NCBI GenBank assembly: GCA_016930875.1
Contig: JAFGFW010000014.1
Span: 15,338-79,337, forward strand
Direction of reading: 5' to 3'
DNA: 64,000 nucleotides
DNA from: Deltaproteobacteria bacterium
GTDB taxonomy: Bacteria; Desulfobacterota; Desulfobacteria; Desulfobacterales; C00003060
Numbering within the stretch: the first letter of the stretch is position 1; each line of letters begins with the position of its first letter. The translations under genes were made by a program, and so were the position numbers. Below the pieces are notes generated by a model. That model saw only the letters and a list, made by a program, of their open reading frames with translations. It did no database searches and was not told where the DNA came from. Of this stretch, positions 1 to 64,000 are shown piece by piece.

Positions 1-1
1 T

Positions 2-178
2 TCCGCCCTGTCTTTTCCTCTGCTTCTGCCCCTCATGATTACTGCCATCAAAGGATGTGAAAGGGCGGCCGTCGGCATGAACACGGCAGGCTGGCCCGAG
101 GTGAGGATCGCAGTTGCGTATGTGGTTATAATGATTATTATGTCATTGTTCTTGTTTCCGTTGATATGGGAAGAATAA
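2..178 (+). CDS. ccmB: CcmB-like haem exporter permease, C-terminal fragment (5' end outside window)
   Basis: Frame 2 is open from the window edge to TAA at 176-178. The translation ends in a hydrophobic tail (...LLLPLMITAI...VAYVVIMIIMSLFLFPLIWEE). It lies directly upstream of ccmC. The assignment rests mainly on synteny. Confidence 0.4.
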   Translation, partial: SALSFPLLLPLMITAIKGCERAAVGMNTAGWPEVRIAVAYVVIMIIMSLFLFPLIWEE

Positions 179-299
179 AAAAATGCCTTGTGGCTTGCCT
201 TCGGCGTCTCATTCTTGAAAGACCCGGCCAAAACCAAATTTGGCAATCACAGTTGATACCTTTCTTCGAAACGGGATTCCAGAATGACAGAATGCATCA

Positions 300-332
300 A
301 TTTTAGGCATTTTAGCTCATTTTAGGCATTTT
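300..332. repeat. Perfect 14-nt direct repeat ATTTTAGGCATTTT x2 (period 19) in the ccmB-ccmC spacer
   Basis: Copies at 300-313 and 319-332 are identical, separated by AGCTC. Confidence 0.8.
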
Positions 333-414
333 TCCTGTGCTATGAAACATACGATAGGCTTTGAAATAGATTCAAATTGACGGACCAAGACCTTAATCAA
401 TTGTTGTTTGGATT

Positions 415-1101
415 ATGATTTACAAAATCCTATTGGCCATCTGGATGGCTGTTATCATTGTGGCTGCCTTCTTTTTCACAGAAGCAGCTACCGGCTTCCC
501 CGGACAGACGTCCCGCATCTTGTTTTTTCATGTCCCCCAGGCATGGGTGGCCACGCTCTCATTTTTGTTGTCCATGATAGCAAGCGCCATGTACCTGGCC
601 AAACGCAATGTCAGGGCAGACTTCCTGGCCCTGTCCGCCGCAGAGTTGGGATTCCTGTTCTGCATACTCGCCACGGTGACTGGCTCCATATTTGCCAAAG
701 CCACCTGGGGCTCATTTTGGAACTGGGACCCACGTGAAACGAGCATCGTCATACTACTTATGATTTACGGGGCCTATTTTGCGCTCCGTTCTGCCGTGGC
801 TGATCCGGAGAAAAGGCGTGTGTTTGCCGGTGTGTATTCAATACTTGCCTTTGTTACGGTCCCCTTTCTGGTCTTTGTTGTTCCGCGGATCACAGCCTCA
901 CTCCATCCGGAAAATACAATGAACCCCGCAAGTCCCGGCATGGATCCCAAAACCTTAACAGTGTTTCTAGGCTCGTTATTTGCATACACGGGATTGTTTG
1001 TATGGATGCTCCGATTGAAGATGAGGATACTGAAAATTGAAGAATCGCGAATTCGGGAATTACGAATTGAGCAATTAAGGAAACACGGAGAGGGGCGATG
1101 A
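415..1101 (+). CDS. ccmC: Haem exporter protein CcmC (System I cytochrome c maturation)
   Basis: 228-aa polytopic membrane ORF with the Trp-rich WWD motif WGSFWNWDPRE. It is followed by ccmD/E/F. The competing ORF 408-737 in another frame is judged spurious. Confidence 0.9.
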   Translation: MIYKILLAIWMAVIIVAAFFFTEAATGFPGQTSRILFFHVPQAWVATLSFLLSMIASAMYLAKRNVRADFLALSAAELGFLFCILATVTGSIFAKATWGSFWNWDPRETSIVILLMIYGAYFALRSAVADPEKRRVFAGVYSILAFVTVPFLVFVVPRITASLHPENTMNPASPGMDPKTLTVFLGSLFAYTGLFVWMLRLKMRILKIEESRIRELRIEQLRKHGEGR

Positions 1102-1235
1102 AAGAAGGTCTCGGTTTTGTCATGGGGGTTAATCTGATTATATGGTGTGGCATAGCCTTTTACCTCTTCATCCTGGATCGAAAGATAAAGAGACTGGAAC
1201 AGGCGCCCAGAGATAGACAAATCAATGACAAATAA
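1098..1235 (+). CDS. ccmD: CcmD-like small membrane protein
   Basis: 45-codon ORF below the track cut-off: MKEGLGFVMGVNLIIWCGIAFYLFILDRKIKRLEQAPRDRQINDK. Its ATG overlaps the ccmC stop (ATGA). It has one TM helix plus a basic tail, in the expected position between ccmC and ccmE. Confidence 0.55.
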   Translation: MKEGLGFVMGVNLIIWCGIAFYLFILDRKIKRLEQAPRDRQINDK

Positions 1236-1421
1236 GGAATCTAAACAGTTGCAACAGGATTTAGGCGATTATCAGGTACGTATGCGCAGGTAATTTCCCG
1301 TCGCGGATTGCGTTTTCTGCCTTTCTTTTGGAAAGGCGGAAACCTAAAAAAATCCCTCAAATCCTGTCGATCCTGTTTAACAAACCGGCGAAGGCGAATA
1401 AATATGAATGAGCTGTAAAAC

Positions 1422-1805
1422 ATGCCAAAGAAATCTTACATCATCGGTGGAGTTATCATCGTACTGGCCATGGCCATGGCCATGTATTCCTTTAAATCAA
1501 CCTTGACCCCCTATGTGACCGTTGGCGAAGCCAAGGCAAGCAAGCGCCCGGTGCAGGTGGCAGGTATTGCGGTCAAGGGGACTGAAAGGTATGACTTGAA
1601 GACGAACAACTTTCTTTTTACGCTCCGCGAAGATGGCGGAGCTCAGATGCTGGTCGAATATGACGGGCCAAGGCCTGGAAATTTTGATGATGCAACCAAG
1701 GTCGTGGCCATTGGCAAATACGAACCAACGAAGCAGGTCTTTACGGCCAAAGAACTCTTGGTCAAATGTCCAACGAAATACGAAGGGCGAGTTAAAGGGG
1801 AATGA
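1422..1805 (+). CDS. ccmE: Haem chaperone CcmE, Cys-type (CxxxY) variant
   Basis: 127 aa with an N-terminal TM anchor (IIGGVIIVLAMAMAMY) and an OB-fold-sized periplasmic domain. The C-terminal haem-binding site reads VKCPTKYEG (C116-x3-Y120) instead of the canonical HxxxY. Confidence 0.85.
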   Translation: MPKKSYIIGGVIIVLAMAMAMYSFKSTLTPYVTVGEAKASKRPVQVAGIAVKGTERYDLKTNNFLFTLREDGGAQMLVEYDGPRPGNFDDATKVVAIGKYEPTKQVFTAKELLVKCPTKYEGRVKGE

Positions 1806-4063
1806 GTAATTTGGGTCAAGTTACGATGTGGTTGGGACTTATTGCAATTGGCATATCATCGGTATGCTACGCGGTTGTGGTTTCCGGAAAAGACAGTGAA
1901 GTAGCCAAAAATGCAGCAAGGCTAAGTTTCGTCGCCTTTTCCGTTTTTGTGACCATCGCATCCATGCTTTTGATGCATTTCATACTCAACCATGAGTTTG
2001 TGTACAGTTATGTGGCTAGATATTCGTCCCGTGATCTTTCTTTGGAATATTTGGTCAGCTCTTTCTGGGCAGGGCAGGAGGGTAGTTTCCTCCTATGGGT
2101 GCTGCTTGGGGCCTGGTTGGGTATATTTCTTATGTTTAGGGCCAGAAACATGGAACCCCATGTCATGCTCATCTACAACCTGAACAACGTCTTCCTGATG
2201 ATTCTCTTGATCAAGCAAAGCCCATTTCATATGCTCCCCCTTCCTCCTCCTGACGGCAACGGACTCAACATGCTCTTACAGGATCCCTGGATGGTTATCC
2301 ATCCGCCCATAGTATTTCTGGGTTACGCTGCCTTTACTATACCCTTTGCCTATGCCGTGTCTGCCCTGTGGCGAAGAGAATATGATGCTTGGATCAAGCC
2401 TGCCTTACCCTGGACGGCTTTTGCCTTCGTTAGCCTGGGCGCCGGCATCATCATCGGCGGATACTGGTCCTATAAGGTGCTGGGATGGGGTGGCTATTGG
2501 GGTTGGGATCCGGTGGAAAATGCCTCTCTGTTACCGTGGCTGGCGGGCATGGCATTGATGCATGGCATGATTTTGCAGAAGACGCGAGGCAAATTGCGAA
2601 AAACAAACTTTATGTTGGCCGCCTTCTCGTTTCTTCTGGTTATCTACTGTACGTTTCTCACCAGATCCGGCGTCCTGGCTGATTTTTCCGTTCATTCTTT
2701 CGTAGATCTTGGCATCACCGGCTGGCTGGTCATCTTCATGTTCGCCTTTATCGCCATTTCCATTTTTCTTTTCGTGACCAGGGCCAAGGAGATCCCCGTA
2801 TCCAAAAAGGGGGAAAACCCGAGCTACTTCTCAAGAGAATTCGGCCTTATTGCCGCCATGATCCTCCTTTGTCTCTCTACCCTTGTAACCGGCCTGGGCA
2901 CGTCCGCGCCTCTCATAACCAGAATGCTCGAACAGGCATCAAAGGTGTCAACAGAGTTTTACGTAAATACGAATCTGCCGCTGGCGCTTTTTATGTTACT
3001 CCTTTTGAGCTTTGTCCCATTGATGGCCTGGGGTAAAAACAGCTTTTCAAAAGTCGGCGCCAAGGCAAAGTGGGCTGGAGCGGGGGCTGTAGTCGCCTTG
3101 GTAATCACACTGCTAAACGGTTATCCAGACATGGAAGCGCCGCTTCTTTCACTGGGTGTATTACTCCTTTCAATACTTGGCGGCGCAGTAACAGGCATGA
3201 ATCTTTTGCTGGCCACAAAACTCATCAGAAAAAAAATCACCATTTCAAGCGGCGCTATTGCCCATCTTGGGGTAGGCTTGATGTTTCTCGGTATTGTGGC
3301 CTCGTCTGCCTATGACAGGTCGGAAAAGCTGCTACTACCACAGGACACGGTCAAAAGCGTCCTTGGCTATGAGATTATGCTCAATGGTCCCCAATTCTCA
3401 AGAGAAGGCAAAGGGATGCGCCTCCACTTTCCTTTAGATATCAAAAGAAGGGAATCTCAGTTTACTGCCAAACCTGACATCTATTCTGAGCGAGGGCGAG
3501 GCGGCAAAATGCAACGTTTTACCCATCCCCATATCCGCAAGGGACTCATGTCCGACCTATATATTTCACCACTGGACTTTGAACCTGGTCAAGAGAAGGG
3601 TTCAGGAAATTCCCTCGATCTAAAAAGGGGAAACAAAATCGCCTTTCATGACTACGAACTTGAATTTACGGGTTTTGATGTGTCAGGCATGATGGGACAG
3701 GACGCCCGGAATATGACAGTGGGAGCAAATATTGTTGCTTCCTACAAAGGCGACGACCGCGCAACCTTGAAACCGGTCATAACCATGAGCAAGAAACATG
3801 GCCCATCTAGCCCATCCAGCCGTGTAAAACTGCCGGGACCGGATGATGCATATCTGACCCTTGAAAGAATAGACGCAGGCGCCAAGACTATAGGCCTTGT
3901 TTACGAAGGCCCCGGATCTGCCTCGGAAAAAAGCGCTGAGAAGAGCCCCCCCGCCGTCATTGCAGAGGTTAGCATCAAACCCGGCATGACCGTCCTGTGG
4001 CTTGGGACTTTCCTGATCCTTGTGGGAGGCAGCATTGCAGTTGTTCGCCGCTGGCCGAAGTAA
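1802..4063 (+). CDS. ccmF: Cytochrome c haem lyase subunit CcmF
   Basis: 753-aa polytopic membrane protein with WWD motif WGGYWGWDPVENASLLPW. The start overlaps the ccmE stop (ATGA). Confidence 0.9.
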   Translation: MSNLGQVTMWLGLIAIGISSVCYAVVVSGKDSEVAKNAARLSFVAFSVFVTIASMLLMHFILNHEFVYSYVARYSSRDLSLEYLVSSFWAGQEGSFLLWVLLGAWLGIFLMFRARNMEPHVMLIYNLNNVFLMILLIKQSPFHMLPLPPPDGNGLNMLLQDPWMVIHPPIVFLGYAAFTIPFAYAVSALWRREYDAWIKPALPWTAFAFVSLGAGIIIGGYWSYKVLGWGGYWGWDPVENASLLPWLAGMALMHGMILQKTRGKLRKTNFMLAAFSFLLVIYCTFLTRSGVLADFSVHSFVDLGITGWLVIFMFAFIAISIFLFVTRAKEIPVSKKGENPSYFSREFGLIAAMILLCLSTLVTGLGTSAPLITRMLEQASKVSTEFYVNTNLPLALFMLLLLSFVPLMAWGKNSFSKVGAKAKWAGAGAVVALVITLLNGYPDMEAPLLSLGVLLLSILGGAVTGMNLLLATKLIRKKITISSGAIAHLGVGLMFLGIVASSAYDRSEKLLLPQDTVKSVLGYEIMLNGPQFSREGKGMRLHFPLDIKRRESQFTAKPDIYSERGRGGKMQRFTHPHIRKGLMSDLYISPLDFEPGQEKGSGNSLDLKRGNKIAFHDYELEFTGFDVSGMMGQDARNMTVGANIVASYKGDDRATLKPVITMSKKHGPSSPSSRVKLPGPDDAYLTLERIDAGAKTIGLVYEGPGSASEKSAEKSPPAVIAEVSIKPGMTVLWLGTFLILVGGSIAVVRRWPK

Positions 4064-4114
4064 CCTCAAAAACCTATCAACGACGTTCTCATTTCTCCTG
4101 GCTATCGGCCGATG

Positions 4115-5259
4115 CTACTGTCCATCCTTGCTTGTATGGCAGATAAAACAGCCCGTGCCGTCAGCCCCGCCGCCACCGGCAATCATGTCATCTTTGTAAT
4201 TCCACCTGAGCATGTCATCATAAGGACTCCCGTGGGCCACGTGGCAAGAAAGACACATGACCATGTCCTCACCTTCGCCCAAATACACCATGCTGTCTGC
4301 ATCATTCCAATCAAAAGTACCACCACTTGTGGGTCGAGCTACGGGCAGCATGGGATCATAGGTGCCTGTGCCAGACGACCCATCCGCTCCAAAGGCAAAG
4401 GCGTACTCTCCAGAGTTCGGTATCCTAACATCCGAGGGGTGCCTGAGCCACCTTCCGGATCCGTCCGATTGCTCGTTTTGCATATGGAAATCACCGTGAC
4501 AACCGCAGCAGAAAGCTGTCATCGTATTGCCAAGGCCACCAAAAGCAGTAGTGCTGTCCAGGCTGGTTTCGTTACCCAAATACTCATTGTGGTTGGAAGC
4601 AGTAGCGCCATAATTCCACTTCTCATGTTCAATCCCGGCAACACCGTTGAGATTCCCCCCTTGATGCCCTTGAAGGAAGCGGTACCAACCTTCATCCGCA
4701 GTGTCCACCACGGTGTCTGAGTCATCAGCATGATGAAAACCTTTGGGGCCATCAGTATCTGACACCATGTGGCACCCAGTGCAACCCTGCCTGTCAGCCA
4801 AACCCGTATAACCATCAACGTAGGTGGCGTGAAGGTTATTGTGACAGGAGTCAGTGCCGCACCCAGTACCCCAACTTCTCCCAGGAGCACCCTCAAGCAA
4901 ACCCTCATCCGGATTATCGGAAAACACATTGTGTCCTTTGGCATCATCACCCTGGCCCACCCACCAGAAATTCCCGCCGGCCAGGGTGTTAGTACCAAAG
5001 CTCGGCAGACCTGTGTCGGACATGACGTAAGGAACGGTGTTGTTGCCGTCATTGGTCCCGGTGTGGCATCCCACGCAGGTATTTGGACGCTATACGGCCC
5101 CCCTGAGGCCACATCAGCCCCTCCCTGGCTTGTTTTGTTATGCATGGTGTGGCAGTTGTCACAACGACCTGTAACTTTAGCCCACACGGAATCGGAGGGA
5201 AGGGCCGTCAACCCCAATGCAGCAAAAACTGCTACAAGAACCCTCACGCTTTTTCTCAT
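4115..5259 (-). pseudogene. OmcS-like multihaem cytochrome c, interrupted by a 1-nt frameshift (pseudogene or assembly indel)
   Basis: The N-terminal part is in the frame of ORF 4519-5274 (MRKSVRVLVAVFAALGLTALPSDSVWA|KVTGRCDNCHTMHNKTSQGG...GGPYSVQ). It continues in the frame of ORF 4115-5074 (..TCVGCHTGTNDG...MCLSCHVAHG...CFICHTSKDGQ). The second frame is closed by TAG at 5090-5092, so the switch must occur in 5078-5089. Adding one A to the AAA run restores ...SVQNTCVGCH. The joined product would carry 6 CxxCH motifs plus one CGTDSCH. Confidence 0.75.
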
Positions 5260-5329
5260 AACAAACACGATCAACTCAATGAAATGTTATTGGAAAGCAG
5301 GGAACCAATTGGGAACCTCAACGACTATC

Positions 5330-5370
5330 AAAAAAAAGCGTGGAGCAAGCACGCGAGCTTCTCTCCACGC
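5330..5370 (-). terminator. Rho-independent terminator downstream of the 5431-6492 cytochrome gene
   Basis: On the minus strand: GCGTGGAG-(17 nt)-CTCCACGC followed by T8. Confidence 0.75.
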
Positions 5371-5430
5371 ATCGAACATATCTAAAATTCTAGCAAGGGA
5401 TTACCGCTTTAAGCTCTCGGCCGCCTTTTA

Positions 5431-6492
5431 TTATGGCTTTTCCCTTTGCTTGTCATGGCATCCAAGACAACCTGTAGTGACTGAGCCACTGCCTGCCTCC
5501 TGTGCGGCATAGTCGAATCTCAGGATGTCGTTGTACTCAGAGCCATGGGCCCTATGACACGAAAGGCATGTAACATAGACGCTCAACGCGCCACCACCAC
5601 CGGTACCTGGGTCTGCAGCATCAACCATTCCCACGGGATTAAATTTCCAATCATTTTCATCATATTCGCCAGCCGTTCCGGGAATCTCCCAGTCCGCCGG
5701 AAGCGCCTCATCCGTAGGGTGCCTTATCCACGCGCCTGCAGCATTCTTTGTATCCCCCACGTCAACGCCGTGAAAATTTCCATGGCACTTCCCGCACAAC
5801 TCACTGATAGAGGCCTCGTCCGCAGCGGTCTGGTCAGCACTATATAAGTTATGGTAATCATCACTCGAAGGAGCATCATTTAAAGCCTCTTCATAATCGT
5901 TATCACCACCAGTACCATTTCCTATAACCTCTTCACCATCAACTCCAAGAAGCCGATAACCCAACTCAGTGTTGTTCCCGTGATGTCCACCTGAAATGGC
6001 TTCCGCCTCATCAGTAGTGTCTTCGGTGCCATGGCATCCAGCTGAACCGGCACACGTTAAACCGCCTGAAAGGGCCTCATCACCCGTGTACCAATCGGAG
6101 GAAAGTTCAGTGCCATCATAACCGGCAGGTTCCTCTAGGGATCCATATGTGTGACTATTGTCGTTATGGTCTCCCCCGCCATCCGTAAAGTACCCGCCTG
6201 CAAGGTAGTTGTTGGGTGTTCCAGCCATCTTCACAAATGGGTACCCGTTGGAAGAAGGGTCACTGCCGGTTGTTGTGTGACATCCTAAACACGTATCCAC
6301 CAGCAAGGAACCTATTTCAGTATCATAAGGCCTATTTACCCAGGTAGCGTGGAGCGTACCTCCTTGACTGCTGTGCATGGTGTGACAGTCGACACACGGA
6401 CCCTGGACCTGTGCCACGGCTGGGCCAGAACACATTACAACGAAGACTACTGCCCCCAATAAGATTGTTAACCTAAACATTGTCTTTCTCAT
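5431..6492 (-). CDS. OmcS-like hexahaem c-type cytochrome (secreted)
   Basis: Start moved to ATG 6492 (MRKTMFRLTILLGAVVFVV...AVA|QVQGPC), which has a GGAGGAGG Shine-Dalgarno (SD) ribosome-binding motif just upstream. Haem motifs are CVDCH, CLGCH, CGKCH, CLSCH and CLGCH, plus atypical CAGSAGCH. The blocks CxxCHTMHSSQGG, [28 protein letters not shown] and terminal CLGCHDK parallel Geobacter OmcS as I recall it. Confidence 0.8.
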   Translation of the reverse strand: MRKTMFRLTILLGAVVFVVMCSGPAVAQVQGPCVDCHTMHSSQGGTLHATWVNRPYDTEIGSLLVDTCLGCHTTTGSDPSSNGYPFVKMAGTPNNYLAGGYFTDGGGDHNDNSHTYGSLEEPAGYDGTELSSDWYTGDEALSGGLTCAGSAGCHGTEDTTDEAEAISGGHHGNNTELGYRLLGVDGEEVIGNGTGGDNDYEEALNDAPSSDDYHNLYSADQTAADEASISELCGKCHGNFHGVDVGDTKNAAGAWIRHPTDEALPADWEIPGTAGEYDENDWKFNPVGMVDAADPGTGGGGALSVYVTCLSCHRAHGSEYNDILRFDYAAQEAGSGSVTTGCLGCHDKQREKP

Positions 6493-6589
6493 TCCTCGCA
6501 CCTCCTCCTTTCCATTTCCTGTAAACTCCTGAATCGTTAAGCTGTCCCAAAACTGTTTCTTACATAACGAGATAACATCATGTATCATC

Positions 6590-6604
6590 GCAGCATCCGT
6601 GCCA
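6590..6604 (-). promoter_or_regulatory. Candidate sigma-54 (-24/-12) promoter for the 5431-6492 cytochrome gene
   Basis: The minus strand reads TGGCAC-GGATG-CTGC with correct GG-N10-GC spacing, about 100 nt upstream of the ATG at 6492. Confidence 0.5.
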
Positions 6605-6764
6605 ACGAAGTCACAATCGGTAAATATTGCGATATTGCAATTCAATCAATAAATTACAAGCCCTTAACAACGCGGACACAATGTGACATTGAACAAAAAG
6701 TGGAAAGAAAGTGCCACTTTATGGGAACCCTTTTTCACTCATTGTGTGAAAAAAGTTCCTCATC

Positions 6765-6796
6765 AAAAAAGCCGGACCACGTTCACGCAGTCCGGC
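6765..6796 (-). terminator. Rho-independent terminator downstream of the dodecahaem gene pair
   Basis: On the minus strand: AGCCGGAC-(12 nt)-GTCCGGCT followed by T6. Confidence 0.8.
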
Positions 6797-6922
6797 TGTC
6801 CTTATCCTCAAGCCCCTGACCCTCCGTCTCCCGATCACTCGGGATTTGGCTTTGCACAAACGTCAGACTCCCGAGCCGTAACTTCAGGCCACTCGGCTCA
6901 CTTTCCTTGCACGTGCACCTTG

Positions 6923-7888
6923 TCACATCAACAGATCATGGGCGATGCCGTGGCAATCCCGGCAGTTTGTAGCCTTCATGGCCTTGGGATGAGGCTCCCC
7001 GTGGCACATGCCGCAAGCCGGAATCTCTGCGTGACTCCGATGGCAGTCAGCGCACGTGACAGCCGTATGCTTGGTCACCTTCTTTTGCAGCAAGTCGTTT
7101 ACGTCTTCATGGCACCCTGCGCAAATGGCCGACTCTGTGGTCTTGTCATAGGCTATCTGTGTTGGTTTGTGTACAGGATGGCACGTCATGCAGTCCTTTG
7201 TGGCCAACTCCACCGCAGGGCTGTGGGATTCATGGCAGACGCTGCACTCAGGGATGAACCCGTGTTTGTCGGCATGGCAGTCAGCGCAGGCCACATCGCT
7301 TGTATGCTTGCTAGGGAAGTTCTCTATTTCACCGCCCTCTTTTGTGTGGCAAAGGGCGCAGGATGCCTCGACCTCGGCCATAGGAATGACTAGCGGCTTA
7401 TGGGGATCAATATGGCAAGTCAGACAAGGGGTCAATACCTTTTGATCTCCGTGGAACGCCCCGCCGCTGGCGCTCTTGTGGCACCAGGCGCAGTCAGGCA
7501 TGATCTGGTCATAGTTTTGCTTGCGGGGATTGTAGATATGGTACTCTCTGTGGCAGCGCACGCAGTCAATCTGGTGCCTGGCTCCTTCTTTCTTGATGGT
7601 CTGAAAAATCGAGAAATGACACTGACCGCACTCCACCGTGGTAAGGGGCTTTACCTCCATCTGATAAGGCGACATCTGGGCTTTGGAGGCAGCCTCTCTT
7701 GCCTCTGCTGACGGCGGCCCCACCATGTCTTGGAGGGCCACGGTGGCCGTCCCAAAACGTATCCCCTCATTGCTTTCAAAAGCGCCAATCAAGACGATGA
7801 TCAAAATGATCAACACGATACCGATAAAACCTGCAATCCATTTTGAACTCTTCATAATTGTACCCGTCCTAGCCATTCTCTCGATCAA
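6923..7888 (-). CDS. Membrane-tethered dodecahaem c-type cytochrome (3 x tetrahaem modules)
   Basis: 321 aa. The start is uncertain (TTG at 7888, or ATG at 7855 giving MKSSKW...). It has a single N-terminal hydrophobic helix, WIAGFIGIVLIILIIVLIGAF. There are 12 CxxCH motifs: CGQCH, CVRCH, CAWCH, CLTCH, CALCH, CADCH, CSVCH, CMTCH, CAGCH, CADCH, CGMCH, CRDCH. It ends in CHGIAHDLLM. Confidence 0.85.
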   Translation of the reverse strand: MIERMARTGTIMKSSKWIAGFIGIVLIILIIVLIGAFESNEGIRFGTATVALQDMVGPPSAEAREAASKAQMSPYQMEVKPLTTVECGQCHFSIFQTIKKEGARHQIDCVRCHREYHIYNPRKQNYDQIMPDCAWCHKSASGGAFHGDQKVLTPCLTCHIDPHKPLVIPMAEVEASCALCHTKEGGEIENFPSKHTSDVACADCHADKHGFIPECSVCHESHSPAVELATKDCMTCHPVHKPTQIAYDKTTESAICAGCHEDVNDLLQKKVTKHTAVTCADCHRSHAEIPACGMCHGEPHPKAMKATNCRDCHGIAHDLLM

Positions 7889-7922
7889 TTGTTACCGGCA
7901 GAACCCCCGGATCAACTATTAT

Positions 7923-8804
7923 CTAGCCTTTTAGATCATGTGCTATGCCATGGCACTGGCCGCACTCGGGAAATTTGTCCAGTATCCCCTTTGGATGCGG
8001 GTTTGGATGACACGCATAGCATGGTGGCACGGTCTTGTGTTTGTTCTTGTGGCAAAAGACACAGGAAAGATCATGGTGCTTGGTCGTATTCTTTGCCAGC
8101 AGGTCCATTGCCTCCTCATGACAGGCCCCGCAATAAGGAGATGGGGTGTCCTGGGCATAGGTAATTACCAGAGGCATATGAACAGGATGGCAAGACACGC
8201 AGGCCTTAAAATCCATATCCTCGGTGTGTTTTTCGTGGCACTGCGTACAGTCCGGAATCTGCCGGTGTGCTGCGTGGCACTCGTTACAGGCCAGATCCGT
8301 GTGGGCGCTCGGGTGCTGTTCGACCTCGTCACCCTGCTGCTGGTGACATGTAAGACAAGGTCCGGTGATCTCGCCTTCCAACTTCAAATCAAGGGGAGCG
8401 TGGGTGTCAGTGTGACAACTTGCACACCCCTCCAACTCATAATGGGCCTCCCCGCTGTGGCAGATACTGCACTCCGGTATGGCGCCTGCACCCTCGGGTG
8501 GATGCTCCTGATGACAGTCCAGACAGCCAACCTCGGTCCTGTGTTTCTCTCCGCGGGTTGCTATGGTCTGAGGCTGCTGGGGGTGGCATACTACACAGTG
8601 CGCATTGGTCAGAGTCGGGACATCAGGCTCTGCCTGAACCTGCTGGGGTGCTGCGGTCGTCGGCCGAACGCGAGTGGTTTGTTGACAAGCAAAGACGCAA
8701 ATCAAAGCGATTACGCCAAGAACGCCAACGACAACCCCAATTGATCTTGTTGCCGTCAGGCTACTGAAAAATGAAACGCCTCTTTTTCTCTTCAGTACAC
8801 CCAT
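7923..8804 (-). CDS. Membrane/lipid-anchored dodecahaem c-type cytochrome, paralogue of 6923-7888
   Basis: 293 aa with GGAGGAG SD upstream. A basic N-terminus is followed by a hydrophobic stretch ending in a lipobox-like VFAC. There are 12 CxxCH motifs: CVVCH, CLDCH, CSICH, CASCH, CLTCH, CNECH, CTQCH, CVSCH, CGACH, CVFCH, CYACH, CGQCH. It ends in CHGIAHDLKG. Confidence 0.85.
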   Translation of the reverse strand: MGVLKRKRGVSFFSSLTATRSIGVVVGVLGVIALICVFACQQTTRVRPTTAAPQQVQAEPDVPTLTNAHCVVCHPQQPQTIATRGEKHRTEVGCLDCHQEHPPEGAGAIPECSICHSGEAHYELEGCASCHTDTHAPLDLKLEGEITGPCLTCHQQQGDEVEQHPSAHTDLACNECHAAHRQIPDCTQCHEKHTEDMDFKACVSCHPVHMPLVITYAQDTPSPYCGACHEEAMDLLAKNTTKHHDLSCVFCHKNKHKTVPPCYACHPNPHPKGILDKFPECGQCHGIAHDLKG

Positions 8805-9135
8805 TGTGTCTCTCCTCCAGGTGAAAGGCTTGTTCCCAAGGCCATCTTTGCCGCTCCAAGGTCAAGGGAAAATGTCAAAAAATATTTTTTGTCCAGAATA
8901 CCCATCATCGAGTACAAACTCGCGTTCTCGCTATCACTAGAATAGAGTGATGTCAAGCACTTTTTGACAATTTCGCAAGCTGTTACCCGCCTCTTGGGGG
9001 ATTCAGATAAGGGGGCTTGCAAATGCCATTGACGGAAGAGTAAACGAAATAAATGTGGCGGGTTGCGGGGTGTCCGGTTCGCTAGGTCGAAACGCTTCGC
9101 TGGGTGACGCCTAGCCATTTCCGGGAAGTGGCTCA

Positions 9136-10227
9136 CTAATCTTTCCAGGTATGGCAAACCGCACAGCCGTTATTGCCAGGAGGCCAGTTCTTGTAGTCCC
9201 AGCGCATGAGCTTAAAATAGTCAGTCGCGTGGGCGCCATGGCAAGAAAGGCACATCACAATGTCATCATCGCTCCCTGGGGGATCAACACTATCTGAAGG
9301 GGTTTGTTGAGGGATGGTCACCCTCGCGACAGGCGCCACTAGGCTATAGTTGACGTAGCCTACATATTCCCCGGTACCAGGAAGGGACGTATCTGTCGGG
9401 TGCCTGATCCATGGGGTTCCCCCACTTGTTTCATCCAGACCTGAACCATGGTAATATCCGTGACATTCGGCACAAAACCCGCTGATGGTGTTTCCAGCAG
9501 GGCTTGTAGCGCTGCTGGCGCCCATGCTTGTAGCCCCCTTATATTCGTTATGGTCGCTAGCCCCCGTTGTGCTTTGCCAAGCATCATCTTCACCACCTTT
9601 TACTCGGTATAGAAATCTATAACTATTTCCCACGAATGTGCCCTGTGCGTTCTCATTGATGTGGTTAAACTTCAAGGCAAGATCATGCGTGTGATGAGCC
9701 CCTTTCATGGCTTCATATTCACCATTTTTTATCCTGTCCCCATGGCAGCCGTATTTCCCGGCGCACGTTAGGTTACTTCCTGTAATTCCAGTTTGATGCT
9801 GGTCGCCCGGGGGTGAATTAAGGACATCATCAGATTTGCCAAGGGGGACCACATTGTGGCCCTTGGCATCTGAAGCGCCACTACCCTTATAGCCGGTAAT
9901 ATAGGCAAAATTACCTGCTGCCAGATCCCCGTCCGAGTCGTTATGAAAAACCTGGGGAATTTGAGATAAACCAATCGTAACGATACGCCCTCCGGTGATC
10001 TGCGCGTGGCACCCAAAGCAGGTCCCCCGCAAAAGATAAGTCTTTGGACCTGAGCCTGCGTCCTCGGGGTTTTGGCTCGTATCTCCGTAAGTTGCCATGG
10101 GCAATCCACCCTGACTGTTATGCATGGTATGACAATTGACGCACGGCCCGCTCACCTCGGCCTGAAGCGTACGCAACATAACTACGGTCAAAAAGATTAA
10201 CGCTATGCTTGCGACCGATTTCTTCAT
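9136..10227 (-). CDS. OmcS-like hexahaem c-type cytochrome (secreted)
   Basis: 363 aa with signal peptide [23 protein letters not shown]|EV. Haem motifs are CVNCH, CFGCH, CAECH, CLSCH and CAVCH, plus atypical CAGKYGCH. The blocks [13 protein letters not shown], [21 protein letters not shown] and terminal CAVCHTWKD parallel my recollection of OmcS (CEGCHTMHNSLGG, KGHNI, NLRHP, CLSCHRAH, CNKCHAKD). Confidence 0.8.
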
Positions 10228-10286
10228 AATGATCTTAGGACTTCGTCACGATTAGAACATAGGCATGCTTCGGGATCACGAGAACA

Positions 10287-10301
10287 GCATATACTGTGCC
10301 A
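10287..10301 (-). promoter_or_regulatory. Candidate sigma-54 (-24/-12) promoter for the 9136-10227 cytochrome gene
   Basis: The minus strand reads TGGCAC-AGTAT-ATGC with GG-N10-GC spacing, about 60 nt upstream of the ATG at 10227. A perfect palindrome TTGTCA-A-TGACAA at 10393-10405, about 100 nt further upstream, could be an activator site. Confidence 0.5.
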
Positions 10302-10665
10302 AATATCGTCTCCAAACCGCACTCCTATCTTCTTTTCCCCTCCGTTCTGACTCAAATTGCATGTTTATTAATCTAGGTGTAACAAGGCATAATTGTCAAT
10401 GACAAATCAGCATCAGGCATTTCGCGACTCGCGCCATCAATTGTGAAAAAGCCAACACTTGACGGGCTGTTGTCCAAACCTGCCACTTGTGTTTTTCATG
10501 GATTTTGGCCGTCTGCAAACCCCTGTAACCCACTGAATTTATTACTCGCGAAGATTGCCGGTTATGCGAATTGTGTTGCGATTTTGATTTGGGCAACAAC
10601 CCGTTGAGAGACAACTCTGGCCTTTCTTGAATATCGATTTCATCCACATATCGCGAATACACAGC

Positions 10666-10706
10666 ACAAACACAAAAAGGGTTAACCGCAATCGGCTAAC
10701 CCCTTG
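10666..10706 (-). terminator. Rho-independent terminator after the tRNA-Val/tRNA-Asp pair
   Basis: On the minus strand: AAGGGGTTAGCCG-ATTG-CGGTTAACCCTT (12 bp with one bulged G) followed by TTTGTGTTTGTG. Confidence 0.7.
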
Positions 10707-10713
10707 ATTTTAC

Positions 10714-10791
10714 TGGCGGGGACGACGAGACTCGAACTCGCGACCTCCGGCGTGACAGGCCGGCGTTCTAACCAAACTGAACTACGCCCCC
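10714..10791 (-). tRNA. tRNA-Asp (GTC)
   Basis: The reverse complement GGGGGCGTAGTTCAGTTTGGTTAGAACGCCGGCCTGTCACGCCGGAGGTCGCGAGTTCGAGTCTCGTCGTCCCCGCCA folds as a cloverleaf. The anticodon loop is CTGTCAC and CCA is encoded. Confidence 0.95.
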
Positions 10792-10881
10792 GAAAGATAT
10801 CAAATGATATCCTTACGTTTCGTGCTTTCGTATTTTCGTGTTTTTGTGGTAATTCTATCTTATGAACTCTGAGCTTTCACA

Positions 10882-10957
10882 TGGTAGGCGGAACAGGGCT
10901 TGAACCTGTGACCCCCGGCTTGTAAGGCCGATGCTCTCCCAACTGAGCTACCCGCCC
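10882..10957 (-). tRNA. tRNA-Val (TAC)
   Basis: The reverse complement is GGGCGGGTAGCTCAGTTGGGAGAGCATCGGCCTTACAAGCCGGGGGTCACAGGTTCAAGCCCTGTTCCGCCTACCA. The anticodon loop is CTTACAA. Confidence 0.95.
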
Positions 10958-11075
10958 GTGCAATCGCCAATCAGAACAAAAACAAAACTCACAACGGTCA
11001 ACGACTCACGTTTCGCGAATACCGTATCCCAAATAACGAAGAAGTCCATCCGTGTCAAGCGCAATTACCACTGAG

Positions 11076-13499
11076 TCAGTTCACTCGGATGGGTTCTAAT
11101 GCCTCTTGTTGTTTGGGAATCAACTCCGGCGCAATGATTTCCTCCTCCGGTTCTTTCTTGAAAAGCGTCTCGCCGGGCGGAAGGACAACAGCACGAGTGA
11201 GCACGTCATCCATGTGGCTTGCCATGATCACCTCGAACCGCTTCATGATCTTTGCCGGAATATCCTTCAGATCCTTCGTGTTCTCTTCAGGGATAATGAC
11301 CTGAGATATTCCACCTCGATGGGCAGCCAGGATCTTTTCTTTTAGCCCGCCGATGGGCAAAATCCGTCCGCGCAACGTGATTTCTCCGGTCATGGCCAAA
11401 TCACGGCAGATGGGCTTCTTGATCAGTGCGGAGACAATCGATGTGGCCATGGTTATACCCGCAGACGGCCCGTCCTTTGGCGTAGCCCCCTCAGGTACAT
11501 GAACGTGAATATCGACCTTTCTATAAAACTGCTTCTCAAGGCCCAACACGTGTGCCCTTGAGCGAACGTAGCTCAAAGCGGCCCGGGCAGACTCCTGCAT
11601 AACCTCTCCCAGTTTCCCTGTCACAGTGAGCTTACCCCTGCCAGGCAGGACAACGGTCTCAATAGAAAGGAGTTCGCCCCCAACCTGCGTCCACGCCATG
11701 CCAGTAGCCAGACCGATCTCGTCTTTTTCTTCAAGCTGCCCATACCTGAACCGAGGCGCCCCGAGGTACTTCTGTATGGTCTGGGATGTCACCTTAATAA
11801 ACTTCTTCCCGTCATCTTTCGTGACCTCACGTGCCACTTTCCTGCAAACAGAAGCGATTTCACGCTCCAGATTCCGTACACCGGCCTCGCGCGTATACAG
11901 GCGAATAATCGTCTGGAGAGAGTTGTTGGTAAACACGATATTCTCTTCGGACAATCCGTTTGTCTTGGTCTGCTTGGGGACCAAAAAGCCCAGAGCTATC
12001 TGCAGCTTTTCATACTCGGTGTAACCGGGCAGTTGAATAATCTCCATACGATCCTGCAGCGGAGGCGGAATACCGTGGAGACTGTTCGCCGTGGTAATGA
12101 AGAGGATCTCTGAAAGGTCATAGTCCACATCAAGATAGTGGTCATTGAAGGCATAATTCTGCTCTGGGTCCAACACTTCCAGCAAAGCCGCAGACGGGTC
12201 GCCTCTGAAGTCCATACTCATCTTGTCTACTTCATCCATACAGAAAACAGGATTCTGTACTTTGGCCTTCTTAATGGACTGAATAATTTTGCCGGGCATG
12301 GCGCCAATATAGGTGCGTCGATGCCCTCTGATCTCGGCCTCGTCCCGCACGCCGCCCAGGGACAGGCGGATGAACTCCCGCCCGGTGGACCGGGCCACGG
12401 ACTTTGCCAGAGATGTCTTCCCAACCCCGGGTGGACCCACAAGACAAAGGATGGGGCCCCGTATTTTCTTAACCAGTTTCTGTACAGCCAGGTACTCCAG
12501 AATCCGTTCTTTGGGTTTTTCCAGCCCGTAGTGGTCTTCTTCCAGAATAGTCTCGGCTTTGTCGATATCCAGTCGAAGCTTACTGCGGACAAACCACGGC
12601 AGGCCAATAAGCCACTCTATGTAATTGCGAACAACTGTGCCCTCTGCTGACATGGGAGCCATGAGCTTCAGTTTCTTAAATTCTTGCTGGACCTTGGCAG
12701 CCGTTTCCTTGGACACTCGTTTGCGTTTGATACGATTTTCAAGTTCGTCCAGTTCGCTCTTATAATCATCCTTGGTCCCCATCTCCTTCTGGATGGCACG
12801 CATCTGCTCATTCAGGTAATAATCTCGCTGGGTCTTTTCCATCTGCTTTTTCACCCTGCCTTTGACCCGCTGTTCCGTCTTATAGATCTCAATTTCGGCT
12901 TGCATCAGGCCATAAAGGAGGGTCATCCGTTCCATAGGTGAAATGGTCTTCAGGAGTTGCTGCTTATCCCGGAGCTTGAAGTTGAAATGAGCTGCTATTG
13001 TATCAGCCAATTGAGACATGTCCTTGATGGCCGATACATTGCTAATGACATCTTTTGAGACATTCTTGTTGATCTTTGAATACTCTTCAAAGGCATCTAT
13101 GACGGTTCGGGTCACGGCCTCTCTTTCGATTTCTGCTATTGGGGGCTCAACAATTGGCTCGACCTCGGCCACATAGTAGTTGTTCTTAGGAATAAACCTG
13201 GTCATGCGTGCCCGTTGTTTCCCTTCAACCAAAGCCTTGACCGTACCGTCGGGAAGCCGAAGCAGTTGGAGTACTGTGCCAATGATGCCCGTCTTGAACA
13301 TGTCCTTTTCCCCAGGGTTGTCTACGGCAGCGCTCTTCTGGGCAGCCAGGAAAATGCGTTTGTCCAGGTTCATAGCGGTCGACAAGCCGGTGACTGATTT
13401 GGCACGTCCTACAAACAGCGGAACGACCATGTGAGGGAAGATAACAATATCGCGCAGCGGAAGGAATGGCAGCATAAGTTTTTGCTTTGGATCATCCAT
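11076..13499 (-). CDS. lon: ATP-dependent Lon protease
   Basis: It has the N-terminal [23 protein letters not shown], Walker [10 protein letters not shown] and the catalytic-Ser block [10 protein letters not shown]. The start was chosen at ATG 13499 (MDDPKQ, with AGAGGAAA upstream). The track ORF extends to 13538. Confidence 0.93.
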
Positions 13500-13764
13500 T
13501 GTCTTTTTCCTCTGTAAAATGTTGAACATGGCTGTCATCTTTATGGTTACATCTGTATCTTATTGGAATTACAGTGAAGGACGAACTTGTAAAAGCTGAA
13601 AGTAAAAAGACAGAACTACCACGTGATGTTCTCAAGGCGAATGCCGCAAAACACGAAGGGACGCGCCTCTTCCTAAGGCGTACAGCCGCAAATCACCTAG
13701 AAAAGATTTACAGAGAAATTCCGTGTCTTCGTCATTTCGTGCTTTCGTGGTTGTCTCAAAAAAT

Positions 13765-13790
13765 TTTCTGCCAGAAAAAACACCAATTTC
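13765..13790. repeat. Dispersed 26-nt repeat TTTCTGCCAGAAAAAACAC(C/G)AATTTC, copy 1
   Basis: 25/26 identical to 41368-41393. It contains the near-palindrome TTTCTG-C-CAGAAA and lies in the clpX-lon spacer. Confidence 0.75.
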
Positions 13791-13832
13791 GTTAATAACG
13801 GGATAAAGCCAAAGTGTCTGAGATGCTACTTC

Positions 13833-15092
13833 TTATGACAGGGCCTGCTCCCGAGACTGCTCAAAGAGCAAGATCGGCTCCTCACTATTTAGAACAACGT
13901 CCTCGTTGATGACACACTCCTTTATCCCGCTCATGGAAGGAATCTCGTACATAATCTCGAGCATGCATCCTTCCATAATAGCCCTCAAGCCTCGTGCCCC
14001 GGATTTGCGTTCCATAGACTTCTTCGCAATGGCTTCTAACGCGCTGTCAGTAAAGCGAAGCATGACATTTTCGAACTCCAGCAGTTTCTGGAACTGTTTT
14101 ACCAGCGCATTCTTGGGCTCTGTGAGTATCTTGACAAGGGCAACCTCATTCAATTCCCCAAGCGTGGCGATCACAGGCAGTCGACCGACAAACTCCGGGA
14201 TCAAGCCGAACTTCAGAAGATCTTCAGGCTGAACCAACTTGAGCGTCTCGCCAATGTCTCTCTCCTTTCTGCTTCGAATATCGGCTCCAAACCCCATCAC
14301 CTTCCCGCCCAACCTGCTTTCTATGATCTCCCTCAGTCCATTAAAGGTGCCGCCACATATGAAAAGGATATTCGAGGTGTCTACTTTGACAAAATCCTGT
14401 TGTGGATGCTTCCGGCCCCCTTTGGGTGGGACACTGGCAGTCGTGCCCTCTATGATCTTGAGAAGCGCCTGCTGCACGCCTTCGCCTGACACATCCCGGG
14501 TAATGGAAGGGTTGTCCGCCCTCCGGGCGATCTTGTCTATTTCATCGATATAAACAATGCCTCTTGAGGCCCTTTCTACGTCATAATCAGCGTTCTGAAG
14601 CAGCGACAGTATGATGTTTTCCACATCCTCTCCCACATATCCCGCTTCTGTCAAGGAAGTGGCATCAGCAATGGTAAAGGGAACATTCAAAGACTTTGCC
14701 AGCGTTTGGGCCAGGAGCGTCTTCCCGCTGCCCGTAGGTCCAATCAGAATCACGTTGCTCTTCTGCAGCTCAACATCGTCCGTATTGACCCTGCTCTCAA
14801 GGCGTTTATAGTGGTTGTAAACGGCGACTGATAAGATCTTCTTGGCTTGTTCCTGCTCAATCACATACTGGTCTAAACTGGCCTTAATGCCAGCAGGTGA
14901 CGGGAACTCCCCCTTTTTGCGAGTCTGTGCCTCTTTCTCATACTCTTCTTCGACAATTTCATTGCATAACTCAATACACTCATCACAAATATAGACGGCT
15001 GGCCCGGCAATCAGCTTTTTTACCTCATCTTGACTCTTGCCGCAAAATGAACACCTCAGACCATCTCCGTTCACGCCTCTTCGTTTTGCCAT
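13833..15092 (-). CDS. clpX: ATP-dependent Clp protease ATP-binding subunit ClpX
   Basis: N-terminal zinc ribbon (CSFCGK...CDEC), Walker A GPTGSGKT, 419 aa. Confidence 0.95.
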
Positions 15093-15323
15093 GGGCTCCT
15101 CCGAATATTAGGCTATAGCTTTTACAAAAATCTTTTTCGGAAAACTATTCTACCGCTTTTACGTCATCTTTGGGGTTCAAAAGGGTTAAGGCGTAAGGCT
15201 AAGGGTGCAAGGCCTTTTGCCTTACACCGTGCGCCTTGAGCCCTGTTATTAACATAATAAGATCCGGTTTCAAGAAATGCAATGCAAAAAACAAACCTTT
15301 CTCGTCTCCTCAGGCCAAAAAAA

Positions 15324-15938
15324 TCAGTCGCTAGATCGGATCTTGCCTGGTTTGGGTTCGCGCTGGGTGATCACATGATCCACAATGCCATACACCTTGG
15401 CCTCCTGGCCGCTCATAAAGAAATCCCGATCGGAATCGTTTCGGACCTTTTCAATATCCTGGTGGGTATGGAACGCAAGGATCTCATTTAGTGACTCACG
15501 CATCCGCAGGATCTCCTTGGCTTGAATGGCCACATCTGAGGCCTGGCCCTGAAAGGAACCCATAGGTTGGTGGATAAGTATCCTGGCATTTGGCAGTGCG
15601 TAACGTTTCCCCTCTGTCCCCGCTGCCAGCAAGACTGCGCCCATGCTGGCAGCCTGGCCCATGCACAGCGTACATATGTCGGGCTTAATATAACGCATGG
15701 TATCATAGATGGCCAAACCCGCAGTAACCATGCCTCCGGGTGAGTTGATGTAAAAATTAATATCCTTGTCAGGATCTTCAGATTCGAGAAAGAGAAGCTG
15801 GGCTATCAAAAGATTGGCAAGCTCATCACTCACGGCTGTTCCGAGAAAGATAATCCGATCTTTCAGGAGCCTGGAATAGATATCATAGGCCCGTTCCCCC
15901 CGACTGCTTTGTTCAATAACCATTGGAATAAGCGGCAT
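15324..15938 (-). CDS. clpP: ATP-dependent Clp protease proteolytic subunit ClpP
   Basis: 204 aa with [22 protein letters not shown], the active-site block GQAASMGA and HQP. Confidence 0.95.
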
Positions 15939-17242
15939 TACGAGTCTCCTTCTTCAATTCTTTCCACATCGCACATGTCAATAATATGCTTGATAGCCTG
16001 CTTTTCAAGGGTTCTTTGCTTGAAAACGTCAAAGGCCTCCTGGGAACTGTTATGGAATTCCTTGATTGTGTCAACTGGTTGATTCAAGGCCCCGGCAAAC
16101 TCCTCATAAGCCTCATCAAGCAGTTCATCCGTCAAGGTGATCTCCTCCTGATCGATTACTTTTTCAATGAGTAAGTACTCCCGCACTTTTCTTTCGGCCA
16201 TGGGAAGATATTTTTCAGAAAGCTCCTCCTCTGTTTGGCCTGATTGCTCCAAGGACATACCTCTTTGGGCCATGAGGCTCTGGGCATCCCTGACCACGCC
16301 GGCAAGCTCTCCCTTTACCAAGGCTTCAGGAAGTTCAAAATCGGATTGCTCTATCAGCTTGTCAATGATGTCTTCGCGTAGTTGCCGCCTGGATTCGGCC
16401 TTGTACCTTTGCTCCAAGTCCTTTCTGATCGCCTCTTTCAGTTCGTCCAGTGTCTCATACTCTCCGAGATCCTTAGCAAACTCGTCATCAAGCTCAGGCA
16501 GAATCTCCTCTTTGATCTCCTTTAAGGTGACCTTGAAGGTCACTTCAAGACCGGCAAGGTCCTTGTTGTAATAGTCATCCGGAAAACGTACCTGAAGCTC
16601 TTTGGTACTGTCTGGTTTCATTCCCACAAGCTGCTTGTCAAAATCCTCCAATATCCGCCCTGATCCGATCTCTACCTGAAAGTTCTCTGTCTTGCGGGCT
16701 GGCTCCAACGGTTTACCGTCCTTGAATCCTTCGTAATCTATGATGACGACATCCTTGTCTCGAACCGGTCGGTCTTCATCAACGCTTTTTAGCTGGGCAT
16801 TTCGTTTCTGTAGCATCTTAAGCTGGGTCTCGGTCTCTACGTCATCTATGACGTGTACCTTCTCCTTAAGTTTCAATCCGTTAAGATCTAAACCCCCAAC
16901 AGGAGGACGAACTTCGATCGTTGCCGAATAACGATATGGTTGGCCCTTTTCAAGATCCGGCCGATCGATGGCGGGCTCCCCGAGAGGCACTAACTCGGCC
17001 TGCCCCAGGGCCTCGCCATATGAATTCTGAATCAACTGGCCGGAGACCTCTTCATGCATCTCTTTCTTGAACCGCTTTTCCAAAAGAGACAATGGCACCT
17101 TGCCGGGACGAAATCCTTTGATTTTTGCATTGGTCTTGAGGGTTTTGTATGCCTTGTCCAGCTCCCGGGTGACATCTTTCTCAGGGATCTCCACGTGCAT
17201 GATTTTCTTGACTGTACTTACGTCTTCAACATCTACTTTCAT
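15938..17242 (-). CDS. tig: Trigger factor
   Basis: 434-aa acidic protein with the N-terminal ribosome-binding motif GFRPGKVP. It sits in tig-clpP-clpX-lon synteny. Confidence 0.92.
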
Positions 17243-17265
17243 AAAACCCCTTTCTTATATCACAT

Positions 17266-17353
17266 TGGTGCGAGAGGGGGGATTTGAACCCCCAGGGCAC
17301 GGAGCCGCTGGATCCTAAATCCAGTGCGTTTGCCAATTTCGCCACTCTCGCAC
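17266..17353 (-). tRNA. tRNA-Leu (TAG)
   Basis: 88-nt type II tRNA with anticodon stem-loop CTGGA-TTTAGGA-TCCAG, a long variable arm, T-loop GGTTCAAATCC and encoded CCA. Confidence 0.93.
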
Positions 17354-17459
17354 GAACAACGTTGATTTTTTGAACGAGAAGTAATATTTTTATTTTGTTC
17401 TTACCTAACTAAAAAAATTAGTATCAAACCCTAACTGTGTCAAGGAGAATTGAGCGAGG

Positions 17460-18305
17460 GTGCTCTTGAGAAGTTTGCAAACCACATACATCCGGCGTAT
17501 GCTGCTACCGAGAAAATCGGATCTGATTTGGCTCCTCATCCTGATATTTGCCGCTCTTACACCAAAAGCGCTGGCTCAGGACACGTCTTTGCCAGCTAAG
17601 CTTCCTGGTCAGAAGGTTATCGTGTTAGACCCTGGTCACGGCGGCCACGACTTTGGGGCAGTCGGCCCGTCCGGCCTAGCCGAAAAAAGCTTAACACTGG
17701 CCCTTGCGCAAGAAATCAAAGACATCCTCTCCGGGGCTTATGCCGTCTATTTAACCCGTGACGGTGACTATTGGGTTGACATTGAAAAACGCACGGCCAT
17801 AGCTAACCATCTCAGGGCGGATGTCTTTGTTAGCCTTCACGCCGGAGGGAGTTTTCATCACAAGGCCGGAGGCATGGCGATTTACTATTTCTATCCAGGC
17901 ACAACTCAAGGACGGTCCCTTCAGCAAGAAGAAAATACTGTTCGGACCGTGGACACTCTCCACCTTTGGGACGACATTCAGTCCGTGCACGCAGCCAAGA
18001 GCAAGCTATTGGCAGATCTCGTGCACAGGCAAGTCGTTGCGAAGCTCAACCCCATGGATAGAGGAATTCACAAAGCCCCTTGCTCGGTTCTCAGAGGAGC
18101 GGATATGCCGGCCATCTTGTTTGAGATCGGTTATGTGAGCCATCCTGCCGAGGAAAAGGAACTTAGAGACTCGAACGTGCTGGCCGCTGTTGCCGAGGCA
18201 GTAGGTCAGGGGATAAGAGAGTTTTTCAGGCAACAGGGTGATTGCGTTAGCCCAAGAGACATGATAGAAGAAGATATCGGAACGGGGCGTGGCGCAGCCT
18301 GGTAG
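17460..18305 (+). CDS. N-acetylmuramoyl-L-alanine amidase (Amidase_3 / AmiC-type)
   Basis: It has VLDPGHGGHDFGAVG and an N-terminal signal-like segment. The start is uncertain (GTG at 17460 or ATG at 17499). The 3' 23 nt overlap tRNA-Pro. Confidence 0.8.
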   Translation: MLLRSLQTTYIRRMLLPRKSDLIWLLILIFAALTPKALAQDTSLPAKLPGQKVIVLDPGHGGHDFGAVGPSGLAEKSLTLALAQEIKDILSGAYAVYLTRDGDYWVDIEKRTAIANHLRADVFVSLHAGGSFHHKAGGMAIYYFYPGTTQGRSLQQEENTVRTVDTLHLWDDIQSVHAAKSKLLADLVHRQVVAKLNPMDRGIHKAPCSVLRGADMPAILFEIGYVSHPAEEKELRDSNVLAAVAEAVGQGIREFFRQQGDCVSPRDMIEEDIGTGRGAAW

Positions 18306-18359
18306 CGCGCCTGCTTTGGGAGCAGGAAGCCGGGGGTTCAAATCCCTCCGCCCCGACCA
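18283..18359 (+). tRNA. tRNA-Pro (TGG)
   Basis: The sequence is CGGGGCGTGGCGCAGCCTGGTAGCGCGCCTGCTTTGGGAGCAGGAAGCCGGGGGTTCAAATCCCTCCGCCCCGACCA. The anticodon loop is TTTGGGA. Confidence 0.95.
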
Positions 18360-18407
18360 GACTCCATCAAGAAACACCTGACTAACTTACTGAAATGGGA
18401 GTGAAAT

Positions 18408-18812
18408 ATGACGGGTTTTCTTGCTCACAAGGAACACGCGTATCACCTGCAGGAGCATGCCATTCTGGACAATAAGGACGGCACCTATGAATACATGGCA
18501 TGGGATACCAAAGGTGAGAAGCTCTCTTGGATCAGAGGACAAGCCAAAATATTGGGAGATGTATTAGGTTTGACAAGTATTACATCTGAAGGCGAGGAAG
18601 AGACAATAGAGACCCAACTGGAGTTAAAATACGAACTTAATCAGCTTCCGGAATGGGACAAAACTAAGTATTATTGTGTGATAACACAAGAAAGCCTTGG
18701 TGGTCTCCTGAAATACTGTGGCACAGGCAAGTTCGTTATGAAAGGGGAACAAGAGTATAAAGCTGTGCAAGAAGAGCTAAAAACCTACGGCGTTCACATC
18801 TCATCCGAATAA
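18408..18812 (+). CDS. Hypothetical protein (134 aa), no family recognised
   Basis: Clean ORF with a GGGAG SD motif upstream. It is the first gene after tRNA-Pro. Confidence 0.55.
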   Translation: MTGFLAHKEHAYHLQEHAILDNKDGTYEYMAWDTKGEKLSWIRGQAKILGDVLGLTSITSEGEEETIETQLELKYELNQLPEWDKTKYYCVITQESLGGLLKYCGTGKFVMKGEQEYKAVQEELKTYGVHISSE

Positions 18813-18819
18813 GTTGTGC

Positions 18820-19140
18820 TCAGTCTTCCTCCATCAGTTCATTTTCGTATACATCTAACCCCTTTACAGAGTCATGGATATTGGCGCCATCAGGGAGTCT
18901 CTTCGAAAGATCCTTGATTTTGCCCCTAAGGCAAGCTTCGCACGCGATAAGAAGCTCCTCCTCTATCGAAGTCATGGGGAGCATGGAACACGCCGGACAT
19001 ATGGCAATACGATTCGGGCCTAACCATATCTCCTTTGGATTCCCTTTTGCCACATGTTTGCAGGCCAGCCACAGGACTTGCTCACCATGTCTTGGACACT
19101 CACCCATCTTCTTCTCAAAGTCTTCTGCCTTAAACGTCAT
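18820..19140 (-). CDS. Hypothetical Cys-rich protein (106 aa)
   Basis: The start at ATG 19140 overlaps the upstream gene's TGA by 1 nt (TGATG). Cys pairs are ECPRHG...LACKH...ICPAC...ACEAC. Confidence 0.5.
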   Translation of the reverse strand: MTFKAEDFEKKMGECPRHGEQVLWLACKHVAKGNPKEIWLGPNRIAICPACSMLPMTSIEEELLIACEACLRGKIKDLSKRLPDGANIHDSVKGLDVYENELMEED

Positions 19141-19514
19141 CAATCGCATCCTTTCTTGCCTTCGGCATGCTGTTCTAAGTATCTCGCCATGTCCGCCACA
19201 ACGACAGATCCTTGTATATTCCCAAGAGTCGAAAGCTCTTCCCAGGATATGTCTATGTTGCTGTCTCTCTCAAGACGCTCTCCACGTTTTAACTTAGCCA
19301 AGATGGTCTCCGCCACTATGATGGTAATCTCATGCTCAGTCATTGCCTTGTTTACTTCTAGTGTGGGCGAGGGTTCCAACGTCTTTCTCCAGAAAAAAGC
19401 CTCAAGGGCCTGGATTTGCTCCTCCTGAGATGACGACAGAAAATCCTCCGAAAACTCCACTCCGAGACTGCCGTCTTCTGAAAACTCAACGCGAAACAAA
19501 TCCTCTGTCTCCAT
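19140..19514 (-). CDS. Hypothetical acidic protein (124 aa)
   Basis: Start taken at METEDLF (19514), because the upstream part of the track ORF runs through a repeat element. It has the internal repeat FRVEFSEDGSLGVEFSEDF. No SD motif is evident. Confidence 0.4.
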   Translation of the reverse strand: METEDLFRVEFSEDGSLGVEFSEDFLSSSQEEQIQALEAFFWRKTLEPSPTLEVNKAMTEHEITIIVAETILAKLKRGERLERDSNIDISWEELSTLGNIQGSVVVADMARYLEQHAEGKKGCD

Positions 19515-19577
19515 AACGTTTTCTACCAAAAATTGACGGCTTCGTAAAAAGTCGAAATCCGCCTCCGGCGGACTGTC

Positions 19578-19624
19578 ATTCCGGCCCGTCGAGAGCCTCA
19601 AGGTCGAACGACAAAGGCCGGAAT
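19578..19624. repeat. REP-like hairpin element carrying the 24-nt core GTCGAGAGCCTCAAGGTCGAACGA
   Basis: 9-bp stem ATTCCGGCC/GGCCGGAAT flanks the core. The core (19588-19611) is 24/24 identical, in inverted orientation, to 53174-53197. Confidence 0.75.
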
Positions 19625-19755
19625 TCAGTTTATTCAGCTAGTTACAAAGGCTCTAGACTCTGGTTTTCACGACTCGACTGAGCTCGTCGAAGTCCGGAGT
19701 GACGACTTTTTGCGAGTTGATCAAAATTGAATCTCACCACAGTACCTCCGCTACG

Positions 19756-20052
19756 CTATTGCTCTTTCCCCGCACAAGGCACCCGATACATGACCCACAC
19801 ATCCCCATTTTCGATATCCCAGGTCTCGTAACGCTCAACCGTGGCCTCATCCAACACTGGCTCCAGTCCTTTTTCACGTATCTCACCCATGAGATCTGCA
19901 ATATCCTTCTCAAAATCAACTTCCCCTTCTTCGCTAAACAACTCCTTCGGAATTTTGAAAGCCTTGCCGTAATAAACCGTCGGTGCGCCTGTCTGCTGCT
20001 GTGTCACTCCCTGCTTGGTGGAATAATAAGCTACCGTGACTTTTTGTCCCAT
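19756..20052 (-). CDS. Hypothetical protein (98 aa)
   Basis: Start at ATG 20052 (MGQKVTVAYYS) with a strong GGGGAGG SD. The longer track ORF extends into the inverted-repeat element. Confidence 0.5.
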   Translation of the reverse strand: MGQKVTVAYYSTKQGVTQQQTGAPTVYYGKAFKIPKELFSEEGEVDFEKDIADLMGEIREKGLEPVLDEATVERYETWDIENGDVWVMYRVPCAGKEQ

Positions 20053-20098
20053 AATCCTCCCCTTTTCCTTGGCCTTAACGTAAGTTCTCAATAACCTA

Positions 20099-20282
20099 GG
20101 GCGAGGGGTCCTTTTTTCAAAGGCGCTATCTTTTTCTTTGTTTCGGACTCTCGCAGTGGCCGGATATTGTGATTGACCCAAATGTCCTTATGAGCTTGGC
20201 ACGGGCCTAGCCAATCACAAAATATCCGGCCACGCTTCCTGAGCATGGTTGATATCGCCTTTGAAAAAAGGACCCCTCGCCC
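20099..20282. mobile_element. 184-bp MITE-like element with perfect 27-bp terminal inverted repeats
   Basis: GGGCGAGGGGTCCTTTTTTCAAAGGCG (20099-20125) is the exact reverse complement of 20256-20282. A second, inner inverted repeat is GGCCGGATATTGTGATTG / CAATCACAAAATATCCGGCC. The element has no coding capacity. Confidence 0.45.
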
Positions 20283-20316
20283 GGAGTAGTACCCGGACTT
20301 TTTGCGATGTTACGCC

Positions 20317-21144
20317 TTAACTCCATGCTGTTTTCATTTTCCCTATCCGTTCCAAGGAATTTGGCCTTCCTTTTTTTTGCAGATAAGCCAGCACTGTTGA
20401 GACGACTTCTCGAATTTCCCTCGTTTGCGGTAGCGTGGCAGCGATTTTTTCCACGTATCGGCGCTCGCATACCGCACGAAAAGTAGGTTCAAAATTGACA
20501 TCAAACACCCAACTGATCTGGAGCAATTTGTAATCATTGAGTGTGGCCATATCTCTTGTGTCGGCCATTCTTCCCAGATGCAAGGCGGTTAGGATCTTTG
20601 GTGAACATACTGAACCGTTCGGCAACCCCAACACGATGGTCGAATTCGTCCCCTCGTACCGCCTATCATAGTAATCTATAAATACTCGCCAGATGTCCAG
20701 CTTGTCGGCATCACGCAGGAGTTTCGCAAAAAACAGAGTCCTTTCTAGCTCGTTTTCTGGCAGGGCCCGCACGTTGTGGTAGCCAATCGCCTTGGTGATA
20801 AGACGCTGCTCTTCGTCCGAGCAGACCGAAAGAACGTCATGCTTGACCAGCTCCCTCAGCCCAAGCGCTGCATGGTTCTCGGATCTCGCGTCTTCAAATG
20901 TTCCATAGGTGGCATATTGCTCAAACCTGCCAAGATCGTGAAACAGGGCCATGGTCTCGGTCAACAACATGTCCTGGCTTGGCAGGTTCAAGGCCTGACC
21001 GAGCATGACGATCTCCTTACAAACTCGATCCGTGTGTTCATGTTTCAGCCTGACAGCTTGGTCCTGGGCCGGATCATCTGTGTAGTAGCCACTCACATAA
21101 TCGGAGAACCACTTTCTAAAAAAGGCGAGATGGTTTGTGTCCAT
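20317..21144 (-). CDS. HD-domain phosphohydrolase family protein
   Basis: 275 aa with H...HD signature (KHEHTDRV ... ALFHDLGRFEQ ... HAALG ... DADKLD). Confidence 0.7.
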   Translation of the reverse strand: MDTNHLAFFRKWFSDYVSGYYTDDPAQDQAVRLKHEHTDRVCKEIVMLGQALNLPSQDMLLTETMALFHDLGRFEQYATYGTFEDARSENHAALGLRELVKHDVLSVCSDEEQRLITKAIGYHNVRALPENELERTLFFAKLLRDADKLDIWRVFIDYYDRRYEGTNSTIVLGLPNGSVCSPKILTALHLGRMADTRDMATLNDYKLLQISWVFDVNFEPTFRAVCERRYVEKIAATLPQTREIREVVSTVLAYLQKKGRPNSLERIGKMKTAWS

Positions 21145-21237
21145 TGAGGCATAGGCCTAACTGAAGGCCGATATCTGGCGCCACCAAACAAGCGAATTTG
21201 ATGAAACGCTTGTTCGGGTTCTGCAACTCTTCATAAT

Positions 21238-22323
21238 TTACACCTGGCTGTACCTATAATAGGCAGCACAGGTCCCCTCACTGGACACCATGCAAGGACC
21301 CACGGGATTTTCCGGGTTGCACACCTTTCGAAAAAGCTTACATTCGATAGGCGTGTTAACGCCTCGGAGTATGTCACCACACTTACAGCCCGGCGGCTCA
21401 CCGGAATCCGGCACGTCAAGGTCAAACAGCGCCTCTGCATCATGGGCACGGTAGGACTCTCGCAGGGCAAGTCCACTCTTTGGAATCATTCCAAGACCGC
21501 GCCACGGTGAATCACAGGGCTCAAAAACCCGATCAAGTGTCTTAAGGGCATTGGGATTTCCCTCAGGCGCCACTGCCCGTCGGTATTGGATCTCCACCCG
21601 GGCTTCGCCCGCCTCTATTTGACTGACCAGCATGTAAATGCCCTGCAAGATGTCGAGTGGTTCAAAACCCATAACCACACAAGGCGTATGATATTGAGCC
21701 ACAACCACCTTGTAGGGGGCCGTCCCAATGATCGTACTCACATGTCCGGGGCACATGAATCCGTTCACGTCAAGTTCTCCGCCCGAAAGCAGCGCATCCA
21801 TGGCAGGAGGAAGGAGTTTGTGACACGACAGCACCGAAAAGTTGTTTACTCCCTGGGCCTGGGCCGCCACCACGGCAGCCGCAATCGTAGGCGCAGTCGT
21901 TTCAAATCCGATCCCAAGAAACACGACTTTCTTATCAGGATTCTGTCGGGCAATCTCAATGGCATCCATGGTCGAATAGACCATGCGTACATCAGCGCCA
22001 AGACCCTTTTCTTTTTGCAATGAGGACTCAGAGCCGGGCACCCTGACCATGTCCCCAAAGGTTGCCACAATAACATCCGGTATTCGAGAGAGTTTAATTG
22101 CTTTGTCGATATCACGGGTGGCCGTAACGCACACAGGACAACCCGGGCCAGAGATCAGGCCGATGTGTTCAGGCAACACGTCCCGAATACCGTGTTTGAA
22201 GATTGCAACCGTGTGCGTGCCGCAAATTTCCATGAACCGGGCCGGCTTTGTGGATATCGCCTTGATGCGCTCTGCCATCTTGGAAGCCAGCGAGCCGTCC
22301 CTGTACTCAGTCAGGTATTTCAT
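21238..22323 (-). CDS. hypD: Hydrogenase maturation protein HypD
   Basis: It has CGTHT, GPGCPVCV and GFETT motifs. The start was chosen at MKYLTEYRDG (22323), overlapping the hypC 3' end. Confidence 0.9.
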   Translation of the reverse strand: MKYLTEYRDGSLASKMAERIKAISTKPARFMEICGTHTVAIFKHGIRDVLPEHIGLISGPGCPVCVTATRDIDKAIKLSRIPDVIVATFGDMVRVPGSESSLQKEKGLGADVRMVYSTMDAIEIARQNPDKKVVFLGIGFETTAPTIAAAVVAAQAQGVNNFSVLSCHKLLPPAMDALLSGGELDVNGFMCPGHVSTIIGTAPYKVVVAQYHTPCVVMGFEPLDILQGIYMLVSQIEAGEARVEIQYRRAVAPEGNPNALKTLDRVFEPCDSPWRGLGMIPKSGLALRESYRAHDAEALFDLDVPDSGEPPGCKCGDILRGVNTPIECKLFRKVCNPENPVGPCMVSSEGTCAAYYRYSQV

Positions 22324-22540
22324 CAATGACTCCCATCTCTTTCCAGAGTTGCAGAGTAATCTTTGCCTCCTCCGGGTCAATCCGGTGAAGTGCAAAACCA
22401 GCATGAATGATTACATAGTCCCCGAGCTCCGGCCTCTCATCCACAATAGCGAGATTGGCCTCCTTAGTCATACCTCCCAGTTCGGCTCGGATAATATCTC
22501 CGTCAATCTCAATAACCTTCATCGGCGCTGCCACACACAT
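22307..22540 (-). CDS. hypC: Hydrogenase maturation chaperone HypC
   Basis: 77 aa beginning MCVAAPMKV (conserved Cys2). Confidence 0.9.
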   Translation of the reverse strand: MCVAAPMKVIEIDGDIIRAELGGMTKEANLAIVDERPELGDYVIIHAGFALHRIDPEEAKITLQLWKEMGVIDEIPD

Positions 22541-22694
22541 GAGTGTTACCTCCTATAGCTGTCATTCGTCAAAGATGAATCATGAACCCGATGCCAAGCG
22601 TACTCTTTTTGCCGTCAGGCGCAAATCCGAATATCGAAGCCTTTTCCGGTTTATCCGGATTGAGCTATTCGCAACACGATTTGCCATTTCCGGT

Positions 22695-25034
22695 TCACAC
22701 CCGACGACCTTGCCCGGCCAGGCCCGCTTTATACATAGCATCGGCCACTACTGCTTGACCGAGCGCAATGCCCCCGTCATTGCTCGGGACTTGCGCCTGG
22801 CTGAAAACCTCGAAACCTTGATTCTCCAAGACTTCGGTCAGTTGAACCAGAAGCCTGGCATTCTGGAAACAACCCCCGCCCAAGACCACCTGCTTGAACT
22901 TCCGCGACGCCCGCACCCGCTCACACACATCGACGAACAAGGCGACTAGGGTATTATGAAAAGTGGCGCTGATCGAACCTGTTGAACAGCCCTCATTCAC
23001 GTCTGCCAGAACAGATTTTATGATCGGCGCCGTCAAAAACTGGAGAGCCCCGTCCTTTTCCCGAATTTCAAAAGGATAAACTCGTTCCAGGTCGTCTTCT
23101 GCCGCTGCCTCAAGTTCCACTGCAGCCTGACCTTCGTAGGCGACATAGTTCCTCACACCTGCGATTGCGGCCACCGAATCAAACAGGCGCCCGCAACTCG
23201 ATGTGAGAGGCGTGTTCACACCCTGTTTTATCATATGGATCAAGATATCGACACGTTTCCGGGGGATGCCCTCCAGAAAAGGAAGACTGATCTTCAAAAA
23301 CTCCTCTCCAAAAGCCTCGTACAGCGCGCTCACGGCCATACGCCAAGGCTTCTTGATAGCCGCAGCCCCTCCAGGCATGGGAAGATAGGCAAAATACCCC
23401 ACCCTTTCGAACTGTTTGGGCTCCACGACCAGGACCTCACCGCCCCAAATCTGCCCATCAGCGCCGTAGCCTGTGCCGTCCAGAGCAATACCTATCACAG
23501 GCCCCGCAAGGCCATGTTCTGCCATGGCGCTCACTATGTGGGCATGGTGATGCTGGACCCCAACCTGAATCATGGACGACTGCTTCAAGGCATACTGTGT
23601 GCTCAAGTAATCAGGATGAAGATCATAGGCAATAATTTTGGGCTCGATCTCCAATATCCGTTTCAGGTGCTCGATAGTCATCTCAAAAAAATTGAGGGTC
23701 TCCAAGTTTTCCAGATCGCCTATGTGTTGACTCAAGAATGCCTGGTCTCCCCTGGTGAGACAAATGGTATTTTTCCATTCAGCGCCGCAGGCAAGAATCG
23801 GCTCCAAAGACCTCTTAAGAAAAGTCGGTATGGGCACATATCCTCTGCTGCGCCTGATCTGCCTTGGCACGGCGCCAAGCACACGGAGTATAGAATCGTC
23901 GCTTCTAAGATAAATGTCACGATTGTGATTCAAGAAGTAATCAGCAATATCTCCCAGGCGCTCAAACGCCTCCTCGTTATCAATGGCAATGGGCTCCTCG
24001 CTGATGTTCCCGCTGGTCATGACCAGGGCCAGCAGGTCGTTACCCTGAAACAGGAGGCAATGAAGGGGCGTATAGGGCAGCATGATGCCGTAGGTGCGGT
24101 TCCGGGGAGAGACTTCTTCAGCGATATCTGCGTTGGGCTTCTTTTCCAGGATCACAATAGGCCGCTGTATGGAGTTAAGAAGGGATTCTTCGTCCTCAGT
24201 TACCCGTGCAAATTGTCTGATCTGTTCCAGGCTGGGACACATAAGGGCCAAAGGCTTTTCTTCTCGATGTTTTCTTTGCCGGAGCCTCTTGACCGCTTCA
24301 TTGTTGGTGGCGTCCGCGGCCAGGTGAAAACCACCCAATCCCTTAATAGCAACGATTTTGCCTTGTTTTAGCCACTTCCGGGCTTCCTCAATCGGATTAC
24401 CTGCACGAATCTCTTGGCCCGCGTGAGCCCAGAGACGCACCAGGGGGCCGCAATCCCAACAGGCATTGGGCTGGGCATGAAATCTGCGGTCCGCGGGATC
24501 ATGATATTCTGCTTCGCAGGGAGGACACATCTTAAAACCCTTCATGGCCGTAAAAGGCCGGTCATATGGAATGTCCATAATGATGGTGTAACGCGGGCCG
24601 CAGTTTGTGCAATTGATAAAAGGATACCCGAAACGTCGGTTCTTTGGGTCAAACAACTCCCTCAGACAATCTTCACATACGCATACATCCGGAGAAATAA
24701 GCGTCCTGCGGTGTTCCTGTGCCTCGCTCTTGTGAATGGTAAAGCCAGAATATGATTTCAACTCCTGCTCAATAGTCTCTATGGAAGTAATATGGGCCAG
24801 GGGGGGTTTTTCGGCAATGATGCCCCGGTGGAATGCATCCAGAAAGTCGGGATCACCCTCAACTTCAATGTAGACGCCTTCTGAAGTATTGGAGACAAAG
24901 CCTCTAAGGTCGTGGGCAAGGGCAAGGTTGTAAATAAAGGGTCGAAAACCAACACCCTGCACGATCCCCTTAATCCTTGTCCTGACGCCCTTTTCCCTTA
25001 TTTCTTGGTCTGTTTCGACAGCCAGTCGGCCCAT
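22695..25034 (-). CDS. hypF: Carbamoyltransferase HypF
   Basis: It has an acylphosphatase-like N-terminus (VRTRIKGIVQGVGFRPF), two zinc-finger pairs (CEDC...CTNCGPR; CPPC...CWDCGP) and YrdC-like and Kae1-like domains. ATG 25034 has a GGAGAAGGA SD motif and lies 37 nt inside hypB. Confidence 0.92.
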   Translation of the reverse strand: MGRLAVETDQEIREKGVRTRIKGIVQGVGFRPFIYNLALAHDLRGFVSNTSEGVYIEVEGDPDFLDAFHRGIIAEKPPLAHITSIETIEQELKSYSGFTIHKSEAQEHRRTLISPDVCVCEDCLRELFDPKNRRFGYPFINCTNCGPRYTIIMDIPYDRPFTAMKGFKMCPPCEAEYHDPADRRFHAQPNACWDCGPLVRLWAHAGQEIRAGNPIEEARKWLKQGKIVAIKGLGGFHLAADATNNEAVKRLRQRKHREEKPLALMCPSLEQIRQFARVTEDEESLLNSIQRPIVILEKKPNADIAEEVSPRNRTYGIMLPYTPLHCLLFQGNDLLALVMTSGNISEEPIAIDNEEAFERLGDIADYFLNHNRDIYLRSDDSILRVLGAVPRQIRRSRGYVPIPTFLKRSLEPILACGAEWKNTICLTRGDQAFLSQHIGDLENLETLNFFEMTIEHLKRILEIEPKIIAYDLHPDYLSTQYALKQSSMIQVGVQHHHAHIVSAMAEHGLAGPVIGIALDGTGYGADGQIWGGEVLVVEPKQFERVGYFAYLPMPGGAAAIKKPWRMAVSALYEAFGEEFLKISLPFLEGIPRKRVDILIHMIKQGVNTPLTSSCGRLFDSVAAIAGVRNYVAYEGQAAVELEAAAEDDLERVYPFEIREKDGALQFLTAPIIKSVLADVNEGCSTGSISATFHNTLVALFVDVCERVRASRKFKQVVLGGGCFQNARLLVQLTEVLENQGFEVFSQAQVPSNDGGIALGQAVVADAMYKAGLAGQGRRV

Positions 25035-25645
25035 CGATCTATTCCTTCTCCGGTCCGGCAAGATATCTCAAAAATCTCCAAATTGGGATTGATCCTAAGG
25101 GAGATGTCTCGAATCTCTTCCACACTACAATCAACATACGGCAACAGGTCGATCTTGTTTACTAGCAAGACGCTCGACTCGTGGAACATAAGGGGATACT
25201 TTTCGGGCTTATCAGAACCCTCAGTAACGCTCAGGATCATTACCTTGTGGTCTTCGCCAACATCAAACTCGGCAGGACATACCAGATTCCCCACGTTTTC
25301 AACCACCAGAAGATCCAGTTGTGACAGATCAAACATTGCAAGCGCATTTCGTACCATGTTTCCATCCAGGTGACAGGCTCCGTCCGTGTTGATTTGAACC
25401 GCTGGGATGCCCTTCTCCGCTATCCTCTCGGCATCTCTGGTGGACTGCACATCACCCTCGATGACACCCATACGGATGCGATCTTTTACGGCATCTATGG
25501 TGCATTCCAGCAATGACGTCTTTCCGGAACCAGGCGAACTCATCAAGTTGATGACGGCCACCTTCTCCCTTTCAAACAGTTTACGGTTTTCTTCTGCAAT
25601 CCGCTCGTTCGCCTCAAGGATATTCCTTACAACTGGAATGTTCAA
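24998..25645 (-). CDS. hypB: Hydrogenase nickel-incorporation GTPase HypB
   Basis: P-loop SSPGSGKTSLLE. TTG start with an AAGGGAG SD motif. There is no His-rich N-terminal tract. Confidence 0.9.
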   Translation of the reverse strand: MNIPVVRNILEANERIAEENRKLFEREKVAVINLMSSPGSGKTSLLECTIDAVKDRIRMGVIEGDVQSTRDAERIAEKGIPAVQINTDGACHLDGNMVRNALAMFDLSQLDLLVVENVGNLVCPAEFDVGEDHKVMILSVTEGSDKPEKYPLMFHESSVLLVNKIDLLPYVDCSVEEIRDISLRINPNLEIFEISCRTGEGIDRWADWLSKQTKK

Positions 25646-25746
25646 CGCATTTGCTCCCTTCTATGGCAGTTTCCATAACCGCTTCTGCAATTTCCGTACC
25701 TCATTGCAGAGCCATTTCAACGTAACGTCTTTGCCTGGCACACTAA

Positions 25747-25786
25747 GGGCTCGCGCAAAAACAATTTCACATTTTGCCATCTCAGC
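25747..25786. repeat. Dispersed 40-nt REP-like repeat (GCTGAGATGSCAAAATGTGAARTTRTTTTTGCGCGAGCCC), copy 1, inverted
   Basis: The reverse complement is 37/40 identical to 62609-62648. Confidence 0.8.
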
Positions 25787-25929
25787 TTCAGCCCATCTTT
25801 GACCGATGCCTCATTCGCAAACTCCTCGAAATAGTTCGCTATTCCTGCGGCTTTGCTCAATCGGATCGGCCAAATCTGAACCAAATCTGAGCGCCAACTC
25901 TGCGAACTTATTCTTGCGCGAACCCTAAG

Positions 25930-25967
25930 AAAAAAAAGGGCTCCTCGCCTCACTGCCGAAAAGCCCC
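25930..25967 (-). terminator. Possible terminator after tRNA-Lys
   Basis: On the minus strand: GGGCT...AGCCC (short stem, large loop) followed by T8. Confidence 0.35.
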
Positions 25968-25975
25968 GTCAATTC

Positions 25976-26052
25976 TGGTGGGCCGTATAGGAATCGAACC
26001 TATAACCTCCTGATTAAGAGTCAGCTGCTCTGCCTAGTTGAGCTAACGGCCC
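25976..26052 (-). tRNA. tRNA-Lys (CTT)
   Basis: The reverse complement is GGGCCGTTAGCTCAACTAGGCAGAGCAGCTGACTCTTAATCAGGAGGTTATAGGTTCGATTCCTATACGGCCCACCA. The anticodon loop is CTCTTAA. Confidence 0.92.
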
Positions 26053-26145
26053 AGTTCACCTCTCTTTGTTTCTTGCCGTATCTTTTAACAGTGCCCGAAA
26101 GGCATGTCAATTATTATCTCTGACATCGCCTTTCCGCTCGTTCCT

Positions 26146-26985
26146 CTAGTGCCCCAACCTCCGGATACGTTCTTCAACTGGCGGGTGGGTGCTGAAAAGG
26201 TTCATGAGGCTCTTTCCCGACAAGGGATTTATTATAAACATGTGGGCTGTTGCAGGCTCTGCCTTCATGGGCATGTGCCGGGAAGCCGAAGATATCTTTT
26301 GAAGGGCGCTGGTAAGCCCCCGTGGGCTTCCGGCATAAGAGGCTCCGGCCGCATCGGCCGCATACTCCCTGGACCGGGATATGGCCATCTGGATCAACAT
26401 AGCCGCAATAGGAGCAAGGATAGACATGGCAATAAGGCCGATCATGCCGCCACCTTCATCATCATCCCTGCCGCAAAAGCCGCCAAACAAGGCAGCCCAC
26501 CGGGCCATGCTTGCCACTATCATGATCGCGCCGGCAATCGTAGCGGCAATAGATCCGATAAGGATATCCCGATGTTTTACGTGGGCCAACTCGTGAGCCA
26601 GCACGCCCTTAAGCTCGTTTTCGTCCAGGAGCCTTAAGATCCCCTGGGTGACTGCCACCACCGCATGTTGCGGATTGCGGCCCGTGGCAAAGGCGTTGGG
26701 GGATTCAGAAGGCATGATACACATTTTGGGCATGGGAAGGCCTGCCTGCTGCGCCAGTTGCCTTACTATCCGGTGCAACCCAGGGGCCTCGGATTCGGAA
26801 ACCGGCCTGGCCCGGTACATGCGCAAGACGATTTTGTCTGAAAACCAGTAACTGCCAAAATTCATGATCACTGCAAAGAAAAATGCGATGACCATACCCT
26901 GGTGTCCACCCAGATATCGCCCAATGATCATGATCAAGGCGGTCAACGCCCCCAAAAGAAGACCGGTCTTTATTGAATTACCCAT
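26146..26985 (-). CDS. htpX: Zinc metalloprotease HtpX (M48)
   Basis: [10 protein letters not shown] zinc motif and four TM segments. The start is at ATG 26985, preceded by AGGAGG. Confidence 0.9.
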
Positions 26986-27017
26986 GATTCCTCCTATAAA
27001 ATCGTGAAGCGATTTTA

Positions 27018-29600
27018 TCACTTGAAAACGACTCTGCCGTCTTCCTCGACTGCCAGGACCCGAGACCCTTCACCAAAGCTTCCCCGCAGTATCTCCATGG
27101 CCAGTGGATTTTCGACGTGTTTTTGTATGGCACGCTTCAAGGGGCGGGCCCCGTACGTTGGATCAAAGCCCTCCCGGGCCAAAAGATTTCTGGCCGCATC
27201 TGAAAGTTCGAGCGTGATGTGTTGTTCTTCAAGCCGCCTCCGCACCCGCTCCAGTTGAATATCCACAATGGCGGTAAGCTGCTCGGATGTCAAGCTGTGG
27301 AAGATAATGATATCATCTATCCGGTTTAGAAACTCCGGCTTGAAACTGGCCCGCAAAGCCTCCACAATGCGCTTTTCCATCTCGTCGCGATCATTTGCGC
27401 CGAGATCCTGGATCCAATGACTTCCCACATTGGAGGTCATGATGATAATGGTGTTCTTAAAATCAACGGTTCGACCATGACCGTCAGTCATGCGGCCATC
27501 ATCAAGGATCTGCAAAAGCACATTAAAGACCTCGGGATGGGCCTTTTCGATCTCGTCAAAGAGTACGACGGAATATGGCCTGCGCCTCACCGACTCGGTC
27601 AGATATCCCCCCTCCTCGTAGCCCACATACCCGGGAGGAGCGCCAATGAGTCTTGAGACGGAGTGTCTTTCCATATACTCAGACATGTCAACGCGGATCA
27701 TGGCCTGCTCGTCGTCAAAGATGAACTCTGCAAGGGCCTTGGCAAGTTCGGTCTTGCCCACGCCAGTAGGTCCCATGAAGATAAAGGAACCGATAGGCCG
27801 ATTGTGATCCTGCAAACCGGACCGTGCCCGTCGCACTGCATTGGACACAGCCACGATCGGCTCATTCTGGCCCACCACTCGCTTTGAAAGCCGCTCTTCC
27901 ATGTGGATGAGCTTTTCCCGCTCACCTTCCATCATCCTGGAAACCGGTATTCCCGTCCATCTTGAGACCACTTCAGCCACATCCTCTGCATCGACCTCCT
28001 CCTTGAGCATCTTGCGCCCTGCCTGAAGTTCGGAAAGCCTTTTCTTGGCCTCCTCCAGCCGTTTCTCCAGTTCGGTGGCCACACCGTATCTGAGTTCCGC
28101 TGCCCGGGCGAGATTGCCGTCGCGTTCGGCCTGCTGCCCCTCAATGCCCGTGCGCTCAAGCTCCTCCTTGACCTTTCGAATGGTCTGGATGGCGTCTTTT
28201 TCATTTTGCCAGTGGGCCTTCATCTCGCCGATCTTTTCTTTCATGACCGAAATATCTGTCTCAAGCTTGGCCAGTCGCTCTTTTGAGGCGTCATCGGTCT
28301 CTTTCCTCAGGGCCTCTCGTTCGATTTCAGACTGAATGATCTTGCGCCCCACCTCGTCGATCTCGGCAGGCATGCTGTCGATCTCAATACGAAGCCCGGA
28401 GGCGGACTCATCAATCAAGTCGATGGCCTTGTCCGGCAGGAATCGATCCGATATGTAACGATGAGAGAGGGTCGCTGCCGCCACGATGGCAGAATCCTTG
28501 ATCCGCACGCCGTGATGGACCTCATATTTTTCTTTCAAACCCCGCAAGATGGAGATGGTGTCTTCCACAGTAGGTTCCTGAACAAGCACGGGCTGGAAAC
28601 GACGCTCAAGGGCCGCATCCTTTTCCACATATTTTCGGTATTCGTTTATCGTCGTGGCCCCTACGCACCGAAGGGTGCCGCGGGCCAGGGCAGGTTTCAG
28701 CATATTCGACGCATCCACCGAACCCTCAGCCGCCCCTGCCCCTACCATGGTGTGGAGCTCGTCAATGAACACGATGACTTCGCCTTCGGCCGCCTCCACC
28801 TCCTTTAAGACCGCTTTCAACCTGTCTTCGAATTCGCCACGGTATTTCGCCCCTGCCACCAGCGTACCCATGTCAAGGGCAACCAATCGCCGGTTCTTAA
28901 GGGTTTCAGGCACATCCCCGTTGACAATACGCTGGCCCATTCCCTCCACAATAGCCGTCTTGCCAACCCCAGGCTCCCCGATAAGGACCGGGTTGTTTTT
29001 AGTACGCCGGGAAAGAACCTGAATCACACGACGTATCTCTTCATCTCGGCCAATGACCGGGTCGATCTTGCCAAGCCGCGCGAGATCGGTCAGATCCCTG
29101 CCAAATCTTTGCAGGGCTTGATATTTTTCCTCCGGATTAGGATCAGTGATTCGCTGAGTGCCCCGAATATCCACGAGAACCTTTAGGATCGTCTCGCGAA
29201 CCACGCCTGCATGTGCCAGGATACGGCCTGCGTCTGTTTGTTTCTGGTCGGTTATGGCAACAAGGATGTGTTCTATGCTCACATACTGGTCCTTCAGCTT
29301 GGCTGCTTCGGCAAATGCAGCATCAAGGACTTTCTTTGTCGCCGGAGAGATATGGACCTCTCCCGTGCCGGCCCCACTCACCTTGGGCCTTTTCTCCAGG
29401 ACCTGAGAAACCTCCTGTAAAACTGCTTCAGGGGATGCACCCAGTTTCTGGAGAATGGCGCGGCTAATCCCCTCGGGTTGCTCCAGCATGACCTTCAACA
29501 GGTGCTCTGGCTCTATATACTGATGCCCAAGCTGACCGGCCAGGGACTGGGCGCCTTGAATGAGTTCCTGAGATTTTATGGTAAATTTATCAAAACGCAT
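27018..29600 (-). CDS. clpB: Protein disaggregase ClpB
   Basis: Two AAA+ modules (GEPGVGKTA and GPTGVGKTE) with a coiled-coil middle domain. The start is at MRFDKFT (29600) with an AAGGAGA SD motif. Confidence 0.95.
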
Positions 29601-29870
29601 TTGCGTCTCCTTTGTGTGTTCCAACTAATCGGAGCAAAAGCAACCGGTTCTTAAGGCTTTTTCAAAAAATAAGCATTGGGGATGTATTGTCAAACGCCAC
29701 TTCCCGCTTTGGCGCACTGCATTTCTATATAGAATCTTTGTGTTCGTCTGCGTGGGGCCTCGGTTAATTCATAACAGTTTCAAACAGAATCCGTTTTTTT
29801 CTGGACATCAGGGTAAAATTTGATATTAAATTAAAATTGTTGTTAAGGAATTCACTAAGGAGGAAAGAAT

Positions 29871-30377
29871 ATGAGAAAACTGTCCGTTCTTGTTACGCTG
29901 TGTTTGTTCCTGTTACCTGCAATAGCCGGAGCAGCAGACTACAGAGCCTGGCTCCCTCTGCTTCCCCGAACCTTTGGCGGTATGGCTCCATCAGGAGACC
30001 CTGACGGCATGAACATGGACATGGGCGGTCAGAAGTGGTCGTCTCTCAACCAGGAATACACATCACGTGATGGAAAAAAGACTGCTCAGTTGTCTATAGT
30101 GGCTGGCGCCATGGCCCCGCAAGTGCAAGGCTTCCAGGGCATGGCCGCAATGAACATGAACATGGAAACGGGTGACCAGCTTATCAAAACCGTGAACGTA
30201 TCCGGGCACAAGAGCATGTTGTCTCTGGACAAAAAGGACAAAACAGGGACTCTTATGATCCCTGTGAAAAAAGACATGGTCGTTGTGTTAACGGTTGATC
30301 CTGCCACAAAGGCGTCAGATCTCACGGGGCTTGCCCAACAACTCCCGCTATCCCGATTCGCTAACAGTGGTAGGTAA
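29871..30377 (+). CDS. Secreted Met-rich hypothetical protein
   Basis: Signal peptide MRKLSVLVTLCLFLLPAIAGA|AD with an AAGGAGG SD motif. Met clusters are GMNMDMGG and GMAAMNMNME. Confidence 0.6.
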   Translation: MRKLSVLVTLCLFLLPAIAGAADYRAWLPLLPRTFGGMAPSGDPDGMNMDMGGQKWSSLNQEYTSRDGKKTAQLSIVAGAMAPQVQGFQGMAAMNMNMETGDQLIKTVNVSGHKSMLSLDKKDKTGTLMIPVKKDMVVVLTVDPATKASDLTGLAQQLPLSRFANSGR

Positions 30378-30507
30378 GTCATAAAATCGCTTTGTGATTT
30401 TGTGCGACGCGATTACAAAAAAACGTTCCTCGCTTTAACCTTGATGCTGTCGAGTAACTTGTGTTCTAACAATGCCACAATATGAACGCTTGTGCGTACG
30501 CTGTTGA

Positions 30508-30819
30508 TTAAAATGTCAAGACCTTGTTGGCATCCATAGCCAACTCGTACAGATCATCCATCCAGCCAATGGGACAGGTGCTTGATCCCTCCAGACCGTG
30601 GGATTTCATGCAAACCCCTCAGACGTAGAAATCTCCCTCAAACTGGTTGACTTGCTCCATAACATTGAATTCTTCGGTTCCGCACTTTTCAAAAAGGACA
30701 CCTTTGCCCAGCATAAATACGCTGACTTCATCACCCTTTTTCACCCCCACGTTGGCTAACCTCATGGCATTGTACATGGTTTCGCCATCATCCGTGCTAA
30801 TGATTAACAGGATTTTCAT
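30508..30819 (-). CDS. DsrE/DsrF-like family protein, predicted selenoprotein (UGA at 30619-30621 read as Sec)
   Basis: The track ORF (66 aa) stops at TGA, but the same frame continues for 36 codons: ...GDFYV-U-GVCMKSHGLEGSSTCPIGWMDDLYELAMDANKVLTF*. In this small DsrE-like subfamily a CGxC motif sits here, so U replaces the first Cys. A hairpin AUCCC-ACGGUCUGGA-GGGAU lies 14 nt after the UGA. A GGAGG SD motif lies upstream of the ATG. Confidence 0.7.
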
Positions 30820-30884
30820 GCCATAACCTCCAATTCCGGCCTCCTGTGGACCAATCGTTTTTCATTCCCACGCAGGACAATGCA

Positions 30885-31892
30885 TCAAACGCCATCCTTT
30901 AACCCCAGAAACTCCTTTGGGTTATCTTCGGTCAGCCTTTTTATCTCTTGCTCTGTGAATTCCACCCTGCACCAGGGAATCTTTTTCGAGTACTCCAAAA
31001 ACCACTTCAAGTAAGACGTTTCAGTCCAAAAACACCGGCCCATGTACCAATCAGAGCCGTAAAGGACCCTGTCCTGGATTCCTTGGGTTCCGAGCATGTG
31101 CTTTATGTCCCTGAAATACCTCCTGGGCATAAACCACATCTCGGTATCAAATGAGATGTCGGTATATACGTTGGGAAAAGCTTTGATCAAATCTGCGATC
31201 TTTGGCTGCCATGCTGACCCTGTTCGATCATTGTGGGCTAAATTCAACGTGAGCGAGGGGAAGTCCGTCAGCACGTTCCCCCAGTATTTCGGGTCTGCCA
31301 AATGATAGTATTCTTTCAGGCCGGGGATACCCCCGTTTTCACAATGGGCCGTAATCGGAATGCTGTTCTCCGTACAATATTCGTATATGGGATAAAGCCT
31401 TTTGTCATCCGGGGTAAATCCCATGACCGGATAGATCTTAACCCCCCTGAACTGCCCGCCGTCTAAGGCATCTCTTACGAGGTCCACGACTCCTTCCCTG
31501 TTAGGATCAGCCGCAATAAATGGAAACATCCGAAGGCGATTGTATTTCTTGTTTATGGCTTCAACTGCTGCCACAGTCTCCCTTATCTGATCCTCGAATC
31601 TCTTTGTACCACCTCCGAACTTCTTGCAGTACTCCATATCCATCATCATGGGCGTGCAGATATCTATGCCCGCCTCATCCATTTCACACACCAACTTCTG
31701 CGCAATTTCGGAAATCGACATATCAACAAACTCCAACCAGTCTTCAAACGCTGAGTCTTCCGGCAGGATTCTTCTCAGCACCTTGTGGACAAACCTGTGC
31801 ATTGGATTTCTCACGTTCAGAAAAAAACGCTTGCGGAATTCCAAAGGGACACAATCCAAGCTGAAGATATGGCAATGACAGTTAATCTTCAT
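30885..31892 (-). CDS. Amidohydrolase-family (TIM-barrel metal-dependent hydrolase) protein
   Basis: 335 aa beginning MKINCHCHIFS (HxH metal motif), with later His/Asp residues (AHCENG, LAHND, GSDW). Confidence 0.6.
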   Translation of the reverse strand: MKINCHCHIFSLDCVPLEFRKRFFLNVRNPMHRFVHKVLRRILPEDSAFEDWLEFVDMSISEIAQKLVCEMDEAGIDICTPMMMDMEYCKKFGGGTKRFEDQIRETVAAVEAINKKYNRLRMFPFIAADPNREGVVDLVRDALDGGQFRGVKIYPVMGFTPDDKRLYPIYEYCTENSIPITAHCENGGIPGLKEYYHLADPKYWGNVLTDFPSLTLNLAHNDRTGSAWQPKIADLIKAFPNVYTDISFDTEMWFMPRRYFRDIKHMLGTQGIQDRVLYGSDWYMGRCFWTETSYLKWFLEYSKKIPWCRVEFTEQEIKRLTEDNPKEFLGLKDGV

Positions 31893-32175
31893 CGCAATTT
31901 CTCATTTGGCATTCCCTTTCTATCTTCATAACCGATTCACATGGCATTTTTTTGCTGGCCTAACGCTCACATTCAAAGATAAGCGGCACGATGCAACAAA
32001 GCACACGGCTTTGCCCGGTCAGTCCTCATGCCATTGTTTGACGCAATGGCCTCCTGCCATAGTCTGATGCGTCCGTCCAAGGGGGCTTCTTGTTTTGAGA
32101 TCTTTTTTGCCTTATTTCCGGGCAAGAAGTGAAATGAATTTCAAAAAGGAGTGGCCCAAACCTGGCAGCCCAAAA

Positions 32176-32811
32176 TCAAAGGAGGGACAGGGCGTTTTCT
32201 TGCATCCGTTCAAAATCCTTGTCGGTCAGCCCTGCGCCAAGGGCAACCAGTCTTGCCTGTTGCTCATTTAGAAGGTCTCCAGGTTCGTGGGCATCGCTGT
32301 TTAGAACCAATTCTGCGCCGTGTGTCCTTGAGAGTTTTGCCACGTGACCGTTTGTTATGCTGTGTCCCTTTCGAGCTGTAATTTCCAGAAAAATCCCTCT
32401 CTCTGCTGCCATCAATACTTCTTCCTCGCATATAAGGCCGGGGTGAGCCAGAATGTCAATGTCGGCATCCAAAGCTGCGCGGTTTGTACCGGGAATCACC
32501 GGTTCTGCGACGGTTTCCCCATGTACAACTATGATTTTGGCTCCAAGGGAACGGGCCTCCTTGGCCAGAGAGCCAATCTGAGCAGGTGGGATGTGAGTTA
32601 ACTCGATGCCAGGTATGGTCTTGATCTCATTCACACGATTCAGTTGTTCGGAGACAGCCACAAGCCGCGGAATAATAAAATCAAGGTTGGAAGCGTCACC
32701 ATGATCCGTGATCCCAATGACCTTGACGCCGAGCACATGGGCTCTGCGCACCAATTCTGATGGAACCAAAACACCGTCGCTAAAAATGGAGTGAGTATGA
32801 AGGTCGATCAC
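32176..32811 (-). CDS. PHP-domain phosphoesterase (histidinol-phosphatase-like)
   Basis: MIDLHTHSIFSDG N-terminus, with ITDHGD, VHGE and SDAH motifs. Confidence 0.75.
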   Translation of the reverse strand: MIDLHTHSIFSDGVLVPSELVRRAHVLGVKVIGITDHGDASNLDFIIPRLVAVSEQLNRVNEIKTIPGIELTHIPPAQIGSLAKEARSLGAKIIVVHGETVAEPVIPGTNRAALDADIDILAHPGLICEEEVLMAAERGIFLEITARKGHSITNGHVAKLSRTHGAELVLNSDAHEPGDLLNEQQARLVALGAGLTDKDFERMQENALSLL

Positions 32812-32817
32812 GAGATC

Positions 32818-33315
32818 CTACATCTTATATTTGCCAAATTGGTCAGGGGATAGCTTTTCCAGGTATTCCTTCCATTTCTTGCCCTCTTCGCTTTTGTCAA
32901 ATGCCTCTGGCTCTTGATCTAAGTGTGCGGACTTTTCCAGAACCTTGTCGTCCACAAATATGGGACAATTGGCCCTGAGCGCTAAAGCAATTGCGTCGCT
33001 GGGACGAGCATCAATATTGTATGACTGGCTGTTGGATGAAAAGTGGATTCTCGCATAGAATGTGTTGTCCCTCAGGTCGCACACCTCCACCTTGGAGATT
33101 GTTATCTTTAAGACATCCATGAAGTTAACAAATAGATCGTGGGTCATGGGACGAGCCAAGCGAACATTTTCGAGCTCCGTGGCAATGGCAGTCGCCTCCA
33201 GAATGCCAATCCATATGGGAAGCGCCTGATCCACATGGATCGCCTTAAGGATGACTATGGGGGAATTTGATGTGGGATCAATCGTTATGCCCGAGACTTT
33301 CATTTCATGCAGCAT
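32818..33315 (-). CDS. Bifunctional nuclease (BFN/DUF151) family protein
   Basis: 165 aa with the pattern LPIWIG..EA..I...........RPMTHDL. Confidence 0.6.
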   Translation of the reverse strand: MLHEMKVSGITIDPTSNSPIVILKAIHVDQALPIWIGILEATAIATELENVRLARPMTHDLFVNFMDVLKITISKVEVCDLRDNTFYARIHFSSNSQSYNIDARPSDAIALALRANCPIFVDDKVLEKSAHLDQEPEAFDKSEEGKKWKEYLEKLSPDQFGKYKM

Positions 33316-34678
33316 GTAGTATTCCTCCTTTTTCGCCAGGCCATTTTCTGCAACACTCAGATGGAGCGCCTAACAATGAATGCGAAAAGGCATCCGCAAT
33401 ATTGACATGCACTAACTGCCCGACACGAAGCTTCTCATCTGAAAAATTCACTGTTTTATTGCAAGGCGTGTGCCCAGTAACTTGATCATAGCCTTTTTTG
33501 CTGAGACCTTCTATCAACACTTCCTGGACTGTACCCACCAGCGCCCGATTCTTGTCCAACGTGATCTTTGACTGAAGCTCCAAGAGCCTGGCAAACCGTT
33601 CACCCTTTACGGCCTCTTGGACTTTATCGGAAAATCTAAAGGCCGGGGTATTTTTACGATTAGAATACTTGAATATGTAAAGATTGTCAAACCCGACCGA
33701 TTCGACCAGATTCAGGGTCTCTTCGAAGTCTGTCTCGCCCTCACCAGGAAAACCCACGATAATGTCAGAGGTAATCGCTATGTTTGGCTGGGCTTTCCGT
33801 AATTTTTCTATCCTGGCCAGATAGTTGCCTCTTGTGTAGCCCCTGTTCATACGTTTTAGTATTCGGTCGGACCCGGATTGAACAGGCAGATGTATGTGAG
33901 GCGCCAATTTATCCAATCTTCCAAAAGCACGAATCAGCTTATCAGAAAGGTCTTTGGGGTGAGACGTCGTAAAGCGAAGGCGCCTCAAGCCCTCAACATC
34001 ATTCACTGCTTCAAGAAGCGCCGGGAAATCAAGACTATGGCCGTTTTTCAAGCCATAAGAATTCACATTCTGTCCCAGGAGCGTGACTTCCCGAACACCC
34101 CTTGCTACCAGATGCCGGATTTCCTCTAAAATCCTCTGGGGTCTGCGACTCAACTCCCGCCCTCTCAAATATGGGACAACGCAGTACGTACAGAAATTGT
34201 CACATCCCCTTATGATGGTCACAAAGGCTTTCGCGCGAGCTTCTTGGAAATTCGTTGGCTTTATGTGTGAGGGTTCCACTGTCCCGGTGGGCTCTACGTC
34301 AACGGCTTGCTTTTTTTCGTGAGTGACTCGCCGAATTAGTGAGGGAAGCCTGCTGATAGAAAAAGTGCCAAAGACGATGTCTACATGGGGCGCCCGTTTG
34401 AGAAGGCGATCTCCCTCCTGCTGAGCCACACATCCACCCACACCAATGACCAAATTCGGTCTTTTGAGCTTCAGCCTGGCAAGTCGCCCCAGATGACTGT
34501 AGACCTTGTGTTCGGCCTTGTCACGGATGGAACAAGTGTTTAAAATAATAAGGTCAGCTTTTTCCTGGTGTGAAGTAGGCCTGTAATTCATGGTCGCCAG
34601 CAGTCTCTCCATTTGCTCCGAATCGTAGACGTTCATCTGGCATCCCATTGTGATTATGTGAACGCGTTTTGTCTTCAT
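33305..34678 (-). CDS. miaB: tRNA-i6A37 methylthiotransferase MiaB
   Basis: It has the UPF0004 N-domain (ITMGCQMN), a radical-SAM CDNFCTYCVVP motif and a TRAM C-domain. Confidence 0.9.
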   Translation of the reverse strand: MKTKRVHIITMGCQMNVYDSEQMERLLATMNYRPTSHQEKADLIILNTCSIRDKAEHKVYSHLGRLARLKLKRPNLVIGVGGCVAQQEGDRLLKRAPHVDIVFGTFSISRLPSLIRRVTHEKKQAVDVEPTGTVEPSHIKPTNFQEARAKAFVTIIRGCDNFCTYCVVPYLRGRELSRRPQRILEEIRHLVARGVREVTLLGQNVNSYGLKNGHSLDFPALLEAVNDVEGLRRLRFTTSHPKDLSDKLIRAFGRLDKLAPHIHLPVQSGSDRILKRMNRGYTRGNYLARIEKLRKAQPNIAITSDIIVGFPGEGETDFEETLNLVESVGFDNLYIFKYSNRKNTPAFRFSDKVQEAVKGERFARLLELQSKITLDKNRALVGTVQEVLIEGLSKKGYDQVTGHTPCNKTVNFSDEKLRVGQLVHVNIADAFSHSLLGAPSECCRKWPGEKGGILHAA

Positions 34679-34703
34679 ACAGCATCAAACCACTGACCAA
34701 TGA

Positions 34704-35129
34704 CTATTGACTATTAACCAACCCGTGTATGGAGATTGACCTGATATCTCCCACCGCAATCTTAAACCCACCACAAGGCAAATTGCCGTAACAAACCATC
34801 TCTTTGTCCACAACAACAGAGATCGTCTTATCGTCCTTTAATAATACGTCAGCCCTTAACGTATTGTCCTGAAGAATAAAGCTCATTGACACAATCTTAT
34901 CAAAATCTATGCTGACATGGCCACTCCCGAGCTTTCCGGAAATTGCTGTCTGCCCCTCGAAACTAAGCTTTTCAACACGGGTAGAAGTATCGGACTGATC
35001 CATGATAGAGGCAGAATAGTTTCTTGCAGGCTCAGGAACCCTGATCCGCGAAGCCCCTCCAAGACCGCCCATCCCAACCAAAAATACAGAAAACAGAAAC
35101 AACAGTCCGACAAGCAATATCCTTTTCAT
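34704..35129 (-). CDS. Secreted hypothetical protein
   Basis: 141 aa with signal-like MKRILLVGLLFLFSVFLVGMGGLGGA. Its start overlaps the upstream gene's stop. Confidence 0.5.
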   Translation of the reverse strand: MKRILLVGLLFLFSVFLVGMGGLGGASRIRVPEPARNYSASIMDQSDTSTRVEKLSFEGQTAISGKLGSGHVSIDFDKIVSMSFILQDNTLRADVLLKDDKTISVVVDKEMVCYGNLPCGGFKIAVGDIRSISIHGLVNSQ

Positions 35130-35404
35130 TGGGTTCCCTCTCCTTCAATGTCCGCCACCTCGATACGCATGTTTTTCTTAAGATCATCGATGATAATATC
35201 CACTTCCCTTTCACATCCAGGGCTAATGTGAAGAACTACCAGACCTCTCCGTGAATCCAGGGTCCTCATGACAGCCACACCGGCATACCCCTCAAGGATG
35301 AATTTCAGATAGTGGACCTCTCGTCGGTCTATCCGGTAATATCTCTTTGTACAGGCTGTAGGCATCAACCCACAGTCTCTAAGAAAAAGATCTTGGGGTT
35401 TCAC
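35126..35404 (-). CDS. DUF4911-like small protein
   Basis: 92 aa. The YYRIDRREVHYLKFILEGYAGVAVMRTLD pattern is recalled from DUF4911, so the assignment is tentative. Confidence 0.45.
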   Translation of the reverse strand: MKPQDLFLRDCGLMPTACTKRYYRIDRREVHYLKFILEGYAGVAVMRTLDSRRGLVVLHISPGCEREVDIIIDDLKKNMRIEVADIEGEGTQ

Positions 35405-35671
35405 GGTTTTCTATTTGATGAATACGTCAGCACGCCTGTGATGCCTGATGCCTGATTATGATCCGGGTTTGTACATTCTACCCAGAATCCAGGAACTAGG
35501 ATCTAGTATCAATAAATCGACGACAAAAGGATTTATCAGAATTGACGGCATGTTTCAGAAACATCGATCACCAATTTCGGCACGTATGCTAACACCATTC
35601 TCTCTTTGTTTTCAACGAAAAAATCGGTTCGGTATTGTGCAAAGCGTCTCCATAAGCTATACGACAGTCAC

Positions 35672-37402
35672 ATGAAAAAGAAATGGCATATCCACACACC
35701 TGATGCTGATCTGACTTGCAAGCTGGCAGACAGTTTAGGCTGTCACCGAGCTGTTGCTGCAGTCCTCATAAACCGTGGATTCGCAATACCCGACCGGGCG
35801 GCCTCTTTTCTCACCCCGGCCCTTGCCCATATTCGATCCCCTTTTCTGATGAAGGATATGGATCGGGCCGTTTCCCGCATTATCTCTGCTCTCCGCGACC
35901 ATCAAAAAATACTCATTTTCGGAGACTATGACGTGGATGGCATGACAGCCACAACGCTTCTCCTTGATTTTCTTATCTGCCTGGGCATGAACGTGGATTA
36001 TTACATTCCCGATCGCCTCACCGAAGGCTATGGGCTCAGCACCGAAGCCGTTGAAAAACAGGCAATTCCACGTAACATAAACCTTATCATTACCGTGGAT
36101 TGCGGCATCAGCAGCCACAAGGCGATCAGTGCAGCCCGTCGCGCTGGAATTGATGTCATTGTAACTGATCATCATAACCCACCTCCATGTTTGCCGGAGG
36201 CCTATGCGATTTTGAATCCTAAGCAAGCAGACTGCCCGTCAGGTTTTACATCGCTTGCGGGTGTGGGTGTGGCCTTCAATCTGGTCCTTGCCCTGCGCAA
36301 ACGCCTCAGGGATGATGGGTTTTGGTCTGCCACCGGCGGTGTGGAACCAAACCTTAAAGCCGCATGTGATCTGGTAGCCCTTGGAACAGTGGCTGATATG
36401 GTTCCGATTCTGGAAGAAAATCGTATATATGTGAAAGCAGGCCTTGAGGTTCTTTCCTCTTGGCCCCGTCCCGGTTTAAAGGCCCTCCTGGACGTTTCCG
36501 GTGTGACGAATCGCTCTGTTGACACCTGGGATGTGGCTTTTAGACTCGCGCCTCGACTGAATGCCGCTGGAAGGCTTCGCCATGGCTCCATGGGATGTGA
36601 ACTTCTGACAACTTCAAGTGATGAGACTGCTCAGAGAATCGCCGAGGAGCTTAGTCGTGAAAACAACAGAAGGAAGGACATAGAAGGCCGTATCCTCTCG
36701 GACATTACCCGGCGGCTCAAAGCCAATCCTCAACTGTTGCAAAGGTCCCTCGTCTTGGACGGACAAGGATGGCATGAAGGGGTGATCGGAATCGTTGCAT
36801 CCAGACTTGTCGACCGATATGCGCGACCCGTTGTTCTGATTTCCGTTGCCGACGGCACTGGCAAGGGATCGGCCCGAAGCCCGGAAGGATTTGATCTGTT
36901 TGAGGCCCTCAAGGGATGCGCCGGGCACCTGAAAAAATTCGGGGGGCATCAGTTTGCCGCCGGTCTGACCTTAAGGGCTGAAGACATTCCTGCTTTTCGC
37001 TCGGATTTCGAAAGACTCGTGTGCGAAAACACAACAACCATGGACTTTGCGCCCAATATCCACGTAGAGACCGAGATAGCGCCAGCAGAGATCTCTCCCA
37101 AGCTGACTAACGAGCTTGAACGACTGGCTCCGTTTGGAGCAGGCAACCCCGAACCCCTCTTTATGCTTTCAGATGTGGATGTCCTTTCTGCCCGAACTGT
37201 TGGGACCTGTCACATGAAAATGCGCTTGGCGCCTGCCAATCCGCCTGTGGCTGACCGAACCAGGCCTCTGGATGCCATAATGTTTAACGCCAATGAGTCA
37301 CTTCCGGAGAGATTCCAGCGTATTGCTTGCAATCTTCGCTGGAATAGGTGGATGGACCAAAAAAGAATTCAATTGGTAATTAAAGATTTCGTTCCAGCAT
37401 GA
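35672..37402 (+). CDS. recJ: Single-stranded-DNA-specific exonuclease RecJ
   Basis: DHH motifs (GDYDVDGMT, TVDCGI, VTDHH) and a DHHA1 region (GGHQFAAG). The start was chosen at MKKKWHIH. Confidence 0.9.
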   Translation: MKKKWHIHTPDADLTCKLADSLGCHRAVAAVLINRGFAIPDRAASFLTPALAHIRSPFLMKDMDRAVSRIISALRDHQKILIFGDYDVDGMTATTLLLDFLICLGMNVDYYIPDRLTEGYGLSTEAVEKQAIPRNINLIITVDCGISSHKAISAARRAGIDVIVTDHHNPPPCLPEAYAILNPKQADCPSGFTSLAGVGVAFNLVLALRKRLRDDGFWSATGGVEPNLKAACDLVALGTVADMVPILEENRIYVKAGLEVLSSWPRPGLKALLDVSGVTNRSVDTWDVAFRLAPRLNAAGRLRHGSMGCELLTTSSDETAQRIAEELSRENNRRKDIEGRILSDITRRLKANPQLLQRSLVLDGQGWHEGVIGIVASRLVDRYARPVVLISVADGTGKGSARSPEGFDLFEALKGCAGHLKKFGGHQFAAGLTLRAEDIPAFRSDFERLVCENTTTMDFAPNIHVETEIAPAEISPKLTNELERLAPFGAGNPEPLFMLSDVDVLSARTVGTCHMKMRLAPANPPVADRTRPLDAIMFNANESLPERFQRIACNLRWNRWMDQKRIQLVIKDFVPA

Positions 37403-37478
37403 TTTTTCTGTTGTAATTTGATGCAACCTATCATATTCTTTTTTTTAAATATACTTTTCTCAATACTATTCGGTTGTC

Positions 37479-37898
37479 ATGGCAAGAGTATTTCGTCCAA
37501 GTAATCGCGAAGCAAAGATTCTCTCCAGGATTGAAAGTTCAAAGGAACGGGCACACCAGCTTGCCATTGAGCAAATCAGGAATGTCTTTGAACCCTTGAG
37601 CAATGCCATAGCGATGAAGCTCATAGAGGATCAATTACTTGTGACAACCAGCAAAGGGGATATCGAGGAACAGATTGCGGGTTCCCTGCAAAAACTGACC
37701 CGTGCGGATGACTTTGATATTGATTACCAAATTGCCCCAATCAGAAACGTGGTGCCGCGCCCGAACTTCATAAGCCTCTATCTTACCGCATTTGTCGTGG
37801 AACAACTGATCAACCACAGAAGTGTGGAAGATATCTATGGTTCCGACGAAGAAATCTACAATTGTATTAATCGCCAGGTTGCCAAATTTGTCCTTTGA
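37479..37898 (+). CDS. Hypothetical protein (139 aa)
   Basis: Clean ORF. Its stop overlaps the start of the downstream MBL hydrolase gene (ATGA). Confidence 0.5.
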   Translation: MARVFRPSNREAKILSRIESSKERAHQLAIEQIRNVFEPLSNAIAMKLIEDQLLVTTSKGDIEEQIAGSLQKLTRADDFDIDYQIAPIRNVVPRPNFISLYLTAFVVEQLINHRSVEDIYGSDEEIYNCINRQVAKFVL

Positions 37899-38911
37899 TG
37901 AGGCCATCGTTCCATCCCAGGCTTGTTAATAGCCCTTTTGAGGACCCTGTCCTCTTTATACCATTTTTCTTTGAAAAACGAGCCCTTCTCTTCGACATGG
38001 GAGACCTGCACAGCCTCCCCGCGAAAGAAATCCTCAAGCTCACCCATGCCTTTGTGACCCACACACACATGGACCATTTTATCGGCTTTGATAGCCTCCT
38101 TCGCATCTTCCTGGGTCGCGAAAAAACTTTGCACCTGTTTGGTCCTCCTCGCTTTCTTCAAAACGTTGAAGGAAAACTGGCGGGCTATACCTGGAACCTG
38201 GTCATGAACTACGATAACCGATTCTCGCTCAAAGCCACGGAAGTCCATCCGGATCATACCTTGACCAGGGTATACCACTGCAGGAAGGCATTTAGGTCCA
38301 CCCAACTGCCAGAGCAAGCCCCTTTTGACGGAATGCTTCTGAAAGAACCCGCCTTTTCCGTACACGCCATCCATCTTGATCACAAGGTTCCTTGTCTGGC
38401 CTTTGGGCTTGAGGAACGGTTTCATGTCAACATCATGAAGGATCGCCTGAAAGGACTCGGCATACCTGTTGGGCCATGGCTGAAAACATTCAAAGAGGCG
38501 CTGTACGACGAACGTGATCCTGATGAGGGTTTTCAGGTTGTCTGGAAAGAAGACGGCAAAGAAAAGCAACGTAGGTTCCGTCTGGCCGATCTTACCCGGC
38601 AAATCGCCCATGTCTCACCAGGACAAAAGATAATCTACATTGTTGATGTGGTGTTCACTCCCGGAAATGTCGAAAAAATTGTTGATTTTGCCAGCAATGC
38701 CGACCAGCTCTTTATCGAGGGAGCCTTTCTTGATGCAGAAGCGGATGTGGCACGGGAAAAATACCACCTGACTGCAAAACAAGCCGGCATGCTTGCTCAA
38801 AAGGCCGGCGTCAAGCATTTCACCCTGTTTCATTTCTCGCCCAGATATGCCCACGCTGCGCATTTGCTCCAACAAGAGGCTCACAGGGCATTTTCAGTCC
38901 GCGCCCCATAG
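37895..38911 (+). CDS. MBL-fold metallo-hydrolase (RNase Z-like)
   Basis: THTHMDH motif; 338 aa. Confidence 0.75.
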   Translation: MMRPSFHPRLVNSPFEDPVLFIPFFFEKRALLFDMGDLHSLPAKEILKLTHAFVTHTHMDHFIGFDSLLRIFLGREKTLHLFGPPRFLQNVEGKLAGYTWNLVMNYDNRFSLKATEVHPDHTLTRVYHCRKAFRSTQLPEQAPFDGMLLKEPAFSVHAIHLDHKVPCLAFGLEERFHVNIMKDRLKGLGIPVGPWLKTFKEALYDERDPDEGFQVVWKEDGKEKQRRFRLADLTRQIAHVSPGQKIIYIVDVVFTPGNVEKIVDFASNADQLFIEGAFLDAEADVAREKYHLTAKQAGMLAQKAGVKHFTLFHFSPRYAHAAHLLQQEAHRAFSVRAP

Positions 38912-39032
38912 CGGAATGACGGGTTGCCAGATCTTTGGTCTGACCTGTGAGACTGCTTCGGGTGAGGCCTGTCTTGTCGACACGGCAAGGCATCTGGTGT
39001 AGTGTATACAGAACAAGGAGGTGCATACAACC

Positions 39033-39353
39033 ATGAGCACAGTCACGCTCTCCACCAGGTTGGCAAAAGACGAAGCCAGAAAAATCGACGAACTTGCGGG
39101 GGGACTTGGCCTTGATCGCGGTTCCTTGCTCAAGCAGCGTATCCGTAACGGATACGCTGACATTCAGACCAGAAGAGCGTTTGATGCGTACCGCCACGGA
39201 ACCATAACGCTTTCACGCGCCGCTGAAATCGCAGGTCTGAGCTTGCGCGATATGTTGCTGCAATTGCCGGAGGAGTCTAACACGGCTGACCGGCAAAGCC
39301 TATTAGGATCGCACCAGCAAAGCTGGTGGTTTAACTGGATTAGTTATTTTTGA
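39033..39353 (+). CDS. UPF0175-like antitoxin-family protein, orphan and probably degenerate
   Basis: An RHH-like N-terminus (TVTLSTRLAKDEARKIDELA) is followed by GTITLSRAAEIAGLSLRDMLLQL, typical of UPF0175. The C-terminus runs into a REP-like sequence and there is no toxin gene downstream. Confidence 0.4.
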   Translation: MSTVTLSTRLAKDEARKIDELAGGLGLDRGSLLKQRIRNGYADIQTRRAFDAYRHGTITLSRAAEIAGLSLRDMLLQLPEESNTADRQSLLGSHQQSWWFNWISYF

Positions 39354-39367
39354 GCGAGCCCTAGGCA

Positions 39368-41071
39368 TCACCTGCGAGCCTGAATCCTCTGGAAGCGAGC
39401 CGAGGCAGCGGGACTGATCTCCTCAATGTAGTTCTTGATACCTGTCACAATGGCATCGGCCAACTCTTCCTGGTATGCTGCAGTGTTCAGCCTCCGGCAC
39501 TCTCTTGGATTGGAAATAAAGGCTGCCTCTACCAATATGCAGGGCATTTCAGCCCCAAGAAGCACATAAAAGGGGGCGTGTTTCACTCCCTTGTCCTTAA
39601 TATGCTTGAATTTTGTCTTCAGTTTCCAGACCATGGCTCCTTGAACGTATCCCGCAAGACGACTCGATTCGTTGACCTTGGAATTCTTCATGAGGTCATT
39701 CAGGATAGACTCAAGGTCACTGATGTTCTTGGCCGACGTAGCGTTCTCACGGGCAGCAACCAGAATTGCGTCATCATCGGTAGCCAGATTCAAGAAATAG
39801 GTCTCAATGCCACAGGAATACCTGTTTTTGTGGGCATTCGCGTGAATGGAGACAAACATGTCGGCATTTTTCGTGTTGGCAATGGCCGTTCGTTCCTCAA
39901 GGGAAAGAAAAATGTCTTTATCCCTGGTCAGTATTGCCTCGCAGCCTAGCCTCTCACGTATCTTTTTGGCCAACCTCCTGGAGACCTCCAAGGTGACGTT
40001 TTTCTCTACAACTCTCTTAAAGTATCCAATAGCCCCGGGGTCCTTGCCGCCATGTCCCGGGTCAATGACAATCCGTCTTACACCAAGCGCCAGTTGCTTG
40101 GCCAAAGATCCGTTGAGCATGTTGCCACCCGGTTTTGCCATCTCCTGCTTAAAGGGCTTTTTTGATGAGCGCTTCCTCGGAATTCCGTTCACGTCAAGGA
40201 CAACCCGAAAAGGATTCTTCAACGAGAATATCTTGAACTTCTTAATCGATTTGATATCTAACACCACCCGCACCTTATCTGGTGTATACTGAGCCGCACG
40301 GGCATCACTCAAGAGGTCATCACCAATCGGTACAACAGGCTTCAGGTTGGCGCCCATCCTCGCGCTGTCAATATCAATGTAAAGGCGCTGGGGCTTGCCA
40401 ATGGCCGGATCTTTTCTCAACAGGCGATAGGCGAACGGCACATCTCTTTCCACATCAATGACCACTCGCGTATAGCTTGGATTGGACCAAACCCTCATAT
40501 CGCTCACCTCGGCAAGCAATGTCTCTGCGGGCTTGTTTTCTTTTTCATCAAGGGGCTCCTCGTAACCTTCCGGCAAGGGATCAGTTTTCCTGACACCTTT
40601 TTTCATCGCTAGAGAGCCGGTCCTGGTCTGCTTGGAACTGGGCCTCTTCTTGCCTTCACGCAACTCGGCAATCGCCTTTTTCGCCTTAGACCGGTAAGGG
40701 CTTTTCAGAAAACGTCTCAATAATCGACAGTAGTGATCCACAGCCTCCTGTCTGTCATTCAGTTTGCCTGAAAGCTCGTACAGCCTGGAATACAAACGGC
40801 CTATCATAAAGAGGGCATCATCTGCTCTGACTCCGTCCGGGTGGGCTGCATACACAGACTCAGCTCTTTTGATACATGCAAGCCACTCATGCCGACTCTT
40901 TTGCTTTTGGGGGTCCTTCAGGAGCTTCTTGTAGCTCGATTCAGCCTGGCGATACTGGTATTCGATGCTTGCCGCGGCAACAGAAGGGTTGCATAGAGAA
41001 GAAAGAAAGAGGGAAAAAAGCACGGGCAGGGATTTCTTCAGGTTCATAACAGAAATATGGGCATCCTTCAT
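39368..41071 (-). CDS. N-acetylmuramoyl-L-alanine amidase AmiC-type with AMIN domain and TPR-like N-terminal region
   Basis: It has a signal peptide, an AMIN-like block (VRVWSNPSYTRVVIDV...RLYIDI) and the amidase_3 block VIDPGHGGKDPGAIG. Confidence 0.85.
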   Translation of the reverse strand: MKDAHISVMNLKKSLPVLFSLFLSSLCNPSVAAASIEYQYRQAESSYKKLLKDPQKQKSRHEWLACIKRAESVYAAHPDGVRADDALFMIGRLYSRLYELSGKLNDRQEAVDHYCRLLRRFLKSPYRSKAKKAIAELREGKKRPSSKQTRTGSLAMKKGVRKTDPLPEGYEEPLDEKENKPAETLLAEVSDMRVWSNPSYTRVVIDVERDVPFAYRLLRKDPAIGKPQRLYIDIDSARMGANLKPVVPIGDDLLSDARAAQYTPDKVRVVLDIKSIKKFKIFSLKNPFRVVLDVNGIPRKRSSKKPFKQEMAKPGGNMLNGSLAKQLALGVRRIVIDPGHGGKDPGAIGYFKRVVEKNVTLEVSRRLAKKIRERLGCEAILTRDKDIFLSLEERTAIANTKNADMFVSIHANAHKNRYSCGIETYFLNLATDDDAILVAARENATSAKNISDLESILNDLMKNSKVNESSRLAGYVQGAMVWKLKTKFKHIKDKGVKHAPFYVLLGAEMPCILVEAAFISNPRECRRLNTAAYQEELADAIVTGIKNYIEEISPAASARFQRIQARR

Positions 41072-41194
41072 TCAGGGCAAAAAATTAGTTTACACTTACC
41101 TAACCCGGATTAACCAGAACCAAACATCTAACGAAGTTGCTACATTTTTTTGTTCACCGCAGAGTCGCAGAGGACGCAAAGTAGTTTATTTTTT

Positions 41195-41219
41195 GAATTG
41201 TCGTGAGAGGCGACAATTC
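41195..41219. repeat. Perfect 9-bp hairpin GAATTGTCG-TGAGAGG-CGACAATTC (extendable by flanking T/A runs)
   Basis: Read directly from the sequence. Loop TGAGAGG is the reverse complement of the loop of the 41284-41318 hairpin. Confidence 0.8.
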
Positions 41220-41283
41220 AAAAACCAAGCTGTCTGATCTAAATGCAATATACCTTCGCATGACAAGTTTAATAATGCGTTTC

Positions 41284-41318
41284 TTTTTGTTTTTCGTCCT
41301 CTCAACGAAAAACAAAAA
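41284..41318. repeat. Perfect 14-bp hairpin TTTTTGTTTTTCGT-CCTCTCA-ACGAAAAACAAAAA
   Basis: Read directly from the sequence. It lies in the mutS-amidase spacer. Confidence 0.8.
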
Positions 41319-41367
41319 AACTCCTAAACTCTGCGTTCTTTGCGTCTCAGCGGTGAGACATAGATTC

Positions 41368-41393
41368 TTTCTGCCAGAAAAAACACGAATTTC
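41368..41393. repeat. Dispersed 26-nt repeat, copy 2
   Basis: 25/26 identical to 13765-13790. It starts 2 nt from the mutS stop codon. Confidence 0.75.
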
Positions 41394-41394
41394 A

Positions 41395-44007
41395 TCACAA
41401 AAGCTCCTTTAGAGCATGCAACCGGTTTAGTGCCTCAAGGGGTGTTATGGTGTCGATATCCATTTTCTTCAGGGTATTGATAACGACTTGGTCTGTAGTA
41501 TTAAAGAGAGGGAGCTGAACGCCTGAGATCGAATCTGCCCCTTTTGGGGAACGACCGACCTGAGGTATCCCCACCCCGTCAAACTCACCCGCTTCTATGT
41601 TTTTCAATATCTCTCTGGCTCTCTTGACAACGTCTTCTGGAACACCGGCCAGGCGAGCTACCTGGATGCCGTAACTCCTGTTGGTGCTCCCGTCAACCAA
41701 TTTCCTGAGAAAGATAATCTCGTCATTCCATTCCTTGACCGCAACATTGCAGTTTTTTACACGGGGTTTGGTGAGGGCCAGGTCCGTCAACTCATGGTAG
41801 TGTGTGGCAAATACGGCCTTGATCCCTTGTCCTTTCCAGTCGTGGAGATATTCGGCCACGGCCCACGCTATGCTCAGACCGTCAAAGGTGCTGGTCCCCC
41901 GTCCGATTTCGTCCAGAATGACAAGGCTTTTCCCGGTGGCGTTGTTCAAGATATTGGCGCTCTCCTGCATCTCAACCATGAAAGTGCTCTGGCCTTGGGC
42001 AAGGTTATCAGATGCGCCAACCCGGGTGAAGATTCGATCCACAATCCCTATGGCCGCCTCCTGTGCCGGAACAAAGGATCCCATCTGAGCCATTAGGACT
42101 AACAGGGCCACCTGGCGAAGGACAGTCGATTTTCCGGCCATGTTCGGCCCGGTAATGATGAGCACCTGCCGCGATGTGTCGTCCATTTCAATGGTGTTGG
42201 GAACAAATCTCTCTGAAGTGATCATCTTCTCAACGACCGGATGACGACTCTCCTTTAACAAAAGGCTCCCTTCTTCATGCACTGCAGGCTTGGTGTAACC
42301 ATTTTGGTCGGCAAGTTCGGCCAGACCAACCAGGACATCCACCTGGGAGACCAGGCCGGCCATTTTGCCGATGCGGCGATTACCTTGAGCCACCTTTTTT
42401 CGTACCGTGCAGAACAACTCATACTCCAACTGGGCCCGTTTCTCTTCCGCTCCAAGGACCTTTGATTCATAGGTTTTGAGGTCTTCGGAAATATAACGCT
42501 CTCCGTTCACCAGGGTCTGCTTGCGCACGTAGTGAGACGGCACTGATTTGATATGTGTCTTGGAAACCTCGATATAGTACCCAAAAACCTTGTTGAATCC
42601 AACTTTCAGGGAGTTGATACCGGTAGCCTTCCGCTCCCTGGCCTCCAATCGTGAAATCCAATCCTTGCCTTCCTGGCTTATGCGAATCAATTCATCGAGC
42701 CCCTGATCAAAGCCAGGCCTAATAATGCCCCCTTCCCGGAGAGTTAGGGGCGGTTCGTCGGAGATGGCGCTCTCGAGCAAACGCCCAATGTCGGCAAGAT
42801 CGTCCCACTCGCCCTTGATCTTTGAGAAATCGCCGCTTCTATACCCCTCAATAAGAGCCAGTATCCGTGGAAGTCTCTCGATAGAGCGCTTCATCGCCAC
42901 CATGTCCCGGGCATTACACCGGTCGAGGGCAATTTTGGCATTCAGACGCTCAAGGTCATAGATCTCGTCCATGGCCTCCCTTAGTGAACGTCTGACAAGA
43001 AGATTCTCCTTGGCCTCTTCAACGCTGTCCAGCCTCTGTTGGATTTTGCCGATATCCAAAAGGGGATACTGAAGCCATGTTCGCAGTTTCCGCCCACCCA
43101 TGGCTGTTACTGTGCAGTCCATCACGCCCAGGAGGGAACCACGTCTTGCCCCGGTTCGAATAGTCTCAAAGAGCTCCAAGTTCCTTTTTGTCGCCTCATC
43201 TATTACCATAAAATCAGATAGGGAGTATGACACGATGCCCGTTAGATGGACAAGATCTCCTTTGTGTGTGTCATCCACATAACGCAACAGACCTCCTGCG
43301 GCAGCAATTCCGGCCTGCCATTCATGGCAGCCAAACCCTTCCAGCGAACTGGTCTTAAACTGCCTGAAAAGTCGCGCTCGAGACGATTCAAGTTCAAAGG
43401 TCTCGTCTTTCAAAAAGCATATTGAGGTTTGATTAAGGCCGTGTATTAGCGCCTTGACTTGCGCTTCTTCGCGCTGTGATTCGGCAATCAGAGTTTCCCG
43501 TGGCTCTATGCGCCTGCACTCATCCAATACCTCATCGAATTCTCTTGACTCTGTGACCTTGAAAGTCCCTGTGGAGATGTCCAGATTTGCAATACCGAAG
43601 CTTCCCTGCCACAAATAAAGGGCCATGAGGAAATTGTTCGATTTTGAATCCAAGATATCGGTGTCAAGAACCAGCCCTGGCGTTATGACGCGCACGACAT
43701 CTCTTTTTACAAGGCCCTTGGACTTTGCCGGGTCCTCCACCTGATCGCAGATGGCCACTTTGAAACCGTGTTCGATCAATTGCGCAACATAGGACTGGGC
43801 AGCGTGGTGGGGAACACCACACATGGGAATCGCTTCTTGGTCTTTTTTGTTTCGGGAGGTCAGGGCAATTTCAAGAATTCGAGATGCAACCTTGGCATCT
43901 TCAAAGAACATCTCGTAAAAATCGCCCATCCGGAAAAACAGGATGGCATCAGGGTAGTTATGTTTGATGGACAGGTATTGCTGAACCATCGGGGTGGCTT
44001 TAGCCAT
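41395..44007 (-). CDS. mutS: DNA mismatch repair protein MutS
   Basis: 870 aa with N-terminal MVQQYLSIK...FYEMFFEDA, Walker A GPNMAGKST and STFMVEM. Confidence 0.95.
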   Translation of the reverse strand: MAKATPMVQQYLSIKHNYPDAILFFRMGDFYEMFFEDAKVASRILEIALTSRNKKDQEAIPMCGVPHHAAQSYVAQLIEHGFKVAICDQVEDPAKSKGLVKRDVVRVITPGLVLDTDILDSKSNNFLMALYLWQGSFGIANLDISTGTFKVTESREFDEVLDECRRIEPRETLIAESQREEAQVKALIHGLNQTSICFLKDETFELESSRARLFRQFKTSSLEGFGCHEWQAGIAAAGGLLRYVDDTHKGDLVHLTGIVSYSLSDFMVIDEATKRNLELFETIRTGARRGSLLGVMDCTVTAMGGRKLRTWLQYPLLDIGKIQQRLDSVEEAKENLLVRRSLREAMDEIYDLERLNAKIALDRCNARDMVAMKRSIERLPRILALIEGYRSGDFSKIKGEWDDLADIGRLLESAISDEPPLTLREGGIIRPGFDQGLDELIRISQEGKDWISRLEARERKATGINSLKVGFNKVFGYYIEVSKTHIKSVPSHYVRKQTLVNGERYISEDLKTYESKVLGAEEKRAQLEYELFCTVRKKVAQGNRRIGKMAGLVSQVDVLVGLAELADQNGYTKPAVHEEGSLLLKESRHPVVEKMITSERFVPNTIEMDDTSRQVLIITGPNMAGKSTVLRQVALLVLMAQMGSFVPAQEAAIGIVDRIFTRVGASDNLAQGQSTFMVEMQESANILNNATGKSLVILDEIGRGTSTFDGLSIAWAVAEYLHDWKGQGIKAVFATHYHELTDLALTKPRVKNCNVAVKEWNDEIIFLRKLVDGSTNRSYGIQVARLAGVPEDVVKRAREILKNIEAGEFDGVGIPQVGRSPKGADSISGVQLPLFNTTDQVVINTLKKMDIDTITPLEALNRLHALKELL

Positions 44008-44079
44008 GACAGCACAACAGGAATTTCCTCTGACTTCTCTTCTGCCTTTGAGCCTTCAGCTTTCAGCTTTGATCTTCAA

Positions 44080-44427
44080 TCAGATGCTTCCGCTTTCTTT
44101 CTGAGGAGTTTGTTCCTCTGCAATAGGCAGGCTTTTTAGGACCTTTATTTCTTCCTCCAGCTTCCTGATGGTCTCTTGATGGTTTTGCAGGGTCTTCTTT
44201 GTCTTAAAGCGTTCGCTCAACCCATGAAAATAAGAGAGAAGGAGCCCTGCAAGCAAGAATCCGAGAAAATATACAGATAAAGGAACTGGCTGGCCTTCAC
44301 CGCTCCATAGCAAAAGGTTAAGCCTTAAGGATTTCTCGTCCATGAAAACGTCAATATTCTGCACGACTACAATCACCAAAAAAATGATCACCAGAGAAAG
44401 TAACAGAGGCTTGAAAGATCTCATCAC
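44080..44427 (-). CDS. LapA/DUF1049-like inner-membrane protein
   Basis: 115 aa with two TM helices and then a coiled-coil tail. The assignment is tentative. Confidence 0.4.
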   Translation of the reverse strand: MMRSFKPLLLSLVIIFLVIVVVQNIDVFMDEKSLRLNLLLWSGEGQPVPLSVYFLGFLLAGLLLSYFHGLSERFKTKKTLQNHQETIRKLEEEIKVLKSLPIAEEQTPQKESGSI

Positions 44428-44436
44428 AAATTCTCC

Positions 44437-44925
44437 TTATCTTCTAGCTACTTCTAAAGCTTTAAAATGCGGTTTCAGGTTTCCGTAAGTCGCCTCCAAA
44501 TGCTCCGGAATTACGCGAACTTCGGCAAAGACTGTCATCGCATTCGTGTCGCCGTGCCAGCGCGGAACAATATGAAAGTGAAGATGTTGCTCTACCCCTG
44601 CGCCTGCCACTACGCCCAGATTAAGCCCCACGTTAAATCCATCAGGGTTCATCACTTTCTTGAGCATCCCGATGGAGTCTCTGACCGTCTTCAAAAGATC
44701 ACTCATCTCCTCCAATGTCAGATCGTCCAAGGAAGCTATGTGCCTTTTGGGAGCAACCAAAAGATGGCCATTAATATATGGATACTTATTCATCATGACC
44801 ATTGAAAGAGATCCCCTGTATAGAGTGAGGCTTCCTTGATCGGACAGAGCAACACAGAAGATGCACTCTTGTTCCTTTTCGCCCAATATGTAATCCATGC
44901 GCCATGGAGCCCATAATGTCTTCAC
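44437..44925 (-). CDS. HIT-family nucleotide hydrolase/transferase
   Basis: Histidine-triad motif HLHFHIVPRW. Confidence 0.8.
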   Translation of the reverse strand: MKTLWAPWRMDYILGEKEQECIFCVALSDQGSLTLYRGSLSMVMMNKYPYINGHLLVAPKRHIASLDDLTLEEMSDLLKTVRDSIGMLKKVMNPDGFNVGLNLGVVAGAGVEQHLHFHIVPRWHGDTNAMTVFAEVRVIPEHLEATYGNLKPHFKALEVARR

Positions 44926-45156
44926 TAGTTGCGCCTCACACGACCGGTCTCACAGGATCCTGATGGCAATCCGTGCCCATCAATTTTATAGCACTATAAC
45001 AAAGTTAGCTGAAAAAACAACCCCTTTTCCACAGTCTCCATAGGACTCCGTCATGTAAACATGTATCACCCACGAAACTGCAGACTTTCTCACTGAATAA
45101 ATCTTTGGAAAACCCGATTGAGTTTGACGTTGTCATGCTCAGATTAGTTATGGTCG

Positions 45157-45915
45157 CTAACCAAGCCCGACCAACTCCACCGTACCCCATACGCCCATCT
45201 GGTCGTCCAGTATGACAACAACACCAAGGACTCCCTGGATATCTCCCGCCAGACGGATTGCAGAAACAACGTCTTCTTTCTTAGAAACCACGTTTCCTAT
45301 GGTCGTGGCAGTTGCGTCTGCAAGTGCCGCAGATTCTGAGATTACAACGACTGCGTCAGAGCTTCCGAAGCTGATGGAATGCCCAACACTACCCGAAGAG
45401 GTGCAAACCGCCATAGGCGTTTCCGGCGAATCTATTCGCACGCCCAGCTTACCGCTTAAGGGAGAAGGCCCAGCAAATATGGCTACAGTCAAGGGAAATG
45501 TTGTACAGATGAAAATATCTCCCCCGTTTTCAATCATAACCTCTTTGCTATAGCTCAAGAGATCTCTTCCGACATACTCGGCCACCGCGCCTGCAACGGC
45601 GGCCATGGGGCCAACACCCGCCTTCTGGCTCGCCTCTATCATGGTCCTGACAATGGGCGGCGCAAGGTGATCATCAGAAAGTGGCGTCAGGCTCTCAACA
45701 AAGTCCGGATGGTCCTCGGCGTATCTTTCCAACGGCACTCTATGTTTCAGGACCAAATCCCTGGTTTCCCTTTCAAGGGGCCTCTGAGCCCTGACCAGCA
45801 AATCAGTTTCCTTCACAACTACACGAAAAGATTCAAGCTTGTCGTCCGTAACAAGACTGCGGTAGAAGCGATGTTGGTAATCTCTCATTTTCATTTCCCA
45901 TCTGGTATCATGCAT
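45157..45915 (-). CDS. UPF0280/ApbE-like family protein
   Basis: 252 aa. The pattern resembles UPF0280 proteins, recalled from memory only. Confidence 0.4.
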   Translation of the reverse strand: MHDTRWEMKMRDYQHRFYRSLVTDDKLESFRVVVKETDLLVRAQRPLERETRDLVLKHRVPLERYAEDHPDFVESLTPLSDDHLAPPIVRTMIEASQKAGVGPMAAVAGAVAEYVGRDLLSYSKEVMIENGGDIFICTTFPLTVAIFAGPSPLSGKLGVRIDSPETPMAVCTSSGSVGHSISFGSSDAVVVISESAALADATATTIGNVVSKKEDVVSAIRLAGDIQGVLGVVVILDDQMGVWGTVELVGLG

Positions 45916-45927
45916 CCTGCAACCGAC

Positions 45928-48900
45928 TCACTGTCTCTGGCAAACCGTTTCCACTGCATCGTATCCAAGGAACTCGTTTATGGCGTTGGTCAGTGCACTC
46001 CCGGCCCTTAGCCGTATATGGTCAGGCAGGGCAACGATGGTTTCCGTCCTTTGGGGAATACGCAGATGCAGATAGGCGCCGCTGGTCCCCTTATGTTTCT
46101 CCAAAATATCGTAGAGTTGTTGAAGCTTTTCTTTGTCAAGACTCGTTATGTCGAGCTTTAAACGGACACTCGTTGTCCAGGTCTCCTCGGCCTTTTCTAT
46201 GGGAATGACGGTATCACCGAGAATCTTCACTGACTTTTCATCTTTTGTCACACGACCTTCGATGAAGATGGCGGCATCCTTGACAACAAGATCGGATACG
46301 CTCGAATATACTGATGAAAAAAGCGTGACCTCGGCAAAACCACTCAAGTCCTCAAGTGTCACAAAGGCCATAAGGTCGCCCTTCCTGTCGTTGTGATGTT
46401 TTACATCCCTTACCAGCCCCCCCAGGCGAACAACCGCCCCGTCGGAAAGCTCGCGGAGCTCCAGGGTGTCGGTGTTGGCAAATTTATTGAGTATGGATTC
46501 ATGCCTGGCCAGAGGATGACCAGTGATGAAAAAACCCAAGGATTCCTTCTCGTGCTTCAAGAGTTGGCCCTCATTCCACTCCTCCATGTCAGGAAGCGGG
46601 GAATAGACAACGCCCAAGCCGTGCTCCGGCATGACCTCAAAGAGGCTGATCTGACCGTCCATGCGATCCTTTTGGATCTTCTGGCCGACTTCAAGAGCCT
46701 GACCGAGCACGGCTATCATCTGGGAACGTTTGGCTCCGGTGGAATCAAAGGCGCCGCATTTTATCAGACTTTCAATCACTCTCCGGTTGACTTTTTTCTG
46801 GTCAACTCTTTCGCAGAAATCAAATAGCGATTCAAAGGGACCGCCTTCACTCCGGACAGCAAGAATTGACTCAATGGCCCCTTCTCCAACGTTCTTTATG
46901 GCGGCCAGGCCAAAACGAATGGCGCCATTTACGACCGTAAAGGTTATGTCACCTTGGTTAATGTCGGGTGGAAGTATCTCAATTCCCTGGCTGCGACATT
47001 CGGAAATATACTTAACCACGGCTTCGGTGGTGTTCATCTCGCTGGTCAAAATGGCGGCCATCAACTCAACAGGAAAGTGGGCCTTCAAATAGGCTGTCTG
47101 AAAGGCAATCATCGCGTAGGCAGCGCTGTGGGCCTTGTTGAAACCATAGCGCCCAAATTTTTCCATGAGATCAAAGATCTCTTCCGCCTTTTCCGGGGCA
47201 ACCCTTTTCTTTTCGGCCCTTGTCAAGAAACGCTTCCGTTCCTGAGCCATCATCTGGCCTATCTTCTTACCCATGGCCTTTCGGAGATTGTCGGCATCGG
47301 CCATGGAGTAGTCTGCAAGCACTGCGGCAATGTTCATCACCTGTTCTTGATACAGAATCACGCCGTAAGTGTCCTTCAGGATAGGTTCAAGCTCGGGGAC
47401 TATGTAAGTGACAGGCACACGACCGCTTTTCCTCTCAACAAAAGCGTCATGCATGCCACTGTCTAGCGGCCCCGGACGATAGAGAGCCACCAGGGCAATG
47501 ATGTCCTCAAAACATGCCGGTTTCATCCGGCGCAGCAGGTCTTTCATGCCGGAACTCTCCAACTGGAAAACTCCGGTGGTCTCGGCGGATGCAAGGAGTT
47601 CAAAGGTTTTCTTGTCTGTCAGATCCAGGCTTGCCAGATCCGGAGGTTCACGGCCGTCCTTGCGTATGATCTCACAGGCATGTTTCATTACGGTCAGGTT
47701 GCGAAGGCCCAGCAGGTCGAACTTGATCAACCCGATCTTCTCTATTGCCTTCATGTCGTACTGGGTTACGACCTCCCCCTTCTTTCCCCTGGCCAGCGGA
47801 AGGTGCTCCACCAGAGGCCTGTCTGAAATCACTGCCCCGGCCGCATGGGTGGAGGCATGCCTGGGAAGCCCCTCCAGGGCCAGAGCAATGGAAAGGAGTT
47901 CTTTTATTTGGGGACGTTCTTCTGCCATAACCCTTAATTTTGGCTCCCGAGAAAGAGCGCTCTCCAGGCTGATACCGAGTCCCTCTGGTATCATCTTGGC
48001 AATGGTGTCAACCTCCCTCAACGGGATGTCAAGGGCCCTTCCCACATCCCTGATGACGGCCCTGGCCTGCATTTTGCCAAAGGTGATAATTTGGGCCACA
48101 TATTCGGGGCCTCCGTATCTCTCCACGATGTATCTGAAAACAGCATCACGGCCTTCAATACAGAAATCAACGTCAATGTCAGGCATGCTCTTACGAGCAG
48201 GATTCAGGAATCGCTCAAATATGAGGCCATAAGCAATGGGGTCCAAATCAGTGATCTTCAGGGCATAGGCTACAAGACTGCCGGCGGCAGATCCTCGTCC
48301 GGGCCCCACAGGAATGTTCTGTTCTTTTGCAAAACGAACAAAGTCTGCAACCACCAGGAAATAACTCGAAAACCCCATCTTCTTGATGACAGCAAGCTCC
48401 TGGTCAAGACGCCTACCGTAAAGCTCTATGTCTGCGGCTGAAAATCCGGGGTTCTTCGAACGGACCTCTTCTAATCTTGCCTCCCATCCCCTTCTGACTT
48501 CTTGCTCAAAATACTCGTCCACCATCAAAGGGATATTCTCTTGCCGGCCTGCATCTTCATGACCGGGGCCACTGGGAATCCGAAATTTGGGAAAATGATA
48601 AGAACTCAAATCGAGATCCAGGTTACAGCGGTTACTGATCTCAATCGAGTTTTCGACGGCCTTGGGGTAGTTTGCAAAATAGAGAGCCATTTCCTTTGGA
48701 GACTTAAAATAAAGCTGATCGGTCTGGAACTTGAGACGCTTTGTTTCCTGAACGGTCTTGCCTGTCTGGATGCACAACAACACGTCGTGAGCACGGGCAT
48801 CTTCCGGATCCAAATAATGACAGTCATTTGTGGCAACCAGGGGGAGTGAAAGGTCTTGGCTCATTTCCAACAAGGCGCGGTTCACTGTCTCCTGGGCCTC

Positions 48901-49446
48901 AATACCGTTGTTTTGGACCTCCAAATAGAAATTGCCCTCGCCAAACATGCCCTCGTAGGCACGGGCAACCTCGGCTGCCTTTTCCAAACGCCCTGCTCTT
49001 ATTAACCTGGGGATCTCTCCGTGAAGACAAGCGCTTAGCGCAATTAGGCCATCACTGCACTCTGATAGAATGGCCTTGTCAACTCGCGGCTTATAATAAA
49101 AGCCCTCCAGATGGCCGGCTGTCACCAGCCTGCACAGGTTCTTGTACCCCTTGGCATTTTTCGCCAGGAGAATCAGGTGATACAGGCCTCCCTTCTGGCG
49201 TGGGTCCTTGTCAAAACGGCTTGCGGGAGCCACATACATCTCGCAACCTATTATGGGCTTTATCCCTGCCTTGTATGCCTTCTGATAGAACTCAATGACA
49301 CCGTACATGGTGCCGTGATCAGTGATTGCCAGGGAGGTCATCTGAAAGGATGCCGCACGATCCAGCAGGGGATCAAGGCGAATCGCCCCGTCAAGGAGAC
49401 TGTACTGCGTGTGGACATGAAGGTGGACGAAGTTTGAAGATTGCAT
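45928..49446 (-). CDS. dnaE: DNA polymerase III alpha subunit
   Basis: 1172 aa with a PHP N-terminus (FVHLHVHTQYSLLDGA), a polymerase core and an OB-fold C-terminus. Confidence 0.95.
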   Translation of the reverse strand: MQSSNFVHLHVHTQYSLLDGAIRLDPLLDRAASFQMTSLAITDHGTMYGVIEFYQKAYKAGIKPIIGCEMYVAPASRFDKDPRQKGGLYHLILLAKNAKGYKNLCRLVTAGHLEGFYYKPRVDKAILSECSDGLIALSACLHGEIPRLIRAGRLEKAAEVARAYEGMFGEGNFYLEVQNNGIEAQETVNRALLEMSQDLSLPLVATNDCHYLDPEDARAHDVLLCIQTGKTVQETKRLKFQTDQLYFKSPKEMALYFANYPKAVENSIEISNRCNLDLDLSSYHFPKFRIPSGPGHEDAGRQENIPLMVDEYFEQEVRRGWEARLEEVRSKNPGFSAADIELYGRRLDQELAVIKKMGFSSYFLVVADFVRFAKEQNIPVGPGRGSAAGSLVAYALKITDLDPIAYGLIFERFLNPARKSMPDIDVDFCIEGRDAVFRYIVERYGGPEYVAQIITFGKMQARAVIRDVGRALDIPLREVDTIAKMIPEGLGISLESALSREPKLRVMAEERPQIKELLSIALALEGLPRHASTHAAGAVISDRPLVEHLPLARGKKGEVVTQYDMKAIEKIGLIKFDLLGLRNLTVMKHACEIIRKDGREPPDLASLDLTDKKTFELLASAETTGVFQLESSGMKDLLRRMKPACFEDIIALVALYRPGPLDSGMHDAFVERKSGRVPVTYIVPELEPILKDTYGVILYQEQVMNIAAVLADYSMADADNLRKAMGKKIGQMMAQERKRFLTRAEKKRVAPEKAEEIFDLMEKFGRYGFNKAHSAAYAMIAFQTAYLKAHFPVELMAAILTSEMNTTEAVVKYISECRSQGIEILPPDINQGDITFTVVNGAIRFGLAAIKNVGEGAIESILAVRSEGGPFESLFDFCERVDQKKVNRRVIESLIKCGAFDSTGAKRSQMIAVLGQALEVGQKIQKDRMDGQISLFEVMPEHGLGVVYSPLPDMEEWNEGQLLKHEKESLGFFITGHPLARHESILNKFANTDTLELRELSDGAVVRLGGLVRDVKHHNDRKGDLMAFVTLEDLSGFAEVTLFSSVYSSVSDLVVKDAAIFIEGRVTKDEKSVKILGDTVIPIEKAEETWTTSVRLKLDITSLDKEKLQQLYDILEKHKGTSGAYLHLRIPQRTETIVALPDHIRLRAGSALTNAINEFLGYDAVETVCQRQ

Positions 49447-50909
49447 CAGTCTAACATATAGTTGGGGGCTTCTTTTGTAATAATCACATCATGGACATGA
49501 CTCTCTTTCAGGCCCGAAGAGGTAATGCGAATAAACCGGGCATCTCGCTGCAACGCCTCAATACTCCGACACCCGACATATCCCATGCCCGCCCTCAGGC
49601 CGCCTACAAGCTGGTAAACACATGCAGAAAGCGCCCCCTTGTAAGGGACCCTGCCAACAATACCTTCAGGAACAAGTTTTGCTTCCTCGGTGAGATCTTC
49701 TTGATAGTACCTGTCTTTGCTCCCCTTTTTCATAGCCTCCAGAGAACCCATGCCCCGATAGACTTTGTAGCTTCGGCCTTGGAAAAAGATCGTTTCGCCG
49801 GGACTTTCCTCAGTGCCTGCAAACAGACCCCCGATCATTACGCAGTGAGCCCCGGCTGCGATAGCCTTGGTCATGTCACCTGAAAATTTTATCCCGCCAT
49901 CTGCTATCAAGGGAACCCCTGTTTTTTCGGAAATTGGCCTGCAGTTCAAAATGGCTTCCACTTGAGGAACACCAACCCCTGCAATAATGCGAGTCGTGCA
50001 AATGGACCCCGGGCCAACACCTATCTTGACGCCATCAACCCCTGCCTTAATCATGGCCTCTGCGCCTTTGCCCGTAGCCACATTGCCTGCAATCAAATCT
50101 ATCTCTTTAAATGTCTGCTTCAGCATCTCAACGGCCTTCAACACTCCTGCGCTGTGACCGTGAGATGTATCAATGACAATGACATCAGATCCTGCTCCAA
50201 GTAAGGCCTCGGTGCGTTCCTCCATGTCGGGTCCGACTCCGACTGCAGCACCAACTCTTAGCCTGCCCAGACTGTCCTTGCATGCCTTCGGGTATTTCTT
50301 GATCTTTTCGATGTCCTTTATCGTAATGAGCCCTTTCAAACGTCCTTTGTCATCTACCACCAGGAGTTTCTCGATTCGGTGTTTATGGAGAAGTCTCTTT
50401 GAATCTTCTAACGTAATCCCTGCAGGCACCGTCACCAAATTATCCTTGGTCATCACGTCAGAGACCTTCTTGTTCAGATCTGTCTCAAATCTGAGGTCTC
50501 TGTTAGTGACAATCCCTACCAGTTGTTCTCCTTTAACTACGGGCACACCTGAAATCCGGTATCTTTCCATAAGCCCCAAAACCTCGTGGATCGGTTTTTC
50601 AGGCTCAATCGTCGTTGGATCCACGATCATCCCACTTTCAGACTTCTTGACCTTATCCACTTCCTGGGCCTGGCTTATGGCGCTCATGTTTCGGTGGATA
50701 ATGCCAATTCCGCCTTCTCGCGCTAAACTGATAGCCGTTTGAGCCTCAGTCACGGTATCCATGGCTGCGCTGACAATGGGAATATTAAGAGAGATCCTTC
50801 TCGTCAAGCGGCTGCTGACATCAACGTCTCGAGGCAATACCTGCGAATAGGCAGGAACGATTAAAATATCATCAAAGGTTAAGGCTTCCTTAATCATGGT
50901 CTCGCCCAT
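49446..50909 (-). CDS. guaB: IMP dehydrogenase
   Basis: It has [11 protein letters not shown], a CBS pair and the catalytic loop [11 protein letters not shown]. The start is at MGETM (50909) with a GAGGAG SD motif. Confidence 0.93.
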
Positions 50910-51243
50910 AGGTCTTCTCCTCTTCTTTTTGGGACCGAATGAATACCAGAAGGGCACTCCCTTGGCAACGGCAAATTGGATCGCTCCGCGACATTGTACG
51001 CCGCGACCGCGGACCTTCGCCCACGGCAACGTCAAAGTCGATCGGGTTTTGCCACATTAGAAGGAGTTGCGACGCCTAAAATTCGTGCTTCGTATTTGTA
51101 GCATTTTGATTTAACATATAATTTTTGTTAATTCAGCCGGTTAGTTGCTTAAATGACGTGGCCCTGGCCCTGACCGCTTAGGACTTGCAGTGATCCATAT
51201 AAAATGCTATTTTATTTATGGAAACCCCAGGACCCTAAAAATC

Positions 51244-51858
51244 ATGCTAATAGCGATCAATCCAATAAACCCCCAAGCCCGCTTAATCCGAAAAGTGGCG
51301 CAAGTGCTTGAAGATGGCGGCATCATTGCCTATCCGACGGATACGTACTATGGCATTGGTTGTGATATCATGAACAAGAAGTCCATAGAGAGGATCTACA
51401 GGGTAAAACAGAGAAACAAGAAAAAACCCTTCAGTTTCATCTGCTCTGACCTCAAGAGCATCAGCGAGTACGCCAAGGTCTCCAACTACGCATACAAGAC
51501 CATGAAACGCTTGCTCCCCGGCCCTTACACCTTTGTTTTGGAGGGTTCAAAGCTCGTCCCAAAGATCATGTTAACCCTGCGCAAAACAGCAGGAATTCGA
51601 GTGCCAGACCACCCCATTTGTCTGGCACTGGTCAAGGAACTCGGGCATCCCATATTATCCACAACCGCCAATCTCGCTGATGGACCAGCCTACAGCGAGT
51701 CTCATCCCTATCTGATCCACGAAACCTTCGGATCTCAGATTGACCTTGTTATAGACGGCGGCCCCGTGCCTGGAGGGCCCTCAAGTGTGGTTTCTCTCAT
51801 TGATGACACACCTGACGTCATACGGGAAGGATCAGGAGATGTAAGTATTTTTCGGTGA
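51244..51858 (+). CDS. tsaC: L-threonylcarbamoyladenylate synthase (YrdC/TsaC/Sua5 family)
   Basis: It has AYPTDTYYGIGCD, GPYTFVL and SANL-type (STTANL) motifs. Confidence 0.85.
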   Translation: MLIAINPINPQARLIRKVAQVLEDGGIIAYPTDTYYGIGCDIMNKKSIERIYRVKQRNKKKPFSFICSDLKSISEYAKVSNYAYKTMKRLLPGPYTFVLEGSKLVPKIMLTLRKTAGIRVPDHPICLALVKELGHPILSTTANLADGPAYSESHPYLIHETFGSQIDLVIDGGPVPGGPSSVVSLIDDTPDVIREGSGDVSIFR

Positions 51859-51861
51859 GTG

Positions 51862-52140
51862 TCAACCGTTGATGCGGTTGATCAAGCTCCCTGCTGGCTT
51901 GAAGTGGACGACCCAACGTGCGGGCACATGAACATTGGCTGCGGTCATCGGGTTTCTTCCCTTCATGGGCCTTCGTTTCTTGACTCTCAAGCGACCCAGA
52001 CCTCTAAGATCAACAGTCTCGCCTCGCATCAAGGCCTGTGCCATACTCTCAAACATTATTTCCACCACGGTCAACATATCCTTCTTGGCAATGCCGGGAA
52101 AAGCCTTCATCAAGTCCTCAGCGAGATCACGCTTAACCAT
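51862..52140 (-). CDS. HU/IHF-family DNA-binding protein
   Basis: 92 aa with the pattern LRGLGRLRVKKRRPMKGRNPMT...V.FKP. Confidence 0.85.
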   Translation of the reverse strand: MVKRDLAEDLMKAFPGIAKKDMLTVVEIMFESMAQALMRGETVDLRGLGRLRVKKRRPMKGRNPMTAANVHVPARWVVHFKPAGSLINRING

Positions 52141-52143
52141 TGC

Positions 52144-53043
52144 CTATGTTCTGCCCGGTAGACAGAGATATCCGGAATGAAGCGCCGCCGCGGTTATCTG
52201 GTCCAACACCCTGGTCAAAGTCGAGGACCCCAAAAGGTATTCTAGGAGGGAAAATTTCTTTTCCTTTGCATAAAAAACCGAGGGTTCGCCCTTGATGCCA
52301 CCCAATTTGCCTGCCAGGCTAATAGCATCTTCCAGATTACCGAGACTGTCCAGCAAACCCAGTTCTCGAGCCTGTTCTCCTGACAAGATGCGACCATCGG
52401 CAATGGCCTGGACTTCTTCTTTAGGCATTTTTCGACCTTCAGCTACTGCCACCACAAACTGCTGGTGCACGTTGTCAATGAACCCCTGCAATAGTTCTTT
52501 TTCTTTGGAAGTCATCTGCCGCAAAGGAGAACCCACGTCCTTGTATTGCCCGCTCTTGAGGACAAAGGCAGCCACTCCTATTTTCTTGAACAGCTCTTCG
52601 AAGTTGGCAAATTCCATAATCACGCCAATACTCCCTGTAATCGTGCCAGGATTGGCCATGATATGGTCCGTTGCCACCGCCACATAATATCCCCCCGAGG
52701 CCGCAATAGCCCCCATAGACGCGACAATTTTCTTCAAGTGTTTGGTCTTTTTCACTTCTTCATAGATCTCTTGGGAAGGACCAACACCGCCTCCGGGAGA
52801 ATTGATTCTTAAAACGATTGCCTTTATGTCTTTCTTGTCACGCAATTCCTTGAGATGCGTGAGTATAGGCTTGGGATCGGCAATAATTCCCTTTATTTCA
52901 ATCACGCCAACGTTTTCGCCAAACTGAAAGGCTGAATTCCTCTTACCAAGGAAAAAAATGGCCGTCACGCTGATAACAGCGACGGCCCCGATGGTACATA
53001 TTACTAGCAAGGAAAACAAGACAGGATGTCTTCTTGCAAACAT
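52144..53043 (-). CDS. sppA: Signal peptide peptidase SppA (36K type, S49)
   Basis: N-terminal TM helix, then INSPGGGV and MGAIAASGGYYVA. Confidence 0.85.
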   Translation of the reverse strand: MFARRHPVLFSLLVICTIGAVAVISVTAIFFLGKRNSAFQFGENVGVIEIKGIIADPKPILTHLKELRDKKDIKAIVLRINSPGGGVGPSQEIYEEVKKTKHLKKIVASMGAIAASGGYYVAVATDHIMANPGTITGSIGVIMEFANFEELFKKIGVAAFVLKSGQYKDVGSPLRQMTSKEKELLQGFIDNVHQQFVVAVAEGRKMPKEEVQAIADGRILSGEQARELGLLDSLGNLEDAISLAGKLGGIKGEPSVFYAKEKKFSLLEYLLGSSTLTRVLDQITAAALHSGYLCLPGRT

Positions 53044-53173
53044 CGCAATATCCCTTTTCCAATCAATCGATTATTTGTAAAATCTGTTTTTTTGTGCCAA
53101 AAAATATTCCTGGTACACTGTTTTTCAATGTATACCAATAATTGAGGAATCGAGGGATTAAATGAATTTCCGC

Positions 53174-53197
53174 TCGTTCGACCTTGAGGCTCTCGAC
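53174..53197. repeat. 24-nt REP core TCGTTCGACCTTGAGGCTCTCGAC, copy 2
   Basis: Exact reverse complement of 19588-19611. Confidence 0.8.
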
Positions 53198-53272
53198 AGG
53201 CAATTCATAAATTACTCAATTTCAAATTCCTCAATTCCATTCTATCCGGGCCAGAAATTGTGGATCAAGGAA

Positions 53273-55369
53273 TCAACTCTCACCAGTCTTGTCCGCAGAT
53301 GTACCAGTTGTCTCCTCGGCTTCACCTGAATGCGTCTGCTCATCGCCAGCCTCTGCTTCAATGTATTTAGTTGCGCCTTCCGTGCCTGGGGGCAAAACTC
53401 CTTCTTCGGCTTCGTTCCCGCCTTCCGGGCTTTGCGCCTCAGGCTCATCGGCCTCTTCATGGGTCGACTCGGAATCGTCCTTGGCAGAATCCTGCTCAGC
53501 TGATTTTTCTTTGAGATTCTCCTTCAAGAGTTCACCCAAGCTCGATGTGGGGCCGTTGTAACTGCTTAAGTAGTCGGACACCAGGTCGTGCTCTTCGTCC
53601 ATCTCAAGCTGTTTGACCGAAAGCCCGATCCGCCGTTCCTTGGGATTGATATTGAGCACTTTGGCAGACACGATATCTCCAACCTGAAACTTGCCCAAAG
53701 GGGTCTTGAGTTTCTCTTTTGTCACTTCTGAGACGTGGACAAGGCCTTCAATACCTTCCTCCAGTTCAATAAAGACACCAAACTCCGTGACATTCGTGAC
53801 CGTGCCGACAATCTTGGTTCCCACCTTGTAACATTCAGGAACAGCCTCCCATGGGTCTCGCTGAAGTTGTTTGATCCCCAAAGAAAACCGTTCGCTTTCC
53901 TTGTCAATATTGAGCACAATGGCCTGTACTTCGTCCCCCTTTTTGTAAGCCTCAGAGGGATGCTTAATCCGTTTGGTCCACGATATGTCTGAAATATGCA
54001 CGAGGCCGTCAATCCCCTCATCAATTCCAATGAATAAACCAAAGTCGGTGATGTTCTTTATTTTTCCTTCAATGGTGGTTCCCACGGGATACTTCTCGGC
54101 AATCACATCCCATGGATTTGGCACCACTTGCTTCATACCGAGAGAGATCCTCCTGTTCTCGGCCGAGATGTTTAGGACAACAGCCTCCACTGTCTCTCCA
54201 ACCGATACCACCTTGGAAGGATGACGAATCTTTCTCGTCCATGACATCTCAGAAACGTGAATCAGGCCCTCAACACCCTTTTGAAGCTCCACAAAAGCCC
54301 CGTAGTCCGTTAGGCTCACGACTTTACCCATAACGTGGGACCCAATAGGATATTCTTCTTCAGCCGTGGCCCAAGGATCAGGCACAAGTTGTTTCAGTCC
54401 GAGAGATACGCGTTCCCGTTCGAGATCAAGATTCAGGACCTTCACCGTTATGTCGTCTCCCACCGAGAACATTTCAGACGAATAATTCACGCGGCCCCAT
54501 GACATATCCGTGATGTGGAGAAGGCCGTCGATGCCTCCCAAATCAACGAAGACTCCGTATTCGGTGATGTTTTTTACCGTGCCTTCCAGAACCTTGCCTT
54601 CGTGGATCGTGGCAAGGGTTTCCGCGCGCTTTGCTTCACGATCTTTTTCGAGGATAACCCGTCTCGATAGTACAATATTGCTCCGTTTTCTATTATATTT
54701 CAGGATCTTAAAATCAAAGGTCTGGCCCACCAGATCATCAAGGTTGCGCACTGGCCGAAGGTCTACCTGGGAACCGGGTAGAAACGCAGGCAGACCGATA
54801 TCAACGGAAAGCCCCCCCTTGATCCGGTTGGTTATCACTCCCTTGATCGTCTCTTCGTTATCGTAGGCTTTTCGAATATCATCCCAGACCTTGACTCTTG
54901 AAGCCTTGTCTTTTGAAACCCTTACAGCCCCATCTTCGTCTTCCCAGCGGTCCACCATAACGTCGATGGTATCGCCCACATTCGCATCGATCCTGCCGTC
55001 TGGTCTCCTGAACTCCCCAATAGGGACTTGGCCTTCAGACTTGTACCCAATATCGACCAATACGAATTCCTTGTCGACTTGGATGATCTTGCCCTGAACA
55101 ACTTCGCCTTCCTGCACCCGCCCGATGCTCTCTTCATACATTTCCATGAGGGCTTCTTGTTTGCCCTCTCCGGCTTGGGCGCCCTCTGCGTTCGCCTCAC
55201 CTTTCACGGTTTGGCCAGGCTCCGACGTCTCTTCTGCTGCCAGTTCCTTTTCTGAAGTCTCTTGAGTTTGGGATTCCTCTGTTTCCAAACCTTCACCCGC
55301 CTCTAACTTCCCCGTCTCCGCGTTGTGCTCTTGTTGTTCGATTTCAGTGTTCTTTTCCAAGCCTTCCAT
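53273..55369 (-). CDS. rpsA: 30S ribosomal protein S1 with acidic N- and C-terminal extensions
   Basis: Six S1 repeats of the type G.V.G.V..I..FG.FV.L. At 698 aa it is longer than my recollection of typical S1, because of Glu-rich termini. Confidence 0.92.
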   Translation of the reverse strand: MEGLEKNTEIEQQEHNAETGKLEAGEGLETEESQTQETSEKELAAEETSEPGQTVKGEANAEGAQAGEGKQEALMEMYEESIGRVQEGEVVQGKIIQVDKEFVLVDIGYKSEGQVPIGEFRRPDGRIDANVGDTIDVMVDRWEDEDGAVRVSKDKASRVKVWDDIRKAYDNEETIKGVITNRIKGGLSVDIGLPAFLPGSQVDLRPVRNLDDLVGQTFDFKILKYNRKRSNIVLSRRVILEKDREAKRAETLATIHEGKVLEGTVKNITEYGVFVDLGGIDGLLHITDMSWGRVNYSSEMFSVGDDITVKVLNLDLERERVSLGLKQLVPDPWATAEEEYPIGSHVMGKVVSLTDYGAFVELQKGVEGLIHVSEMSWTRKIRHPSKVVSVGETVEAVVLNISAENRRISLGMKQVVPNPWDVIAEKYPVGTTIEGKIKNITDFGLFIGIDEGIDGLVHISDISWTKRIKHPSEAYKKGDEVQAIVLNIDKESERFSLGIKQLQRDPWEAVPECYKVGTKIVGTVTNVTEFGVFIELEEGIEGLVHVSEVTKEKLKTPLGKFQVGDIVSAKVLNINPKERRIGLSVKQLEMDEEHDLVSDYLSSYNGPTSSLGELLKENLKEKSAEQDSAKDDSESTHEEADEPEAQSPEGGNEAEEGVLPPGTEGATKYIEAEAGDEQTHSGEAEETTGTSADKTGES

Positions 55370-55476
55370 TAAACGCTTGCCCCCTTATTGTTTGTTAACC
55401 GACAATGGGCTGTGTGCCGGTCTATAAAAATATTTTCTATATCAAGCATTTTAGCAAAAAACAACCTTTTATTTTA

Positions 55477-56148
55477 CTAATGTGCAATGTGACGAAGCAT
55501 AACTTCAACCACCTCTTCGATTGCCAAGGGACCAGAATCGATCCTGATCGCATCACGGGCGGGCCTTAAGGGCGCCAGGGCTCGGCTGGAATCATCATCA
55601 TCCCTTTTTTTCATACTTTCTGCAACCTCAGCCAGGCTGGTATCTGCACCCATCGTCACCAATTCTCTGTAACGCCTCAATGCCCTGACATCGGGGTCTG
55701 CATCCAGAAAAAACTTAATATCAGCCCCAGGAAAAACCACCGTGCCCATGTCCCGTCCTTCAAAAACAACACCGCCGTTTTTGCCCATTTCTCGCTGAAC
55801 GCCCAAGAGATAGTCCCTCACAACACGCCTTGCTGATAGGGCGGACGCAAACATGGTGATCTCCTGAGTTCGTATCTGATCCGAGACGTCAACCTCGTTC
55901 ATGCACAATCTCGGCCCTCTTATGCTCTTTTCGAATCTCAGCGCAAGGCCCCTCAAGATCTGTGCCACCTTCCCGTCATCATCTACTCTGCACCCTTCGG
56001 AAAGAACCGCCATGGCCACGGCTCGGTACAAAGCGCCCGTGTCAACATACGTATACTCAAGATGCCGGGCCACCTCTCGACTCACAGTGGTCTTGCCAGC
56101 GCCTGCCGGGCCGTCAATTGTTATCAAAAAACGTTTCATCAATAGCAC
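55477..56148 (-). CDS. cmk: Cytidylate kinase
   Basis: ITIDGPAGAGKTT P-loop, in cmk-rpsA synteny. Confidence 0.9.
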   Translation of the reverse strand: MLLMKRFLITIDGPAGAGKTTVSREVARHLEYTYVDTGALYRAVAMAVLSEGCRVDDDGKVAQILRGLALRFEKSIRGPRLCMNEVDVSDQIRTQEITMFASALSARRVVRDYLLGVQREMGKNGGVVFEGRDMGTVVFPGADIKFFLDADPDVRALRRYRELVTMGADTSLAEVAESMKKRDDDDSSRALAPLRPARDAIRIDSGPLAIEEVVEVMLRHIAH

Positions 56149-57236
56149 TAAAGCACTTCTTTCAAGGCCTCGACAAAACGCTGGTTTTCTTCAGGCAGTC
56201 CCACGTTCACACGAATGTAGTTCGGGTATCCATATGCGGTCATAGCACGGACAATCACCCCCCTCGAAAGCAACCTCTCAAAGACCTCATTGGCATCCTG
56301 TTTAAGGTTTATGAGAAAGAAGTTGGCTTGGGTAGGGAAATATCTAAGTCCCATCTTACTCACTTGTTCATACAGAAAGTCCAATTCCTCGTGGACCATC
56401 CTAATAGTTCTTTCGAAAAAGGCATCGTCGTTCAAAGCCGCCAGAGCGCCAACCTGCGCCAGCATATTGGTATTAAAAGGTTGCCTTACTCGATTAATGT
56501 AATCCGCAATATCCTTCTTCATCACCCCGTAGCCAATGCGAAGTCCGGCCAGGCCATATGCTTTTGAGAACGTCCGCAGAGTCACCACCGCTTTTTCTGA
56601 ATCCAAGTAATCAAGACCTCTTGGACAAACCTCGGCTCGCACAAACTCAATATACGCCTCATCCATCACGACAATCACGTCCGAAGAAATTCGGTCCAGA
56701 AATGCCTCAAAGGCATCCCTTGAAACGATTGTTCCCGTAGGGTTGTTAGGGTTGTTTACAAAAACCATACGCGTATCCCCAGAGACACGTTCAGCCATTT
56801 TTTCCAAATCCACCGCGAGGTCTTTCAGAGAAACCTTAACAGGTCTTGCTCCAGCAGCCTGCACCATGATCTCATACATCAGAAACGAAGGAGATGGCAT
56901 AATCACCTCATCGCCCTCTTGAAGAAACGTGCGAGCCAAGAGCTCTATGATCTCATTGGAGCCGTTTCCAAAAACTATCTCACTGCTTGAAACCTGGAGC
57001 TTTTCGCCCAACCGCTGCCTCAGCAGGTAGTTGTAGCCATCAGGATACCGATGAAGGTCCTTCAGCGCCTCCTTTATGGCCTCAACGGCCTTTGGGGATG
57101 GTCCAATGGGGTTCTCGTTGGAGGCAAGCTTGATAGAACCGCTGGTGCCGTATTCTCGTTCGAGTTCTTCAATTGGCTTGCCAGGCACATAAGCCTTTAG
57201 TTTGGCGATATAGTCAGGCACTTTCATAAGAATCAC
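56148..57236 (-). CDS. hisC: Histidinol-phosphate aminotransferase
   Basis: Class II aminotransferase with LASNENP and the PLP-Lys block TFSKAYGLAGLRIGY. Confidence 0.9.
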   Translation of the reverse strand: MILMKVPDYIAKLKAYVPGKPIEELEREYGTSGSIKLASNENPIGPSPKAVEAIKEALKDLHRYPDGYNYLLRQRLGEKLQVSSSEIVFGNGSNEIIELLARTFLQEGDEVIMPSPSFLMYEIMVQAAGARPVKVSLKDLAVDLEKMAERVSGDTRMVFVNNPNNPTGTIVSRDAFEAFLDRISSDVIVVMDEAYIEFVRAEVCPRGLDYLDSEKAVVTLRTFSKAYGLAGLRIGYGVMKKDIADYINRVRQPFNTNMLAQVGALAALNDDAFFERTIRMVHEELDFLYEQVSKMGLRYFPTQANFFLINLKQDANEVFERLLSRGVIVRAMTAYGYPNYIRVNVGLPEENQRFVEALKEVL

Positions 57237-57336
57237 CTTGATTTTCGCTCAAATAAATTCTAAGAATCTGTTGCTATCATAATTTTCCAGACTGAAAAAG
57301 AATTTTTCGCAACTAGCCGCGCCAAAGCCAAAAGAT

Positions 57337-58512
57337 GTGAAAACGATTGAAACCGGTATTGAGAGGTTTATCGCTAACCCGTCTCGAATGCTCCAAGGAA
57401 AACGCCTTGGGCTCTTGTCAAACCCCGCCGCGGTCGATCGAAAATTTCAGCACAGCCGCAGCTTGATTGAAAACCGTTTCCCCGGCCAGCTTAAGGCTCT
57501 TTTCAGCCCTCAGCACGGATTTTTTGGTGAAAAGCAGGACAACATGATCCCTTCCGATAATCTGGTCGACCCGATTCTCAATATACCTGTCTTCAGTCTC
57601 TATGGCGTAACCAGAATGCCCACTAAGGCCATGATGGAATACATAGACACGCTCATTGTTGATCTTCAAGACGTTGGGACCCGGGTCTATACCTTCATCT
57701 ATACCATGGCCTTATGCCTGCAATCGGCTCGTTCTCATGGCAAGCAGGTCATAGTGTTGGACCGTCCAAACCCCCTTGGCGGAATCCTCATAGAAGGAAA
57801 TTGCTTGAAACCCGAATACAGCTCTTTCGTTGGGATGTATCCTATTCCAATGCGTCACGGCCTCACCATTGGCGAACTGGCCCTTCTTTTTAACAACCAC
57901 TTCGAAATAGGATGCGAATTGACCGTAGTACCCTTGGCAGGATGGAAACGTGACATGCTTTTCCAGGATACAGGCTTGCCGTGGATATCGCCTTCGCCGA
58001 ATCTACCCACCCTATCCTCGGCCATGCTATATCCTGGACAAGTCTTATGGGAAGGCACCAATGTCTCTGAGGGCCGTGGCACTACTCAACCTTTTGAGAT
58101 CTTTGGGGCGCCTTTTTTCGATGTAGGTCGTCTTCAAGAAACGCTGACCAGCAAGAATCTCCCGGGTGTCCACATTCGTCCGCTTGCCTTTGAACCCACG
58201 TCCAATAAGTGGACAGGAGAACTGTGTTACGGTTTTCAACTCCATGTTATCAAGCCCAAACTCTTCAGGCCCTACTTCACGACTCTGGTCCTTCTTCAGG
58301 CTGTGGTTGCTCTTCACTCTGATTCCTTTCAATGGAAGTCGCCGCCGTACGAATACGAGTTTGAGAAACTCCCCTTTGACGTGATCACAGGAGACCCTGC
58401 GGTCCGAAGTGCCATAGAAGCCCTCGAACCTCTGGAAGCTTTGAGAGACGGTTGGGAGGAAAATCTTGCGAGATTTGAGGAAATACGAAGGCCATATTTC
58501 CTCTATGAGTAA
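57337..58512 (+). CDS. DUF1343 / NamZ-like exo-beta-N-acetylmuramidase family protein
   Basis: GTG start. It has KRLGLLSNPAAVD...LFSPQHGF...QDVGTRVYTF. Confidence 0.7.
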   Translation: MKTIETGIERFIANPSRMLQGKRLGLLSNPAAVDRKFQHSRSLIENRFPGQLKALFSPQHGFFGEKQDNMIPSDNLVDPILNIPVFSLYGVTRMPTKAMMEYIDTLIVDLQDVGTRVYTFIYTMALCLQSARSHGKQVIVLDRPNPLGGILIEGNCLKPEYSSFVGMYPIPMRHGLTIGELALLFNNHFEIGCELTVVPLAGWKRDMLFQDTGLPWISPSPNLPTLSSAMLYPGQVLWEGTNVSEGRGTTQPFEIFGAPFFDVGRLQETLTSKNLPGVHIRPLAFEPTSNKWTGELCYGFQLHVIKPKLFRPYFTTLVLLQAVVALHSDSFQWKSPPYEYEFEKLPFDVITGDPAVRSAIEALEPLEALRDGWEENLARFEEIRRPYFLYE

Positions 58513-58643
58513 AGACGTTGGGCGCTTATGTAGGCCTTCCAGAAAAAAAATGAGCCTTTATAAAATACATAAGTCCCGCACAAAAAAAAGTACGGGACTT
58601 ATGCGAATATATCCTTATTCAGCTTACTTTACTGTAATTATAG

Positions 58644-58946
58644 CTATTTTTTTGCTTTCTTTTCTTTTTCGCTTTTTAGGTCTTCGACCTCTTTCTTCAG
58701 GTCTTCGACCTCTTTCTTATAACTCTCCACATCTTCTTTGTTCACAGCAGGGGTTTCAAAACCTTCGTCTTTGCTTTTCCACGTGTCTTTAAGCTCGTCA
58801 AACCCCAAATAAATTGCTAGAGCACCCCCCGAAAGAAGGCCAAAAGGTATAGCTCCCGCCAGTAGCTGCAGGAAGGGTTTCCACCATACTGCCAGACCTA
58901 TAATTCCTAAAACCGCCGCAGCCGCACCACCGATCAATGTCTTCAT
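58644..58946 (-). CDS. Small membrane protein with a tandem KKEVEDL repeat tail
   Basis: 100 aa with two Gly/Ala-rich TM helices, then a charged tail YKKEVEDLKKEVEDLKSEKEKKAKK encoded by a 24-nt tandem repeat. Confidence 0.55.
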   Translation of the reverse strand: MKTLIGGAAAAVLGIIGLAVWWKPFLQLLAGAIPFGLLSGGALAIYLGFDELKDTWKSKDEGFETPAVNKEDVESYKKEVEDLKKEVEDLKSEKEKKAKK

Positions 58947-59055
58947 CTTACACCATCCTCCTTTTATTCAAATATTTTCTTCTTTGCTCATGTCAATACA
59001 AAAATCGCTACATGCTTAACACAAGCTGCAAATCAAATCAAGCCCAAAATTTCAA

Positions 59056-59394
59056 TCAAGGCTTTTTTCGCTCAAAAAGGGATATCACATTATTATTATT
59101 CGCATTGTCCTCTCTCTGGTCGGACCCGTCCTCGGACGGCAAAGAATCACGTTCTGGTTTGCAAGCTCCCATGACCCTTTCTAATCTGATCCTGGCGCCG
59201 TTCATCGTGAAAGTGTCGCCATTGATATACTCTTCCCGCAGTATCCAAACAGCTTCCACAACAGGAACCTGCAAGATAAGCAACTTGACCTGGTACCAGT
59301 CCGCCTTGGAATCGGCGCAGATATCTTCGATGCGAGCAAAAAAGGCAGGGTGCTCTTCCTGGTAAATTAGGACAAGATCTCCAATAGTTGGCAT
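59056..59394 (-). CDS. Hypothetical protein (112 aa)
   Basis: Clean ORF; no family recognised. Confidence 0.45.
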   Translation of the reverse strand: MPTIGDLVLIYQEEHPAFFARIEDICADSKADWYQVKLLILQVPVVEAVWILREEYINGDTFTMNGARIRLERVMGACKPERDSLPSEDGSDQREDNANNNNVISLFERKKP

Positions 59395-59495
59395 ATTAAT
59401 TTTTCTATATCATACTATTTTCAAATTGACACGAGCAAAATTTGTGTTAATTTTTTGAGGTTATTCATTACCGTCAGTCCACAGGCAGCAATCTC

Positions 59496-62135
59496 ATGAA
59501 TTTTGTCCAACCCGTCAGGGGTAAAATAAGAAAATGGGTCGATGCATTTCTTCGTAGCCATCATGATCACTACACCTGTAGCCTGCCAAAAGACTGGGGG
59601 TGCTTTTCACCGTTATCCTTGATTTTGAAGTCGCTCTTCTCGCACGTTTCCACGAACTCGACGCAAACTGCCTTCTTAAAAACCCTTAAGGACGAATCAT
59701 TTATTGTCTATGTATCCAAGTATAAAAGCAACTTCGAGTACCTGTTTTATCATATCAAATACAAAAGCGAGGGGCTCCCTTTCCCTCAATTCGGCTTTGA
59801 TTACACTATATTGATCTGGCAGAGGCTCTCCAGGCTCATTCGCATTGCTCTTGCCCATCTAGATCACCTGCTCCGGCACAAGACTCTGCCCGACCCATAT
59901 GTCTCAGGCTTTTTCAAACGTGAACTGGAGTCCGGCAAGGCGGCCTTCTTATCTCTGGTAGACCGCAAGGGATTTTACCACCGGTTTGTGAAGGCAAAGC
60001 GCGATCCTTTGGAGTATCTCATTGAACTTCAGCACGAGATCTCGCGTCCAATCCATATCATCCCCCAGTGGCTACTTTTCAGCAAGAAACCCCAGGATGT
60101 GCCATTAGGCCTTGTGGATATCTTCTTTGGCAGCGAGGAAAATCCCGGACGACTCCGACGGTGGATGGCAATACTGCGCACTCCTCAAAAAGCTTTTGTG
60201 GAGACTTCAGATCCATTGAATCTCTTGTCATTTGTCCAGAAAGCGGACAACCAGGAAAGAAGCGCCCAACAACAGGCCTTTGTCCTTAGACAGATGCTTC
60301 TGGATCAGATAAATCGTCACCGCCAGAGCATCACCGGACCGGTTCTCAAAACAAGGGTTGAACTAAAAGAGCTGATCCTGAGAAACGAGCGCTTCCAGGA
60401 TTTCATGAGAGGTTATGCCCAAACCGGCAAAAAAAACCTGGCAGACTTGCATAAGAAGGCGGATGAAGATCTAAATGACATCGCCGCTGATTACAGTCCC
60501 CACTTCATTCAGGCCATTAGCATGATCTTCGGCTGGATATGGAAAACCATGTTTGATGGCATTGTCCTCGACATGGAAGGCCTGAACAGAGTGAAAAGCG
60601 CGGCCACAAGGGCCCCGATTGTGTTTGTTCCTTGTCATAGAAGCCACTTTGATTACCTCATCCTTTCACACGTACTCATTACAAACAACATGCCTTGTCC
60701 GCACGTAACCGCAGGACAGAATCTGGCCTTCTGGCCCGTGGGGACCCTTTTCAGAAAAAGCGGGGCCTTTTTCATCAGGCGGTCTTTTCACGGCGCAAGG
60801 CTCTACGCACAGGTTTTTTCAGAATACGTGCGCATGTTAATCCAGCAGGGCTTTAACATTGAGTTCTTTATCGAGGGAGGCCGGAGTCGAACAGGAAAGA
60901 TGGCTCTTCCAAAGACTGGGCTACTTACAATACTCATAGAGGCTTATAAAACCGGGGCATGTCAGGATTTGATATTTGCGCCTGTCTACGTGGGATACGA
61001 CCGCCTACTGGAAGAGAGCGCAATCTTAGGTGAGCTGGAAGGACGCGAAAAAAAGCAGGAAAGCTTTGCACAGTTGATCCGTGCGCGAAAACTCCTCAAC
61101 AAAAGACACGGCCGGGTATATGTTCAATTTGACGAGCCGATATCTCTGAAGGCTTTGGTTTCTGAAGCCGGAAAATCGCTCCAAGATATGGAGCATGCTG
61201 AATACCAGGCCTTGGGTCGCAACCTCGCCTACCGGATTATTAATGCTGTTAATCGCATCTCGGTGGTGACATCTCAGGCAATCACAGCCAGCGCCATTCT
61301 AAATTATCCCAAGCACAGTTTTACTCAAAGCGACCTTATGACTTGCGTGGAGACATATCTCAATTATCTGATTTTCCATAATGCACGCTTGTCGGAAAAC
61401 CTCGATGACACCCTCCTTGGAATAAAGAATGTCTTGGCCATCTACAGCAAACGCAAGTTCGTAGAAAAACAAAAGATCAAAGCAAAGGACGAGCCGCCTC
61501 CTGCCGATCCAAGATATGTGGCATCTGAGAACAAGCGCATGAACCTGGAATACTACAAAAACAACTGCATCCATCATTTCGTGCCGGCCGCTTACACTGC
61601 CTTGGCAATCCTGTCCTATGATGCATTTCAATTCTCCGCATCGGCCCTGCATTCTGACTACAATTTCCTGCAAGAGTTCTTCAAATACGAATTTGCCTAT
61701 GATGTGGAAAAGACGCCTGAATACATGGTCAGAAAAACCCTTAAGGCCTTCATTGATGACGCTATTCTTATGCCTCATCCCACGCTTCCTGATACGTACA
61801 ATATTACCTCGGCAGGCCTGCGAAAACTTCTGTTTTTTGCAGGCTTTCTAAAAACCTATTTTGAATCGTACCGCGTCGTCCTTGATGTCCTGAAAGGCTA
61901 TGGCCGAAGGGAACTGGTCAAGAAAGAGCGCATGAAAAAGATCAGGGCCCTTGGCGATCAATTGTACAAGCAACAGGAGGTTGAAAGAAGGGAGGCGCTT
62001 TCTCACATCAACTATGAAAATGGCCTGACGTTTTTCAACTTCAAGGGAATCCGGGGAAACGAAGATCAGCAAGGTATTGAATTCTACAGCCAAGTTATAA
62101 GGAAATATCTCAACTGCTTTATGGTTCAGAAGTAG
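59496..62135 (+). CDS. plsB: Glycerol-3-phosphate acyltransferase PlsB
   Basis: 879 aa with acyltransferase motif I VPCHRSHFDYL (HX4D), plus FFIRRSF and FIEGGRSRTGK. Confidence 0.88.
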   Translation: MNFVQPVRGKIRKWVDAFLRSHHDHYTCSLPKDWGCFSPLSLILKSLFSHVSTNSTQTAFLKTLKDESFIVYVSKYKSNFEYLFYHIKYKSEGLPFPQFGFDYTILIWQRLSRLIRIALAHLDHLLRHKTLPDPYVSGFFKRELESGKAAFLSLVDRKGFYHRFVKAKRDPLEYLIELQHEISRPIHIIPQWLLFSKKPQDVPLGLVDIFFGSEENPGRLRRWMAILRTPQKAFVETSDPLNLLSFVQKADNQERSAQQQAFVLRQMLLDQINRHRQSITGPVLKTRVELKELILRNERFQDFMRGYAQTGKKNLADLHKKADEDLNDIAADYSPHFIQAISMIFGWIWKTMFDGIVLDMEGLNRVKSAATRAPIVFVPCHRSHFDYLILSHVLITNNMPCPHVTAGQNLAFWPVGTLFRKSGAFFIRRSFHGARLYAQVFSEYVRMLIQQGFNIEFFIEGGRSRTGKMALPKTGLLTILIEAYKTGACQDLIFAPVYVGYDRLLEESAILGELEGREKKQESFAQLIRARKLLNKRHGRVYVQFDEPISLKALVSEAGKSLQDMEHAEYQALGRNLAYRIINAVNRISVVTSQAITASAILNYPKHSFTQSDLMTCVETYLNYLIFHNARLSENLDDTLLGIKNVLAIYSKRKFVEKQKIKAKDEPPPADPRYVASENKRMNLEYYKNNCIHHFVPAAYTALAILSYDAFQFSASALHSDYNFLQEFFKYEFAYDVEKTPEYMVRKTLKAFIDDAILMPHPTLPDTYNITSAGLRKLLFFAGFLKTYFESYRVVLDVLKGYGRRELVKKERMKKIRALGDQLYKQQEVERREALSHINYENGLTFFNFKGIRGNEDQQGIEFYSQVIRKYLNCFMVQK

Positions 62136-62150
62136 CGAAACAGTCAGTTC

Positions 62151-62475
62151 GTGCCAATTCAGACCAATATCAAACAGGATGAAGGCGGCTTTTTTCTTGT
62201 GACGTTTCCTGATATTTCTTTTCCCGCCACAGATGGAAAAACCCTAAAAGAGGCTCTGGTGGAAGATGAGGTTTTCCGGAGAACCTTCTTCAAAAGATGG
62301 ATATTCTATCTTTACTGTACGCTTTTTCAGGGAAGGAAAGAGTATACAACAGATCGATTTTGTACATAAAGGCAGGGCAGGAGATTTGATGAACATGGAA
62401 ACAGCCCCTTTTTGCATAAGCGGCTTGCCCTGCGTCAAAAAAAAATGGTTTACCTTATGCCTGAGCTGTTGCACT
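62151..62475 (+). pseudogene. Possible decayed HicB-like antitoxin remnant
   Basis: The N-terminus IKQDEGGFFLVTFPDISFPATDGKTLKEAL resembles the HicB N-domain. Plausible continuations (..GEPSSKDGYSIFTV.. and ..KKMVYLMPELL..) lie in the other two frames. No hicA is present. Confidence 0.25.
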
Positions 62476-62608
62476 GGAGAAAAGCGTAACAGCAGGGTAA
62501 GAATGCCTGATAGGTTCCCCGAAGGGCTTATTGAAGGATCGGTCAAAGTCGCAGATCCGCCTCTGGCGTGGATGGGCTGAAGTCACAGATCCGCCGTTTT
62601 TCTGGCGG

Positions 62609-62648
62609 GCTGAGATGCCAAAATGTGAAGTTATTTTTGCGCGAGCCC
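62609..62648. repeat. Dispersed 40-nt REP-like repeat, copy 2
   Basis: 37/40 identical to the reverse complement of 25747-25786. It abuts the RND gene stop codon. Two tandem hairpin units (AAGTCRCAGATCCGCC...GGCGGG) precede it at about 62545-62608. Confidence 0.8.
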
Positions 62649-64000
62649 TAAGATACGGTGGTGGGTAAGACTTTGGCTTTCAGGCTGGCCAGAAGATGAT
62701 GCACATCGTTAAGAATCATATAGAGAGATGGCACCAGCAGCAACGTTATGCCGGTGCCGAAGAGCACTCCGAAGCCGAGGCTTATGGCCATGGGGATTAG
62801 GAACTGAGCCTGGAGGCTCCGTTCCAGGAGCATTGGGGTTAAACCGGCAAACGTAGTCAGTGAGGTAAGGATGATGGCTCTAAATCTCAGGGCACCGGCT
62901 CGGGTAATCGCCCCATGGGCGTCCGCCCCCTGACGACGGATCCGATTGGTCGCATCAATTAATACCAGAGAGTCATTTACCACCACGCCGGCCAGCCCGA
63001 CAATGCCGAACATGCTCAGAAGACTCAGGTTGTGCCCCATAATCAGGTGTCCGAATATGGCGCCGATTATCCCAAAAGGGATGGCCGCCATCACGATAAA
63101 CGGCTGGGTAAACGACTTGAAAGGAATTGCCAGCAGGGCATAGATGCAAAACAGTGCGATGACAAAGCCCTTCATGACATCAGCCATTGACTCTCTTTGT
63201 TCTTTGCCTTCTCCTTCCATGGTGTATCTCAGGCCGAGATATTTATGTTGGAGTTGCGGTAAAAAACGCCTCTCCAGGTCTGTACGCACCTCATTGGCGT
63301 TGGTGATCGTCTCGTCCACGTCCGCCGTGACCTTGATCACACGCAGACGCTGAGCGCGCTGGATGGAGGCGTACCCTTGCTCCATCTTCACCTCAGCCAC
63401 CTGACTGAAAGGAACCTCCAAGCCATCCGGCGTGCGTATGCGCATTTCTTCGAGAGAGCCCAAGGACTTGCGTTCTGAGTCCGGATAACGCACCATGACC
63501 TTGACCTCATCCTGATCGCGCTGCAAACGCAGAGCCTCAGCCCCGTAAAAGGCATGCCGGACTTGCCGGGCCAGGTCGTCTAAGGTCAGGCCCAAACTGC
63601 GGGCAGCCAGTTTCAGTTTGAGCTGTACTTCTTTTTTGCCCGGGAAAAAACTATCACTCACATCAAATACACCGGGATAAACTTTCAGTTCTTCCTTTAG
63701 TTCATCCACCGCAGCTAAAAGCTGATCATGGTCGTCCAGAGATAAGTGAACCTCAACAGGATTGCCGGCGCTAAAAAGCGCGCTCTTGAAGGTGATTTCC
63801 TCGGCATCCGGGATCATCCCCGCTTTCTTGCGCCACAGCATGGCCAGTCTTGTGGCACTGACGTCCCGTTGTTCGCCTTCCAGAAGCTCGATCTTGACCT
63901 GGGCCAGATGGCTCCCAACCTGCGGTCCGCCAGCCATGGGGCCTTGGCCCCCTGTCTGCATCCCAACTATAGTGATACTGCTTTCAAAAAGTGGCGGCGC
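62648..64000 (-). CDS. RND (AcrB/HAE-type) efflux transporter, C-terminal part (5' end outside window)
   Basis: The frame is open to the window edge. It has a periplasmic loop plus the last TM bundle (...AIPFGIIGAIFGHLIMGHNLSLLSMFGIVGLAGVVVNDSLVLID...). Confidence 0.8.
   Translation of the reverse strand, partial: APPLFESSITIVGMQTGGQGPMAGGPQVGSHLAQVKIELLEGEQRDVSATRLAMLWRKKAGMIPDAEEITFKSALFSAGNPVEVHLSLDDHDQLLAAVDELKEELKVYPGVFDVSDSFFPGKKEVQLKLKLAARSLGLTLDDLARQVRHAFYGAEALRLQRDQDEVKVMVRYPDSERKSLGSLEEMRIRTPDGLEVPFSQVAEVKMEQGYASIQRAQRLRVIKVTADVDETITNANEVRTDLERRFLPQLQHKYLGLRYTMEGEGKEQRESMADVMKGFVIALFCIYALLAIPFKSFTQPFIVMAAIPFGIIGAIFGHLIMGHNLSLLSMFGIVGLAGVVVNDSLVLIDATNRIRRQGADAHGAITRAGALRFRAIILTSLTTFAGLTPMLLERSLQAQFLIPMAISLGFGVLFGTGITLLLVPSLYMILNDVHHLLASLKAKVLPTTVS

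Follow-up and report, generated by a model that had tools for sequence, protein, structure and literature searches.

An in-frame UGA in a DsrE-like gene of a deltaproteobacterium: a predicted UxxC selenoprotein with a conserved candidate SECIS hairpin

Introduction

On the minus strand of the stretch of deltaproteobacterial DNA analyzed here (64,000 nucleotides, hereafter the window), an open reading frame runs from an ATG at positions 30819-30817 to a TGA at 30621-30619, and is predicted to encode a product of 66 amino acids. Past this TGA the same frame remains open for 36 more codons, up to a TAA at 30510-30508, giving 103 codons in total. The question that this locus raises is whether the TGA ends a short protein, or whether it is read as selenocysteine (Sec) within a longer one. 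An earlier note on this DNA, made from the sequence alone, had proposed the latter: a DsrE-like protein with Sec at the first position of a UxxC motif, and a hairpin resembling the SECIS element of Escherichia coli fdhF shortly downstream of the UGA.

That DsrE-like selenoproteins had already been reported in surveys, as the note also stated, is confirmed by the literature. DsrE-like UxxC proteins (PF02635) with a predicted SECIS were found in the Sargasso Sea data (Zhang, Fomenko and Gladyshev, 2005; PMC1088965), a DsrE-like selenoprotein was described in Desulfovibrio vulgaris (PMC1794560), others in the delta-symbionts of Olavius (PMC1976440), and a 2026 AEM review includes DsrE-like proteins among the families "predicted with high confidence" (PMC13188914). 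Deltaproteobacteria ranked first among the bacterial groups of the 2006 survey, both in the number of selenoprotein families and in that of selenoproteins (PMC1794560).

Results

The reading frame interrupted by TGA

The complete candidate coding sequence of this DsrE/YchN-like selenoprotein (30508..30819, minus strand) comprises 103 codons, from M1 to F103 with U67, plus the TAA. The coordinates of the 66-amino acid ORF, of the TGA and of the TAA, as well as the 36-codon extension and the 103-amino acid product given in the earlier note, were all reproduced, the joined translation being identical. A putative Shine-Dalgarno sequence, GGAGG (30827..30831, minus strand), is located 7 nt before the ATG; from its sequence, it would serve in translation of the gene. 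The in-frame UGA is codon 67 (30619..30621, minus strand) and, if read as Sec, occupies position 1 of a U-G-V-C motif. The motif ends with Cys70 (UGC, 30610..30612, minus strand), the putative resolving or partner Cys of UxxC. Farther downstream, the codon of Cys82 (30574..30576, minus strand), which forms part of a conserved C-P dipeptide, encodes Cys in 81 of the 81 close homologues.

TGA is the true stop of 13 of the 24 long recognizable genes of the window and the commonest stop there. As it terminates these genes, the standard genetic code applies. A screen of the 64-kb window for other long genes interrupted by TGA did not yield any convincing case.

Conservation of the frame beyond the TGA

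The comparative set of 80 loci came from a scan in which each species was represented by a single genome. Most of the loci bear names of Desulfobacterota-type taxa, namely Desulfobacterales, Desulfovibrionales, Syntrophobacteraceae, Desulfarculia, Desulfatiglandales and Desulfuromonadales, and the set includes the isolate Desulfoferrobacter suflitae DRH4 (L069) and an 81%-identical copy in a Desulfovibrionaceae MAG (L062). Across the named orders, identity is at least 78% and pN/pS is about 0.14. Codon 67 is TGA in all 80 loci, and in every one of them the downstream 36 codons encode GVCMKSHGLEGSSxCPIxWMDDLYEL...KVLTF, with the stop at the identical position. Among the observations that, according to the earlier note, would speak against its reading were homologues ending at the TGA and dissimilar downstream codons. 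What is found is the opposite, both frame and peptide being conserved in 80/80 loci.

Codons 1-66 show a pairwise pN/pS of 0.145 and codons 80-103 one of 0.137, which indicates that both halves are under equal purifying selection at the protein level. In the two alternative frames, the downstream stretch is interrupted by stops in 81/81 and 78/81 sequences, respectively. Selection on the protein is also apparent immediately after the TGA, where codons 68-71 show a pS of 0.66 and a pN of 0.007. The amino acids encoded by codons 68-70 (G-V-C) are 100% conserved and their third positions vary freely; Cys70, present in all 81 close homologues, shows synonymous C/U variation in its codon. Codon 71 is CTG or GCG in three of the 81 sequences. 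The stretches before and after the TGA form a single reading frame.

Cysteine opposite the UGA codon

When 1.84 billion representatives were searched exhaustively without a profile, 411 clusters were obtained, and the set of distant homologues comprised 70 full-length relatives with 31-53% identity. Opposite the UGA, in column 67, Cys is present in 64 of these, Ser in five and Gly in one. At position 70, Cys is present in 66/70, at position 82 in 52/70, and Pro83 is found in 44/70. The consensus of the distant family, ACGTCL..R...CP.STM.DLY...SDKV.TF, agrees with the C-terminal pattern recognized in the earlier note (CGxC...CP...M.DL..L....DKV..F). The note had placed the UGA exactly at the first Cys of a redox CxxC and had proposed an alignment with Cys-containing homologues as a check; the counts at columns 67 and 70 bear this placement out, and a form of the gene with TGT at the codon exists.

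One locus (L004) contains, besides the Sec form, a 37%-identical Cys paralogue. The TGT form (P0009), present in two assemblies, shares 76% identity with the window protein. It retains the hairpin intact, with an RNA sequence identical to that of the window, which suggests, as far as the sequences can tell, a recent replacement of Sec by Cys. As the hairpin is still intact, P0009 is no independent control for hairpin decay.

The candidate SECIS element

The predicted upper stem-loop of the SECIS, AUCCC-A-C-GGUCUG-G-A-GGGAU (30585..30604, minus strand), lies 14 nt after the UGA. Numbering the U of UGA as +1, its pairs are A18-U37, U19-A36, C20-G35, C21-G34, C22-G33 and C24-G31, with an A23/A32 mismatch in the stem and an apical loop, G25-G-U-C-U-G30, at 30592-30597. 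The element may extend further (30579..30612, minus strand) by a lower stem consisting of U10-A43, G11-C42, C12-G41, U14-A39 and G15-C38. The 34-nt extended element folds with this lower stem at -9.6 kcal/mol, and 89% of its cells are paired, compared to 24-49% when it is slid. Variation in the lower stem is limited to wobble-compatible synonymous changes and is not above shuffles; we tentatively consider the lower stem as part of the SECIS.

According to the bacterial SECIS model (PMC13188914), the loop has 3-9 nt with a G in its initial two nucleotides, the upper stem 4-16 bp, the UGA-to-loop distance is 16-37 nt and the MFE -7.5 kcal/mol or lower. Here, a loop of 6 nt starting with GGU, a stem of 6 bp plus one mismatch and a spacing of 21 nt are found; with an MFE of -6.4 kcal/mol, the 24-nt core alone stays above the energy limit of the model, which is reached only with the tentative lower stem. 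The location, sequence and 14-nt spacing of the hairpin in the earlier note were right, and the hairpin fits the published model.

Codons 72-79 show hardly any synonymous variation across the 81 sequences: the hairpin codons are UCC in 78/78 sequences where residue 73 is Ser, GGU in 81/81 and GGA in 79/81, whereas the four-fold sites flanking the hairpin use all four bases. Normalized synonymous entropy is 0.12 in the hairpin versus 0.84 elsewhere (Mann-Whitney p = 2.8e-6), and pS is ninefold lower in the hairpin than in its flanks (0.09 versus 0.81). When the whole gene is scanned, the 8-codon window of lowest synonymous variability starts at codon 71-72. The upper helix has 87.6% of its cells paired, compared to 27-55% when slid. 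The hairpin is constrained at the RNA level, and we consider this comparative test decisive for it. As the hairpin hardly varies, covariation is minimal: there is a single compensatory change (U19-A36 to G-C, in L015), which 41/500 shuffles reach. In 12 of the 81 sequences A32 is replaced by U, the mismatch becoming a pair with an energy of -11.6 kcal/mol.

Folding energy compared with shuffles was unremarkable, with z = 0.03 for 71 nt and z = -0.64 for 24 nt. As the validated SECIS of E. coli fdhF is equally unremarkable (z = -0.94), the energy test is uninformative here. A permissive Rfam scan did not match any SECIS family, a result which is uninformative for a hairpin of 20 nt. In longer contexts, the MFE structure is a competing hairpin right after the UGA, GGGGUUU/AAAUCCC. 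This hairpin was rejected, as homologues freely disrupt two of its pairs and as it would fall inside the ribosome footprint at the UGA.

The likeness to the fdhF loop pointed out in the earlier note holds, the in-frame hexamer GGU CUG (Gly-Leu) being identical in E. coli fdhF. The fdhF segment used for this comparison shows at least 99% identity in 5,412 E. coli records, in features annotated fdhF, one of the rows listed being annotated "selenocysteine-containing". Both elements are stem-loops located soon after the UGA with an apical loop starting with GGU, and the distance from UGA to loop, 18 nt in fdhF versus 21 nt here, is inside the range of 16-37 nt in both. They differ in the loop, which in fdhF is GGUC with an A-U closing pair and a bulged U below, whereas the one described here is GGUCUG with a C-G closing pair and an A/A mismatch below. 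Beyond the GGU-CUG hexamer, the two elements do not share further sequence similarity.

Family and fold of the 103-residue product

When U is replaced by C, the 103-amino acid product matches Pfam PF02635 with 36.0 bits (cutoff 22.7), its residues 1-103 covering positions 1-116 of the 116 of the profile. In contrast, the 66-amino acid stub scores 17.7 bits, under the cutoff, and stops short of the CxxC...CP half and of the final helix and strand of the fold. An AlphaFold model of the Cys form P0009, obtained from a 78-sequence alignment, has a pLDDT of 95.3 and a pTM of 0.88. Its top Foldseek matches are all DsrE-family structures: 1JX7 (YchN, TMq 0.83), 3MC3 (0.86), 3PNX (0.81), 2QS7, 2FB6 (TMq 0.73) and TusBCD (2D1P). 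The fold is that of the DsrE/YchN family, and the DsrE-like identity put forward in the note is upheld by both Pfam and the model. A first AlphaFold model, built from 13 sequences, had a pLDDT of 72, gave meaningless Foldseek matches and was discarded.

Sequence searches of the PDB with the single protein or with a narrow profile returned nothing, whereas a deep family profile reached DsrE-family structures, YchN among them (E = 2e-8), with CGTC aligned on CKTC. In the model, residue 67 ends the strand formed by residues 63-67 and caps helix 68-73. A weak alignment with DsrE (E = 0.65) places column 67 on Cys78; in a weak alignment with TusD (E = 0.02), the position is off by one.

YchN (1JX7), 3MC3, 3PNX and 2FB6 have the fold in common with the window protein, and a size of about 105-120 amino acids. 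YchN, a hexamer whose PDB entry is a "hypothetical protein", differs in having Cys instead of Sec and no conserved C-P dipeptide, and identity is only about 21%. DsrE and TusD belong to the same superfamily, and in them the reactive residue is likewise located at the strand-to-helix junction; Cys78 of DsrE and Cys78 of TusD are the persulfide sites of those sulfur relays (PMC3397948). However, DsrEFH and TusBCD are heterohexamers of adjacently encoded paralogous subunits that pass sulfur to DsrC/TusE, and they have a single active Cys and no CxxC, whereas the window protein has UxxC; similarity to them is weak (E = 0.02-0.65). According to the same paper (PMC3397948), DsrEFH is absent from sulfate reducers. 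No DsrEFH/TusBCD paralogue or partner adjoins the gene in the window, nor does any recur across the 80 loci. As no partner subunits are encoded nearby, a DsrEFH/TusBCD subunit was ruled out. The same applies to YedF (TIGR03527), a two-domain protein of selenium metabolism that combines a TusA and a DsrE-like domain, the latter with a C/U-G-x-C motif as in the window protein (PMC5322559): the product considered here is a single DsrE domain of 103 amino acids, with no TusA domain and no TIGR03527/NCBIfam match.

Annotation of the gene in databases

A search of 5.8 billion proteins retrieved 1,983 relatives. Among the matches listed, most are 66 amino acids long, with the stop at the equivalent place. 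The NCBI entry that is 100% identical (P0019, locus tag JW883_01275), from a Deltaproteobacteria MAG, is a "hypothetical protein" of 66 amino acids. Matches of 103 amino acids, which appear as full-length, mostly have Trp at residue 67 (P0001-P0017). These Trp67 entries are caller artefacts, resulting from the translation of UGA with code 4 on short metagenomic contigs. A real Cys at residue 67 is found in two entries among the 103-amino acid matches. Some callers give the 66-amino acid product and a separate 33-amino acid ORF (L082, 1425-1526; L084, 262-363). The earlier note had anticipated that automated callers would truncate the gene, and this is the case: the 66-amino acid stub is present in NCBI and JGI, and some callers split the gene into 66 and 33 amino acids.

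Genomic context

In the window, the gene has an amidohydrolase-family gene on one side and a small secreted-protein gene on the other; housekeeping genes (recJ, miaB, clpB, htpX and hypBFCD) are present in the wider window. None of selA, selB, selC and selD was found in the 64-kb window, and no tRNA-Sec was detected when the window and 39 loci were scanned for tRNAs. That the organism has Sec machinery, as the note had implied, we infer from the presence of this gene and from the taxon.

Neighborhood analysis did not identify any conserved operon partner across the 80 loci. As the gene neighborhood is not conserved, the function of the protein receives no support from context. The only recurrent neighbor, absent from the window, is an ArsR-family regulator, which occurs within about 2 kb in 20/80 loci, mostly within 1 kb upstream of the gene. 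ArsP-type permeases, TrxB-like reductases and hybrid-cluster proteins are scattered among the neighbors in the 80 loci. In one locus (L051), yedF (TIGR03527), selD (TIGR00476) and a selenium-associated LysR regulator (NF040786) flank the gene, and in another (L011) selD is located 2 kb upstream of the gene. Both selD genes have a TGA at the position of Cys17 of E. coli. The presence of selD in these two loci indicates that selenophosphate synthetase is encoded by at least some of the carriers. Association with selD, found in only two of the 80 loci where chance would give about 0.2 if genomes measure about 4 Mb, hints at a link of the gene with selenium handling.

Discussion

The locus very probably encodes one protein of 103 residues with the DsrE/YchN fold, in which Sec67 is inserted by means of a SECIS element and which probably has a chalcogen-relay or thiol-redox role. 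Codon 67, UGA, almost certainly encodes Sec. The reading of the gene as a predicted DsrE-like UxxC selenoprotein, proposed in the earlier note, is supported by the family to which the product belongs, by the Cys correspondence and by the SECIS evidence. When compared with the published DsrE-like family, the gene is alike in belonging to PF02635, in having UxxC with Sec first and a SECIS directly downstream, and in its occurrence in Deltaproteobacteria/Desulfobacterota; members of that family (e.g., WP_014524487.1), compared by their description, show no difference of substance. The predicted product has every feature by which this selenoprotein family is recognized in sequences. Selenoproteins of this kind are already known and are to be expected in this lineage; here, the gene is mis-annotated. 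New in the present analysis are the breadth of the conservation, with TGA in 80/80 species-level genomes, and the quantification of the SECIS constraint.

A genuine stop at the TGA would leave a 66-residue fragment or a decaying pseudogene, followed by a frame that is open by chance. Databases do hold a 66-amino acid product (P0019 and hundreds more), this part alone matches DsrE weakly with its 17.7 bits, and TGA is a normal stop in the window. However, chance would hardly keep the downstream frame open to an identical stop in 80/80 loci with the other two frames closed, nor give it a pN/pS (0.137) equal to that upstream, and the stub is below the Pfam cutoff, devoid of the CxxC...CP half and of the last helix and strand; we regard a genuine stop as exceedingly improbable. 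It is scarcely conceivable that the locus makes two products, the 66-amino acid one and a 33-amino acid one restarting at Met71 with GAGGGG, which overlaps the UGA, as ribosome-binding site. Codons 68-70, ahead of Met71, are translated in frame (pS 0.66, pN 0.007), codon 71 is CTG/GCG in 3/81 sequences, and the distant homologues are single polypeptides with Cys67; against this stand the annotation of a 33-amino acid ORF right after the 66-amino acid one in L082 and L084, and the fact that GAGGGG is purine-rich and located 6 nt before AUG71. As codons 68-71 are constrained and three sequences lack an ATG at codon 71, a separate 33-amino acid ORF is excluded.

If the UGA is read through, the residue inserted could be Trp, Cys or Gly instead of Sec, either by a reassigned code or by near-cognate suppression. 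The many entries with W at the codon (P0001-P0017) and the absence of Sec machinery from the window would agree with this, but as TGA ends 13/24 long genes of the window, codes 4 and 25 do not apply. The codon replaces the near-invariant Cys of CxxC, which is the classic signature of Sec, and is followed at the right distance by a hairpin with the characteristics of a SECIS under strong constraint at the RNA level. Considering also that relatives with the gene encode a Sec-containing SelD, and that Deltaproteobacteria are the richest in selenoproteins among the bacterial groups surveyed (PMC1794560), insertion of a standard amino acid appears very unlikely. Most unlikely, too, is a hairpin that serves mRNA stability, ribosome pausing or protein binding, with read-through being independent of it. 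The single compensatory change, the retention of the hairpin in the Cys form and the lack of an Rfam SECIS match could be read in this way; yet position, loop sequence and loop size fit the SECIS model, with the fdhF hexamer in frame, and the constraint does not extend beyond the 8-9 hairpin codons. The Cys form, 76% identical and with identical hairpin RNA, is consistent with a recent change from Sec to Cys.

With UGA67 read as Sec, a ribosome arriving at this codon would meet the stem-loop that begins 14 nt downstream and presents its GGU-containing loop about 21 nt from the UGA. The hairpin would act as a bacterial SECIS and recruit SelB-GTP-Sec-tRNA(Sec), Sec would be inserted at position 67, and translation would go on to the TAA. 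In the folded protein, Sec67 would be located at the strand end that caps the next helix, the position of the conserved Cys of YchN-like relatives and probably also that of the persulfide-carrying Cys78 of DsrE/TusD. Together with Cys70, and perhaps with Cys82, it would most likely form a redox-active selenenylsulfide or carry sulfane sulfur or selenium. As Cys78 of DsrE and Cys78 of TusD carry persulfide, a chalcogen-relay or thiol-redox role for U67-x-x-C70 can reasonably be proposed. The single reading frame, the correspondence of Sec and Cys, the constraint on the hairpin RNA and the fold are shown by the data; SelB binding, actual incorporation of selenium, and the chemistry and cellular role of the protein are predicted.

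A more specific role, in which the stand-alone Sec-containing DsrE-like protein is a dedicated carrier of selenium (as perselenide) or of sulfur that acts together with SelD and YedF, is at present unlikely. If it were true, the protein would belong to a pathway supplying selenophosphate synthetase with reduced selenium or detoxifying it, and the frequent ArsR-type neighbor would reflect control by metalloid or persulfide stress.

The main value of these results concerns annotation, as hundreds of NCBI/JGI/ENA entries present as a 66-amino acid "hypothetical protein", or with Trp67, what is predicted to be a 103-amino acid selenoprotein. A corrected gene model, a well-documented SECIS and a weak SelD/YedF lead are the useful outputs. 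The hairpin also provides a clean example of an RNA element within a coding region, with synonymous sites frozen over 8-9 codons in at least six named Desulfobacterota orders/classes, and the gene may be used as a convenient marker of the decoding of UGA as Sec in the organism. As the protein occurs widely among sulfate reducers and is highly conserved in them, its biochemical study would fill a real, modest gap.

Nucleotide context of the UGA codon and a natural Cys form

The codons flanking the UGA were compared among 81 sequences, that is, the gene in the window (codon 66 and UGA, 30619-30624) and its homologues at 80 loci (L001-L080), one genome per species. Among the 80 sequences that encode Val at position 66, directly 5′ of the UGA, 76 use GUC, and codon 68, directly 3′, is GGG in 64/81. 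Hence, a C-UGA-G context is strongly preferred, beyond what the amino acids require.

A natural variant with Cys (TGT) in place of UGA, P0009, is encoded in two assemblies (L085, 870-1181; L086, 140-451). The gene is flanked by trpC-like (IGPS) and trpF-like (PRAI) genes, and its SECIS-like hairpin is still intact. P0009 looks like a recent conversion from Sec to Cys in which the SECIS has been left as a fossil.

Genomic neighborhood

The sole recurring neighbor of the DsrE-like gene across the 80 loci is an ArsR-family HTH regulator (PF01022), found within about 2 kb in 20 of them and mostly located at most 1 kb upstream (for example, L043, 5487-5849, and L004, 4860-5165). No such regulator is encoded in the window. 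Some of these loci also carry a permease of the ArsP type or a TrxB-like reductase alongside the regulator; one, L043, carries an ORF that is thioredoxin-like as judged by eye.

Selenium-metabolism genes lie beside the selenoprotein gene at only 2/80 loci. At L051 (4071-9561) it is placed inside a cluster comprising yedF (TIGR03527), selD with TGA at the Cys17 position (TIGR00476) and LysR_Sec_metab (NF040786). At L011 (3017-6309), an MFS_MOT1 transporter gene separates the selenoprotein gene from a Sec-type selD that lies 2 kb upstream of it.

An 81%-identical copy of the gene is present at L040, a 1,687-nt contig (CAZLGC010000087.1) binned as 'Candidatus Saccharibacteria' and probably mis-binned. 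Other homologues of the gene are mostly Desulfobacterota by name.

Elsewhere in the window, a block of multihaem c-type cytochromes (4115-10227) adjoins ccmC/E/F-like ORFs (415-4063), recognized by their N-terminal sequences only. A c-di-GMP-I (GEMM-I) riboswitch match (6783-6860, minus strand) scores 35.2 bits and barely reaches the Rfam gathering threshold of 35 bits. It is followed, after about 140 nt, by a multihaem cytochrome gene (5431-6645, minus strand; Paired_CXXCH_1, MtrC/MtrF-like). Riboswitches of the GEMM-I class control extracellular-electron-transfer cytochromes in Geobacter, and some sense cGAMP.

Mistranslated database entries

In public ENA/JGI protein predictions from short contigs (among P0001-P0017), the UGA was rendered as Trp by translation with code 4, which yields seemingly full-length proteins carrying W67. 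Such entries would mislead Sec/Cys comparisons that are based on alignment.
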